A stretch of 64,000 nucleotides of DNA from Guillardia theta CCMP2712 (lineage: Eukaryota > Protista > Cryptophyta), in the NCBI RefSeq assembly GCF_000315625.1, contig NW_005434649.1, positions 186,001 to 250,000 of the forward strand. The letters are read 5' to 3'. The notes below the pieces were generated by a model, which did not search any database, was not told where the DNA came from, and saw nothing but the letters and a program-made list of their open reading frames with translations. The translations under genes and the position numbers were made by a program. Of this stretch, positions 1 to 64,000 are shown in pieces (position 1 is the stretch's first letter; every line of letters begins with the position of its first letter).

Positions 1-624
1 TGTGCATATCATAGGCTACCCGAATCACATCAACATCGCCTTTTTCTGATTCTTTTTTAAACAAAGGACGTTTTCTCACACAGACCTTTTGATCCATAAT
101 GTGAGATAAGAAACAAGTGCTTGCTATTGATTACCTTGATCCTGTCTTCAAATTTGCTGTTTCCCTCAGAGGAGGAATCCGCGGTGTGGACCTCAGATCT
201 ACTGTTGGATGTGGGGTTTGCCACAGCAAGGTGATTAGATGGTTTCTTGACAGGAAGAGCCTTGAGCTTTGACAAGTATAAACCGTTGGCCATTCACAAC
301 AATCAAGAATATGCCTGGGCAGGCGGCTTGTTTCCAGCTCCATCTAGTTCGCGTTTCAATACCTGCCATAGAGGATAAATCCTAGGCATTCATTGTGGCT
401 CAAACCTGTAAGAGAGAGAATAGTTTTCTTCGGTCCTCTTGGGTCATGACCTTATAGTCTGCATAGTCTTGCATCTGCATGGTATTCAATCGAGGTCGAT
501 CTGCACAAGAATTGCAAAAGAAATTGACCTGCAAACCAAGAAATTGTTCTTCCTCAATGCCATTGAAGTTACTGGAGAAGTGTCCGAGTCCAGCACTTTT
601 CAGCCACTCGGCAACCCTGGACAT
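1..624 (-). CDS. Kinesin-13 (KIF24-like) with N-terminal SAM domain, 5' part; multi-exon, runs off the left edge
   Basis: The N-terminus MSRVAEWLKSAGLGHF...EDRRKLFSLLQ is SAM-like. After short introns it reads EDRIK-VCVRKRPL (minus strand ~65-145), the hallmark start of a kinesin-13 motor domain. Confidence 0.8.
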
Positions 625-1870
625 GGCGCTGTGTACCTGTGAGACCCGATCGCACCACTGATTGAGTCACCTGGAGCGTAGATAAAGCTCTAGTCGGCAA
701 GAAGACTAACAAACAGAATAGTGGCTATTTGTAGCAAGAAGAAGGCGCAGCTTCCTGCACATAATTGTGAGAACTAACCGTGCAATATCTGGACGATATT
801 ACGCAGACTTAGTGCACAGAGCCTTGATCGATCTTGCTTCCTTCTGCGAATAATAGATTACCGAATTAGCATCACTCTAGAATAGATGTTCATCCATTTT
901 CGACCAAATCAGGGTGAAGGGGCGATGAGAAGTTGCAAACAGAAGAAGGTACACTTTCAAACAGATACAAGGGGCGGTCTTAAGAAGACAAGCAACGTTC
1001 TCTGAAATCAGGTTGTCTCTAAGACAGTTGGGTATGCTTACACCAGGATTAGATTTGACGGCACAGGAACAGCAACGAAGAGGTTCATGGTAGTAGGGAC
1101 GAGGAGGGATAGGAAAGGGAGAGAACGAGGAGGTGAAGCATCAGCATGCACTGAGAGGGCTGAGTCATCGGCATAGCTGATACAGCAAACAACATGACTG
1201 CCGCCGCCCTCGACCCTGAGAACAGCATGGCGCGCTAACTTGAAAATTTGGATGGTTGGATCTGGGGTAGGGTGGTCCTCAGGGTGGGGTATTGGTGAGC
1301 AAGAGCATTTTGTTGATAAATGGTGGGTGGGGTGTGGAAATGGGGGTACTTGGAAAATTCAACGGGTTACCCTTTCAACAGGGTAGGTATATTGAGCACA
1401 GCTGAACTTTGACCCATAAAAAGGTAGGGTGAAATCATTAAAAGAAAGGGGGTAATCGAGGAGCGAAACATGTAACAGACCGGTGATGATAAAGATGAGA
1501 GGGTACGTGTTCCCTGAACCGGTCATGGTTATCTATGGGGATCGACATTGTTGTGGTGAACCACGGGGTAGAAACAGGGAAATGCTATGTGGTGGTACTC
1601 CCGGAATACCCGGTCCAATAGATTTTGATGGGTAGTAGTATGGAATATCTGGGGGTAAGGGTACTCAAGAACGTGATCTCCTCCAGGGGTCGTCGAGGAG
1701 GAGTGGGTGGGGGTGGCAAAGTCAGATCAAGAAACATTCAAATAATTCCAACAGGTGAGCAAATATTAAACATTATCGACTCATTTTGCAATTATCACTG
1801 TGAAACATTTGAAGTTCCTGAATTATTAACCCCACGCCGCGAAAAATGTTCACATTTTGAATCTCAACGA

Positions 1871-2006
1871 TACTGATTTTTAACTTAACTTTGAGTAAAT
1901 AAATAAATTCCGATCTCAGTGCCGACCTCGTCGGAGAAAGCAGCACGGGCCCGGCGGCTGGCCCGGGCCACCATGGATACTGATTTTTAACTTAACATTG
2001 AGTAAA
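1871..2006 (+). repeat. Two direct copies of a ~29-bp dispersed motif TACTGATTTTTAACTTAAC(T/A)TTGAGTAAA flanking a GC-rich core
   Basis: Copies at 1871-1899 and 1978-2006 differ by one base. Reverse-complement copies lie at 11201-11230 and 21089-21107 (partial). Confidence 0.75.
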
Positions 2007-3125
2007 GAAATAGGCCAAACGAAACAAACATGTCAAATGGGTGGAGCGTGTCTATGGCAGCGATGGCAGCGACACCGTGCTGCGACTCGAAGGAGCTGAC
2101 GCCGCCGACCAGAGAAAGAGATGAGGAGAGGGAAGTTCCTGCAAACAAGCGAATGATTCAGCAGAGGATCGAAGTGAAGGAATCGCTGCGCTCATCTGTA
2201 ATGATCAAATTGAAAACTTTATGGTCGTGGAGGAAAAAGGTCGAGAATATCCTTCTGCTGCGTCATCTTGCTGTCATATTCAGGTTGAAGTCTATTGCAA
2301 GTTTCACTCTGTTCTGATTGTTGAACGTCGGATCCGAGAAGTTGTTCTAAGGCTAGGAAACTATGTCGAGAAATTTTCAGCTCGTGGAGGAAGCTACTTG
2401 TGGCGTCGCGTTCGGCAGCGTCCCTGTCGATGGCAGCATCACTATCCATGGCAGAGTCGTATTCAGAAACCTTCAACTCGCTAATGCCCGAGACTCTTGC
2501 GTATCTTGAGCATGCAGTTTTGTTGTTTGTTGAACTGACACTGCTTTGACAGAGCGTAAGTCCGTTGGAGCTTGAAGACGGGAGTATACACGAAATGATT
2601 CTGTCTCGCAGGCTAGAAGTCCTTCACGTTTGTAACATGGAAGAGGATCAGAGAGACTAAAAGACGGGTGATGCCTCAGTCTTAGGTGATCGTCGTGACA
2701 CAGCACATTCAGGTCAAACAAATGGTACACTGTGGAGAGAATGAAGTGGGATACTCAGAAAGCATTGATCAGAGAAGTTGTCACCAATAGTGATCATCAT
2801 GTTCTTGCAATCGGGTCCTTTTTCTGGTGCACAGGACCAAATGGGAGGATTGTTGTTCACCAACATGAAACATGGACAAGTCATGAGGATCCATAAAGAT
2901 AAGGCTAGACGAGATTGCAACGGCAACCGGAAGAATTTACCACCATGTGGTTTATATCATCCTGGACATGTAGCACATCTCCATAAAGACAAGCACGTGG
3001 AATTTTGTATTCCATTTCGAAGTTAAAGCTCGTCTAAAATCACTGTATCAATCTCACTGTATCTCTGTAACTTAACTCTATCATGGATTCAGGCTTGCGG
3101 CAAGGCGATCAGGAAATAAAAGCCT

Positions 3126-3710
3126 TCATGTACTCTGTGCCATGTCAGGATTTTCAACGGAATTCACATTGAATCCCAACGCTACTTGCAAGCTTCCTGA
3201 ATTAATTCGAGTTCTCCTCTTTCTTTGGCCATCGACACAAAGCTCCTGTCTCCTAGCGCATCGCGTGCATGGTCGTTGTTCATCACACTTCAGTCGCGAC
3301 TTTCGGCATGACTCGCATGCCTGCAGCACTTGCTCCCGTTTCCGCTGAACTAGAAAGGGCTCGGTGCTCCCTGACGACCATTCATTGTCATCGTGACAAG
3401 GAACTCCAATGCCATAGCATTGAGCGCAGGGCCGAGAGTCGCCACATTTGATCTTCTTGACCTGACAGTTCTTACAGGCTTTCATGGCTCTGCGCTTGAG
3501 CTTCAAGTCGAAGGACCAAGGTCCGAAAGCTGAGCTGCGGGACTCGCACGCGTCTGCACGGCCAACACGAATGCAACGAGAGCAAGGGCGTTCGTCGTCG
3601 CAGCGAGTCTTGGATCGACGGCATTCCTCACAGGCAGCAAACAGGCGGGAAGGCGAGGGCGCATCCATGGAAAGGAGGGAAGAGATGGAGGGAAAGGCTC
3701 GGCTTGCCAT
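3126..3710 (-). CDS. Intronless protein with three tandem Zn(II)2Cys6 (GAL4-type) binuclear clusters
   Basis: Three CX2CX6CX5CX2CX6-8C motifs: CEECRRSKTRCDDERPCSRC..C, CKNCQVKKIKCGDSRPCAQC..C and CESCRKSRLKCDEQRPCTRC..C. Basic NLS-like QRKRRTR. First ATG at 3710. Confidence 0.9.
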   Translation of the reverse strand: MASRAFPSISSLLSMDAPSPSRLFAACEECRRSKTRCDDERPCSRCIRVGRADACESRSSAFGPWSFDLKLKRRAMKACKNCQVKKIKCGDSRPCAQCYGIGVPCHDDNEWSSGSTEPFLVQRKREQVLQACESCRKSRLKCDEQRPCTRCARRQELCVDGQRKRRTRINSGSLQVALGFNVNSVENPDMAQST

Positions 3711-3967
3711 GCGCTCTATGGTGTGGTGCAATCCGTGTTCGGAAGGTCGGAGTGCGGATGGCTACGTAGTGGGGTGGACCTAGATAGCAAGTAGGTCCTA
3801 GTAGTGAGATACCCACACGGGGTTGGCGTATTTGTCCGTCATGACCCCTATCTCCACAGATACATTTGGGATAATTATAGGGTGGGGTGGTATCGATGGC
3901 ACTGTGGCAGGGGAGGAGCAAGGACTCGGACCGAGAGCCGAAGATGAAAAGAGAGGCAGTGAGACGA

Positions 3968-5248
3968 TGCAGATTGATGCACACTTGTAGAGCTTGTTAG
4001 ATACAACACGATTACAGATTGATGTGCACTTGTAGAGCTTGTTAGATACAACACGATTACAGATTGATGCACACTTGTAGAGCTTGTTAGATACAACACG
4101 ATTGCAGATTGATGCGCACTTGTAGAGCTTGTTAGGTACAACACGAATGCAGATTGATGCGCACTTGTAGAGCTTGTTAGATACAACACGATTACAGATT
4201 GATGCACACTTGTAGAGCTTGTTAGATACAACACGATTGCAGATTGATGCGCACTTGTAGAGCTTGTTAGGTACAACACGAATGCAGATTGATGCGCACT
4301 TGTAGAGCTTGTTAGATACAACACGATTGCAGATTGATGCGCACTTGTAGAGCTTGTTAGATACAACACGATTGCAGATTGATGCGCACTTGTAGAGCTT
4401 GTTAGATACAACACGATTGCAGATTGATGCACACTTGTAGAGCTTGTTAGATACAACACGATTGCAGATTGATGCGCACTTGTAGAGCTTGTTAGGTACA
4501 ACACGAATGCAGATTGATGCGCACTTGTAGAGCTTGTTAGATACAACACGATTGCAGATTGATGCGCACTTGTAGAGCTTGTTAGATACAACACGATTAC
4601 AGATTGATGTGCACTTGTAGAGCTTGTTAGATACAACACGATTACAGATTGATGCGCACTTGTAGAGCTTGTTAGATACAACACGAATGCAGATTGATGC
4701 GCACTTGTAGAGCTTGTTAGATACAACACGATTACAGATTGATGCACACTTGTAGAGCTTGTTAGATACAACACGATTGCAGATTGATGCGCACTTGTAG
4801 AGCTTGTTAGGTACAACACGAATGCAGATTGATGCGCACTTGTAGAGCTTGTTAGATACAACACGATTGCAGATTGATGCGCACTTGTAGAGCTTGTTAG
4901 ATACAACACGATTGCAGATTGATGCGCACTTGTAGAGCTTGTTAGATACAACACGATTGCAGATTGATGCACACTTGTAGAGCTTGTTAGATACAACACG
5001 ATTGCAGATTGATGCGCACTTGTAGAGCTTGTTAGGTACAACACGAATGCAGATTGATGCGCACTTGTAGAGCTTGTTAGATACAACACGATTGCAGATT
5101 GATGCGCACTTGTAGAGCTTGTTAGATACAACACGGATGCAGATTGATGCGCACTTGTAGAGCTTGTTAGATACAACACGATTGCAGATTGATGCGCACT
5201 TGTAGAGCTTGTTGGATACAACACGATTACAGATTCATTTACACTTGT
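3968..5248. repeat. 45-bp minisatellite, ~28 copies, with an internal 540-bp (12-unit) higher-order duplication
   Basis: Unit GCACTTGTAGAGCTTGTTAGATACAACACGATTGCAGATTGATGC repeated head to tail with a few recurrent SNPs. The variant pattern at ~4141-4590 recurs at ~4681-5130. Confidence 0.97.
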
Positions 5249-5426
5249 AATTAGATTCTTTAAACATTACTAGACCCTGGACATTTACAATGCACGACCG
5301 ACGTCTCCCGCTGGCTCCCTCGCGCCTCGAACGGTCACGAGGAGCAGGAGACTCGCCCTGAAAAGAATACTCTTGATTCACCGTCACCTGACTTGACTGT
5401 GTCCCGTGTCGACTTTCAGTCTCGCG

Positions 5427-8227
5427 CTATCTTTTGCTTGTCTTCCCTGCCATGGCTCGCTGCTCCATCAGGTCCTTAAGCAGTTCACGCGCGTCACGCG
5501 TGTTTGGATGATCCCGCCCAAGACACTCCGTGCTGATCTCGAGGGAGCGCTCGCACACTCTCCTCGCCTCGTCCAGCTGCCCCGTCTGCTGCTTGCTGAG
5601 CGCACGGGCAGCAAGGAGAAAGGAGGACAACTCACCTTCTCGTAAAGAATCGCCATGTTGTACAAGGAATCCGCAGTGGACTGCGAGTGAGGAGCTGTTC
5701 TCAGCTTGATGTCCAGGGCCTGGCAGGAAAATCAATTCTGTGAGCCTCCCACTTACCTCAATCTCCTCCCTCCTCCTCATCAACTGTCCATCATACACAC
5801 CTTGCGATAGAGGGTCAGAGCTCCGTTGCAATCTCCAAGGCTTTCCTTGATAGTCGCCATGTTGTTCAAAGCCCGTGCAACTGCCAGCAGAAAAAAAGCA
5901 ACACGATCAATGAGAGGAATGGCAAGCAGCTCAGGTTACGTAGCTCCCTGTCGCCATCTAGCATGAAAGTCAGCCCAACCGGTCAGTGGCTCTTGTTTGC
6001 AAACCTTCTAGATTTGCATCCCCAATGCTCCCAAATACCTTGACAGCCTCCGTCCAATGTGCCATGGCGCCGTTCCTGTCTTTGAGCTACACAAAAGGTG
6101 AGGTCAGGGACCTGAGGATTCAAAGCACCTGCAACAGAATTGCTCCAAGGTTGACGTGAGATCGTGCCACGTCTCGGTGATTCTTTCCCAGAAGTTTCTC
6201 TCTCATCTGCGATCAATTCATGCCGAGTATGGTAACGGATAAAAGCCTCAAACCTCGAGTGAGTTCTTGACATACTTCAAAGCATCCTTGTAAGATTGCA
6301 TATCTCTGCAATATGAATGAGGAAAACTCAAGTGACACAAACGATGTCACCTCAAGATCAAGCCGATGTTTTCCTGAGTCGCAGCTACTTCCGTATGAAC
6401 TTTCCCATATAGCTTGATTTTGATTTGTAGCGCTTCAGTCATTCTCTGTCGTGTAAATCATTCAGGTAGAAGCGTAAGGAGACGATCTAATCACAAGTTT
6501 GGCTTCATCAAGTCTTCCGAGAGCATGATAGGCTTCTCCTAGATTGTTGAGAGTTTTAGCAAGTAGCTCCAGATCCCCAGTCTCGGTGGCTTGTTTGATC
6601 TAGAACAGCTTCATTGGATCCAAATATCTACAGAGGAATCCTACCTTGCCAGAGCTCGTCTGTAACAAGGTGCGTTGAATCTGCAATGATCTGGAGGCAT
6701 GAGTCGTCAATTCATTATGTTCAAATACGAGTGCCGCCTTCAGTGGACCTGCCGTATGAAGAAATCGATGGCTTCAGATACCCTTGTTTCCGAAACAAAT
6801 TTCCCATGCGGACGTATGCCAGAGCTTCTGCTGAGAGCTGCGAAACTCGTGTCAGCAATGAAGACTGTGGCTCTCATTTGATGACCTGATTACAGCTGCC
6901 CAGAATTTGAACTGAAACCTTCAAAAAGTCAAGTGCTCTTGCACTGTCTGCCGAAAAGTTTCCGTAGGCTGCCCCAAGGAGACTGCATACCTACCATACT
7001 GTTGAATGAACAGAAAATTGCTTATGTCTCATTCACCTTCCCTTCAAGCTCGAGATTCCCAAGTAGCATCGCGTAATCTAGAGCTGCCTTGAGGATAGGA
7101 ATTGTCTCTTCACCCCCTCCAGAAGAAATGAGAGATTCTGCGTCATCCAATTCCCTCCGAATGTACTTCTCGATCCTTTCTTGATTCTCTCCGAATGTTT
7201 TTGGCGGTGACTTTGAGTCTTCAGCGTCTATCAAGATGGACAGCGAGAACGATTCATGCCTCTCCCGGATTGCTTGCCAGCAGGCGCCCAGCACTTCCAT
7301 AGCTTGATACTCAAATGCCGAGGCGATGTCGACTTGTCCAAGAATACGGTGCGCTCTCGCTAGACCTTGCAGTGCTGTGATCTTAGTGTTGTCGGTTCGG
7401 TCCCCAATCAGCTTAACGGCATAGCGGAAGCACATGATTGCCTTTTGCTGTCGGTTTGCACGATTATATATCAGACCCATTCGTGCAAGAGATCTCGCCT
7501 CCAAAGTTTTTTCGCTCGCGTCTTTCGCATGGTCAGAAGACATCTTAAGCAGTTTCAGGGCCTCGTTCAGTTTTCCTTGTCTATGAAGGTCGCATGCGTT
7601 ATCATAGAGAGAGTCTGCCTGCTGTTTGAGAGCCAAAATTCGCATCGGCGAGAGAAAAGAAGCTGATTGCGAACGCGATTCAAGGTCGGACTCAACAATG
7701 TCGGATACATCCTCCAGGCTCGCAGCGCTGCGGATGCTCAGAGTGCTCACTTCACTGACTTCTTCGACGCTTTTGATTTCTATGGAGACATCATCGCTGG
7801 CATCCGTTAAGTCGTACGTGACAACATCATTGTTGGGTTGGGATTCAGGACTTTGTGGGGTGTTGACCCTCGCCCTGGCTCTGAACTCCTCCATGAATTG
7901 GGTTGGAAGGGGTGTAGGATTCCTCTGGTCCACTTCAAAGTCCCCCTCTTCATCCTCACTCCCAGATGTCGAAGATGAGACAGTAGAGGTAGTATAGCTG
8001 TCCGTTTCATGCTTCCCAGAAGTGCCGTTGCTAAAGGTTCGGGTCGCTACCGCTCCCGCAGCCGTTGCTGGTTTGGTAGTGGCAGCTGAGGATGCATCTG
8101 TATCCCAGCTGCTACCTGGACGACTCTGACTTGCAACAGACGAAGAATCTTGAGGAGTACGATCGCTATCCTGTTTCTTCTTTCGAAAAGAAGATTTCCA
8201 AGAGAATAATTTCTTCATCGATCGCAA
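5427..8227 (-). CDS. Multi-exon TPR-repeat protein with kinesin-light-chain-like TPRs at the C-terminus
   Basis: The 401-aa first exon has TPR helices (LYDNACDLHRQGKLNEALKLL, ARSLARMGLIYNRANRQQKAI). Later exons include TLNNLGEAYHALG, and the last exon reads ARRVCERSLEISTECLGRDHPNT. Confidence 0.8.
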
Positions 8228-8962
8228 CTTACGTTCCTATGAACGATACGACATCATCGTGGTTCAAACGAGAGGCTCGAGCCATCTGAATACCCTTTCA
8301 GGTAGATGTACATCTCATCAACATTCGTTGGTCATGAATCTTGTGTCTGAATCAAGCATTGCTTGCAAACCACGGCAGTTGTTTGCTCCTTGCAATGTCC
8401 GAAACCGAAGCGATCAGGGTGGTTCCACTAAAGATGAGGCGTAACGATCACAAAGGAGGAGGTCAGGAAAAAGTGCATGAGATATGTCGCTCGTCTTTCG
8501 CATGGGGCTGGGGAGAGGCAAGAGTAGTGTTGGTTGACAAAGGCGGAGGATATACTTTCGATACCGCCCATGGCGGAGCAGTCGGTATGAGGGTTTCAAA
8601 ATGTGGTTTCCGGTATTTTGATACAGTCATTCGGAATTATCTTGTAATTTTTAAAAGTTCTTGAACTATTTTGAAATAATTTTTCAAAGAGGGGTGCCGC
8701 CCCCTTCCCCCATGCTGTTTACAATGAAAGGGACTGAGTCTTCTAGGAGTAGGATAGTCGTGCTGCCTTCTAATGACGTTCATTTGATACGCTGAGGCGG
8801 GTTTCTTTTTGTATCACTCCAATGCCGCACACCTGATTTTGCAAAAAGTTGTACGATGACCTTTTAACCGTCACACAATCCTGTAACGTACTGCAAACAT
8901 TGAACTAGAAAGCTTCAGTCAATAAAGGAGAAAGCTACTGGTAGTTACTTGAGGTTGAAACC

Positions 8963-10781
8963 ATGCTTGTTGACGAGCCGGACCCAACAAGCGCTCGCAT
9001 GGCAGACCAGGAAGGGAACATGCAGGACGATCTCATGGAAGCAAGTATCATCATGCGGCATGAAAGTTTCTTGCTCGACGGGTAAGCGCAGGCTGAGCTG
9101 TTTGCTGTTGCAAGATAATACCGTACATGATGTGCATTCAAGTACGTTTCATGCTACTGTGAATGCCCGCCATGTATGTTTTTGTCACTGAAGTTGCAAA
9201 TTTGGCATTCGGATCTTATCGTTACGTACACGCAGAACAGAACCTACCAATACACTCGTAGACGACTCCGCAAGCATCGTAGCCGGTAAAATGGATCAAC
9301 AGGACGAAGAGAGTCTTCCTTTGAGAACAGTTTGTCTCAGATCAAGCATGGGAGCCAAGAAAGCCATCCAGCTTTACAAGTCATGATGTTCGAACTCGTC
9401 ATGGATTTTACTCGCTCTTTATGGGATGTAATGGGGAAAAGTTGTCTTTACACATCCCAGAGACAGTAATCTTTGCTTTCAAAGTCGAATAGAAGATGTT
9501 TATTCATTTTTAGATTCTGTTTGTGAATGGACGACCATCCATCTGGCTCCTGACTTCTGAATCGGAATCAACTTCGGGACATGTTTTAAGGAAGGAAAGA
9601 TTCTCATGTTTTGAAAATTTGCTTGCAACTGAACCGCCGGACAGAGTTCAAAATCAATCAATTGTGACGCAATAATTGAGCATTGGACCAAGAAGTATCA
9701 TAACAGACAAAGCAGTGCGTCATGCTATCTCGTACCTCGTTGAACAATTTGATGATTGATGCAGGGAATATCGAGGGAATCTCAGCGATCTCTTCGAATG
9801 ACTCGCCAACGGTTCCCCCACATTGATCAGTTATGCAAGGATCGTAACAAGATGCAACACAGTTGATCACCAAGAATGTTTTTCTGAATTGGTTGCAATC
9901 CCTGGTAAGACGAGCAAAGCAACTCAGAAAGGTTTGACAATGAACATACAGAAACACGGGAGGAGCTGTTGCAATCGAATAATTCATCAGTACATCAAGC
10001 CTTTGAACAACGTTGGTTTCAGATCCACCTTAACTAAGAAGGGAGAAAACCTGATCTCTCGTAATGATTGTGATACTGTTACTTTGTCTATCATAACGAG
10101 GTGGATGCAGATACCTCTACTTTTCGATTCGGCCATGTATACAAACCAATATCTAAACTGATGCATGTGATCTACCCGACAAGGAAGAGTGCAAGTACCG
10201 GAGTTGCATGCCAGGAAGACTTTCGCTGATCAGTTGTAGTTCGCAAACAGGGAAACGATGAGCCACAAGAAAGTCTTCCACCACCTAGTCAGGTGCCGTG
10301 TACCGCAAGAGTTCTTCTTTGCCATTGGAATGAGAGTATTCTTTATCAGGCTGTACAAAATGAATGCTGCCGCAATCTGCAGAGCATCATGCGGTTCATG
10401 GCTCGTACATGGCAACTCGACTTGGTCAGCAACATTCTGATTCCAGATTTACTGATTGCAAACAGGACGAACTTGTATGCGAGTTTATCCAGGATGCTCG
10501 ACATCGACTTTTCATGGTGAGTTGAGAATTTCTCACCCATTATAATCGGCTCCTCTCACACTTGTCTTTTGGATTCAGATAAGAGTATGCCACTTTGAGG
10601 TTGTCTTTTGACTTGCATCGTCAGTGAGACTGACTTGAAACTTCCCTGCGTCAGTGGAGGGACGGACAGTTTGACCTCACAGATGAAGCAGCGCAACAAG
10701 AGACGCCAACCCCCCTCGTCACGATGGAACAGATCCAAAGTGATTTGAATATTATCATCTCAACTTGAACTTTCAATGTAA
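8963..10781 (+). CDS. Multi-exon hypothetical protein (boundaries approximate)
   Basis: Protein-like segments (MLVDEPDPTS...FLLDG; HPALQVMMFELVMDFTRSLWD; IIHQYIKPLNN; QDELVCEFIQDARHRLFM; ...IIISQLELSM*) separated by GT..AG introns. No family recognised. Confidence 0.45.
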
Positions 10782-11389
10782 AATAAGATCAGCTAACTTT
10801 AACCATCCGCTGAGTGACCTGACTTGATCCGATAATAGTAAGTTCGCCTACCTCATCCTCTAAGTTCGCCGACCGGCGTCCGTGGCGTTCGGTCGCTCCC
10901 GGCAAGTATCAGTATCACGGCGCCCGGCTGGCGACGGGCCCAACCGTGACCGGGACCCGGGGGCGGCCTCGGGCCCCCGGCCGGTGCCACGGTGTCAGCA
11001 TTCAATGATTGACCGCAGCCTCCCAGCTTTCGGCCAACTTCAAGTGGGGTGGGGTGGTTGAGCTAGGAATTTTTGTTTGGGGAAGGGAAAGGATAAGGAG
11101 AGAACCTCGACAAACTGCCGCAGGCTGCTGAGGACTGAAGCATTGCAGACAGACTGGTCGTTTGAGGTCGAGCTCTGCTCAAGATCGGTGTGTTTTGTTT
11201 CTTTACTCAAAGTTAAGTTAAAGATCAGTACATTCTCGGGCTGTTCGCAATTTTTGTGGATTCTTTGCGAACTGCTCTTTGTTGCAAGATCAGTGCTTGA
11301 AAATGAGCGGATTCCGCTTCAAAAACAAATCGTGGATCAATCCGAAATTGATGAGAAACACAAGTGAGGTAGGGGAGGAACAAGGGACC

Positions 11390-12375
11390 ATGTATGCGAA
11401 TCAACAGGAGCATCCTATTTCAAGCACAGATGACACTCAGGCAAAGAAGCAAAAGACAACAAGCAAGTTGGTGCAACCGGTGAACTCGCCCACAAGCCCG
11501 TCGTACTCGCCCACAAGCCCGTCGTACTCGCCCACAAGCCCGTCGTACTCGCCCACAAGCCCGTCGTACTCGCCCACAAGCCCGTCGTACTCGCCCACAA
11601 GCCCGTCGTACTCGCCCACAAGCCCGTCGTACTCGCCCACAAGCCCGTCGTACTCGCCCACAAGCCCGTCGTACTCGCCCACAAGCCCGTCGTACTCGCC
11701 CACAAGCCCGTCGTACTCGCCCACAAGCCCGTCGTACTCGCCCACAAGTCCGTCGTACTCGCCCACAAGCCCGTCGTACTCGCCCACAAGCCCGTCGTAC
11801 TCGCCCACAAGCCCGTCGTACTCGCCCATAAGCCCGACATTTTCGCCTTCAAACCTTACTTTCTCTCCACCAAGAATCGTGCTTTCGCCACCTTCAAGCC
11901 CTAAGCTTCCTCCGATCGGCCCTCTGTTGTCAAGAGATCAATCTTCAGGCCATGAACAGCGAGGACGGATAAGCTTCTGCGTTTGTAACTTGAATCCTTC
12001 AGCCACAGAACTGAATCTCTCACAGTCAGTGCCGTGACGGCACTTAATCTGGTTTGAATTTGTCATTCAGATTATTCGAAGGAGCTGGACCAATCAGAAA
12101 TGTTAAGGTTATGCCCAAAAAGGATGGAAAGGTAGGAGGAGTCAGGTTCATGTAAATCATGTGATTTGATCATTTTCAATTCAGCGTACCACAATCGGGT
12201 TCGTCAATTACGAAGATGAGACAGTCTTGAGTAAATGCCGTGAGGTACGTGAGATCAAGTCAAAGAAAATCCTAAGAGAGTTTGTCGCCAGGTTTGTAAA
12301 GCCTTGGATAAAAACATTCCCAGTTGGAATTTTGGCTTGCGGGTGAAGCGCCTATTGTGCATTCCTTGCAATTGA
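11390..12375 (+). CDS. Non-RPB1 protein with an RNA polymerase II CTD-type heptad array fused to a C-terminal RRM
   Basis: 15 perfect YSPTSPS plus flanking NSPTSPS and YSPISPT. Splicing GT-AG introns 12025-12070, 12132-12184 and 12245-12291 gives, in frame, [78 protein letters not shown] (RNP2 FCVCNL, RNP1 TTIGFVNY). The 3' end is approximate. Confidence 0.75.
11483..11839 (+). repeat. 21-bp coding minisatellite (TACTCGCCCACAAGCCCGTCG)n encoding YSPTSPS
   Basis: 15 units at 11504-11818 are identical except one synonymous AGC>AGT. First and last units are degenerate. Confidence 0.97.
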
Positions 12376-12999
12376 TTTGTTGTAGTCATATTGAGATCTG
12401 AAACTTGCAACAGATTTACGTGAGTGAGCAAGTAAAAGTGGAACCACGATTGAGCTTGTTTTCGAACCGGTGATACAACATAGACTGCTCTTTTCAATTC
12501 AAAGCTTGTTGACATATTTTCTTCGATTCGACAAATTGCTTTGGTCATCAAAGAAAGAGAAGACGGGGTGTGTGACGATGATTGCGTTGCCAGACAGGCT
12601 GACTGAAAACATATGCAGACTTTGATTTAGACTTCTGGGGATCTGACCTCTCAGACTCGGACTCCTCGGACAGGTCCATTTGATCGGCACAGACGTTGCA
12701 TCTTGACAAGTTTTGCAGTGTCGATGACTTCGATGATTTGTTCTCTAGTCCCTCACTTTTCAGCTCGCCGATACAGCGGTACTCGTTTTCCACTCTTCTC
12801 ACTGCATACTCACTCATCTTGGCTGCAGGAGTTCTCTCTACGATCACCCGCGGCTGGTCAAGCTCTCATCTCCTGTTTACCTGCGTTAAAAACTACTCTG
12901 CAGCTGAATTCTCCAGGATCAGACCTGATCACAAGCAGAGGGTCCGGCGGCAAGCGGCACGTCGTTACCTGCACTCCATCGCGTGCCTTCAGCGAGGAA

Positions 13000-13578
13000 A
13001 TGCGCACGTACGTGGAGGAGCAGGTGCGATGCCCGAGGAAGCAATGGATTTACGAGATCCTTGAGGGGACGCGAGAGAAGGAGGCGGTGCTAGTTGAGAC
13101 TGCTGACATGATCTTCCTCCCTGACACCGAGGCTCGCAACGACAAGGATACAGTCAACTGGTTGGCAATCATCAAGGATCGCTCCCTCCGATCCCTCAGG
13201 GACTTGCGCGGCGAGCATGCGGATATGCTGCAGCGGGCTCAGACAACCTGCGTCGACTACATCTTGAACACGAGAAACTTTGACAAGCACGACGTGATGG
13301 CGTACATCCACTACCTGCCGAGCGTCTTCCAGCTCCACATTCACTTCTGCGCGCCTTATGGCTCCTATACCGCAAGGGACGCGATCTACAAGCTCCATCC
13401 CCTCGACAACGTGATCTCAAACTTGCGCATCGACTCGGACTACTACCGCAAAGCTCACATCAGCACTGTAGTCACTGAGAGGGCGCTGATCGACATCTAC
13501 AGCAAGGAAGAGATTCATGAAGCAGAGCCGGTGAGCCCGCAGAGTATGAAGCAGATCTCTAGCTCCTTGGACAACTAG
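13000..13578 (+). CDS. DcpS-like m7GpppX diphosphatase (scavenger decapping, HIT family), intronless, short N-terminus; start uncertain (ORF open from 12703)
   Basis: QWIYEILEG..E, FLPD, WLAI..DRSLRSLRDLRGEH, YIHYLPSVFQLHIHF (DcpS HIT motif region) and HPLDNVISNL..DSDYY. Confidence 0.85.
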   Translation: MRTYVEEQVRCPRKQWIYEILEGTREKEAVLVETADMIFLPDTEARNDKDTVNWLAIIKDRSLRSLRDLRGEHADMLQRAQTTCVDYILNTRNFDKHDVMAYIHYLPSVFQLHIHFCAPYGSYTARDAIYKLHPLDNVISNLRIDSDYYRKAHISTVVTERALIDIYSKEEIHEAEPVSPQSMKQISSSLDN

Positions 13579-13926
13579 CCTGAGCATCAGTCGTCTGATA
13601 GCATGAAGTAATTCTACCTCCGAACAGCAAAGAAAGCTTCTTATCCGAGTACACTAACATCAAAGTCCAGCAGCTCTCCGGTGAAACATTGTCGGCTCAC
13701 AACGTTCACAAACCTCGATCGTCAAAGACTCTCTGCAGCTTCTTCTCCTGTTGCTTCCAAAGCACTATTGAAATCCTCACAGGCAAGTGTACTGAGACTT
13801 GTCAGGCGATGTCCGGTAGCAGTCGTTATGTAGCATACGCTCTTCCTACTGAAAAAAGTCACACTCTCATCCGGTTCTTGTCTGCCTTGCGTCTCAACCA
13901 CGCAAAGCTCTGTTATTCCTGCCCTC

Positions 13927-14154
13927 TGATAGGATATGTTTGCTGACTTCCTGTCTTTCTTAAGTAGGTGTCCTAGGCAGTCTCGTTTCTTAGGAAATTA
14001 GATTACTTACTTTTCTTTATCTCTAACGTTGATTTGGAGTAAATTGCCGTTGAATCGTGCATTGCTGTCACACGCTTGTTCTTTGGTTTCTTGACGGGAT
14101 CACTTCGTGTGTCAACACTGGATCGAGAGATACTTTTAGGAAGTTTTCCTAACA
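13927..14154 (+). repeat. LTR copy, inverted relative to the element's coding strand
   Basis: TGATAGGA...TCCTAACA. By eye it is the exact reverse complement of 19016-19243, and identity extends 5 bp further (TTTTG). Confidence 0.95.
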
Positions 14155-17100
14155 TTTTGCCCATGGACTCATGCAACTTCAAATCGCGTGTCGACAACAT
14201 AACGAAGTCGCCAACATTGAATTGCAGATCCTTCCGAGATTTTTTCATAGTCTTCTCCTTCTGAATCGCTGACAACGTTAACGCATCGCGAGCCAAGTCG
14301 ACGGCTGCCATGATCTTGTCACGAACTTCCTCCACGTCCTCAGCACGATCGTCAGGAGTCAGGTCCAAAACTGTACGAACGTCTCTGCCATAGATGATCT
14401 CGAACGGCGTAAGATTCGTCGCATCTCTAACGGTCGTATTCCAAATTGTCTCCAGATGTACGAGATAATCATCCCAAGACTTGCTATCGTGCCGCATGCA
14501 GTAGATCCGCAAGGCTTCAACTATGACACTGTTGAACTTCTCAACTCGTCCCTGCGACTGCGGATGATAAACGCTGCTATGGCGTATGTCGATTCCCATG
14601 AGAGTGAACAACTCAGTCCAAAATTCTGAAGAAAATAAACTCCCGTTGTCCGAGACCAACGTTTTGCAAATCCCTTGAGCACGATAAACCGTCTCGAAAT
14701 ACGCACGAGCTGCTCCTTTCGATGTGATCGTCTTCTTACACGGATACAAGAACACCCTGTTGGAAAACTGATCGAGAAACACCAAGACGCTGTCGTTTCC
14801 CCGCTTTGAGGTGGGCAGCGCTGTAAGCAAATCCACTGAAACCTTCTCGAAACGCTCACGCGGAACCAAATGACTGTGCGGTTCGCCAGCCGCTCGTTGC
14901 TTGTAACTCTTGCCTTGCAAACACTCCGCACACGAGTTGACATAGTTCGCGACGTCCTTACTCATGTTCGGCCAGAAGGCAATTTGCGACGCCTTCAAGA
15001 AAGTCTTCGTCTTCCCTACATGGCAAGAATCGTCATGAATCAGGCGCAAGAACTTCGCTCGAGAATGATAAGGAATACACACACGTTCCCGACCAAGCGA
15101 GTCCTTCCAAAACAAGACTCCGTCTCGCAGAAAATAAGTTCGACGCTGCATTGGAACTAGGTTTCCCTGTTGAATGTCCTGGAGAACCTGCGCGAAATAT
15201 CTGTCCTGCTGATAATTTTTGACGACATCAGCTGTAAATGCGTTGTCTGTTGCTAGAGCGTAGCAGTGCGTAACAACCTCTGCATCACTGTCAGTCACCT
15301 CCATCACCTCCCCCTCCCCAGAGGACGAGATGGTACAAAGCAAGGTAGGATCCAAGTTGACCAAATCAGCACGCTGTCGAATCTCATCGTCTAACGCACT
15401 CTGTGACGGCACAACCGTAGAATCGTTCGGACGAGATAGGTAGTCAGCGATGACATTCTCTTCTCCAGGAATGTAGGAGATTTCATCCAAATCGAAATCA
15501 GCAAGAATTTGACTCCATCGAAACAATCGACCCGTGAGGTTGCTCTGCGTGAGAAGATACTTGAGACTCTTGTGATCTGTACGAACCAACACCCTGCGTC
15601 CGTACAAGTAAAACTTGAAATGCACCAATGCTGAAATCAATCCCAGAAGCTCTTTCTCGCGCACTGAATAATTTACCTCGGCACTGTTGAGACGCTTGCT
15701 GAAGAAGGCGACAGGCAATAGATCCTCGCCATGCTGTTGTGTCAAGACAGCACCAATGGCGTAGTCGCTCGCATCGACCAACACGCAAGTAGCTAACGCT
15801 GGGTTGAAGTACCTTAAAACAGGGGCTGATATCAAACGCTTCTTCAGCTCCTGAAAGGCCGCCTCTTGCGCGTCATCCCAACAAAACTTCACATTCTTAC
15901 GTAGAAGATTCGTTAGCGGAAGTGCTAACGCTGCGTAATCCGGCACATACTTCCTGTAAAAGTTCAACACTCCCAAAAACGACTTGAGTTCTTTCGCTGT
16001 TTGCGGTGCCGAACGATCCACAATCGCTTGTACCTTTTTCTCTTGCGTCGAGACGCCTGCCTCGCTGATGTGGAAACCGAGGAAATCAATTTCAGAGTGA
16101 AACAGCTTACATTTCGACTTCTTGACAAACAACTGCTCTTTACGAAATCGATCCAGAGCCTGTCGAAGCAAACGCTCATGTCTCTCCAAGCTCCCATAAC
16201 TGATCAAGCAAACATCGTCGATATAGCTCAGGCAATTCTCGAGACCTTGAAGAACACTCTCGAGAAATTTCTGAAATTGATTTGCCGAATCTACCAAGCC
16301 GAAAGGAATCCTCCGATACTGATATTTCCCAAACTTCGTGATGAAACAGGTGTACTTCCTCGACGCGGCGTCCAACTCAAGTTGCCAAAAACTTTTCGCC
16401 AGGTCGAGTGAGCTGATCCACAACCGTGCCCCAGGTTCTGAAGCATAACGCGCTCTCTCTTCCATGATCTTTCGACCCACTCGTTCTATCAGCTCCATCA
16501 CCAACGGCAATGGAAAGTTATCATTCCGGATCAAGCTGTTAACGAACCTCATATCAGTGCAAAAACGCAATGTACCATCAGACTTTTTTGTGAAGATTAC
16601 GGGAGACGTAAACTCAGACGTCGAAGGTTCAATGATCCCACGCTCCAACAAGAAGGCAAGATTCGCTTTCAACTCCTCCTCCAACGCGAGTGGCACAGGG
16701 TAAGGTTTCTTTTGCACCGCCTCAACGTTATCCTTGAGTCGAATCGTCGCCTTGAAGGACCGGTCAAGAACAACGTCACTGGGAATGTCGTCACGAATGA
16801 CATCCGAATAATCTTCCATGATCGTCTCGGCAGCCTTCTGCTCGAGACTCGTGGCACCATCTGTCGGCTGAGCCATCTCCAACAGGTTGCACAAATGTAC
16901 CACGTACCATTCCGAATCGTTCTGCTTGAGGTCTCTCACTGCCTCAGTGTAAGAAAGTACCTGACACAGCGAGGCGTCCGCAGCCCCGAATTGCTTGTTT
17001 GTTGGGCAAACAAGTAACGGAAGCTCGACCATCTTCTTGCGCCACTTGGCAAAGACTCTGGGGTGACCCGCATCAATCACGATCTTGTTCGCACGCATCC

Positions 17101-17539
17101 ATTCCCATGACAGGATCATGTCCGCATGCGGCAAGTCAAGCATGTAGAACGACCCACTACTCTTGAAACTGGAGCCTACGCCCAATTTTGTCTGGAAAAC
17201 CATATCAGACAACCTACTCGTCCCGTCGGCCATGATAACTCGTTTGCGAACTTCTGCATCCGTGACCGACAGACCAAATTTGCGCACTGCCTTCGTGCTG
17301 ATAAACGACTCTTCAGCAGCTGTATCGAGCAATGCATTAAGAACTATGGATTGGTTCCCGAACCGAAAGGTCACCGGTACCATAGGTAGAGATTTGATCC
17401 TGTGAGAGTCAACGGTGATACGACATTGACGAACATCCCTAGGATCTTCTGGCGGAGGTGTGCCCGGGTCGAAGACAACATTCGAAGTCTGCAAACCCGT
17501 GCCCCCGTCGATTGCGCCCTCCGCGGCAACCGACGTCAC
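14003..17539 (-). CDS. pol: Pol polyprotein (aspartic protease, reverse transcriptase, RNase H, DDE integrase); C-terminus reads into the inverted LTR
   Basis: LLDTAAEESFIS (PR); LRFCTDMR, LDLAKSFWQ, PFGL, YIDD (RT); DASDYAIGAVL (RH); H..H..CAEC zinc finger, SVDLL, SDNG, GRVEKFN (IN). No internal stops. Confidence 0.96.
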   Translation of the reverse strand: MTSVAAEGAIDGGTGLQTSNVVFDPGTPPPEDPRDVRQCRITVDSHRIKSLPMVPVTFRFGNQSIVLNALLDTAAEESFISTKAVRKFGLSVTDAEVRKRVIMADGTSRLSDMVFQTKLGVGSSFKSSGSFYMLDLPHADMILSWEWMRANKIVIDAGHPRVFAKWRKKMVELPLLVCPTNKQFGAADASLCQVLSYTEAVRDLKQNDSEWYVVHLCNLLEMAQPTDGATSLEQKAAETIMEDYSDVIRDDIPSDVVLDRSFKATIRLKDNVEAVQKKPYPVPLALEEELKANLAFLLERGIIEPSTSEFTSPVIFTKKSDGTLRFCTDMRFVNSLIRNDNFPLPLVMELIERVGRKIMEERARYASEPGARLWISSLDLAKSFWQLELDAASRKYTCFITKFGKYQYRRIPFGLVDSANQFQKFLESVLQGLENCLSYIDDVCLISYGSLERHERLLRQALDRFRKEQLFVKKSKCKLFHSEIDFLGFHISEAGVSTQEKKVQAIVDRSAPQTAKELKSFLGVLNFYRKYVPDYAALALPLTNLLRKNVKFCWDDAQEAAFQELKKRLISAPVLRYFNPALATCVLVDASDYAIGAVLTQQHGEDLLPVAFFSKRLNSAEVNYSVREKELLGLISALVHFKFYLYGRRVLVRTDHKSLKYLLTQSNLTGRLFRWSQILADFDLDEISYIPGEENVIADYLSRPNDSTVVPSQSALDDEIRQRADLVNLDPTLLCTISSSGEGEVMEVTDSDAEVVTHCYALATDNAFTADVVKNYQQDRYFAQVLQDIQQGNLVPMQRRTYFLRDGVLFWKDSLGRERVCIPYHSRAKFLRLIHDDSCHVGKTKTFLKASQIAFWPNMSKDVANYVNSCAECLQGKSYKQRAAGEPHSHLVPRERFEKVSVDLLTALPTSKRGNDSVLVFLDQFSNRVFLYPCKKTITSKGAARAYFETVYRAQGICKTLVSDNGSLFSSEFWTELFTLMGIDIRHSSVYHPQSQGRVEKFNSVIVEALRIYCMRHDSKSWDDYLVHLETIWNTTVRDATNLTPFEIIYGRDVRTVLDLTPDDRAEDVEEVRDKIMAAVDLARDALTLSAIQKEKTMKKSRKDLQFNVGDFVMLSTRDLKLHESMGKMLGKLPKSISRSSVDTRSDPVKKPKNKRVTAMHDSTAIYSKSTLEIKKSK

Positions 17540-17548
17540 TGGTTTAAA
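17452..17548 (-). promoter_or_regulatory. Predicted -1 programmed ribosomal frameshift signal between gag and pol
   Basis: U UUA AAC in the gag frame (17542-17548), a 6-nt spacer, then a 10-bp stem CGUCGGUUGC/GCAAUCGACG (17506-17535). pol is in the -1 frame with a GTGA overlap. Confidence 0.8.
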
Positions 17549-18948
17549 GCTGACGGTTGTTCAGACCTCGACAAGAGAGGGCACTTGTCTCTGAAGTGAC
17601 CGAACTTCTGACAGTTGTAGCACTTCACCTTCTTCTTGTCGAACTTCTTCTCCTTGCCCTGCATGTCCTCGCTCTGAGTAGGAGCCGACCGCTTGCCCTC
17701 ATGACGAGATTGTGCTTGGGTGAAATGAAGGCTCGTCTGACCGTCTTGTGGGTGTCTCTGACGCAGATTAAGAGCTTCGCGATACAACTGCGGCAAATAC
17801 TTGCCCATCTCCGACGGCTCCGCATGATAAGTAATCCCAAACGTCTTACCATCGCGTTCCATCAGCATGCTCAATTCCTTCCGTAGCATAGCACGTGCAT
17901 AGTCCATTTGTATTCCATCGACAAAGACGCGTTCCCAGCTACCTAGCGCAACACTAGGTCTCTTGGACACAAGGTAGCACGCCTGCAGGTGTGTAACCAT
18001 CGCCTGGAATCTTGCGGTGTACGCCTCAACGGACTCCTTGGGCCCTTGCCTAGCCTGCTTCTGCACATGACGCTCAAGTTTCTCAATAAACTCGAATGGT
18101 AACCATTTCAACAACAGTTTCTCCACAAACTGTTCCCAATCACCATGCTCAGCAGAGAACTGATCTTGCTCAACCATCGGGAGTGTGGCCCACCATAGCT
18201 GCACCTCCGGTCCGAACGCAGAGATGGCCGCTCCTACCCATCGATGGCGTGCTATACGGTGAAATTTACACCTGCCTTCGATATATCCGAGCCATGAGAC
18301 CACCGACCTCTCCATGGTCTGCTCACCATTGTACTGCAACAATGACTTCGGATCCAGCTTGCAAATCTGGCCACCGTCATTCTCCGCATGCTTAAGCTTG
18401 GGAGGCTTGTCCTCGGGTTCCCGAACCCGCTCACAAAGCAGTACACGCATCTCCGCTGCCTCCTTGGCAAGCCTACGGTTCTCTCGCTGGGATTCCTCAA
18501 GTGCCCTCACAAGATCCTGGAGTTTGCGATCAGCTTCTCTCTGGGATTCTGCGAGTGCATTTACGAGATTGTGCATCTTATCCATGTTGTTCTGTTCCAC
18601 AGACCTGAGCTCTCTACATGTCCGGCGTAGGTGCTCGTTTTCCTCCACGATGTCACGAAAACTGGCTTTCAAGGGAAGGGCGGGACCATCGTTTTCATCC
18701 CTGCTCTCCAACCATGAAGGCACTGTACGACCACTGTCAACACTGTCGGCACGTACGACAGCCTCCTGCTGAATGACAGTTTCCGACGGATCGTACGCAT
18801 GTGACTGCGGCGACATGCCTGTCACCGTAGGAAAGCGCGGCTCTGCTGACCCATTCAATGTCTCCTTCACAAAGCTGCCCAACCGCGACATGCTTCGACT
18901 CATGAAGTCCGAGACAACGCTACCTGACTGAATGCTCGTCCTATCCAT
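17536..18948 (-). CDS. gag: Gag protein with coiled coil, capsid-like region and CCHC zinc knuckle
   Basis: RQGPKESVEAYTARF (major-homology-like) and CYNCQKFGHFRDKC (CX2CX4HX4C). Lies directly upstream of pol. Confidence 0.93.
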   Translation of the reverse strand: MDRTSIQSGSVVSDFMSRSMSRLGSFVKETLNGSAEPRFPTVTGMSPQSHAYDPSETVIQQEAVVRADSVDSGRTVPSWLESRDENDGPALPLKASFRDIVEENEHLRRTCRELRSVEQNNMDKMHNLVNALAESQREADRKLQDLVRALEESQRENRRLAKEAAEMRVLLCERVREPEDKPPKLKHAENDGGQICKLDPKSLLQYNGEQTMERSVVSWLGYIEGRCKFHRIARHRWVGAAISAFGPEVQLWWATLPMVEQDQFSAEHGDWEQFVEKLLLKWLPFEFIEKLERHVQKQARQGPKESVEAYTARFQAMVTHLQACYLVSKRPSVALGSWERVFVDGIQMDYARAMLRKELSMLMERDGKTFGITYHAEPSEMGKYLPQLYREALNLRQRHPQDGQTSLHFTQAQSRHEGKRSAPTQSEDMQGKEKKFDKKKVKCYNCQKFGHFRDKCPLLSRSEQPSALNQ

Positions 18949-18994
18949 GTTTTCTTGAACAACTTCTTTCAACACAACAACTCCGAGAGGAAAA

Positions 18995-19012
18995 CCAGGC
19001 CTTCGCGTACCA
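18995..19012 (-). promoter_or_regulatory. Primer binding site TGGTACGCGAAGGCCTGG
   Basis: Begins with TGG 3 nt after the LTR's terminal CA. Resembles the complement of an initiator-Met tRNA 3' end (TGGTA...CCWGGTTT); the cognate tRNA is not confirmed. Confidence 0.75.
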
Positions 19013-19015
19013 AAA

Positions 19016-19243
19016 TGTTAGGAAAACTTCCTAAAAGTATCTCTCGATCCAGTGTTGACACACGAAGTGATCCCGTCAAGAAACCAAAGAACAAGCGTGT
19101 GACAGCAATGCACGATTCAACGGCAATTTACTCCAAATCAACGTTAGAGATAAAGAAAAGTAAGTAATCTAATTTCCTAAGAAACGAGACTGCCTAGGAC
19201 ACCTACTTAAGAAAGACAGGAAGTCAGCAAACATATCCTATCA
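19016..19243 (-). repeat. 5' LTR (228 bp)
   Basis: TG..CA termini on the minus strand, followed by the PBS and gag. Confidence 0.95.
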
Positions 19244-19769
19244 CCCTCTTAAACTCATCATCATCCGCTTACAAGCAGGCTTCCTCATCTTCCAGAAGTG
19301 GCAGTGCCCTATGACGAAGTCTGCTCCTTCACCCGCTGCACATTCCTGCTCCGCAGGCTGGGTCCTGCTCCGCAGGACCGAAGACTGTCCAGAAAACCTG
19401 TCCACTAGCAGCACGGCGGATAACTCGCGCAGTTCTTTTCCCTAGAGCAGGGGCAGGCGGATCAAACCCGATGGTGAGACGACGACCTTGCCTTTAGTCG
19501 GAAAGACTTACGAGGTGATGTAGGGCTGTGTGTACCAACTACTGTCCCAGCGAGGCAGGGCCATGGCTGACGAAATGTGGCTGCTGGAGAAGCTCAACTC
19601 GATTTCTATTCAAACGTCGCAGAGAAATGAAAACAGAAGACAAGCTAATGCTAAAGAGAAACAAGTCCCTCTCTCTGCTCCTTCTCTCAACTCATCGATT
19701 CCGATTTGCAGTTCCTGCTTTCCATCCAAGATAGTGGCTCACGTTCAACCACCATTTTCATTCCCGGTT

Positions 19770-20609
19770 TCAAACGCCTTGTTGCAGTTGAGAAGTGATG
19801 AAAAAATCCATGGACTCCATAGAGGGCTGCTGAAAGCTATACGTCGCGCTTCCCTCTTCCCGCTTTGCCCCCGATCCCTCTGCAACTTCCTCCAATGCCA
19901 GCTCTTCCCACCATCCTCCTTCGATGCTCTCCTCCGACGCTGCCTCGTCTGCCAGGCCCGTCCATGGCTGTAGCTTCCCCACCTCTGGGTTCACCAGCAG
20001 ATCCTCCCAGCTGTAGCCATTTGTATTCTTGTCCTCGTCTTCGATTCCCTCTTGCCTTCCCTCATCCTCCTTCCCGCTCCTTCGCCGCTTCACCCGCCAG
20101 TCCACGCACATATGAAGGCTCCTCACGCATCGACTGCATGGCCTTACGGAGTCGCACTTGAGCCGCGACCTCCGGCATCGCTCGCATGCCTGCACGACTT
20201 GCTCTCGCCTCCGCTGCAGGACTGGAGGCAGCGCTCCATGCCCTAGCCCTCCTTCGCTGTAGCAAACCTCACCCATCCGGTAGCACCGAGCGCAGGGCCG
20301 AGCGTCGCCGCAGCGCACCTTCTTGATCTGGCAGCTCAGACAAGCCTTGGTCGCCCTATGGCTTGACTGCAGCACATGGCCTTGAGACCTCTGGTCGTTA
20401 CCCTCTGACAGGCGGGAGCATGACGAGGCCTTGGCAGAGCGGATGCAGCGGGAGCATGGGCTTTGCTCGTCACAGCGGGTCTTGCGCAGCCGGCACTGGA
20501 CACAGGCGGTGAAGGATCTTTTGGAAGGAGGGGAGGGAGTAGGAGAGTAGGAGAGGGAAGAGGGAAGGAGAGAAACGGGGAGCATGGGGTAGGAGAGGCT
20601 GGCGAGCAT
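19770..20609 (-). CDS. Intronless triple Zn(II)2Cys6 protein, paralog of 3126-3710, with an acidic C-terminal tail
   Basis: CVQCRLRKTRCDEQSPCSRC, CLSCQIKKVRCGDARPCARC and CERCRRSRLKCDSVRPCSRC. Shares the linker QR(R/K)REQV(V/L)QAC. The acidic/Trp tail is activation-domain-like. Confidence 0.9.
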   Translation of the reverse strand: MLASLSYPMLPVSLLPSSLSYSPTPSPPSKRSFTACVQCRLRKTRCDEQSPCSRCIRSAKASSCSRLSEGNDQRSQGHVLQSSHRATKACLSCQIKKVRCGDARPCARCYRMGEVCYSEGGLGHGALPPVLQRRREQVVQACERCRRSRLKCDSVRPCSRCVRSLHMCVDWRVKRRRSGKEDEGRQEGIEDEDKNTNGYSWEDLLVNPEVGKLQPWTGLADEAASEESIEGGWWEELALEEVAEGSGAKREEGSATYSFQQPSMESMDFFITSQLQQGV

Positions 20610-21346
20610 TGCTCGTGTGGCAACCTTGCAAGTGCTTGTAAAGGAACCTGACGAGGGTCACGGCATATTGAAAGGCAAGAGACCATAGGGGGTGGGGTAC
20701 TGAAGCATACACAGAGGGGGGTGCTGTTATGATGGGGTGGCACATATGCGTTGAAGTCAACCGGGAAGTAAGCTTCTCCGAATTGAAAGGCAGACCAACT
20801 CGCGACCCTTCGGAGCCTCGGAGATGCTTGTGACTCGATTCTCTATGACCCGTCCGCACGCTGCACGTACTAAAACCAAGTTTACTACTCGGAAAGGGAA
20901 CGAGTCATGGCACTGATTGAAAGGCAGCCTGATGCTGTCACGGGGGTCCTGGGGTCGATGAAAGGGGGTAGGTTTACAACTACAGAACTTGCGGCACTCA
21001 GGGCCCTCAGACTGATAATACGTGATATGTGAACTAAAATAGTTTTACAGCAGCAATAAGAATAGTAAATATTAACACCTTCTTGTTGTTTACTCAAAGT
21101 TAAGTTAGGCCATGCGGCGAGAAGAGAAAAGACAGCGAGAACAACCCTCATCCTACCGACTGCTGTCCCTCAAACTTAACTGATACCTTTACTTAACTGC
21201 GCGCACCGGGACCATTCCCGCGCCACGACGACATTTTAAAAAAAACTTTTACAGCAGAAAAAAAGGAAACTCATGACCAAGTTCCATGTTGGTCATTCAG
21301 ACTTCAACAAGGGACGGGACTTTCCCTTTTCCACACCCGAGAGGTA

Positions 21347-21995
21347 AACACACGTCTTGCTGACCCTGATGCCTGTTTGATTCAAGTCGATCTTTGAATG
21401 AAACACACACGTCTTGCTGACCCTGATGCCTGTTTGATTCAAGTCGATCCTTGAATGAATCGGAAACTTACGTCTTGCTGACCCTGATGCCTGTTTGATT
21501 CAAGTCAATCTTTGAATGAAACACACACGTCTTGCTGACCCTGATGCCTGTTTGATTCAAGTCGATCCTTGAATGAATCGGAAACATACGTCTTGCTGAC
21601 CCTGATGCCTGTTTGATTCAAGTCAATCTTTGAATGAAACACACACGTCTTGCTGACCCTGATGCCTGTTTGATTCAAGTCAATCCTTGAATGAATCGGA
21701 AACTTACGTCTTGCTGACCCTGATGCCTGTTTGATTCAAGTCGATCTTTGAATGAAACACACGTCTTGAAACACACGTCTTGCTGACCCTGATGCCTGTT
21801 TGATTCAAGTCAATCTTTGAATGAATCGGAAACACACGTCTTGCTGACCCTGATGCCTGTTTGATTCAAGTCAATCTTTGAATGAAACACACGTCTTGCT
21901 GACCCTGATGCCTGTTTGATTCAAGTCAATCTTTGAATGAAACACACGTCTTGCTGACCCTGATGCCTGTTTGATTCAAGCCGATCTTTCAATGC
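21347..21995. repeat. Tandem array: 11 copies of a ~50-bp core with alternating 5-11-bp linkers (57/61-bp dimer)
   Basis: Core CGTCTTGCTGACCCTGATGCCTGTTTGATTCAAGTC(G/A)ATC(T/C)TTGAATGAA starts at 21353, 21410, 21471, 21528, 21589, 21646, 21707, 21776, 21837, 21892 and 21947. Linkers are ACACACA, TCGGAAACWTA or ACACA. Confidence 0.97.
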
Positions 21996-22683
21996 TTGTT
22001 GTACACACAACCTTGAGATCAGCGAGGGATCACTAGAGCAATCACTGCTGCGTTTACTAGAACACAACGAGCACGACAGGCTACTGCTGTCGGCTAGGAC
22101 ACAAACCTATTCCCCTACACGTGCTGGGGTACGGTGTGCAGTATCATTCTCGGGTCCGGTAAACCACGAGGCTCTTACACATGTTAACGAGCCTTCAAGC
22201 AATGTCAACGGAGACCCTAAAGGATCGTGATGAACCGACCCTTCCAACGCCACTGTGCGATCATCATCGTTAAAGGAATGGACGACAGGGTATTCGACAA
22301 GCATGAATACCTTGAAGTTATCAAAAGTAAAGCGACAACCGCGAAATTAATCCCAGACGGAACAAACGGAAGCAAAGAGTTCTTGATTCGTATCTGACTT
22401 GAGATCCTTTCTGCGCCAACCTAAAAGCTTTAAACCTGAACACGCTTTCTTAGCTCCTGATTATCGGCTTGCTTCGGAAGACGGACTGGTGATACTTGTA
22501 TCTTCTTCTTTGTAGCATCGCAAGAGATTGAATGTGATTAAATCATAACAACTACATTCATTAGCATGCGAGGATCCAAACTGATTTCTGAACAATCGCT
22601 TTTGTTATCTCAGTATTATCGAATATTTATGTACAACTTCAGACTGGAATCCTGGTGTTAACGTCTTTCTCGAATGCTGTTTC

Positions 22684-24061
22684 TCATATGTCTTTGGCGA
22701 GCTGAACACCGACTCCCTCGTCAGTTGATTTTTTCGAGGAGAAGTCAACTTTTCTGTCCACTCGAACGTTTGCGTAGGATTTCCATTCATCTTCTTTCAA
22801 GACAAGCTTCAGCCATGGATTTTCTGGTTCATACTGTCCAGGAGGTGTATCAGGCACACGAAGAGATGAGGAGCGAATCACCTCGACAGCCTTGCGTAAG
22901 AGCTCAAGAGCTTTGTTGTGATCTCCCCGCGCATCTCTCAAAAGCCTCGCATAGCTGCAGAGCGTCGTGGCGTGCTTGGGGTTCACGAGCAGAGCGCGCT
23001 TGAACATGTACTACACCAGCACGAGTCAGGCAGTCGCTGGTCATAAGTCAGTTCACCTCTGCTCCATCCGCGTCATCCATCCATGTGTGTAGCGCAATAC
23101 CATAGGTACAGAGAGCATCAACGTCGAAGGAGTTCAACTTCAAGATCTCTCGCAGTCTCATGGTCTGGAGAAGCTGATCAGAGATGAAGCGTTGATAAGA
23201 ACTTACCATCGTTTCAACCCGCGCGTCAAGGTCCTCCTTGCTGGTGTTCACCCTTATGGACGCTTCTTTCAAGCTTCCAGGAACTGAGATGTTGAGATCC
23301 TTGATAAGCTCTTTGGTGCATGCTCGCAGCTTCTCTTTCGCCGTGACTGTTGCTGTAGCCCTCTGGTCGGCGATGATGTCTTCCATGGTGATGTACCTGT
23401 CGAAGGGTTCATAGTGATCTTCTATCCACACCAACTTCTCATTTATGTCAGTGATATTTGGAGGACAAAGGCTCTCTCCTACAAAATCTATGTGTCCCTT
23501 GCCATCATTGACCTTGCGCATGGGGGGCAGATTTTGCCATTCCTCACTGAGATCCTCTTCGTTCTTGGCGAATGTTTGATCGGTCCGCAGACTTTGCAAT
23601 TCTTCATTGCGTTGTATCGCTTTCATGCGCCTCTCGGCTGTTTTCCACTCTTTCTCCAACAGCTTCTCACGGTATTCCTCCCATGTTGGCAGCGGTTCCT
23701 GTAGTTGTTGCTGTTGCCTCTTCGTCATCTTCTTCTTCAGCATAGCGCCATCTATCTCACTCAGACCTCGCAGTTCAAGCTCATCACGCATCCGCTCTTG
23801 CCTTCGTTGTTGCCGAAGGCGCAACAACTTCCTCTGACCCTGCCCTCCACGGAGGTGCATTGAAGGATTCAGAAGGATGGATCCAAAATGTGCCTCCAAG
23901 GGATCTTGAGGAAGAGAACAAAGGGAACAAGATTCCTTGCTCCTCTTCCACATTTGCTCGCTATTCTTCACATTCACGCTGCATGCCATCAGGTCCCACG
24001 CCATCATCGCAACGATCGCACATTTGGAACCATAGCTGCATCGGACCATCCTGGAGCGCAT
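22684..24061 (-). CDS. TPR-containing protein, two main exons
   Basis: Coiled-coil region followed by TPR/HAT-like DVDALCTYGIALH and MFKRALLVNPKHATTLCSYARLL. Confidence 0.7.
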
Positions 24062-24265
24062 TCCACTTTTTAACTTTAACAGTTTGTTATTAACGTTAAA
24101 ATAGAAAATTATTTTAACGTTAAGGTCAACACATAGTGTTAAATCAGTGGCATGTGCATGGCCTCCACATGGGGTAGACAACAAGGATGATAGACCGTGA
24201 CGACGAAGGGGATGGCGACGGAGAGAGAGTGTTAGAGAGATGATGAATCAAGAGAAAGTATGGCA

Positions 24266-24509
<244 letters not shown>

Positions 24510-24610
24510 GCGCCCAAGGAGTTTGATGAAATAGCTCTGCTTCGGATGTAACTTCTTCGACAACATTGATAACGTTTTCGCAGAGCAGCCTCGCTGTTGA
24601 TGTTGTGATC

Positions 24611-25511
24611 ATGTCGGTTCTCCTGGTCGGCGACGGGAACTTCTCCTTCTCTCGCTCTCTGTGCTCCAGCCCACCATGTCCACGGATTACGTCGTTGATC
24701 GCAACTTCCTATGATAACAAAACTTCTTTGATCAAGAAGTATGGCGAGGGCGCGCAGAGGAACATTGATGAGATTGTGTCAAGTGGATGGATAGTCAAGC
24801 ACGATGTGGACGCGAGAAGGCTTGAGAAGTACTTTTCGAAAGACACGAGGTTTGACTACATCTACTTCATGCACCCACTTGTCGATCCAGATGACCGAGT
24901 TCGGATGGTCTTCGATGGGAAGATTAACAACGGCGAAGACATCATCATTGCCAACAGATTGCTCATTGCCGACTTTCTTCGATCTGCGAAGGATTTCCTG
25001 GTATGGATCCACATGATCTCATACTTTCATCATCACATGTGAATGATACAGACCCTGCCTCATGGTGAGATCAGAGTAGCTTGCAAAGACACCTACCCCT
25101 ACACGTGGTGGCGAGTCTCTCAGCTTGGAAAGCTTGCGAGGCCCCTGAAGCTGAAGAAAGTCGAGCTGTTTCGCAATGATGACTTTCCTGGATATGAGCC
25201 GAGGACGGTGGAGATGGACAAGAGTTTCCCTTCTGCCAAGGTGATTGGGACGACATCGATGATGCTTTCTCCAACTCAATCTTCTCATTCTTTGACTTTT
25301 CCAGTCGAAGATGTATAGTTTTGGGGTGCTGAATGACGAAGGGAATGTTGAGTTTGAAGAGCAATGGTACGGAGAGAAAGAGCTGAAACTTCAGATTGTC
25401 TGCTCCATCTGTGAGAAGCAATTCACGAGTGAAGCGGATAAGGCAAGACACCTCAAGACCGAGAAACATAACATACGGGCGAAGCTCGAGGTGACAGAAA
25501 CATTCCGATGA
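24611..25511 (+). CDS. BMT5/DUF2431-like rRNA (uridine-N3)-methyltransferase domain protein with C-terminal C2H2 zinc finger; multi-exon
   Basis: VLLVGDGNFSFSRSL, IATSYD, HDVDA, FDYIYFMHP, NRLLIADFLRSA, PYTWW, FPGYEPR; C-terminal CSICEKQF....RHLKTEKH. Confidence 0.85.
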
Positions 25512-25827
25512 TTTTTCACCCGATTGTGCCTGTTCGCGGGTTCGTGCTGAGTTGTGTTTCATCGTAGGAGAAATGGGCCAAGACTGTGGAGGAGATTTAC
25601 CAGTGAGTGATTGTACGAAGATTGGCGGTGTGATTCTTACGTTTCTCATCATAGAATTGATCAAGAATCGATCATCATCAAGGAATGAACCAAAAAATCG
25701 TCTTATTCATTTCTTCTGTACAAAATACTTGTTCCTTGTCCTTGTCCATTCTCTGTATCTCATGCTCTGGCGTTAACGTCAATGATTTCCCTTGCATCAA
25801 AGTGAATGATCTGATAGCTGCTGCCTT

Positions 25828-27751
25828 TCACTCTTTGTTGAACTTAATTCTTCTCTGTCCACTCGACCCCCCATAGTTGGGGGGCATCTGACGAGGTTGG
25901 AACGAGACCTTGACATCAAGAACTTCTCTTGTGCTCTCAATGGCAGCCTGCCACCTACTTACCTACACCCTCCCAGCCACTGCAAGGCTGTATTGTCTCA
26001 CCAGGGCAGTCGAAAGTCTGTCCTCGTACTCCTCGACTTGTTTCTGACATCCAACCGTATGTTAGCAGCAGACAGTCTGCCCCCGTTCCTTCCTGCTCTT
26101 CCCCTCATGCCCCCCGTCTCTACTTTACTTCTCCTGCCTCTCCCCACCTCCAACGCGAGCTTGTCACGGGTCATTCGATCCAGCGCTATGTTGACGGTGT
26201 TGGTGTCCTTGAGAGTCTCGTCCAGTAGTTTCTGCACAGTCGTTACTCCACAAGCATCTCTTCCATCTCTGAGCAACATCAATCTGGCTCAACATCACAT
26301 CGACGGTCGAATCTGCTTTCTTGCATGCAATTGGCCCCGCTCTACATGTCCCCTGTTAGTCAACGCACGTCTGAACAAGAGAGTATACATCACGAACTGT
26401 CTGATGGAACTCTTGAAGACAGACTTGATCTGCAACATGTCGAGACATCTGACTGGACTGACAGAAAGAAATAAATCAAGCTGATCACCTGATCCCATTC
26501 TTCGAAGTCGATTGAAGGCGAGTTCATTGCTTGTTTCAGCTTGCCATGTAGTTTCTCTCCATCGACAAGGGATTTCTGTCTTCTGCTTCAAATTTCTCTC
26601 TCTCTTCTCTCCCGCCCTCCACTGACCTCGCACGCAACATTCCTCAAGTTTTCGAGCTCTGCCGCTTTGATTGCTCCTTGTTCACCAGCATTGCTGCTGT
26701 GGATCAGCATCCCACAACAGGGAAGGAAAACTGACGCGACCTGCACCCAGTGATGGCTTTCGAGACGAGCTCCAGAGTTTGCTCGTACTTTCCATTCTCA
26801 AGTTCATTCTTTGCTCTAGCTTCTGCAAACGTCAAAATTAGATTCCTCGTTGCGCGCCCGAGCTCCTACTTTCCTAGCTGCTCCACTTCATAGAACGCCT
26901 TCTTGTGCAAACGATACAGCCTCGCTGCCGCTCTTTGCTTCTCCTTCTCCAGCAGACCGTCATCAAAGCTTACCTGTACGGTTCACTTACATGAATATAT
27001 TTGGAACACAAAGAAAGATCAGAGTTACGATCTCAAAAGCCGCGTGACAACCCGAAATTGCAAAGCAAACTCCAGCTGGAATTTTCTCAACAGCTCTCTC
27101 CATTAGGACGCCATTGAGTCCGAATCGCAACATGCCTTCATCCGTATCCAGCAGCAGCGTCAACCTGTTTACCACACTCTATCAATATCCTCACCGCTAC
27201 CATGACCTCGAGCGATGTCCCTTTTATGATATCCTCAACTCCTCCTCCTTCTCCTCCTCCTCTGACATACCTGTCACCCTTGGAGTAAGGTAGCATGCCT
27301 TCTTTGTTCACTTTCTGTCCGTTGGTGTAGTAGAACCCGTCTTGGCTCCAGCACCAAGTGCTGTTGAAGACGAAGACGTCGTAGACGTCTCTCAGCTTCC
27401 TTGCCATGTCCGCTTCGTTGTACGCTTCCAAACTCTCCCCGAGATGAACCAGACCGATCTTGGACATCGAGAACATGCCTGCCTGTGCTACCATCAGGTG
27501 TGGATACCAATGATACTCTCTCAAGATACCTTAGTGTACTGCAAGACAAGGCTTTTCCGGCCAGAGTCCGCATCGAATGGGGTACCTTCAAACGTTGGAA
27601 GAGCGTCAAAAGGATGGGACAATGCTTCCTTGAAGCTGTTCACTGACATCTCATCTTGATAGCTTCTCACCTATGATCGCACATCCTCCTTTCCCTCCTC
27701 CCAGGCTGCATTTCCGTCCATCTTCCGACGCCTCGCTCCCGCTGCTGCCAT
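25828..27751 (-). CDS. SPRY/B30.2-domain protein with coiled-coil C-terminus; multi-exon, approximate
   Basis: TWCWSQDG..YTNG...PYSKGD, LTLLLDTDEGMLRFGLNG and VCFAIS fit the SPRY pattern. Confidence 0.65.
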
Positions 27752-28104
27752 AACCAAATCTCATTCTCCCTGACAAATCCTGCTCTGGACCACCCCTTTA
27801 CAAATGACCATCCCCCTCAGTACCCCCAATTTTCCACTAAAATTGTGGAAGTGCACCCCGTTGAGTGACGGCTCTGGACACCCCACCCATCTTTCCCCTC
27901 CAGTCGGGCAACCCGGCGGTGTGCAGGTACGACCAAAGCAACAAGCCGAAGCAAGATGAAGATGGAAGAAGAGGAGGTGAAGATAGAAGAGATGAGAAGA
28001 CGAGAAAAGAAGGAATGAGAAGGGAGAGGATGAGAAGGGAGAGAGCTAAGGCTGTCAGACAAGTGCAGGTTTGAAGAAGAGAGGTCGAGATCGCACCGTT
28101 CAAC

Positions 28105-29342
28105 ATGGGCGAGAAGGCGCGAGGGAGCTGGCTCTTCTCGTTCCTTCTTTTGTTAGCCCTTTTCGACATCTTTGCCGATGCCGGGGACGAAGTCGATGAA
28201 GTGATCAACAGAGCTCTCAAGATGGAGAGTGAAGGAGACTATGAAAGAGCACTGGAAACCATCGACAACATTCCCAAAATCGCACCTGACAACGCGCATG
28301 TCGTATTGTTGCAAGGAAGATTGCTGGTCAAGCTCAATGATATCAGTGCTGCGCAGAAGAAGGTCAAGAAGGCCATGCAGATGTTCCGCAAGCATGGGAT
28401 GAAGACGCGAGACGGGACGAGCTTGCGCCATCTCGAAGAATGTGCTGACGTGTTGATCCGAACTGTTTCTCTGGCGTATGAGAGAGGATCACAAGAAAAC
28501 ACAAGGATGTGCAAAGACGCACTCTTGTACAGACCAGAGCATGCCTTGTGCTATTATCTCTACTCTGTTCATCTTCTCACAACTCAGAAGGGCTCTGAAC
28601 AGGCGGACAATGACAGAAAAGTCTTGACGTCGCTTCACAACAGCATCCGTCTCGGTCATCGTTCCCAGCAAGTGAATGCATACTTTGCACTAGGTATGTT
28701 CCACCTCCAGAGAGGTCACTTGATCTCCTCGGCCTCGGCGTATGAGTCTGCTCTCAAGCTCGCTCCCAGCAGTGCTGATGTGCTCATGCGGGTGGGGGAG
28801 CTGCGATCGCGTCTAGGGCAGCACAGGATGGCGCAGGAGGCGTATGAGAGAGCATGGAAGGAGAAGCCCAAGGACGGGGACGTGATGATCCAAGTGGGAA
28901 GCTCCTTGAGGCGACAGAAGAAGTACAAAGAGGCCATCAAACAATACCGCAAGGTAGTACGATTGTCAACAGCGTCTGAGCAGGAGTGGAGCGACGCGCA
29001 AGCGTGGATAGGAAACGTGTATGAGCTGATGGGGAAGCACAAGGAAGCAGAGGCGGCGTACCGACAAGTTATCGCAAGGGTGAGGCGGCACGGGCGGGCC
29101 TGCAACAACTTGGGGTCGATTTTGATGGCTCGGAATGATGAAGAGGCCTTCTCCTCCTACATGTGCGCCATAGAGGCTGACCCGACCATGTTCGAGGCCT
29201 ACAACAACGTCGGAGGATACTTGATGGGCGTATGAGTTCTGCTTGAGCCCCCCTTGAAGGCTGACGGTGTTGGAGAGCAGAAGGGAAACGCGTCGGAAGC
29301 TCTTCCGTACCTTCAAGTCGCCTACTCCTTGGACCAGGTGCT

Positions 29343-29437
<95 letters not shown>

Positions 29438-32071
29438 AGCAGGATGTGACTCTTGTTGTTCCCAGAGCGAACCTCAGCTCATCTTCAATCTTGGTGAGTG
29501 GGGTCAGGACTTGGAGGAAAGGATAGTTATGTGTCTTCCCGGCAGGTCTGGCCCTTCGGAAGACTGGGAGCTCACATGAGGGAATCTCTTACATGAGGAA
29601 GGTGATGGAGGAGGAGGACGAGAGTGAAGGGGAAGGAGGGAGCACGGGAGCAACGGAGGGCGGGAGGGAGAGAGAAGTGGGGTGGGGGGGGGGGAGAGGA
29701 TGGGAGGAAGAGAGAGGAGAGGGCAGGTCCTGTCTCAAGTTTTGATTTTGAGCAAGGCTCTCTCCATGCGACATACCAACAAAGACTTCTATTGGGAACT
29801 TGCGCGAAGTTACCTATACGAAGATAAGATGGGTAAGATGATGATAATGATGATAATGATGATCAGATCGTGATGACAATCGAGCTGTTATCCTCAGAAT
29901 CATGAGTAACACTGCAAGAATGATTTTGATGTATTTGAGATCACTGTTCGCAGTTTACTGATGAATGTTCATCTTCACCATGGTGTACTCTTCTTGTGTG
30001 CTGATCATTTGTTTAGATCTCATGCTCTCAACACTGGATGCGATGTCAAGAAGCCTGGGCAAACAGTGGGGAGAGTTGGAAGCAGGTGTGCGGCGAGGAA
30101 GATTCCTTCAAGCTTGTTTACACGAGCTTGATAGGGCTCGATGCTGATAAATTCATTCACGCTCAAAACGCTCGAGCTCTCAACTTCTACAAAAGGAAGA
30201 AGGGGAGGGGAATAGGCAAAAAGTCATCGGGGAGGTTGCAGAAGGGTGTTATCTTATACTTATGTTGCGCTGATGAAGATGAGTTGAAGGTAAGTTTGCT
30301 TCGAGGGACTGTTCACCTGACATATTCACAGGATCTTCACTACAGTCTCAAGTTACTATACAATCACTTTACTAAAGAATTCTCTTACCCGGTGCGATTG
30401 TGTCCTTGTTCTCATGGGGCGACTGTGATATGCTTTCAGGTCATCATCTTGCATGACAGGCTAACGCAAGAAAACCAGACGACTCTCTCTGCTGTCTTCG
30501 GGTTCCCCCTTATCGTCTCCTTGTCCGTTGACCTCGAACTGACAACAGCAACAGCGATGGCAACTTGTCGTTTCATCGCATCGAGGTACTCCTTGCCTTC
30601 AGCTGACTGTTGTTAGAGCTCTTCGCAGCTCGCATTCCCACCTGAGATGACAGAACAAGAGAAGGCAAAGATACCCCCTTATCTCATGCTGGTGAACCTT
30701 GACAACGTTCCAGACTCTTCTCCTTGACTTTTGCAATCAGGCGGGTCATCGATGGAGTTATGGATACCGACACATGTCAAGATTTTTCTGTCACGGTGAA
30801 TATCGAATGCTCTACCACACATACCCTCTCATTCCTCTCCCATACAGCCTCTCCCTCCTTCCTCTACTTCATTTGCCCTGCCGATTTGCCGATGTTGCAT
30901 GATGGTTTATGACACGTCATCTCTGATACCCCCAGACATGTTCTACCTGGATGTCCTACAGCCATTCGATTATTACTGGCGACTAGATGCAGACAGGTTT
31001 GCGATGAACGTGTTGACTTCGGCTGAGAGACTTTCAACAGTTTCCTCCTTTCTCCCATCCCTTTCGACGTGTTTGACAGAATGGCGCGGGACAAGCTGGT
31101 ACGTTCCGCAAGTCACCGTCTGCTCGTGACGTTTCTCCCTCACAAGGAATACGGATACATGGTGGTAACCCAGGAGGATGAGGAAGTTGTGAAGGAATCT
31201 CTCTCCGGTTCTCCAGTCGTCTCCGTGATCGCCAATGAACAGGGTCTGTGGGACGTCACAAGAGACTTCGTGCATGAGAACAATATCTCCCTCTCTACGA
31301 CGATGCTCTCCCACCACGTTGGAAGTTCCCTTGCCTCCTGCCATCTGTTGAAACCCCACAGCTTCTGCAGGGTGGAGAGTGGAATCGCAACATGTTCTAC
31401 ACCAACTTTGAGATCTCGACCTTCGGCTTCTGGAGATCAGTGAGTGCTAGATAGTGCCGTGTTGTCCCGTAGTGAGCGACTGCGGGTTCAGGCTGCCTAC
31501 AAGGAATTCTTCAACAAGATCGATGAGTCTAGGGGGATTTACTTGTAATCATCTCAACTCCTCCTCCTCCTCCTCCTCCACGTCCTGCTCCTGCTCCTGC
31601 TCCTGCTCCTCTTTCTCCTGCTCTTGCTCCTCCTTCTACTCCTCTTGCTCCTCCACGTCCTCCTCTTCCCCCTCCTCCTCTTTCTCCTCCTCCTCCTCCT
31701 CCTCCTCCTCCTGCTTCTCCTCCTCCTCCTCCTCCTGCTCCTCCACGTCTTACTCCGCTCCTTGTGCTCTTGCGCTGCTTATTTTGCCTTCAAGACACAG
31801 GTGGGGCGATGCCCCCATTCATCTTCTCGCTATTGGCCTTTTCATGGTGAGCCGATATTTTCATGTTCGGCAATCTCAATGATCAGAACATGGACAGCCG
31901 GAGAGCAAGATCTTGAAGTTTCGTGACATCAGGCAAGTCAAGTTGTTGTTTCTTGATGTGATGTAGAGATTGATGACAAGTGGAGAGAAGATGATCTAAA
32001 CAGACGAAGTCTGACGTTGATTTTTCAGCTACTGGCATCAATATTACGTGAATCTGCCTGACTTTGATTGA
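28105..32071 (+). CDS. Signal-anchored TPR protein apparently fused to a GT15 (KRE2/MNT1-type alpha-1,2-mannosyltransferase) domain; multi-exon
   Basis: Hydrophobic N-terminus and many TPRs (ACNNLGSIL, EAYNNVG). GT15 motifs YRHMSRFF, FDYYWRLDAD, YGY, FYTNFEI..FWRS, IDE..GIY..RWGDAPIH. Confidence 0.8.
29345..29437. repeat. (CTG)n microsatellite, ~31 units, probably intronic
   Basis: Direct reading; follows a GT donor at ~29338. Confidence 0.95.
31557..31745. repeat. TCC/CTCCTG low-complexity tract within a GT15 intron
   Basis: Pyrimidine-rich simple repeat between the GIY and RWGDAP exons. Confidence 0.85.
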
Positions 32072-32531
32072 TTTTTCATAAAACCTCCTGGTCCCGATTG
32101 TAATGAAACTTTCAGTCTATTGTATCTCATTAGCCTAGTAAGTTGGCGGCTCAGACTTTGACTTGCCAGGCTGGCCGTTGCTCTGCAAGTATTAACAAGT
32201 CCGAACTAGGAAAAGGAGGAGGCAGCGAACTGAAGAACTTGAAGACCATCACATACCTTCCGAAGTTCGGTGCCACGACGGTGGGCGGAGGCCCGGCGGA
32301 GGCCCGGGCCCGGCGGAGCAGCCCGGCAAGTGACTAGCTCCTCGACCGGGCCCGCCTGTCCACGGCACCAAGTCCTCATTTTCAAAATCCCTAACAATAA
32401 ACAAAAAATCGCCTCCATGTGATCAATAAATTGTGTATTTCTTCTCCATTCCTCCGGGAGACATTTCTATTGTTTTCGTTTCTACTTTATAGGAATTCTA
32501 TTCTCAGGAATCCAACTGGGTGCGTCAGCCA

Positions 32532-33868
32532 TGCCGCGAACGATGGCGATTGTGCTGCTGTTGCTGAACATGCTGAGAGCCTGCGTCGGAGACGATGGCG
32601 TCTACGAGGTGAAGGATGATACACTAGCATGGATCCTGTCATGTCATCATGTTTGGGCAGGAGGCCTGGGGTGTGCAATCAGGATGTCAAGGATGTTCGT
32701 ACGTCGAGGGACATGTGTTGGAAAGACCAAAGGAGGAGGTGAAGAGAGGAGTTGGAGAAGCAACATCACATGCTCTCTCTTATGAGATGACTAGGTTCTG
32801 TACATGAGATGCTCTTGCCCCGCTACTTCTGCCGATGCAGCTTGCATCTGCGCCAGCCAGTATGACTGGTGGTGGAATCTACAGGCCAGTAGAGAGGTTC
32901 TTAACATGAGGAGCTGATAGAGATTTGTTCAGTGCTCGAAGAATCTTACAGTCAAAGTGGATGGATGCCCTGAGGGTGTTGAGTGGAACATGGTAACAAG
33001 ATTGTTCCCCTCACTCTCGCTCTTCGCTCCTCCCTCCTCCCTCTTCACTGCTCTTTTGATCCTCTCTTCCTCTCCCGTGTTTTCTCTCATTATGAAGCAG
33101 GTTGCAGGGAACTTCAGTGGGATGGTGGGACCCGTTGATCGTTCTTTTGGGTGAGAATGTAAAGTGATTGCTGGCTGATTTCTCACAAAACTGGTGCAGG
33201 TCTTGCAGCATGAACAACAGCCACGACTATGTGTGCACAGGAGTGTATGGAAACAACAGGATGGGAAGGTGAAAGCTATGGAGCAACTGTTGCGCCATTG
33301 ACCCGTCCTCTCAAAGCACTCGGAGAATACAGATCGAGCTTGTTCTTCGTGGGAACTGTGGGAGGCAGAAGGTGGGGACTACCTTCAGACTTGCTATTGC
33401 TCCTCATAATTTTCCTCTTACCCTGCCCCAGTCGGTGACCTGGAGCCTTCCGATCGCCTCCGACCTGGTTTGCACCAACGTGGAACAGGCAAGAATGTTC
33501 AATTTCCTTCCATTCTGCTTGCGGCAGAGTCCAAGAGAAGGTCGACACGAGGTTCTGGTGATTGCCGTGTGAAACAGGTTCTTGCGGAGGTCAAGCGAGG
33601 GTCCCCAGCTGAGATCATCATAACGATCGTCATGTTGGTTATCGGGATGTGTATGGGTATCTTCCTCTGCAGGCGGTCAAGGTATCTTCATGTTCCATCG
33701 TCCCCTTATTTTTTCTTGTCTTGTTCTGTTTGCTCGCACTCTGTCATACTTTCCTCCTCTCCGAACGTCTTGGGGTGACGTCATCACCACAGGGAGCCGA
33801 CCTTCAGCGAGAAGCCCTCACGCTACATGCAAGAGATCGAACGAGAGGACGCGTTCGAGATGACCTAA
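32532..33868 (+). CDS. Hypothetical single-pass membrane protein; multi-exon
   Basis: Signal peptide MPRTMAIVLLLLNMLRAC, Cys-containing ectodomain, TM segment IIITIVMLVIGMCMGIFLC followed by RRS. Confidence 0.6.
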
Positions 33869-34057
33869 GGATCTGGTCTTGCTCCTGCTCCCTGCTCTCT
33901 GCTCCCTGCCCCCAGCCCCTCCTGCCTCCTCAAATCTTCCCCGTGGTCACCGCCCGTCGTCCAGTCCGAGGACGACTGAACTGTTTCGGACACGGATAGG
34001 AGGAGCGAGTTGTAATCGTGATGTGATGTAGTATACACAACTTTACACAGTGTTGGG

Positions 34058-37000
34058 TCACGAGGAGCATGGGATCAGACAGATTGCTTGTCCTGGGAGT
34101 GACAGAGCGTCGACAAGGTCAGGGTTGAGGTTGAGAATGAGCTGCCGCACAACGTCAGAGGATCAGGTAGACCAGGGACGAGGCAATGGGCAGGAGACGG
34201 TAACGACATGGTGAAGCTGGAATCACCAGACATGGGAGAAGAAGGCTGTAGGAGGGGGAGGTAGGAGTTGGTGGTAACAGTGGAGGATGGGAAGGGCAAG
34301 ACAGACTGGCAGAACCTTGATAGTGGTTTGAAATCGGGTGGCAATTGAGAGCAGAGTGTCGCTATTCTTCGCCTGGGCAAGTTTGACTGACAAGCTTAAC
34401 GGTCAGGGAGTGTTTTGACACCTCATAGCTCAGGCCGACGTTGATTATCGACTGCACTCCTTGAGTTGACAGCAGGTCCGGATGGAAGATGCGCTGCAAA
34501 GTCGTGAGAGAGGGAGGGAGGAGTAAGGAGGGAGGGAGCGAAGCAGGGAACAGAGAGGGGAGACGGGAGGAAGGAATGATAACCAACTTGTGTGTTGGGA
34601 TCGGAATCGTCGACGGCATTCATCGAGAACAATCGCATCCAGTTCACGTCGATGGAGAAGCTCTTCATCTGCCGGGAACAGCATGCAGGCTGAGTGAGGA
34701 GAGGAGCACTAGTTTAACGCCCCTACCTTTGACAGGAGTGTCTCCTCTGGGTTGACACAATACTTGCACTTCTGGATCTGCCAACGAGCTTCACGACAAG
34801 TCCACCAGCTGAAGTCCCCGCCCCCCCCGCCGCCTCCACCCACCTCGATTGACAAACACCTCCTGCTAGTCAACAGGTTTCCTCCTTGCGACTTGATCAG
34901 CCCCGTGTACTCCCCTGTCCCCACTCCTGCAGCGACCAGGCAGAGGAGGAAGGAGGAGCCTTCGGTTCCCCGAGGTGGAGAGACGTCCAGCTCACCACGA
35001 GTGAAGTTCTCAGCTCGGGTGATTGAGAGTTGCATCCATTCCTGCAGCTGCTGGTTGTCCGCCACGAGGATCGTTGCGTTGTACCGCCCAGCCGCGGCAA
35101 GGAAGGCGAACTGGGTATGGCAGCCGACGTAGGTCACCACCTGCACCGCCTGTTCTCCCCCAGCTGTTCCAGGCAGCCAGGTCACCTCAGCCGCTGTCAC
35201 GTGCATATCAACACAGAGGGAGTGGCTGTAGAAGCCTAGGGATGTCGCTCGTCGTCCTCCTCCCGTCAGCTCGCTGCTCTGCAACTTGTTGCACTGGATG
35301 CTGTTGTCTTTAGCAATGAAGCAAACCCTGAGCTGCGATTAAGCTCCTCCTCCTCCTCCTCCTCCTCTTCCTCCTCTCGGCTGAGCCCCACCTGAAAACC
35401 TTCCCTGACGAGTCCTCCGGTGGCACCCACTATCGTTTCGCAGTGAGATGAATGCATTCACAAAGTACAGAAGAACAGGATTCCGTTGAGGAGAGCAAGC
35501 GACAGAGCAAGAGCAAGTTAAGTCAAGAGTTGGGGCAGTTACAACTATCTCTGCTCTGATCATCATGTTTCATAGCAGACTTGGGATCGACAGACTCAAC
35601 AACAGATCCTTCAGACTCAATCGGGCACAGGCTCGACCAGCTGCCTCTCTGCATCTCACTGTACTCACCGAGAAGCTGCTCCTCACATCCGAGCATCCTG
35701 ACCCTCCCACCCCAGCTGACGTCGAGCTCAAGTTGTACACACAGGTCGCTGGCGTCAGCCGCGAGTACATTGGGATCCCAGGGTTCTCCATAAGGAGGAT
35801 GGAAACTTGATCCTGCCGCTGGCAGTCATCCCATCTGTCAAAGTTTGACAAGAACCGACCTCAGTGTTGGGGTCGCGAGCGCGGAGAGTGAAGGATATCT
35901 CCTGCCCCACCAGCATGTCCAGCTGCGCGACGCCGACGCCGAAACCGGTGACATCCGAGGTCAAGTAGGGAGACTCTAGAGGGTCTGCTCTGCTGGTCAC
36001 GAACATGGGAGGCCCCTGGAACTTGATGTTATGGCATCGCAACTCGGAGCTGTTAAGACCCCTCCCCCACACCAGCGCCTGAGCATCATCAGCCGCAGAG
36101 CTCCGGAGTTCACCATCTCTCCCCACCTGGTTGTCGGTAGCAAGGAAGCAGACGGTCTGGTCGGACGCGAAAGCCGCGAAGGAAGAGGACGAGTCGGAGT
36201 CGAAGAGGAGAGGGGAAGGGAAGCCGTCCTTGTGAGCGACACTCACGTTGAGAAAGAGCGAGCCGAATCTGCACGCGTCCGCGAGGAGGAATGGCTGGGA
36301 TGAGTTGCAGCTGGAGTTGAGGTGGAGGGTGAGCGGTGACGTGGACACTGTCGGAGAGCCAAACTGGAAGATGGTGGAGATGGATGTGTCAGACAGGAAG
36401 CTCATAGTCACGGTATCGCCCATGTCAGGGTCAGAAGCTGAAAACAAGTACATCATCGGGTCGACATTTGACGCGTACTTGTCAAGGGAGTCAGCAGAAA
36501 GACTTCTGGATGACAGGTGGTACCTGAGCTGGGCTGGAAGGTAGGTCGGGGGAACCAGGAGACACGTCAGTAGCTGAGCTGCTCTCGATCCAGCAGGCTG
36601 ACAAAGTTTGACAAGAGGCTCTTTGCGACGCCGACACATGCTCAACTGCCGACTCATTCGAGAAGAACACGATACGCTCGCAGGTGGGGGACTTGGCTGC
36701 GAGAAAGGCATTGCTGATGAGGTCGAGCTGGACTATCCTAACAAAACTCACCTGGACTTGTGATCTGCGGCGGTCTCCCGACCACCTCGACGCTGACGCA
36801 GGCTGGTGGGCCGTAGCAGCAGGTAGAGCAGGAGCGAGCCTGGAAGCAGAGGGAGAAGCGTTTGCCAATGTCATACTCGACCGGGTAGCTGTGACTCCTC
36901 CGACCGCCGAAGATGTGCACCCTCCTGCGTACGAGGTTGGTCTGCCCTGTCTGAACCTCCTCGATGACGTGGCAGTTGGACTCGTTCAACTCGCGCGAGA

Positions 37001-38588
37001 AAGTCGCATTGATGCACCCTTGGATGGACGCCTGCGAGACGTCTACCTCCACCTGCTCCCCACCTGCAAGGGTCCGCATGTTGTCAACGCACTTTGTGCT
37101 CTGAGAGCCCAGGGTATTGGCGTCAGAGAGACCCCACGAGCAGCTCCTGTTCCTTCCCAGCAGACTGCTGACCGAGGAGTCATACGCTGCTGCCCCAAAC
37201 TCGAATGTGCAAGGAGATCCCACAACGCACTCGATCCTCCTCGGCATCGGCGAGTGCCAAGGGTTCAATCTCACCAGCACAGGAGGGAGATGGCCCTGCA
37301 AGCTCAGCAGTCATCGTCGTCAGAAGATGATCGTAGCGCTCACCTGGTTATTCAGCAAACGGATTCCCGTAGAATCCGCAAAGAAATTTGTGATGTCACT
37401 GCAGACCCTGAAGACAACTTCCAAGGCCGAAGAAACGCCCAGCACATCTCTGAGCTTCACTCGAAGGAGATAGAGAGAGTTGGCAGGGCCTTGGAGGGGG
37501 CCTTGAAGGGTGGCAACTGCTCCTCCTCCGTCCTTGACGTCGTTGGCCTGGAGAGTCCACTCACCTGGAAACAGGAGGCAACGTTACACAGGTGAGATGA
37601 AACACTTGTCGGGGGCTCAACCTTCATTCAGAGGAGATGCGACAGGATCGGAGTTGCAGGACAAGATGTTTCCACTGAGAGAGGTCGAGTTGACGTCCCA
37701 GACCGTGACCACGTTGTTGCAACTTGATGAACAGCTCCTGGACCTGCTCGCTCCATCCTCATCCACACCTGGGGGAAGGGTTAAGCATTCACACTCCAGA
37801 AGATCTCAGGGAGAAGCTTCACCAGGGATTATGAAAGACACTGACTGTGTCTTGTCGCTGAGAGCAGGAATGGTTACAACAGGAAGCATTGCTGAAGACG
37901 GAGAATGGTGGTTTGTTGCTGGAAACACGGAGTACTCAATCGCACGCGGGTCATAGTCAGGAAGACACGCTTGGCATCCAATGAGGGAGATCGTTGTTTC
38001 AAGAATCACATTGGTGTTGGCGAGATCCACTCTACTGGTTGCGCATGAATCGACAGTCGACGCATCTATGTAAGGAGCAAGGCAGGTCGATGTGACCCCA
38101 CTGCTGCACCTGATGAACCTCTTGAGCACCGTGCTCTTGACGGATGCTGTCAGTGTTGGCTGCTGGACTCCTTCATAGCTATGGTAGCTCCTTGACACTA
38201 GCTGAACAGAGACAAGGGAAACGCCGTTCACTACCGTCTGGCCGACAGCTTGTACTAGGAAGGGCAAGCTCGAAGAGCTTGTTCCATCTCCATAATCAAG
38301 CGTGACTCCATTGAGAACAACCTGCTGCCCGGCTGTCGGTGTTCCCCCTATCGCTGTGTCTGTTACCACCATCCTCGCTGTGAGAACGACTTTGCCGAAG
38401 TTCCTGGCACACGAGTTTGGAGCGAAACTTCCTTCCCCTCCTGCGACCAGCCCATCACAGGAAGGAGATAACAGCTGAGGTGTGGCTCCAACTCTGTCCC
38501 ATGTCAGAGAGCCGGAGAGGAACGAGGCTCCTGCCATAGCGGCGCCTGCCCATAAAGCTACCACGAATAACAGTGCATACGCCGCCAT
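34058..38588 (-). CDS. Large secreted protein with C-terminal LysM-like repeats; multi-exon
   Basis: Signal peptide MAAYALLFVVALWAGAAMAG and beta-rich Cys-containing modules. C-terminal KCKYCVNPEETLLS.., NWMRLFSMN and PGQAICLIPC resemble LysM repeats. Confidence 0.65.
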
Positions 38589-38902
38589 AGCTTCATTGGC
38601 AAGTATTTGCTTGCTGCCACAGTGATGGCCAAGTTGAGAATGTTGTTATTGAAATATCAAATCTTTGCCATATTTTTCATAAAAGTTTTCCAAGTTTTAG
38701 ATGTTGGCTCAATCAGTGCTATTTTAATCATCAAACGCCATCCACCCCTCTCTTTCTACTCATTTTCTCCTAACCAGGGGAGGTAGTGAGGACTAACCGT
38801 TGATGGCTTGTCATTCTGGTGAAGTGAGGGGTTGGCCTGCTTCACCAATTTTGAGTGAGGGATGGCCCGACTCCACTTGTAAATTCACAGCACCTGGCGG
38901 CC

Positions 38903-41900
38903 ATGGCTCTAATGAGGAGGATAATCGCAGGGAACATTCGCATGGCGGGAGCGCTGCGCCCCCTGTCCTCCTCCTCTTCCCGTCTCTCAGCTCCTCAAAG
39001 CGTCGTCAGTGCAAGCTCTTCCCACCCATCCATCGTGGGGCTTGCCGTTGGCCCCGCCCGCCCCAGCTGCAGAGGATTGAAGATCCCTTCGTCAACATGC
39101 CAAGGGCGGAGAGCGATGAGCTCTACAAGCGAGGAGAAGAAAGATCTCCCTCCCTTGGTGTACGAAGACACCTTCATCAAGGTCTGCGCCCCCCTCTCAG
39201 CCCTGATCCCCCAGTGTGACATTGAGGCTCAAGGAAATCCTCCGGAACGTCAGGACCATCGCAATGGTGGGTGCATCTTCCAACTGGAATCGCCCGTCCT
39301 ACTTCGCTATGAAGTACTTGATGGCAAAAGTAAGAATTCTCCTCTTGTCTCTTCCTGTCTCATCCATCGATCAAGGGATTCCGCGTCATCCCGGTGAACC
39401 CAGCCAGCCATGGAAAGAAGATTCTCGGGGAGCATGTCTACAAAGACCTTATAGAGCTCAGCCAGAGTGACATCAAAGTAGATGATTTTTTTCTCTTTCT
39501 TTTTCTCTTTATCTCTCTCTTTGTTTGAATTCATCTGACTGCTCGAAAGATCGACATGGTGGATGTTTTCCGAGGGTCGGAGTTTGTTGTGCCCATCGCA
39601 GAAGACGCAGTAAAGATCGGGGCAAAAGTCCTCTGGATGCAGTTGGGAGTGAGGAACGAAGAAGCAGCGAAGATTGTCAGTTTCTTCGGACTATAGTTCA
39701 TGCTCCCTTATGTGCCATGCAGGCCGAGGCAGGAGGGCTGAAAGTTGTCCAAGATCGATGCCCCAAGATTGAATTCAGGTGGAGCTGAGACAGAAGAATG
39801 CTGGCAGGGCTCAAGGACCTTTCCTGACTTTCCCATCAGCCGTCTGTTCGGAGAGCTTGGTTGGCATGGCTTCAACTCGGGGGTTATTTCCAGGTGAAGA
39901 CGCGGCACTGGCGCTCTCTTCTTCTAACTTGCAAGGGGAATAGCAAGAGGCGACCTGTTGGAACCTCAGGCGAAGGCAATGCAGCTGGGGAAGGTACCAA
40001 GGAGAAGACTGACGACGAAAAGGTGGGTCGTGCCATCTTCTAGTTTATCTCATCAGTCCAGCTCCTCCCTCCCTTCTCCTCTCCCCCGGCTTTGCTGAGG
40101 TTTCGTGGATTCCAGAAACTTCCTGATATCCAGTTCCGCGGCTTCGAAACTCGCGCAATCCATGCTGGTGGGAACAATGACTTCAAGTGAGGGCTCGACT
40201 GATGAATCCTACGCAGGTGCTGCTCCAGATCCAACAACGGGTGCAAGAGGGACTCCAATCTATCAGACGACAGGTAAAGAGAGTTTATTACACTGCAACG
40301 GCAGTGAACACCGCTTTGTACAGCCTACGTCTTCGATGACGTTGATCACGCTGCATCGCTTTTCAACTTACAGGTTGAGAGACATCTCGTCACTCACTCA
40401 ATGCTGATGGTCTTTCCGCAAAGACTTTTGGCAACATCTACTCAAGATTGTCGAACCCAACAACATCGGTTCTTGAAGAGCGCATCGCAAACCTCGAGGT
40501 GCTGAGAGTTCCGCTCAGAAGCAGTTTAAGATTTGACTTGCTCTTTGGGTAGGGTGGAAGGGGAACTACCTGCACTGCCTCGGGTCACGCTGCTCAGCTC
40601 ATCGCTCTGTTTCCTCTGATGCAGGTGGACTTTGGTTCCTAGCTCCTGCATCCTCACCCATACCTGTTCAGCCTGGTGACAAGCTGGTGGCGTCGAATAA
40701 GTTGTATGGTGGAAGTATCACTCAGGTGTCTACTCAAACTAGGACTTTCCTGAATTCTCACTCTTTGGTGCAGCTCGGCAAGACCATCAAGAAATTCGCC
40801 TGGAGCTGCGACTTCGTGGATGTGGACGGTGCCTCATTGACGTCACAGTAGCAACACTCTGTCACTTACATTGGAGCAGATTTTGACAAGGTTCGCCAAG
40901 CTGTAAAGGTTTGGCCTGCTCGCCTTTCTAAGCTATGACACCACTGATTCGACTTGCACTTAGGATCCGAAAGTCAAATGCATCTGGGCTGAAAGCTTGG
41001 CAAACCCTGGTATCAAGATAGTTGGAGTTTGAATCAAGTATACTCAGCGTTTGTGCAGGCGGTGTGGTCTCAGACATCAGAGCTCTCGCAGACATTGCAA
41101 GAGAAGCAGGAGTATGTCAACATCACTCATGTTCGTTACCGTGATAATGCCATGTCAGATTCCTCTCATTATCGACAACACCATGGCGACGCCCTACCTC
41201 TGCCGCCCCATGTCAGTGATGCCATGAGATGATACTCGTTGTCAGTCTGAATCTTGCTTTGCTACCCCGACAGCGAACATGGAGCAGATATTGTGGTACG
41301 TTCGCTGCTGTTCTGCAGGCGCTCGGGATCACACAGTCCAGGTGCATTCAACTACCAAATTTATTTCTGGCCACGGAAACGCGATGGTCAGCACCTTGAT
41401 ACTCGCTGGGGAGCTCTGAACTGTGGTGGATGATACAGGGAGGGGCGGTTGTGGACTCTGGCAAGTTTGACTGGAGCAAATCACCCGACAAGTTTCCTTC
41501 CTTGTCCCATCCTGAGGCAATTGAAGTCTAAGTCAAGTCCTGTCACTAATGGTGCTGGCAGCCCGCCTACCATGGCCTGACCTTCGCTGAGACCTTCGGC
41601 GATCTTGCCTACACTCTCTACGGACATGCTGTACACGACATGTCATTCATCTCGACGGAGTCATTCATTCATTTCAGGTTGGTCTGAGGGACCTTGGCCC
41701 TTGCATGGCCCCGATCAACGCCTATCTCACCCTTCTTGGAATCGAAACTCTACCGTTGAGGATGGAGCGACACTGCCAGAACGGGCTAGGTGTTGCTGAG
41801 TTCCTCACCAAGCATCCGAAGGTCGTACAATGCTAGCTTCGTGTCGGACGCTCTAAGAAGTTCTGTGCAGGTGTCGTGGGTGTCATACGCGACTCTCCCT

Positions 41901-42393
41901 GATAACAAGTATCTTCCCCTCGCAAAGCGTTACCTACAGGTGAGACACTTGGATGGGGCATGTTGCTTCTTGACGAGGTTGGAAGGGGAAAGGAGGATCC
42001 GTCTTCACCTTTGGTCTCAAGGGAGGGTTCGATGCCGGAGTAAAGGTATCGCCTCTCGCGTTGTGAGGGAAACTTGATAGTCTTCCCCTCAGGTGGTAGA
42101 GAACTGTCATCTCCTCAGCCATCTTGCAAACTTGGTAACATGACTCGACTTGCTCATCGCGCCTCAACCACGTACAGGGCGACACTCGATCTCTGATTCT
42201 CCATCCCGCATCCACCACTCACAGGCAGCTAACTGCCGAGCAGAGGACTGTAAGTGCTCTGAGCCACATGTTGCCTCTGACCTCCTTCTCTCAGGCCGCT
42301 GGTGCCGGTGACGACGTTATCAGACTTTCGATTGGACTTGAAACCATCGACGACATCATCGCTGACCTTGATAGAGCTCTTAATACCATCTAA
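38903..42393 (+). CDS. metY: Fusion of a YccU-like CoA-binding domain and O-acetylhomoserine sulfhydrylase (MetY/MET17), with a mitochondrial-type presequence; many introns
   Basis: CoA-binding: [48 protein letters not shown]. MetY: [82 protein letters not shown]. In-frame joining intron 40023-40133. Confidence 0.88.
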
Positions 42394-43054
42394 TACAGGA
42401 CTTCTTGCGTTCTACTATCATATCCTCCTTCTGTCGATAGTGTCTAGTTTCTCTTCTACGCTCTTCTCCTCCTCCTGCCCTCCTCCTCATCTTTCTCCTT
42501 GTGCCTGTGCTAGCTACAAGCTAGGGAGGACATGAATTCGATCTGACAAAGAAAAAGGTCAAAAAATGAAACCTTCCACCCCCTCTTCTCACCACCCCCT
42601 CTTCTTGCCACCCCCTCGTTGTAGACCCGACCCCCCTCGGACTGTGGCATCCCTGATACACCCGACCACGTGATATTATGGCAGTAGTGACTGAGGACCC
42701 GTTCTTGAACCAGTTCATGACCCTACCCCCCTTCATACGACTCGGATGACAACCCGGGAGAGATATGCGGGAGAAGAGGAATGGAAGCGCCAGGAGGAAG
42801 GGGAGGAGACGCGGAAGGGAACAGAGGGGGAGGGGAGAGAAGTGATTCCTACGAGAGCAGAGGAAGAGAACTGAAGCAGAGGAGGAGAGGAAGAGGATAG
42901 GATGGAAGAGGAGAGATCAAGGGGAGCAGCGCAGTAGACTTGATTTTCAGTCAAAAACCCAAGTGGCAACTAACTTTGACGAGATTTGACAAACCGTTTC
43001 CTGCATGCTTAGCTTGTGAAGAGAAATCTCACAGTCGTTCAGGAAGTCTCAACC

Positions 43055-43658
43055 ATGCTCAGCTGCTGCGACTGTAGGAAGGACCATCACCGAGACGACC
43101 TTTCGAACGAGCGCCTGGGGATTGTGGGGAATGTCATGTCAAACAAGCGATCAAAATGCGGATGCGGTGAACTCCTCTTGTTCTCCCCCCTTGTCCTCAT
43201 CATCATCCAGGAATCATCTTCGCTGCTGACACTCGAGGGGCGCTGGTGGTGGACGGGCTCGTGCCGGGCGGATCCGCCGAAGCCTCGGGGCTACTCAGGA
43301 GGTTTGTCGAGCGACAATGGACGGGAGCTGAACAGACTGCAGGGGGGACGTGCTGGTGGAGGTTGACGGGGTAGAAGTTTACTGCAAGCCTGTTGGACAG
43401 GTGAGCCTTTGAGTGTCATCTAGGATGGTCTAGACTTTACTGCTGCCGTCCTTGTCCCCTCCTGCCTCCTCTCCGTTCCTCGCTCACCCTGGTGTACAGG
43501 TTGGTCCACTGCTGCTGGGCCCTCCAGGCTCGCGAGTTAGTCTGTGTCTGACGAGGAATGTGGACGGCGAGCAGAAGCGGATCAAGATAGACCTCGACCG
43601 CCGTCCTACACAGATTAAGACAGCGCTCGCACTTTACGAAGGAAGAACCGGGAAGTGA
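43055..43658 (+). CDS. Small PDZ-domain protein with N-terminal Cys cluster; multi-exon
   Basis: VVDGLVPGGSAEASG, GDVLVEVDG and LLGPPGSRVSL are PDZ patterns; starts MLSCCDC. Confidence 0.7.
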
Positions 43659-43882
43659 AGAAGAATCTTCGTATTTTCTATCAGCGTCTTTCAGGATACA
43701 TACATGGGATTTTTCAAGCTGGGCTGCACGAATTGCAGTAATGACTTTATAACAAAAGCATTTCTTTCATTCAATCAAATAACTTCTTGTCATACCAACA
43801 TGACACATTGCGCGTGGACAATCTCTATCCCAGACCGTCCATGTCCTCCCTCACACGCTGTTTTCAGACATTGAGCTGTTCC

Positions 43883-46297
43883 TCATTTCCTTGATTTCAA
43901 GAATGATTTTTTCGATGGCATCGAATCTTGTCGCTTCAATGGCTCCTCTTGCCGCTCTCGCAGCAAATCGTCGATCCTAGCCTGCAGCCTCTGGATCTCC
44001 TCAACAAATATCTGCTTCTGCCGATCGCAGGATTCTCGAAACCGTTTATCCTCCTCCTTCATCATCTCGATCTCAGCCTTGTAAGTCTTGACCTCCTGTT
44101 TACACGTTTGCAGCTCTTTCAAGCTCCTCGCAAACTCTGCTGCCTCCTCCTCGTTCTTAGCTCGGCTCAAAGACTTGAGGTGCAGGACTTGTTCCTTCAG
44201 CTGCGAGTTCTCAGTCTCGACATTCTTGACCATGCTAGCAAGGTACGCGCACTGCTCGCGAAGGAGAACGCTGTCCTCTTGATCAGCATTGAGCTGAACA
44301 TGAAGGTCGGATATGCAGGTGGATGCTTCTCCTATGGAGATACGGATGAGCTCGCAAACGTTCACAACCTCGAGGATCTGCAACTTGGTGACCTCCTTGT
44401 TCTTGCGCATCTTCAGCTCCACTTCCCCGTCCTTCATGGCTGCTTTTGTCAGCTGATACTCGAGCGCTCGCGACAATGCAAGCACGTTCTCCTCAACAGA
44501 GGAAATGCTTGCATCCAAGTCCTGAATGTGTAGAACTTGTTCCTCCTTCTCCTCCTCTTGCCCCTTCTCCTCCCCCTCCCCTTCCTGTGTTGCCATTTCC
44601 TGATCGTCTTGATGAACTTTCACTTCCTTGTCGTCATTGTCTTCATCTCTGATCTCCTCATCATTTTCGTCCTTGATCTCGTGTTGTTCAAGTTTTGCTT
44701 TGTGAATCTCCTTGGTCTCCTTCCCCTCTTGTTCAACATCTCGTTTCTCCCCTCGCTTGCCCGTAAGCTGGTCCTGCTTGAGCATCTCTGCTTCCTGTTT
44801 CCGACCATGATGTTTTCTCAATGAAGTTTCGCTCTCCTCCTCCTCCTCTCTTGGACTGAGACCCGAGTTCGTCCATCGGAGACTTGAAATCTTGAGATCC
44901 TGATCGCCGGTGACCGGCGAAAGGACACTGGACGAGCTCGGAGTCTCCACGTCAGTCCTTCCTGGGGGAGAAAGGATGCTCTTGTCGACGTTGTCGAGAT
45001 CGATCTTAGCATTGCAGTGGGAGCAGATGAAGTGGTCGCTGCCACAGGTGGGGCAGTGCGTCACTTCACTGATCTTCTTCCGCAGCGTCGTGTTGGTCGA
45101 GCAGAGGTCGTTGTACGAGGTGAGGACCTCCTGCAATGATGTCTTCACCTTCACCCCAGCGAACCTCGGTGGGGGCTTGTTCGGGCTGTGTGATGTGTCT
45201 TGCGCCTCGAAGAAGGAAATCAAGTTGAGGATCTTCCCTTGCAAGCTCCTCTTGCTCTTGCTGGGCTGTGTGCTAGAGTCATCAGAGAGCATGGGCTGTG
45301 ATTGGGTCAGTTGTTGTGGGTGTGTCGGTGCTTGGTTTGCAGGCTTGGGAGTCAACAATAGTCTTCCATATCCATCCTTGTCTTCAGCATCTTCATCGTG
45401 TGCGTGAGATCGAGGAGATGCTGCTCTGCCTGCTTTTAGGTGACCCAGTTCTCTCCCTTCGTGGTTGGTATCGACCTGTTTCTCCATCTGATTTTGCTCA
45501 TCGTCCTCTCCCTGGCTCAGTTCTCGGACTCCTGGTGAAGATTCAAGTTTTTCGTGATCAAGACTATCATCGCCTCTGTTCCTCGAACGTCCCTGAATTG
45601 CCTCAATCCCCATTGCCTCCGAGTTTTGTGCACGACTCTCCTGGTCGGCGGCGTTGACCCCCTCTGGGTCAATCTGTCGTTTCTGCTCCTGTTCATCTTC
45701 CTCTACTTTTTGGTTCTCGCCTCCACCTTCCTTGAGTTCCTGACCCTCCAATTGCTGTTCGACTGTGTGTTGCGTGTCGTCGACCTCTAAGTGGTTTTCC
45801 TCTTTGGTTTCCTCCTCCTCCTCCTCCTCTTCCTCCTCTTCCTCCTCCTCGTCGTCTCCCTCCTCCTGGTCGTCTCCCTCGTCGTCGTCGTCGCCCTCCT
45901 CCTCGTCTTCCTCGTCCAGCTTCTGCTCTTGCTCCCTCTCCCCTCCCTCTCCCTCCCCCTCTTCCTCCTTTTGTATGCCTTTCTCTTGCCTTAAATCGTT
46001 TCCTTTTCTTTCTAATCCTTCTTGGCATGGATCAACTTGACTGAAGTTGTCTTTTGCAAATTCCGAATCATCTTTCATTTCAATCCATGTCATCTCCTTG
46101 TCCTCCAGATCCTCTTGATCTTCTGACTCCGCACTGTCTGCTGTTCTTTCTGTGGACTGCATTCTGTCGCTGTACTTCTCTGATTCATCACTTTCCATCG
46201 GAGACTGCTTCACAGGCCCTTCTTGCTCTTGTGCCTCCTGTTCTACTTCCACTTCTCCTTCCCCTTCATCGTCCTCGTCTTCTCCGTTCTGTTCTAG

Positions 46298-46345
<48 letters not shown>

Positions 46346-47272
46346 TTGCTGCTCCTGCTTGTGAACATCATCTCCTACTTCCATCACCATTTCCGGATTG
46401 TTTCCTTTTGGTTCTCCGAAGGATGTCTCACGATTCTGCCCCACGACTGTGCGCGTGGGAGCATGCTCCTCGTTGTCATTGACCGGCTCATAGCTTTTGC
46501 ATACCTGACTTGGTTCACTTTGGTCCTCATCTCCATCCTTTCCCATTTCACAAATATCCTCTTCGTCCTCAAAATCCTGCTGCTGGTTTGTGACCTCAAC
46601 CCCCTCCTCGTTTTCCTTGTGACCCTCCTCCAGCTCCTCATCATCTTCCAGCTGTTCACTGTCATGAGATATTTCTTTTGATTCAGAAAGACACGATGCT
46701 TCATTCACACTTTCTTCTCCTTTGTTGTCTGATTTGTCGCGCTCAGTACTTTTTGCATTTTTAAGATCGTTTTGCAGCCCCTTGTTCTCGTTCCTCTCAA
46801 GTGCCTTCGCTCCAGGTTCGTGTTCAACTCTTTCGACGGTATCCCTGAACTCATATCTTTCTCCTCCTGTCGCGCTGGTCGGTTCATGTTCCTCTTCGAT
46901 CATGTTTCCATCGCCAGTCTCTTCAGCGTTCATCTCGCGCCTCCCTTCAGGTTTCAGCTCGGCCTTCCATTCAGCCTTCTTGCCACGTCCGTGTCGGTGT
47001 TGATGTTTCTTGCCATATGGTTTCAGCGCAACTTCTTCGTGATCCCCTCCATCATTTTCCTCTTCCTCACAGTGTTCTTGTCCATCGTCGTTCTCGTTAT
47101 CATCGATGTGAACCAGTATTCCATCAACAGTTGAGCTATCATGCTCGTCCCCGCCCTCCATCGCATGTTCTTCTCCGGCATCAGGACCAGCGCTTTTTCT
47201 TCTTGATCTGCCATTCTCTCCCCTCTCCTTCTCTCGCTGCTTCTCCTTTTCGCCTCCTCGTTTCTTGGCCAT
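43883..47272 (-). CDS. 1129-aa acidic low-complexity protein with CxxC..CxxC motif and C-terminal coiled coil
   Basis: Long uninterrupted ORF with E/D/Q-rich tracts, CPTCGSDHFICSHC and a heptad-rich C-terminus. Confidence 0.8.
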
Positions 47273-48573
47273 TGCCGCCTTGTCAATTGGATCACCACTT
47301 GGGGATCGGAGACATAAGGGGGTGGGGGTGGTGAATGTTTATTTTAAGCTGGCCCAGTGTTACAAATAGGGTGGTATGATTATTTTTTTAGGGTGGGGTA
47401 GTTCGACCTCCCCCCCAATCACCGGTCATTGAGATGGTGGGGTAAGGAGCTACAGTGCAACAAACATTATAGAGGTGGGTAGTTCAAAATTGTGTAGTAT
47501 GGTACAGGGTAGGGTAAGGGGGAGTAGTGGGGGGGGGGGGTGTTCTCGGAAGGGAGTCGCAATATCTCACAAGGTAGGGTAGTTACATGACCCGACCGTC
47601 GAGTACTAGGGGTCCATAAGTAGTAATCTCCATAGGTAAGGTAGGGTGGGGTGTTCTCACAAGTCACTGATTGTTCGGACGATCGGAAGTTTCGGGGGGT
47701 AGTTGACCAGAAGTAACGGAGGTCAGGGTGGGTGGGGTCATTGTCATCAGACTCGAATACAACATTTTTTTTGTCAATAACTCGTACACCATATAACTTT
47801 TTCATTATGTTTAAAATTAATCTAAAACCTTGTAAAAGTTTAACTGTACCAAGAAAAGCTTACTCAATATCAACGCTCCTACCAGAGTAATTGGGTACAA
47901 GTGTACTTATCTACTGCAGTAGTATTTCCGCTGAGGTACTACTGATCCTGACCGGGCCCGGGCACCGGGAGTCACCGGGCCTGATCACTGAGAGTGCTGA
48001 ACTTCCGAAACTTTGAGACCCTTGTTGTTGCCACGTCGAAGTTTTGATAAAAGTTCTCAAACTTGCCTTTTGTTTGGAAGTTCCCAGGAATCCGCAATTA
48101 CGTCATGGCGGCGTGGTAAGGGAGGAGCTGGACAGTAGGAGGACGTGGAGAAGTGGAGAGCTGGGAGAAGGAGAAGGAATCGGTAGAGGAGAGGAGAAAT
48201 GTATATATGCTCTGGGGAAGCACGTGGTGAACGAAAGGATATGAACGTTTCGAGTCAGCGGAGCTGGTGGGAGCAATTTGTTTTGTCGAGGCCAAGTTAG
48301 GAAAGCTAGATGGTTCGATGTGGCAAAAGACAGGATCAAGAGACAGTAGGAGAATACAAACTTAGGATGGTTCAATCTCATGTTGTGTGAGTGTGGAGAT
48401 GGGGTGAGGGATGATGGGAGGGGTATAATTTTATAGTGATGGAAGACTGAATGCATTTTGTAATCCATTTTGTTTTCAACGAAGCAGTGTGATATAGAAA
48501 CGGGGCGTTCTCTTTGTGGTTTCAATCTCCTTCTCTCTTGAACCACCAGAGCCTTGGTTTGTAATCGAGCAAG

Positions 48574-50829
48574 ATGAAGAAGTCCCTTGACTCCCCAGCT
48601 GGAGAGTATGTACAATACGCATTCTGGTTCCCCCTGTTCACAGTATCCTCCGTTGCAATGGTCATCCTCAACAAGTATTGCGCGGCATCTTTCCCACAAC
48701 CATACAGTCTCCTAGCGTTTCAGAACACAATGACTATCGTTCTCAACCTGATTGGCCTTCAACTCGGAGTGTTCAACATGCGGAGCTTCACAGCACAACA
48801 GTTCAAGATGTTCGCGATCCCTTCGGTGCTGTTTGTCGGAATGCTTGTGACGAGCCTCCGTGGGCTACCTCTTGTGTCTGTAGCGACGACTGTTGTTTTC
48901 CGAGCTCTCAGCACGTGTGTGGTTGCCTTCGGCGATTTCCTCTTCTTTTCGAAGAAGTTCAATGCAGGTTCGCAACAATGACTGAGTGGTGTACATTACG
49001 GACATGATTATAATCTTGTGATGAAGATACTGAAAACGATGAATTGATCATGTAAACTAAGTGCGACGATGAAAATGATGAAGCCGTTTGATGATGAACT
49101 CCATGCTGACGTTTCTCTCACAGCGGAGGTCCTCTGCTTGTCCCTGGTGGTGGTTGGCGGTGGCTTATACAGTCTCGGAGATCTGTCGTTTCACCCGACA
49201 GGGTATGGGTGGATGTTTGCGAACATGACGATGTTTGTGTCATCGCAGCTGTATGAGAAGTATGCTGTTGTGTGCATGGATCAGGTTGGTCATCGTGGTT
49301 CAACGGTAATTGGTACTAATGTTTCCCCCCTCAAAGACTGCAGTCGGCATTTCTTGCGTCCAGAACATTCTCTCTCTGCCTATCTTGATCGTCTTTGGAT
49401 TTTTTGTGTTGGAGGTGATAAATATCCACTTCATCTGCTGGTTGAGATGATGATGTTTGTGAACAGGAGAGGCCTTTGCAACTTCTCGAAGTTTGTTTTT
49501 GGAACCCCATGCTTTGAGAGTTTGATTTTTGTATGAGCAGAAGACCGATACGCTGACGAAGACAGGAATTTTCCTTAGCGGCATCGCGGGGTAATCAGAA
49601 TGCTATTCCCGTGCTGCTGCATGTCTTGATGAACTTGCAGCTGCGCACTGAGTGTCTGTTACATGAGTTTGGCCAAGTTCGCTTCTGCGACTGCCATCTC
49701 ACTCACAGGAAATCTGAACAAAGTGAGTCTTTTTGTTGCGGCCTCGATGGAAGAGGTTGAAATCGTAATTCCCGTGTTCATCTCAGGTACTCTCTATCTT
49801 CGTCGGGGCTGCTGTCTTTCACAATCCCCTATCCCTCCTTCAGGCAAGTCTCCTTCTTCCCTTCTAGATTGGTGTCACAACCATCTCCTTCGCTCGTCCC
49901 CCCCCACACACAGCCCCTCTTCTCTCTCGCCTCTCTCTCTTTTTTTTCGCTCGTATCCCAGGCTCACTGATCTCTAGACTCTCGGCCTGTCGTTGAGCGT
50001 GATAGCTACCATGGCGTTCAGTCAAGGAGGAGCCCTGCCCACTGGTGAAGTGAATCTTTTTTTCAATCCACCGTCCTTCTCTTCATCCCTCTCCCTTCCT
50101 CTTTCTCTTCTCCCTCTCACTGTCTCCTTCATCATTGCATTGTCCTTCCTGCTGCTGTGTCCGTCCCCTCCTCACTTGTCCCTTCTCAGTGCTGCGAGGA
50201 GGAAGGCTCTACCTGTTCATGCTCCTCATGATCGTCTTTGCGGTCAACACGTGGGACATTGGTGGCAAGATCGCCTACCTCGACGTCAAGAAGGAGATCA
50301 GGAAGGAGCTTGACTTCCTCCTCCGCAAGTCCGGTGGCATTGGCAAGGGCACGCTGCGACTGTTTGCGGGGCGCAACAGGACGGCAACAGCTGGGCTTGA
50401 CGAGGACCTCCAGCTTTCGATCTCGATTCGGGGAATGAAGACGAGATCGTTTTCCAGCGAGAAGCAGCAGGTGTCTCCCCCCCCCACCTTCTTCTTCTCC
50501 TCCTCCTCTTCCCCATTCGCCACCGCTCTCCCCCCCACAAATTCCGAATGCCCCTCCTCCTGTCTTGGCATCTGCTCTTATCCCCCTCGTCCCCTCTCTT
50601 CAGTTCTTGTTCCCCTCTGCTCGCCTCTTCCATGCCCTCTGAAGGCCCCGCAGGAGCTTGCAAGGACGATCTCCCGATTCTTCCAGGCCAAAGACGGAGA
50701 CGTGGAGCTGAACATCCTCAGCGAGTGATGGCGATCCTACGGCCCCTCTTCCCACCCGCTGACTTGCTCAGCAGGAGCTCATGGAGCCAGGACGACAAGT
50801 CGCACCCCCTCTCAGGTCCGATAACTTGA
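48574..50829 (+). CDS. Nucleotide-sugar transporter (GDP-mannose/GONST-VRG4-like, DMT/TPT fold) with C-terminal extension; multi-exon
   Basis: SSVAMVILNKY, LLAFQN, SLRGLPLVSVATTVVFR, GYGWMFAN, SATAISLTGNLNKV. Confidence 0.8.
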
Positions 50830-51852
50830 GAGCATGCTGGGCGTCTGACAGGCTTCCTGCCAATAGGAGAGATCAAGCATGAGCTTGAGACGAGGCTGCG
50901 GCAAGCGGATGCTGTACGTTGACCGGCGGTTCAAAGGAGGGAGGGTGACCGGGGATTTGGCAGGCTCAGTCCAGCAAGAACGCTACCAAAGTTCCGCCGA
51001 GCGAGTCGAAGTAATTACCGTACCCGGTGATAGCCGAGGAGTTGACTATGTTCATTTCGGACTCGGATGCAATGAAGGAATTCATATCGACCGTACGGTC
51101 GGACTCTGATTAACTTGATCGAGGATGCTGCCCGGCGCTGAGGGTCCGGGCCCGGCGTGCCAGTCACCGTCAGCTGGCCGCTGGCGCCGGGCTCCGAGTC
51201 CGAGGCTGGAACTGCGTGACCACCCGGCACAGTGACTTGTTACCGACGAGCGGCGCCGTGCCTGAGCACTAGGGCCGTGGCACCCTACCCCCTGTCAGAC
51301 CCCCTGTCCTAGGCCCAACCTACCCCCTTCACTGAAGGATGATTCCACTGGGAGATGTGATGTATCTCGATTTGAAATGGCGTGGGCGAAAAAGGGGGGA
51401 GGGGAGGAACAGAGGGAGGTGGGAGGAACAGAGGGAGGTGGCTGGATGTGAGGAGAAGTAAGGGGATGTGAAGGTAGGAGAGGAGCAGGAAGTTGGCGGA
51501 AAGAGCGAAGAAAATGGAGAGGGAGAGAGGAAAATATGTTCCATCAAATGTGGAAAAGATTCACTTTCGTCCATGTGGCGAAGGGAAGGAGGGAGGGGGA
51601 AAGAAGAGAGGAAGCAAGCAAGGATCAGAGTAGGGAGCAAACAATGGAGGAGGGAGCAAGAACTCGATAAGTTTGAACTCGAGTGTCAGAATGCAGAAGT
51701 TTTTTTGTCCGCTGATCATTGGAGAATACCAACTCTAATGTTATTCTTATTCGTTTCCTCAGGATTACTGAGGAGCACAACAAAAGGTTCTCAACAGATT
51801 AAAGGCCATCGTCGCAACTTCTTGTTTTCCTTTGCTCTTTTAGCTAATCGAC

Positions 51853-52050
51853 ATGGCGTTCACTACCAAGGATGAGGCATATGCAGACCTGTCGGCTCGT
51901 CTCTCTCGGTTGCAGCAGTCAGTCTCAAAGCTCTCAGAGAATTTCAATCAGGTCCAGAAGATCCATGACGGCTCGCAGAATCTCGCAGAGTCACTTGCCA
52001 AGACCATGCAGGCAGCTTGTCGTCATGCTCCTGAGGAGGGGAGCACTTGA
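51853..52050 (+). CDS. Small coiled-coil protein, possibly DASH/Dam1 complex Hsk3-like
   Basis: 65-aa ATG-started ORF. YADLSARLSRLQQSVSKLSEN...LAKTMQAA loosely resembles Hsk3 by eye. Confidence 0.4.
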   Translation: MAFTTKDEAYADLSARLSRLQQSVSKLSENFNQVQKIHDGSQNLAESLAKTMQAACRHAPEEGST

Positions 52051-52299
52051 GGGTGAGACTGATGGAGGATTAGGGGAGACAAGATCATGAGCGTGAGATG
52101 GGTGGGAACAGCACGAGGAGGTGATGAGCTATGTTCGCATGAGGGTAGGGATAGCTGTTTCTATTTTGAGAGAATGACGAAGATAAAACCAAAAAACCAC
52201 AAGAGTTTCTTGCGTCGCAGCTAGAAGCCTGATCAAAGTATCCGCGACACAACAACAATCCAACAGATCGCGATATTCTCTTTACTCCTCTCAGATGTC

Positions 52300-54669
52300 T
52301 TGTCAGGTTTGCTCGTTCGAATTGTTGTTTACGAGCAGCAAACTTGTGTTAATATGTTATCCCTCTCCCCCGCCTGCCAGCAATCAATCTCGCTATCCCT
52401 TAGGTCAGGCCTTGCTGTCCCCGTGTTCGTTCTTCTCCTCTTTCCCGTGATGCTTCTCGTCCTTGTCCTCCTTCTTCTTCCTGGACTTGTGAGGCTGCAG
52501 GAACAGAGTCATGTGCGGGTAGTGGGTGCAGCGTGTTTACCACTCTGGGAAGGGGCAGGTGGATCTCAATGTCTCGCTCTGCTCCTCTCCTCCTCGGGTT
52601 CCTGTGCAACGTTCAGGTGGGCGGATCATGGCTGCGGAGGCGATGAGCAGACCTGTTCAGCATGGCAGCGAGCCGAGCAGCCTCTAGCGCATCCCTCTCC
52701 TCCTGAGTCAGCTGGGGCTCTTGCTTCACGTCCTCCTCTTTCCTCTCCTTGTCTTTGTCTTCCTTCCGCCTGCGCTCCTCCGACATCTCCTCGCGTTTCG
52801 TTTCTTCCTCATCCTGGTTGCTGCCAGGTGAGAAAACATCGCCGAAAATCAATTCAGTGCACCTTCCCGTCCTTGCTGTCCTTTGATTCCCTGTCACAAT
52901 ATCTCAGCGTGCGAACAAAGTCATAAGCAGATCTCTTACTTTTCCGCGTCGTCCCGAGATTTCACCCGCTTCCTCCTGCCATTCGTCGCTTCTTCATCGA
53001 TCCTGTAGCTCACACCACATCACTCATCCTTTCTCTGACGTCAAGAAGATGCACCTCTTCCCCTTCCTCCGCTTGTCCCCTTCATCGCCCTCATCGTCTT
53101 CATCCCCATCTTCTGAAGCATCTCTTTGATTGCTTTCAGGCTGTGGCACCCGAGCTCTTTCAATCTGCATGCCGTCTCGTATCCTCTTCTCTCACCTGCT
53201 CTTTCTGACTAGGACGGCCTCGTTTCCTCGTTGACTTGTGGAGAGAAGAACGATCGTTCTCTTCTTGCCCAGACAGGACCGATTCGCTGTCTCCGCCCTT
53301 CCCATCATCGCCGCCTACTTTCTTCGTGCTTCCCTTTCCTTCTTGTTTCTCCTCAGCATACCCGAGAGCCACGTCCTCATCATCCCCGACAATCACAAAA
53401 CTGCATCCGATTAGACCAACTGCCACGTGCTAGGTCAGGAAGATGTACAGACCTGCTTCGCCGGCAATTCGTCGTCTTGTTGGTCTCGTCTAAGGTTATC
53501 GTGTACCAACCATGCACAAATCCTGTTGTCTCCCCAGTTTTGACTTCGTCACGTGGAAGCAAACTGTCCAGAACATGGTGTCAGGACATGCCGGCGCATG
53601 CAAATTATCGAACAAAATGCCTCAAGAAACAAGACAAGACGACGTCACATGAAATGGAATACCTTCCGCCGTACGTTCTCACTATCCTCACTTTTGTTCC
53701 CAAGGGCGGATTGCTGCCATTCTGTGCATGGTGCGAGTTGGAGCTGCTACCATTACATCCCCCCTGGTTGTTTGAGTTGTTTGCTTGTAACAATCTGAAA
53801 CCATCGACCATCTGCTCAAAACTTCAGCAACTGTCGAACAGCAACCAGACTTCATAGATCGAACATAACAGGGAATCAAAGTAAGCAAATTTAGCCACTC
53901 ACCCCGTGTTGCACGAAGTGTGGATCGTTCAGAAACCTCTTGTTTCCTTGGGTGAAAGGATCAACGTACATCTGACTTGATGTCGGAGGCCCGCTCTGAT
54001 CCGCACATCTGCTCACGCAGGATCAACCACTCGCCCCCCGCCGTTATCTATTCATACCTTGCGAACTGCATCGGGTTGTAGCAAACTTTGTGGCCGTCCT
54101 CCATGAACACAGCATACCAGCCTTTGCCTCTGCGAGCAAGGAGAGCAGCACAGATCATGATCGAGTCGACCCCTCATCGTCAACCAGCTGATCCTCACCT
54201 GTACTCCACCAGACGGCCCACGTGGTTCAGGTACATGTCTCCGTCTTCGGTGATCACAACTCGCGTCCCTGATTAGCTTCAGCGACGGAGGGAAGAGCGA
54301 ACAGCCTAGGTCACCTATAGGCCAGCATGCCTTGTCCTTGCTGCTATCCTGCTTGTCGTAGGGAGTTCGGATGGTGTTTGTCATGCGGTCCCTGCGGCAA
54401 GTCAGAGGAATCTTCCTCCCCCCTCAGGCCTCCGGCATTGCCTGTTCCATAGCTTCAACTTGAGCCTGTAGAAGAGATCCGAGCCTTCGGACTCGTCGAA
54501 ACTCCTGCAGGGAGGCAGAAAAGGTCAGTGTAGGGCACAGAGACGTACTGGAAGCATGCCTCCGCTGCTGCGGCAATCGAATGTCCTCGTCCTCGCTGTC
54601 AGAATACCGCTTGACTTCGGCTGGAAAAGTCCTCAGTCCATTCATCCAAACACCAGAGCAGAGCACCAT
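52300..54669 (-). CDS. Multi-exon hypothetical protein (ends approximate)
   Basis: Spliced protein-like segments (GWYAVFMEDG, HGWYTITLDE; possibly SH3/Tudor-like) and a charged low-complexity C-terminus. Confidence 0.5.
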
Positions 54670-56724
54670 GGACTTCACTAGTATGCCCCATTGCTATGTT
54701 GGTCCTTCAACTCCCGACTTAGCTTGTCGTCAGGTCATGCGCATGCACGTCTGAAAACAAACTGTTACACAAGGATGAAGCGGAAACAAATGCGCTGGCG
54801 GGCAGCAGCAACTCCTCCGCGTCCTCTCCTTGTCCTCTTTCCTCCCCCACCCCATCCTGGGATATGCTTGCTAGAGAGCAGCGCGAACAACCGGCGAGCA
54901 TCTTCCGGCACGCGACAATGAACGTGGCTGTCATCATCAAGTTTACCCCTCGCTCTCAAACATGCTGGCAGCACCGCCCATTCGAGCATGTCGATAGCAT
55001 CCCTATCTTCCTTCCTTTCCCTCCTCTCCCTCTCCCTCTCCCTCTCCCTCTCCTCTCGCTTCTCCTTCGTACACACGCCCTCCCCCCTCTTCGGTTACTG
55101 CCCCAGCATTTTATTGTCGTCGATTGAGTAAAATATTCTGAAGAGACCACCCCCACTGATAATTTGAGCTCTGTACCCCTTCACTTGATGATGGGAAGCA
55201 GGGTACTCATGTTACCCCCCTTTTTCTGATTAAAAGGAGGGGTGTGTTAAACAGTGCTATTCAGTACCCATTATTTCACGGAGGAACACAGGGGTGTACT
55301 TGGTACCCCTACCAAACTAGTTCCAAAGAGGGGACATAAGGCAGAGAAGAGAAGAGGTCAGGGCCTCGTCCTCGACGGCAGGGGTGGGACTTGTGTAAGG
55401 GGGGGTGGGGGTTGGAATTCAGAAGGTTCAATATAGGGTAGTACTTTTTCAAAGGGGTACTGATCTTCGGTACCGGGTACTTTCAATGAAATTACCTTTG
55501 AAAAAAAAGGGTAACTACAATTTCGGTACGGGTGCAATAATGTAGCGTAGGGTTCATACCTAAAGGGTAGGGTAGTACTGGTCTGCAACGGGGTGTGCGG
55601 ATTTTTTACTGCGGGGGAATTTTTAGGGGTGGGTGAAGTGGTTTTGAGGGGTGGGGGTAATTGTTTTGTAGGTTGCATTTTTGATCACCCCTTGCTTTTC
55701 GACACTTTTGAAGTCACTGTACCGGTCATGAGCATCTTAGGGGGGGTGGACGATGGAAGCGGAGGGGTAGGTAGTCCCACTTCAGGGGTGAGGGAAGTGA
55801 TGGCCGCTTGTACCTTGTGATTTAGGAAGGTAGGGTACGGAATTACCATGGGTGGGGGCACTACAAGACCGGGTCCTGGCACATCAAGTACGCTGGATTA
55901 CATAGGGGTTAGGGGTAGAGATCATGAGGATGCAATTCATGGGTAGGGTGGTTTTTGTGGGCGCGGCTATGGTTGGGAGTGGCGGAGAGGACGGAGGATG
56001 AGCGGGATGATGCAGAGGGGAGGACGATCTCAGGAGGTCAAGATATCACATGTCACACCAGATCATCTTGTCGTTAGGAGAGGGCTCCAGCGAAGCTTTA
56101 CAAGTAGCCCAGATTGATGGTTTGAAAGCGTAATGAAGGTTGTTAGCATAGCTTACATGTTGGTTTGGTCAAGCAACGCTAGGTTTCTTTGGATTTGAAG
56201 TTGTCGAATAAGTCTCATGTGTCTAGTCATTAGCTCGATCTTGATTTTGATGTCATTATGGGTCAGAGTTGAGACAGAATGAGCCCTTCCGCACGCTCTT
56301 GTAAACCGTGTTGATGACTGTGAATGCGACGGGTTAGGAATGAGTAAATGATCTTGATATCACGTTTCGTTGCGCCCTCTTGAAGTTCCCTCGTGATATG
56401 TATGGAGGAGATGCACTACTGTTGTCTCGAAAAAAGAGCTGCATGTTTTAGAGCATGTGGGTATTACGTGTTTAATTGCCAGTGCTGCCCAAGCGGAACT
56501 GGCCCGAAGTCGCGTTTTCTGGAGTCATTATGAAATCTTGCAAGATTCCCAAGAGCTTTAAGCCGATTCTGAGCTTCTTGCAGGCTGCTGGAACTTTGTC
56601 CTTATCATTCCATAGAAAGAAATTCGATTTCTGGAAGGAATTTTTACTCGGGGCTATTCGGCAGATTTGCCTCCATTTTGCAGACTGTATTCTATCAAGG
56701 GCAAAGAAATCAAAAACCATAGTC

Positions 56725-57794
56725 ATGAAGCTTCCAGGTCATCAGGGAGCGGCTTCTTTTCGGCTTCCTCTCCGTTTCTCCTCACGAACATGGATGGCCA
56801 GCGTCACATTTTTCTTCCTCTGGATTGCATGCAGCGAATCGTTTGTTGAGCGAGGATACCTCGGCGCTTCTCTGGCAGCCCACAAGAGACCACCATCTTA
56901 CTGCAAGCAGGCTAACTCGCATGTAGGGCTTGCTCCAGCTGAAACAGCCCCGCTCAGACGCTCTGGTTTGCTGCTGCGGAGCAGGGGAGGAGTTCACCGC
57001 ATCGGCCCTCTGGCGTGCGCTCCCACCGAAGACGTGAAAGTGGAAGTTAACACTCTGAACGAGAGGCTCTGGGCAGCAGCTGAGGCGGGTGATGGTGATC
57101 TGATCCGTTCGCTTGTCAGTGAGGGAGCAGAAGTGAACTCGCAGCCTTACGTCCCTGATGCGGAAGAACGCGAGAAAGTTTCAACTGCAGAAGGAACGCA
57201 GGACGGCTGGGACGGATCGGAGCCGATCAGATCCCGAACAGATGCTCTTGAGGTGAATGCTGAGGCAAGTGACAAAGAAGCTGTCGAGAAAGATGAAGAA
57301 GCGAAGCTGAAGGAAGAGAAGAAGAAGGACAAGAAGAAGAAGAAGAAGGATTATGAGAACAAGGTACAAGAGATTGAATGCTCTTGGTCAACTTGAGGTT
57401 ACTTCTTGACTGTACATGTTCAGGGACTTTCTGCTCTGCACTTGGCTGCAAGCAAAGGGCACAGTAGCGCTGCTTGCGCTCTTGTCGATCTTGGAGGAGA
57501 CGTCAACTCTGTCACGGCCGATCTCACTACGCCGCTGCATCTCGCCGTTGCGGGAGGGCACACCGGTGACTCCTCAGTCTTGCACGAGCGACCCTGACCG
57601 TTGGCTCTGCAGATACTGTGCAGGTTCTGGTCACCCTAGGAGCAGACTTGAAGGCGAAGAATGCTAATGGTGAGACTCCTCTGAAGCTGGGGAAGAACGC
57701 TGGGACCAACGTGGAGGTTCTCAGCCTCCTCAAGGCATTCATGGATGCCTTGGAGTCGGACGAAGATGAGAGTCCTCCCGAGCCCAGCAAGTGA
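56725..57794 (+). CDS. Ankyrin-repeat protein with possible targeting presequence
   Basis: LWAAAEAGD..LVSEGAEVN, GLSALHLAASKGH, TPLHLAVAGGH, GADLKAKNANGETPL. Confidence 0.85.
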
Positions 57795-57835
57795 TTCTTT
57801 GGGTAAAAGTTTTGCATGTTCCGAACTGGTGCTGT

Positions 57836-60238
57836 TCAATCGCTCGAAGTCTTGAGGCAGCTGTTGAACTGCTTCTCGAGTACCTTTAGTATCCCCCGAT
57901 TCCTGTGCTCCACGATAAGGGAGAAGGAGGCGAGGAGACGTGGCTTACATGTGAGTTCCGTCGCAAACAAAGTCAGATTTCAACACCCCTTCGCTGGTCG
58001 TTACGTCGTTGCTAATGTCGATGTACGTTCCCTTTCTGCGATGGAGCTTACACAAGACCGCAACTCAACATGAACAGCAGAATACGGGCCATAGACTTCC
58101 TTCAGCTTCTTGTTGAAGAGATTGGTTGCCTGTACCTCCATCAGAGCATGAAGATGAAGTAGGAGGGAGGGAGGGAGGGAGGGAGGGAGGGATGGAAAGA
58201 ACCCAATGCGAACAAGTTCAACCTGACGTGAGTGGGAGGAGGGAGGCGGAACCTAGGAAGCGCATTGAGGCCGACTCTCACCTCAATACGATCTTTGTGC
58301 TGCGGATTCGACGGCGGGCACACGGAAAGCACAAACATTTTCACGGAGAACCTCTTCGAAAGGTACTTCACGGCCTGCCAATTCACACTTATTACTACAC
58401 CCTCCACCCCGCGTTTTTTAATGCACCTTATCGAAAATTTGCACAGTCTCCTCCACAGCCTTCTGCATCGACTCGTACTTGCGCTTCATGACGGCTCCTG
58501 GTTCAGAGCGGCACACATGAGCATTCTTGTTGACCTGCTATCTTCTCCTCACCTGGGATACCCTCACGGCAGTCGATCTCCCCACAGACAAAGACGATCT
58601 CCTTGGCATCTGTGATGATGTCGGAGGAGTTTTCCTGGACAAAGAACAAGCTACTCTGAAACATTCTCTACCTGCCGGCAAGCTCTTCATGCATTCGTGC
58701 AGGTTTGCAACGGTGAGGAATTGGTGTCCTTCTCGAAGGTGCCTGGGAACAAGTCAGAGGATCAACCCGAACCAGACCTGACCGTCTCAACTCTCACCAA
58801 GCCTTCAGCCCCGTGACGAGCTTTGGGAAGATGTAGTGAGAGGTTTTCTTCAATTTGATTCTTCCCCATGCGCCTGAAAGGACGTGACTGTCTCCGACCA
58901 GAAAGAGCGGCTTGCAGCCTGTCGTCTCGGGAGGAGGACAGTTTTCCATCGATAACATTAATTTGGAAATGAAGAAGAAATAAGCCCAATGGGTTGTCAG
59001 CCCCTGCAGAGCTCTCTTCACAACCTGGAATATCAGCACCAAAGTCAGAGGAGCAAAACACTCAAGCCCCGTACGTCAGGGAAGTTGTTGATCTGTGAGA
59101 GGAGAAGAACGAGCTTCTCTTGCCAAAAGGGTTGACCAGCGACAAAGACAAGCTTGGCAAACAGAATGTAGACAGCAAAATGGTTGATTGTCGTGAGTTC
59201 GCTCTCCTGCACTTGTCTTCAAACAACATGTCAACGAAAGGTGTCATGGCACCTTCACTGTCGCGCAAAAGTCTTGCAGAGTGTTCAAAGCTGCTTCATA
59301 TTTCTGAACGTACTCATATGCTTGAGCCAGGTTGAAGGCGAAGGTCGGATCTCCAGGAGAGACAGAAGCTGCCTCTTTGTATAATCTGATCGCTTCCTCC
59401 AAATTTCCCTTGTCTTTCTCGCAGTTCGCCATGCCGGAGCATGCAAGCGCATTGCTGGGATCCTTCTCGTAAGCCCTGGCATAAAGCTGGGAAGGGGAGA
59501 GGATCACCACCAAAGCGATGCAGCAATTCAGATTCAACCTGCTCGGCCGCGTCGTACTGGTGACGATCATACTGTATGTCTGCCTGCCCGTGCCGAGCAG
59601 CAGCCTCCATATCGCTGTCCTCTGAGGCGATCTCAAGCGCTTGCATGGCAACATCGCGATGCTCTGGGTATTCTTTGCAGGCTGTCCCGAAATCAAGGTG
59701 AAACTTGGCATTGGTCGACATCCTGAAGTCTTCGCAGCGAAGGTAAGCTTGCACCGCTTCCTTGGCATGAACTTTCGATTGAATCAGCTTGAGAATGCTC
59801 GCAGGCCGGAGATCCTTGGTCTTCCTGTCATCAGACTGCCAATCCTGGCTGAATTTCAACTCCTTGGCAACGAGCGCAAGTCTATCAGCAGCCTTCTTCT
59901 TGTAATCATCCGGGAGAAGGTTTGTCTCGTCGTCTTTGTTCCAGGTCAATGCTGACTTGTAGCAGCAGAGAGCCTCCACCAAGTCTCGATTCTGCTCGTA
60001 CCCTTCCGCCATCTGCAGTGAATTGTCGGCATAAGAGGTAAATGCGCACAAGGTAAGTAGATCAAACCAGGACAAGCAGCCTGGGATCTGAATGGATACA
60101 GCAGTACTTCCTGCCATTAACATCAGATGGTACTGGGATTCTGGTTCTGGTGCTGGTGCTGGTGCTGGTGCTTCTGTTACTGTTGATGGTGCAACAGCTG
60201 CTACCTGCATATCGTGACGACGAACTCGTGATCGCCAT
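57836..60238 (-). CDS. TPR protein with C-terminal SGNH-like domain; multi-exon
   Basis: TPRs (ARAYEKDPSNALACSGMANC, GNLEEAIRLYKEA). C-terminal LFLVGDSH and GEIDCREG. Confidence 0.7.
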
Positions 60239-62055
60239 GCTCCAAAGCCGCCACTGCCAAGTCCACAACCCGATCCACCATCGCGACGAGACGTGAGTAA
60301 AAGGGGCCCGGGCGCCGGGCCCGATTCACTGACTGAGGCTTTTAAAGCCCGGCCGGGCCGGGCCGCTTTCAACGGTGACCGACCGTGCCGTAAACTTGAA
60401 GAGGGCCCGGGGCCGGTATGCTTACTATTACGGTCCAGATTGCGAATTTGTAGCACATTCACTCTATAATAGTATTAAATATAATTTCCGAGATCAAACT
60501 TGGTACCACAATACTTTTGGTACCAATTTTTCTGAAACGTTTCCAGTAATTCGTTATCCTGACAATACATTTATTGAGATGTCAATGGTACAAAAGTATT
60601 TGACCATTTGTACTGGTAAATCGATACTCCAGTACAAACTAAAATGATGACCCCAAATATTATTTTAGTTTATTTATATTTATTACACCGACCTACCTCG
60701 TGTCCATTATACACCTCGACTCCTTGGATCGTAAAAGATAGGGACGTGGACAACTACCCCACCCCCCCGTCCAAGGGGAAACAGAGGGAGTATCGGTGAA
60801 GGTGTTCCTGCCACCCTCGTGCATGACCCTATTTTCAAGATACCTACCCGTCATTTGATCTATTTTCCGTAGTAAGATGTACGGTAGGTTTGCTGACCCT
60901 ACCCAGGAAATTTACCTATGGCCCTCATTTTAAAATTACTTATATAGATTGTCAGCCAAGTATACTCGGTAAAGCAGAGGGTGGGGTCCTCCAATCATTG
61001 TGGGTACGTGTGTGAGGGAGACGAGGGCACCACCACTCTTTGTGATGAAGCTTATTCATATAGGGCTCAATTGGAGAAAAATACACACCATTGCAGCATG
61101 GGCCCTTCCCCTGTTTCAGGGTGTAGAATGTGTAGAATTCAGGCATAGGGGGATGGTCCAGGGTAGTATAATGGCGAGGGTAGTGGTTAATGTACCCAAT
61201 GACAACGAGATACATTCAAACACACGGCGTTCCGATACAAAGAAGATTTTTACAATGTCGACAAGTGAGTTTTTCATTGTTTAAAACATTAATAATATCT
61301 ATAAGTATTTTGACGGGGAGGTCCGCTCTCTCGGGGCTTCTCCGGGTACTTTAGCACCTTGCGCGGAGCTCCCCTCTAGAGAGCCCTTACGGCATTCCCA
61401 GTGCTAAATGCTTTTAATATTCAGTCATCATGATTTAGTCTCTCTCACTTCGGTACATTTGTTTCAAAAAGTGTACTATATTAGTACGAGATTGATCACC
61501 ATAACCTCTAATAGCCGAAACTGTACTCGTTTGCAACATGACACAATTATTGTCGTTTTATATCGAAGAGCATTACCTACCTGCAGTACAAATCTCTCCA
61601 GTAAAGTTGGTAGTTTCTTTTTACTATGTTCTTTTAGCTGTCCTTCTCCTATGGCCTCGGGTCTTTACTTCGTAAGAAATGGTAGACCCAGGATACCCCT
61701 CATAGGACCGAGGCCATACCTGGTCCTAGGTAGCTACAACAATGTACGGGCGTTTCTCCTTCTAATATTAAAAGGCCTCGTATCAGCGCATGCAGCGTCC
61801 TACCCTCGTTGTCCATTCCGTTGGAATCGCGCGTTCATCCTAGCCCCCCCCCACCGCCCCCCCTTCCCCCTTCCCCCTTCCACTCCTTCCTCTCTTTCCC
61901 CGCTCTCCTGCTTCGTTTCACTTCCCTTGTTATCATTTCCCACTTTTCCGTTCACGACACAAGAACCTCAAGACGTTCATCTGATCCTTTAACGTACGCT
62001 CTTGAAAACCCTGGATTGCCTCAACACAACCGTCTCGAGCTTCGCATAAGGCAAA

Positions 62056-63126
62056 ATGATTCCAACCGCGGAAAATTCTGGAACATACAGCTCTATCCTT
62101 CTTCAGAACGAGAAGGCCTCGCTTGGTGTGAAGAAAGACGACCATAGTAATACTCACAAGAAGAAATCTGGCTCACGATGTGGTGGTTTGCTTGGCACTC
62201 TGCTGAGGCGAAGGATTCAAAGGACAGAGCGCGATCTCATTCCAAAGGTCTTCCGAGCAGACGAGTGCCTGGACATGAACGACGATCCATGCTTCTTCGC
62301 TGCGCAAACGTTCGAGGAGATGAAGCCTGGCAATGATGAGAAATCGTTTGAGCATGTTTGTGAGAGTATTGACAACCATGCATGCTCTCAACCTGGTTCC
62401 TACTTCACCTCTCTGTTCAAGTCCGGAGAAAGCTTCAAGCAAGCACTCAGTGCATCAGCGCAACCGTGGTTGCCGGCGTTGCCTGTCGCGCAAGATTCAA
62501 TCAAGTACGGAGAGAGGCAGCCATGTACGTACATGGAGATGGTTCAGAAGCAATCTGGTTATGCAGTCAAGACAGAGGATCCGCTAATTGATTTAAATTC
62601 CAAGCAAGCTTTCGCTGGTGCACACCCGTACCTGACGATGGCGCGCGAAGATGTCAGCGAAAGGACGTGCAGGGAGGAAGAGGACTGCGAATCGAGTGAT
62701 TTGTACTCTACGTCGTCCTCATGCAGCCCGGCTCCCTCCAGCTTTAATAGCGCTGAAACTCGAGGGATAGAATTCCCGTCGGTAGAGGAACTTACTCAGA
62801 TGTCGCAGACATCGAGATCTCTGTGGTCATGCTTCATCGAGCAGCACCACAAGTACAAGAAGATCGACTTTGTCAACACGGAGCTCGAGGCTGTCGATGT
62901 TCTCAACCAGGACGTTTCTGTGGAGATTGCTTCCAACCCCGTTGACCAGAGCAACAGGTTGGAGGATGGATGCCTGAGCACCGAGGTGCTTGCCGATGCG
63001 CTCCAGACTTCTGACCCTCTGTTTGCTTCCTCCGAGGAGTCCTCCGAGGAGAGCATGTTGTGGGTTGCACCCCACCATGAGCAAACTTTCGAATGCGATT
63101 CGGAATGGAGTGCGATAAACTTGTGA
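62056..63126 (+). CDS. Hypothetical 356-aa acidic/Ser-rich protein, intronless
   Basis: Long ATG-started ORF with protein-like composition; no family recognised. Confidence 0.6.
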   Translation: MIPTAENSGTYSSILLQNEKASLGVKKDDHSNTHKKKSGSRCGGLLGTLLRRRIQRTERDLIPKVFRADECLDMNDDPCFFAAQTFEEMKPGNDEKSFEHVCESIDNHACSQPGSYFTSLFKSGESFKQALSASAQPWLPALPVAQDSIKYGERQPCTYMEMVQKQSGYAVKTEDPLIDLNSKQAFAGAHPYLTMAREDVSERTCREEEDCESSDLYSTSSSCSPAPSSFNSAETRGIEFPSVEELTQMSQTSRSLWSCFIEQHHKYKKIDFVNTELEAVDVLNQDVSVEIASNPVDQSNRLEDGCLSTEVLADALQTSDPLFASSEESSEESMLWVAPHHEQTFECDSEWSAINL

Positions 63127-63234
63127 AGAAAACTGGGACATCATCTTCCCGTTGATTTTGATGAGTGCATTTCAAGTCAGTGATTGAATATGCAACTGTG
63201 AATTTTGTTTATGTACTCTATGATTTGATAAATT

Positions 63235-64000
63235 TCATCTTGATGGAAGCTTGTTGAGTTGTCTCACTATCTTCATGGCCAGACCGTGAGAAATCGCAAT
63301 CCCCATGCTGAATCTCGTCGTGTTGGTCGAGTAAACCGCCTGTGCTGCAGGTTAAAGCATCCTGTGATGGTTGTACTGTTTGTGCTCACATGCCACAACG
63401 ACTTTCCTCTCACCAATCGAAACATATTCGCCTGAAACTTTCTGTCCCCCACTCGCCTTACGCCGTCCTTGGCCTGGTATCTGGAGGAACGAGAGTAGTC
63501 AGGCGGACTGGAGGGGTTAGCTCATCCTTACACGAATCCTGACTGGTTCTCCTCTTCCACATCCGTCAGGTAGAGCCTCCATCCTTCGACTTGCCCCCCA
63601 TCCGTGTGCCACTCGGTGAAGCCATTGGGGGGATACCAGTATCTTCCCTCAAGTCAGCAGGGGAGAAGGAGGAGTCGGGGCTGCATACAGCCCACGGAAG
63701 GAGTCGTCGGCGTCCGTGTACTGCAGGCCTCCATGCTTCAAAGTGGAAGACACTAGCTCCTTTAGCTTGCGCGAGCAGGGAGTCCCGCTGAGAGCAGCAT
63801 GACTGAGGGAAGGAGGGGAGGGAGGTGACGAGGAAACTTACTTCTTACGGTAGGAGATTGAGCCCAAGTGGTGTCTGAAGGAGAGTGTAAGGTGAAGGCC
63901 AGCAAGGGAGAAGGGGCAAGACGTACGTAGTGGCAAAATGAGTGCCGCTAGAGCCGAGGATGTGGTGGGAGGCTTGTCCCGTGGAGATGAAACTGAACTG
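63235..64000 (-). CDS. 3' part of a putative 2OG-Fe(II) dioxygenase-like (double-stranded beta-helix) protein; runs off the right edge
   Basis: Spliced minus-strand segments YWYPPNGFTEWHTDGG..GWRLYL, SLWH and TTRFSMG give an HxD...H...RxS arrangement. Confidence 0.55.

Follow-up and report, generated by a model that had tools for sequence, protein, structure and literature searches.

A Pol II CTD-type consensus heptad array encoded in one frame with a divergent RRM in a predicted gene of Guillardia theta

Analysis of a window of 64,000 nt from the Guillardia theta genome (G000:C25:186001-250000; the window is the whole stretch of DNA analysed, and positions given without a contig are counted from its first letter) revealed a predicted gene in which 15 perfect copies of the Pol II CTD consensus heptad YSPTSPS share a reading frame with a divergent RRM (Table 1). 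This heptad-RRM architecture is real at the level of the DNA and undescribed. Its product, of about 279 aa, would carry 15-16 consensus heptads in a disordered N-terminal tail and a divergent RRM at the C-terminus, the two being joined by a linker rich in Ser and Pro. From the sequence evidence laid out below, we tentatively read the locus as a real chimeric gene, intact and lineage-restricted, which may act through the CTD machinery, and we rate this reading as plausible and just short of probable.

The open reading frame, unbroken from 11279 to 12037 on the + strand, carries the ATG at 11390 together with an alternative in-frame ATG at 11303, from which the predicted product would have 279 and 308 aa, respectively; the length of roughly 290 aa proposed in the initial annotation of this DNA is thus about right. 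The count of 15 perfect heptads in the same annotation is borne out by the translation. TRF called a repeat at 11484-11836 (period 21 bp, 16.8 copies, 99% matches), and the Pfam profile PF05001 matched the heptad region in 14 stretches with 75.4 bits against a cut-off of 20.3. At the DNA level, the 21-mers of the 15 units are all alike save for one synonymous C>T at 11749. This near-total identity points to a very recent expansion of a 21-bp minisatellite, so that the perfection of the heptads does not stem from long selection, and nothing in the DNA identity of the array speaks for past selection on the repeats. Slippage or unequal exchange would have multiplied a single 21-bp unit very recently, turning a short seed into the present array.

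The identity of the units also lends weight to a rival explanation, which we take seriously while thinking it somewhat doubtful: the locus would be non-functional or barely functional, an orphan RRM gene drifting in a decaying cassette, where a 21-bp minisatellite expanded neutrally within the Ser/Pro-rich part of the gene and left the array as a by-product without a role. The occurrence of other 21-bp coding-frame minisatellites with SP-containing heptads (SPFAPSC, SPSSRFL) in the genome is consistent with such neutral growth. However, the calculated chance that an arbitrary 21-bp unit encodes exactly YSPTSPS is of the order of 1e-7, so that the identity of the heptad is non-random and the tract would be either a descendant of a real CTD-type sequence or convergent with one.

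Table 1 Predicted features of the heptad-RRM gene and its 5' flank, in window positions
Feature	Position	Strand	Content
32-nt end of dispersed repeat	11200..11231	+	About 160 nt 5' of the ATG; TCTTTACTCAAAGTTAAGTTAAAGATCAGTAC
Exon 1	11390..12024	+	ATG, 31-aa N-terminus with KKQK patch, heptads, Ser/Pro-rich linker, RRM beta-1/RNP2; PF05001 2e-21
Heptad array	11483..11839	+	NSPTSPS, 15 perfect YSPTSPS (11504-11818), YSPISPT
Degenerate heptads	11840..11902	+	Include LSPPSSP and merge into the linker (from translation)
RNP2-like FCVCNL	11975..11992	+	In the exon 1 tail aligned to in-house HMM positions 6-18
Intron 1	12025..12070	+	46 nt, GT..AG
Exon 2	12071..12131	+	RRM helix alpha-1 and strand beta-2
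Intron 2	12132..12184	+	53 nt, GT..AG
Exon 3	12185..12244	+	RNP1-like TTIGFVNY (12188-12211), start of helix alpha-2
Intron 3	12245..12291	+	47 nt, GT..AG
Exon 4	12292..12375	+	Presumed end of alpha-2 and strand beta-4; stop 12373-12375

The three short in-frame GT-AG introns claimed at the outset fit at the DNA level, both in their dinucleotides and in the lengths of the exons (635+61, 60 and 84 nt), which preserve the frame to the stop codon under the predicted splicing. Since the heptads and RNP2 lie in one exon and in one frame, the fusion is independent of any splice. A further, upstream intron at 11365-11408 was considered and ruled out, as its 44 nt would disrupt the frame. Intron 1 lies between beta-1 and alpha-1, the position also occupied by introns of 46-48 nt in three RRM genes of the same genome (L041, L043 and L054). 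It contains a palindrome, GTGCCG-TGA-CGGCAC, at 12030-12044.

The C-terminal region was scored against RRM models one exon at a time, with the exons unjoined. Pfam RRM_1 (PF00076) matched exon 2 at the corresponding profile positions 18-35, but with 12.3 bits (E 0.16) this match stays under the cut-off of 20.7. An in-house HMM was also used, for which 13 RRMs without interruptions were taken from this genome. The tail of exon 1 (positions 6-18, 4.3 bits), exon 2 (positions 21-38, 11.9 bits) and exon 3 (positions 45-54, 7.0 bits) are colinear on this profile, whereas exon 4 alone gave no match to it. Among 16,412 control 20-mers from the six frames of the window, seven reach 4.3 bits and none scores above 4.8; the scores of exons 2 and 3 exceed every one of these controls. 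The assignment of FCVCNL as RNP2 and of TTIGFVNY, some 45 residues further on, as RNP1 agrees with the order and spacing of an RRM, but two of the three canonical aromatics are replaced, position 2 of RNP2 being Cys and position 3 of RNP1 being Ile, which leaves the Phe at RNP1 position 5 as the sole stacking aromatic (1/3). With two of the three RNP aromatics gone, canonical RNA binding is doubtful, and the degenerate RNP motifs likewise count in favour of a neutrally drifting locus. The identity of the C-terminal region as a putative, divergent RRM is well supported.

No polymerase domain was found in the ORFs neighbouring 11390, in line with the original description of a protein without such domains, and scans over the 87.1-Mb, 669-contig assembly returned a single Rpb1 domain-7 match, at C17:595218-595352. 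The organism's own RPB1 keeps its CTD on this contig, with 28 perfect heptads plus variants at C17:593101-593619, and no canonical heptad array was detected elsewhere in the genome beyond this CTD and the heptad-RRM gene. The heptads of RPB1 are diverse at the DNA level (21 distinct 21-mers among 30 examined). Each RPB1 heptad departs from the heptad-RRM unit at 5 or more of the 21 nt, and the Ser5 codon of this unit is AGC, in contrast to TCN in RPB1. These nucleotide differences, together with the Ser5 codon family, rule out that the array was derived recently from the CTD of the organism's RPB1.

The distance of the unit from every RPB1 heptad in the genome (at least 5 nt) also speaks against an assembly artefact, be it a collapsed or inflated repeat or a chimera in which a piece of the RPB1 CTD was joined to an RRM gene. 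Assemblies are prone to error in perfect tandem arrays, so that 15 may not be the true copy number; however, the window contains no N, and in independent copies on contig C134 the heptads, the linker and RNP2 follow one another as they do here, so that we judge an artefact very improbable.

With one mismatch, the 21-mer unit was found elsewhere only at C134:74088 and C134:77622. These copies form a tandem pair 3,534 bp apart (within G000:C134:66000-75999 and 76000-85999) and belong to a duplicated cassette of the heptad-RRM gene, a DcpS_C gene and a Zn2Cys6 gene, the window version of which is interrupted by a Gypsy element. The C134 copies share about 80% identity with the window in the linker, in intron 1 and in exon 4; they hold only about 2 heptad units and differ from the window by indels of -5, -4, +2, +4 and -1. 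In addition, they have lost the acceptor of intron 1, and a deletion reaching from the end of exon 2 across exon 3 has removed RNP1. To judge from their sequences, both C134 copies are pseudogenes of the RRM, and all clearly RRM-disrupting changes fall on the C134 side. As these copies carry heptads beside the same linker and an RNP2 remnant, the juxtaposition is no assembly join and is older than about 20% divergence. Before the cassette was duplicated, at least 2-3 heptads already stood as a short tract beside the linker and the RRM, and the presence of heptads before the duplication argues against the view that the locus is a product of neutral drift.

Three further observations concern the C134 region. 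The first 37 nt of intron 1 share 92% identity with the C134 copies, which is above the identity of the flanking exon. The exon 4 remnant on C134 continues in frame into a DcpS_C remnant, and the Zn2Cys6 genes of C134, which are intact-looking and triple, are 86% identical to window 19800-20636.

The evidence for selection on the window copy appears mixed. Substitutions between the window and the C134 copies amount to 20%, 15.5% and 15.3% at the three codon positions and to 21% in the introns, so that no codon-position signature of constraint was found in this comparison; the missing third-position excess, like the decay of two of two paralogues into pseudogenes, favours neutral drift. The codon-position test is blurred by the use of a drifting pseudogene as partner and by the disorder of the linker, so that constraint may still be acting. 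The first two heptad units on C134 show three synonymous differences within YSPT, which may be taken as a small hint of past protein-level selection. In the window copy, the ORF, the ATG and the six splice dinucleotides are all intact, and this stands against neutral drift, under which the chance of such an outcome is about 2-4% before indels are considered. The estimate assumes 8-10% substitution (half the observed divergence) and requires 519 older coding bases to stay stop-free and the ATG and the splice dinucleotides to be kept.

Downstream of the heptad-RRM gene, a DcpS_C gene (HIT-type scavenger decapping) occupies 12703-13578 (+), with Hanusia phi and a G. theta paralogue as its best named relatives. 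The public model of this gene (P0001) begins at 13000, an in-frame ATG is present at 12724, and the stretch just 5' of the model start is conserved in Hanusia phi and others (RHVVTCTPSRAFSEE in the window versus RCVVACTPAHAFGPA). This conservation in relatives suggests that the public model is probably N-terminally truncated. A fusion of the heptad-RRM gene with the DcpS_C gene was ruled out, as in Hanusia phi and other relatives the protein stands alone, at 245-280 aa, with an N-terminus of its own and without heptads or RRM. The neighbourhood of the heptad-RRM gene is rich in transposons, which is a further point on the side of a neutrally decaying locus.

The 32-nt sequence TCTTTACTCAAAGTTAAGTTAAAGATCAGTAC, located 5' of the ATG, recurs at 100% identity at no fewer than 40 genomic sites (at least 40) with unrelated upstream flanks. 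Many of its copies run on into common sequence (GAGGACAATCAGGAGAGTCGAGG...) that extends for some 150 nt or longer, while the window has the 32-nt end alone; the sequence is sometimes found in direct tandem 100-170 nt apart and once as an inverted, degenerate copy. It resembles the 5' terminus of a short repeat dispersed in the genome, and the copy in the window may or may not be part of a promoter or 5' UTR. Other tandem arrays were observed as well. A 45-bp array (28.6 copies, 95% matches) spans window 3964-5249, 5' of the first Zn2Cys6 gene, and its minus strand has an open frame of 449 aa. In-frame 21-bp arrays with SP-containing heptads were found at C162:48320-48718, C38:55052-55366 and C2:136807-137136 (SPFAPSC about 17 times, SPSSRFL about 13 times, VVSPEHS-type), and seven-residue coding minisatellites seem common in this genome.

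Searches of public data returned no gene model for the heptad-RRM protein in a set of 5.8 billion proteins, though this set does include the model of the adjacent DcpS_C gene. A word-indexed protein search with the linker region was likewise negative, and exhaustive phmmer with 61 aa of linker plus RNP2 against 1.84 billion representative proteins found no homologue. A feature search of the ESM Atlas yielded nothing usable, and metagenome scans with the end of exon 1 and with a double heptad unit gave no match. The absence from the public protein set and the lack of linker homologues can be read in favour of a neutral locus.

Non-polymerase heptad proteins do exist in public data, including proteins with BTB plus heptads (P0103/P0105) and RING plus heptads (P0114) as well as P0048, P0053 and P0108. 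Like the heptad-RRM protein, they are small, without polymerase domains and PF05001-positive, except for P0048, which has no precomputed Pfam domain; unlike in the heptad-RRM array, their heptads are mostly imperfect, and some of these proteins may be fragments of mis-split RPB1 models. Given the existence of the BTB and RING proteins, CTD-like arrays outside RPB1 are not unique to the heptad-RRM gene. None of the best 120 small heptad proteins of the public set carries an RRM, and the literature yielded no description of a protein combining a consensus CTD with an RRM, which agrees with the initial annotation, to whose author this architecture was not known as a described family.

Comparison with known systems revealed both likenesses and differences. 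The array shares with the RPB1 CTD the consensus YSPTSPS, all phospho-acceptors and distal degenerate heptads, and differs from it in being N-terminal, in having no polymerase domain attached, in the DNA identity of its units and in the AGC codon for Ser5. The FET family (FUS/EWS/TAF15) combines a Tyr-rich, SYGQ-type low-complexity domain with an RRM, RGG boxes and a RanBP2 zinc finger. Both FET proteins and RBM14/CoAA resemble the heptad-RRM protein in bearing Tyr-containing disordered repeats and RRM in one chain. However, their repeats are of the SYGQ or YxxQ type, in contrast to the exact CTD consensus found here. The four exons hold neither an RGG nor a zinc finger, and apart from PF05001 the only Pfam match is the weak one to RRM_1, which sets the protein apart from the FET family. 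The repeats of RBM14 are reported to interact with CTD repeats (bioRxiv 10.1101/671156). Mimicry of the CTD is further described for Trf4 and Sen1, two non-polymerase proteins of RNA metabolism, whose Nrd1-interacting motifs bind a CTD-interaction domain (PMC4186968, PMC7110113); these are single short motifs resembling a phosphorylated heptad, in contrast to a 15-unit consensus array. The C-terminal repeat region of Spt5 is a second repetitive phospho-scaffold, separate from RPB1, that helps to recruit capping enzyme (PMC4066402). Spt5 differs from the heptad-RRM protein in its repeat sequence, in being a conserved elongation factor and in being without an RRM.

In the predicted heptad-RRM protein, the tail retains every phospho-acceptor of the CTD, i.e. 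Y1, S2, T4, S5 and S7. CTD function in yeast needs only roughly 8-10 heptads. With all phospho-acceptors kept and a length over this yeast minimum, we infer that the tail, if translated, would be acted on by CTD kinases and phosphatases and bound by CTD readers. In this way the RRM protein, with any bound RNA or partner, would either join the CTD machinery of Pol II or titrate this machinery away. The more specific proposal that a free-standing consensus CTD on an RRM is expressed and phosphorylated, and that it recruits capping, splicing or 3'-end factors to bound RNAs away from Pol II or titrates these factors, appears unlikely.

PIE-1, a germline repressor of Ser2 phosphorylation, has CCCH zinc fingers and a heptad-like motif without phospho-acceptor serines. 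By analogy with such repressors, the heptad-RRM protein could be a competitive decoy that soaks up CTD kinases or readers and thereby damps Pol II, which we think improbable, as the array, unlike the PIE-1 motif, keeps its serines and the data presented here fit a scaffold equally well. No CCCH finger is apparent from the sequence. [quoted passage not shown] In an extreme and scarcely credible variant, the CTD would be supplied in trans to the cryptophyte nucleomorph. The nucleomorph Rpb1 of cryptophytes is without heptads (PMC4822330), and supply of a CTD in trans is for this reason attractive to speculate on; however, the current gene model, the 5' end of which is predicted, shows no signal peptide, and this argues against the variant.

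Returning to the preferred reading of a real chimeric gene, the heptad-RRM protein would, if expressed, provide a natural experiment that uncouples the CTD code from the polymerase. It could then reveal whether CTD readers can be delivered post-transcriptionally via an RNA-binding module, and whether a genuine copy of the CTD serves cells as a decoy. The growth of the array from a short seed, by multiplication of a single 21-bp unit to 15 copies, bears on the evolution of the CTD by tandem duplication. If the gene is not expressed, the locus would be a tidy case of a minisatellite inflating in an orphan gene that annotation has missed.

Follow-up and report, generated by a model that had tools for sequence, protein, structure and literature searches.

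A Ty3/Gypsy chromovirus copy with inverted long terminal repeats in Guillardia theta appears to be the product of one copying error that nevertheless integrated

How a retrotransposon encoding a DDE integrase came to lie between two long terminal repeats (LTRs) that face each other, and whether it is a new kind of element or an accident befalling a known one, is the question raised by positions 13922-19248 of the window analyzed here, a 64,000-nt stretch of the Guillardia theta CCMP2712 contig NW_005434649.1. The element, a young member of an ordinary Ty3/Gypsy family, inserted cleanly although its second LTR is backwards and its integrase tail is lost; it appears to reflect one copying error that was integrated all the same rather than a new kind of element.

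The element is bounded by two inverted-repeat arms (13927-14159 and 19011-19243) of 233 nt each, which are 100% complementary and consist of a 228-bp LTR (TGATAGG...CCTAACA, with TG..CA ends) followed by five further nucleotides, TTTTG. Inverted-repeat and sibling comparisons place the 5' LTR at 19016-19243 on the minus strand, the usual orientation for a minus-strand element, and sequence comparison places the inverted LTR at 13927-14154 on the plus strand, where its sense is antisense to gag-pol and its outer tip is the U3 tip TGATAGG; a U3 tip is therefore found at each of the two host junctions. Immediately outside the arms, CCCTC is read directly at 13922-13926 and recurs in the same direction at 19244-19248, forming a 5-bp target-site duplication whose five-of-five match would be expected by chance about once in 1024. 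The original prediction had described identical inverted 228-bp TG..CA LTRs, a CCCTC duplication on both sides and a 5-bp identity extending past the LTR towards the primer binding site (PBS), and the comparison recovers all of these features. The inverted LTR shows no differences from the 5' LTR, and sibling LTRs (n=16) depart from this sequence at 4-7 sites. Both arms carry a private variant at LTR nucleotide 130 that is absent from 16/16 sibling LTRs, indicating that the two arms are copies of one template.

On the minus strand between the arms, open reading frame and Pfam analyses delineate a gag gene (17536-18975) encoding a Retrotrans_gag domain and a CCHC knuckle (zf-CCHC), and a pol gene (14003-17539; 1178 aa) in the -1 frame relative to gag that encodes, in order, a protease, a reverse transcriptase (RVT_1), an RNase H, an H2C2 zinc finger (Integrase_H2C2) and a DDE core (rve). 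Both frames are open, as had been proposed. The predicted PBS is likewise represented by a PBS-like motif, TGGTACGCGAAGGCC (18998-19012, minus strand), which begins with TGG 3 nt (TTT) past the 5' LTR and is present at every 5' LTR of the family. The 15-nt complement of this motif, sought as evidence of a primer tRNA, was found only inside element copies, and three near matches were not tRNA genes. The family polypurine tract (PPT) motif, AGGGAGCGAAA, was not found in the aberrant copy, in agreement with the lack of a clear tract noted originally. The pol frame is cut off inside the SH3/GPY-F domain, and its final 52 codons are antisense LTR, ending at the stop at 14003. In the alignment with a sibling, the two proteins are identical at 142 of 143 positions up to ...LKLHESMGKM, beyond which the sibling protein has KIRFIGPFKI, its GPY/F motif. 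This bears out the proposal that pol ceases to resemble integrase just before GPY/F and reads through into the antisense LTR; the integrase lacks its last ~124 codons.

The family to which this copy belongs is otherwise conventional. Direct LTRs are present in at least five members, with 5-bp duplications wherever flanks pair (AGGTG, GTCCC, AAAAC, CCTCC and GGAGT in five insertions), and three full-length siblings measure 5715-5768 bp. The aberrant copy is ~98.5% collinear with these siblings up to element nucleotide 5091, past which it switches, with a 7-nt overlap, to the reverse complement of the 5' LTR plus 5 nt. The 443 bp that it lacks encode the GPY/F-SH3 part of the integrase and the chromodomain (in sibling C90, SH3_Tf2-1 at 1117-1179 and Chromo at 1204-1236) and contain the PPT. 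The original prediction had reasoned that direct-LTR siblings with a longer integrase would favor an aberrant cDNA over a propagating lineage, and such siblings exist, with a PPT as well. The element is thus an aberrant member of the Ty3/Gypsy chromoviruses (Metaviridae, with a chromodomain integrase): it shares with them the order gag (CCHC), protease, reverse transcriptase, RNase H, H2C2 and DDE integrase, the TG..CA LTRs, the 5-bp duplication and the PBS-like motif, but it has lost the SH3/GPY-F domain, chromodomain and PPT of its siblings, and it differs from the group in its reversed second LTR and its two U3 host junctions. Direct LTRs, a PBS and a PPT, by which Ty3/Gypsy elements are recognized, are all found in the siblings; in the aberrant copy only the PBS-like motif is.

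A lineage of DDE-integrase elements propagating with inverted LTRs, the second option of the original prediction, would account for the intact gag and largely intact pol, and both LTR tips would be acceptable to integrase. Yet the 81-nt sequence spanning the junction of pol and the inverted LTR, whose recurrence had been suggested as the test of such a lineage, occurs once in the 87-Mb assembly, and every other LTR pair of the family is direct; the loci examined yielded no other aberrant copies, only direct LTRs and internal deletions. A 36-nt junction query had no exact match in JGI metagenome contigs, a negative that is uninformative. A protein search with the C-terminal 299 residues of pol returned no relative with an antisense-LTR tail, the nearest proteins being chromovirus pols (66% and 59% identical) and one MMETSP transcript fragment (96%). 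The copy also lacks the PPT, the sense 3' R needed for first strand transfer and the full integrase. A propagating lineage is left unsupported by these results; it is barely credible and, for this assembly, close to refuted. The resemblance to DIRS elements that had been pointed out holds for the shape only: DIRS elements have inverted terminal repeats, but they use a tyrosine recombinase, whereas this is a single copy from a direct-LTR family with a DDE integrase (rve, Integrase_H2C2) and a 5-bp duplication, and no recombinase domain was found in the four antisense open reading frames scanned. Literature searches for inverted LTRs with retrotransposon and integrase retrieved DIRS papers only, and those for inverted LTRs with target site duplication retrieved nothing, both with a coverage that leaves aside most subscription journals; older retrovirology may hold precedents.

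The position of the internal junction is informative about its origin. Sibling comparison and BLAST overlap locate it at 14153-14159 (plus strand), where CATTTTG corresponds to the CA end of the LTR, the TTT spacer and the TG of the PBS. The inverted piece spans the U3 tip exactly to 2-5 nt past U5, at the U5/PBS border, and so covers the same stretch as plus-strand strong-stop DNA. Its inner edge falls where strong-stop DNA, or else an unprocessed U5 end, would terminate; a random breakpoint would be expected at U5 + 2-5 nt ~0.2% of the time. Siblings read CAAGATG (CATCTTG on the plus strand) at the corresponding pol site, against CAAAATG/CATTTTG at the junction. The microhomology that had been predicted is therefore present, but not as CAAAA: since all siblings have CAAGATG, it is either a perfect CAA (3 nt) or a match at 6/7 positions, and a match of at least 6/7 occurs at only 9 sites across the 5312-nt internal sequence. 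At least 2 nt past the LTR CA are retained, with nucleotide 14156 agreeing with the PBS spacer and with no sibling's pol. These retained nucleotides show that the inner join was not made by integrase, and integrase-mediated self-integration was rejected as its source for this reason. Placing the switch within CAA depends on a single base, and that base might in principle have arisen by private mutation.

A rearrangement following a normal insertion, whether by inversion, fold-back replication or nested insertion with deletions, could be invoked on the basis that the surrounding host segment lies in inverted orientation relative to its paralogues on C134. Host-level inversion was rejected as the cause after considering every single inversion of the present sequence, since none gives back a normal element. 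Had the 5' LTR been copied by fold-back, copying would have continued into the 5' flank in reverse complement (CCCTCTTAAAC...), while the actual LTR tip meets the other flank precisely and with a duplication, and the nested-insertion route requires two base-exact deletions. We regard later rearrangement as very improbable. The empty site was not found: the tandem paralogues on C134 (75-89% identity) are too diverged, and no homology could be detected where the element is inserted. Among the reads, no joint that bypasses the element was reported.

The inverted LTR might instead stem from a chimeric clone or from a misjoin within a ~98%-identical repeat, the locus being in reality a normal direct-LTR copy or some other arrangement. 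The assembly is not flawless within this repeat: it pairs the flanks of the family copies on C90, C4 and C1 inconsistently, and the C4 copy contains gaps. Moreover, public read contigs support only the right LTR/flank junction, where an X1 contig over 19214-19400 (LTR tip, duplication and flank) shows no differences from the assembly. The internal junction allele is missing from the contigs of all three read sets (X1, X7 and X14), although such contigs drop rare variants; the sole contig that covers 14189 has the siblings' base there and, at 14153, gives way to the integrase sequence of the siblings. Several features argue against an artefact. As the duplication is not a palindrome, collapsing a normal copy cannot generate the left junction, CCCTC/TGATAGG, which must therefore exist in reads. 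Only 228 nt separate this host junction from the internal one, and single Sanger reads would be expected to span both. Copy-specific variants occur 30-90 nt inside the junction; examples of such variants in this copy are those at 14189, 14243 and 14324. The aberrant copy carries 28 private substitutions spread along its length, making its reads distinguishable from those of its siblings, and the window contains no assembly gaps. In addition, a matching duplication together with a microhomology placed exactly at the U5/PBS border is unlike a random chimera. We therefore consider an artefact unlikely.

The locus was probably generated by an illegitimate plus-strand transfer that yielded a cDNA with two U3 ends, which integrase then inserted as a dead-end copy; the Ty3/Gypsy chromovirus family concerned is otherwise normal and was recently active. 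The structure, its uniqueness, the missing parts and the position of the junction are direct observations, whereas the route of strand transfer and the action of integrase are inferred and would have been as follows. During reverse transcription in the particle, two plus strands would anneal through their 3' ends: plus-strand strong-stop DNA, which comprises U3-R-U5, the TTT spacer and the two leading nucleotides of the PBS and ends in ...CATTTTG-3', and a plus strand extended as far as a CAAGATG that lies within the integrase sequence, 443 nt short of the 3' LTR. With these ends paired at 6/7 positions, each strand could copy its partner to the partner's 5' end, and the product would be a blunt duplex containing LTR, PBS, gag, truncated pol and a backwards LTR, with a genuine U3 tip at either end. 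The family DDE integrase would accept the two U3 ends, because the U3 and U5 tips of the LTR are nearly the same (TGATAGGA and TGTTAGGA, 7/8 identical), and produce the usual 5-bp duplication. An integrated two-U3 cDNA derived from strong-stop DNA was the first option of the original prediction, and it is consistent with all the tests run (the unique junction, the siblings with longer integrase and PPT, the U5/PBS edge and the microhomology). The aberrant copy cannot replicate further, because the PPT, the GPY/F-chromodomain end of the integrase and the sense 3' R are all missing.

The same end structure, with U3 tips outside, a 5-bp duplication, inner microhomology and unprocessed nucleotides past the CA, would also arise if an integrase complex inserted the U3 ends of a 3'-truncated cDNA and of an LTR-length fragment at one target and the cell joined their inner ends via the CAA microhomology. 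In vitro, two separate donor ends are routinely integrated in concert, and from sequence alone a strand-transfer path and the end-joining of two DNA pieces would be indistinguishable. Nevertheless, the two-molecule scheme requires a double-stranded fragment ending exactly at U3 and at U5 + 2-5 nt, and no such molecule is among the standard intermediates of replication. The complex that held it must also have contained another cDNA that was broken, and these are more coincidences than a single strand transfer demands. Its involvement here appears improbable.

Illegitimate plus-strand transfer has partial parallels in other systems. The template-switching complexes of plant LTR retrotransposons are abnormal cDNAs that arise by wrong strand transfer, are inserted by integrase, and can be told by the duplications that flank them and by outer LTRs that match each other (Sabot and Schulman 2007, PMC1950507). 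The aberrant copy shares the flanking duplication and near-identical outer LTRs of these complexes, but they are arranged as LTR-internal-LTR-internal-LTR, all direct (PMC1950507), whereas it contains two LTRs, the second reversed, and one internal region; the error here would fall in the plus-strand step, giving a reversed LTR and a deletion. Inverted forms are unmentioned in that report. In twin priming of LINE-1, one retrotransposition event produces a partly inverted, truncated insertion with a duplication (PMC2837659). The inversion arises from a second priming event through microhomology. This likeness is an analogy and not membership, as LINE-1 uses target-primed reverse transcription at the chromosome, while the event proposed here is placed in the particle, before the DDE integrase step.

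If the assembly is right, the locus is a natural record of two events usually seen only in vitro: the acceptance of a two-U3 cDNA by a DDE integrase, with a normal duplication made, and plus-strand transfer to the wrong partner via a 6/7-nt match. It also carries a warning for annotation, as LTR finders restricted to direct repeats will overlook copies of this kind or assign them to the wrong class. A single dead-end insertion has no wider consequence unless the phenomenon recurs or the locus is a source of small RNAs. It is conceivable, though doubtful, that chromovirus replication in G. theta repeatedly gives rise to inverted-LTR insertions of a stereotyped form. This would be the LTR-retrotransposon equivalent of L1 twin priming: strong-stop DNA would be extended on a second plus strand, integrase would insert the two-U3 cDNAs, and each insertion would create a convergent-promoter or panhandle locus that might feed RNA silencing of its own family. 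Convergent LTR promoters could, as originally suggested, produce dsRNA; in RNA run X24 (~6% of the run read), the depth of antisense transcription was near zero, and internal reads correspond to sibling alleles. Family transcripts in this sample are polyadenylated in the LTR: the inverted LTR contains an AGTAAA signal at 14038-14043 (plus strand) and the family poly(A) site at ~14055-14059 (plus strand), where poly(A)-tailed reads end at 14055 and 14059.

The Ty3/Gypsy element on the minus strand of the window spans 5317 bp (13927-19243) and is bounded by two perfectly matching inverted repeat arms of 233 nt each (13927-14159 and 19011-19243), each composed of a 228-bp LTR (TGATAGG...CCTAACA) and an adjoining TTTTG. 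The identical, facing LTRs of the original prediction, the identity through TTTTG past the LTR, and the duplication of CCCTC, which lies directly outside both element ends in the same orientation, were all reproduced. The gag ORF (17536-18975, minus strand; Retrotrans_gag and a CCHC knuckle) and the pol ORF (14003-17539, minus strand; protease, RT, RNase H, H2C2 zinc finger, and DDE core) are likewise open, as had been claimed.

The assembly searched (87,145,349 bases in 669 contigs), in which the window is C25:186001-250000, contains at least 20 copies of this LTR at 96-98% identity, plus more diverged ones. LTRs are direct in each of the three full-length siblings measured, on contigs C181 (5767 bp), C90 (5768 bp), and C1 (5715 bp), and same-strand LTR pairs are also found on C4, C154, and C206, some of them broken by gaps or extra sequence. 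Duplications of 5 bp flank the copies on C181 (AGGTG), C154 (GTCCC), and C206 (AAAAC), as well as a copy divided between C570 and C163 (CCTCC) and the solo LTR of C16 (GGAGT). Every 5' LTR of the family leads into TTT and then a TGG-initiated PBS-like motif, in line with the predicted PBS, and every 3' LTR is preceded by the PPT AGGGAGCGAAA. The C90 pol is intact (1260 aa) and ends in an SH3_Tf2-1 (GPY/F) domain and a chromodomain; the family is therefore a chromovirus, of which the inverted-LTR copy is an aberrant member. The 15-nt complement of the PBS-like motif (18998-19012, minus strand; shared by all 5' LTR copies) occurs nowhere outside element copies, and three one-mismatch sites were rejected as primer tRNAs because they are not tRNA genes; the PBS may pair with a shorter or internal tRNA match. 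Family members with internal deletions, all in direct orientation, lie at loci L008 (C163), L023 (C12), L026 (C13), and L028 (C41), with deletion joints such as element nt 4503 to 5385 and nt 1111 to 5202.

RNA reads document transcription of the family: they extend from the PPT into U3 and terminate in poly(A) at LTR nt 129-133, past an AGTAAA signal. There is also an MMETSP transcript fragment with 96% identity. In one RNA run, of which ~6% was read, internal reads carry sibling alleles, and antisense coverage of the element interior does not exceed 0.5 in three bins and is nil in all others. Convergent LTR promoters may, as first suggested, generate dsRNA against the family.

Over element nt 1-5091, the inverted-LTR copy is collinear with its siblings (~98.5% identity); beyond this point it consists of the reverse complement of the 5' LTR plus 5 nt. 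The 443 bp that are gone comprise the end of integrase (~124 codons, encoding the chromodomain and the larger part of the SH3/GPY-F domain), a short untranslated stretch on its 3' side, and the PPT, no clear example of which had been noted originally. As also foreseen, pol loses its likeness to integrase just before GPY/F and reads into the antisense LTR up to 14003: the protein follows that of the sibling up to ...LKLHESMGKM and continues with 52 antisense-LTR codons where the sibling has KIRFIGPFKI. In element sense, the junction region reads GGGCAAGATGAAAAT in sibling pol, GGGCAAAATGTTAGG in the inverted-LTR copy, and GTACCAAAATGTTAGG in the reverse complement of the 5' LTR and PBS. Microhomology is indeed present there, but the exact CAAAA originally claimed has to be corrected to an overlap of CAAGATG with CAAAATG, matching at 6 of 7 positions (or 3 nt perfectly); an agreement as good as 6/7 is reached at only 9 of the 5312 internal positions. 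The base at 14156 is that of the PBS spacer and is found in the pol of no sibling, and the reversed piece therefore retains at least 2 nt past the terminal CA of the LTR. Since an integrase-processed end would stop at CA, integrase is ruled out as the maker of this inner join. With limits at the exact U3 tip and 2-5 nt past U5, the reversed piece has the extent of plus-strand strong-stop DNA after tRNA primer removal.

Both arms carry a variant at LTR nt 130 that is absent from all 16 sibling LTRs, which show 4-7 differences from the arms; this shared private variant indicates that the arms are copies of one template and not two independent insertions. The junction search proposed with the original prediction located the 81-nt junction once in the genome, partial matches being confined to the pol half (7 places) or, in 5' LTRs, to the LTR half. 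Among the loci examined, the family has no further LTR pair in inverted orientation and no further inverted segment. The suggestion of a propagating inverted-LTR lineage is accordingly rejected for this assembly, and the copy, which has lost what replication needs, is a single dead-end insertion. The alternative suggestion, an aberrant two-U3-ended cDNA that was still integrated, proved essentially right, given the exact U3-to-past-U5 piece, the microhomology, the 5-bp duplication, and the unique junction. The siblings it leads one to expect, with direct LTRs and a longer integrase, are those on C181, C90, and C1, the C90 pol keeping both GPY/F and chromodomain.

We infer that this structure arose most simply through an illegitimate plus-strand transfer. 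In it, a strong-stop plus strand with the end ...CATTTTG-3' would anneal to the 3' end of another, growing plus strand whose synthesis had reached CAAGATG within the integrase part of pol, 443 nt short of the 3' LTR, and both strands would copy each other through to their 5' ends, that is, to the U3 tips set by PPT cleavage. The outcome would be a blunt duplex with U3 at both ends and identical, inverted LTRs. As the U3 tip TGATAGGA and the U5 tip TGTTAGGA are alike at 7 of 8 positions, binding of two U3 ends by integrase is plausible. From the 5-bp duplication it follows that the joining of the two outer ends was a single concerted step. Two cDNA pieces held in one integrase complex and then sealed by host end-joining, a less likely path, would yield the same sequence as strand transfer. 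Post-integration routes were discarded, inversion because no single one gives back a normal element, and fold-back copying because the reverse complement of the 5' flank expected beyond the LTR is not seen.

Among described phenomena, the inverted-LTR copy comes nearest to the template-switching complexes of Triticeae retrotransposons (PMC1950507). These too are identified from their duplications and matching outer LTRs, but all their parts are in direct orientation. DIRS elements resemble the copy in shape only, differing in enzyme and duplication, and a partly inverted insertion that retains its duplication finds its closest analogy in L1 twin priming. A search of the open-access literature, which reached little of the older retrovirology, turned up no case of a DDE-integrase LTR element integrated via two U3 ends. 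The copy adds an inverted form to known replication accidents, of moderate specialist interest.

We regard the inverted arrangement as real, with a small reservation for an assembly artefact, which we consider improbable. The 64-kb window has no gaps, and 28 private substitutions are spread along the copy, some 30-90 nt from the junction, making reads assignable to it. Since the duplication is no palindrome, a collapsed normal copy could not have produced the left junction CCCTC|TGATAGG. Among the public read sets aligned to the window, a contig of X1 covers 19214-19400 (LTR tip, duplication, and right flank) with zero differences, and a contig of the metagenome run X14 carries private alleles of the copy around 18124-18712. 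An artefact would, in turn, fit the contigs of X1, X7, and X14 over 14189, which carry the sibling letter, break at 14153 into sibling integrase, and do not confirm the internal junction, although read contigs drop rare variants and the inverted-LTR copy represents only ~1 in 10. It would also fit the inconsistent pairing of flanks of other family copies in the assembly.

Such cross-contig duplications involve C90:184400-190167, C4:403582-409189, and C1:704574-710288 (loci L012, L014, L017, L005, and L006): the C90 5' flank GTCAG equals the C4 3' flank, and the C1 5' flank AGAAG equals the C90 3' flank. Either the assembly was misjoined through a 98%-identical repeat or the copies have truly exchanged sequence; the C4 copy holds assembly gaps. 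A further X1 contig (depth 2.7; shorter side 23 letters) joins 14154, at the LTR U5 end, to 19064, internal in the reversed LTR, and could reflect noise or, in a different molecule, a palindromic junction between LTRs. The environmental DNA runs X14, X18, and X19 (freshwater, lake, and runoff metagenomes) contain 28-65% of the element's sampled words, and the private alleles in X14 contigs indicate the same or a very close strain there.

The host region (13782-19799) has two tandem paralogous units at C134:71404-77648, collinear on both sides at 75-89% identity; they retain no homology at the insertion point itself, and the ~640-bp host segment with the insertion site lies in opposite orientation in them. 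A 291-aa ORF with a DcpS_C domain (scavenger decapping enzyme, HIT-like; 12703-13578, plus strand) ends ~350 nt upstream of the insertion. The host flanks also hold tandem arrays at 11484-11855 and 21346-21994, whose self-matches are spaced at multiples of 63 nt and ~59 nt, the former array also matching the C134 paralogues at 21-nt steps.
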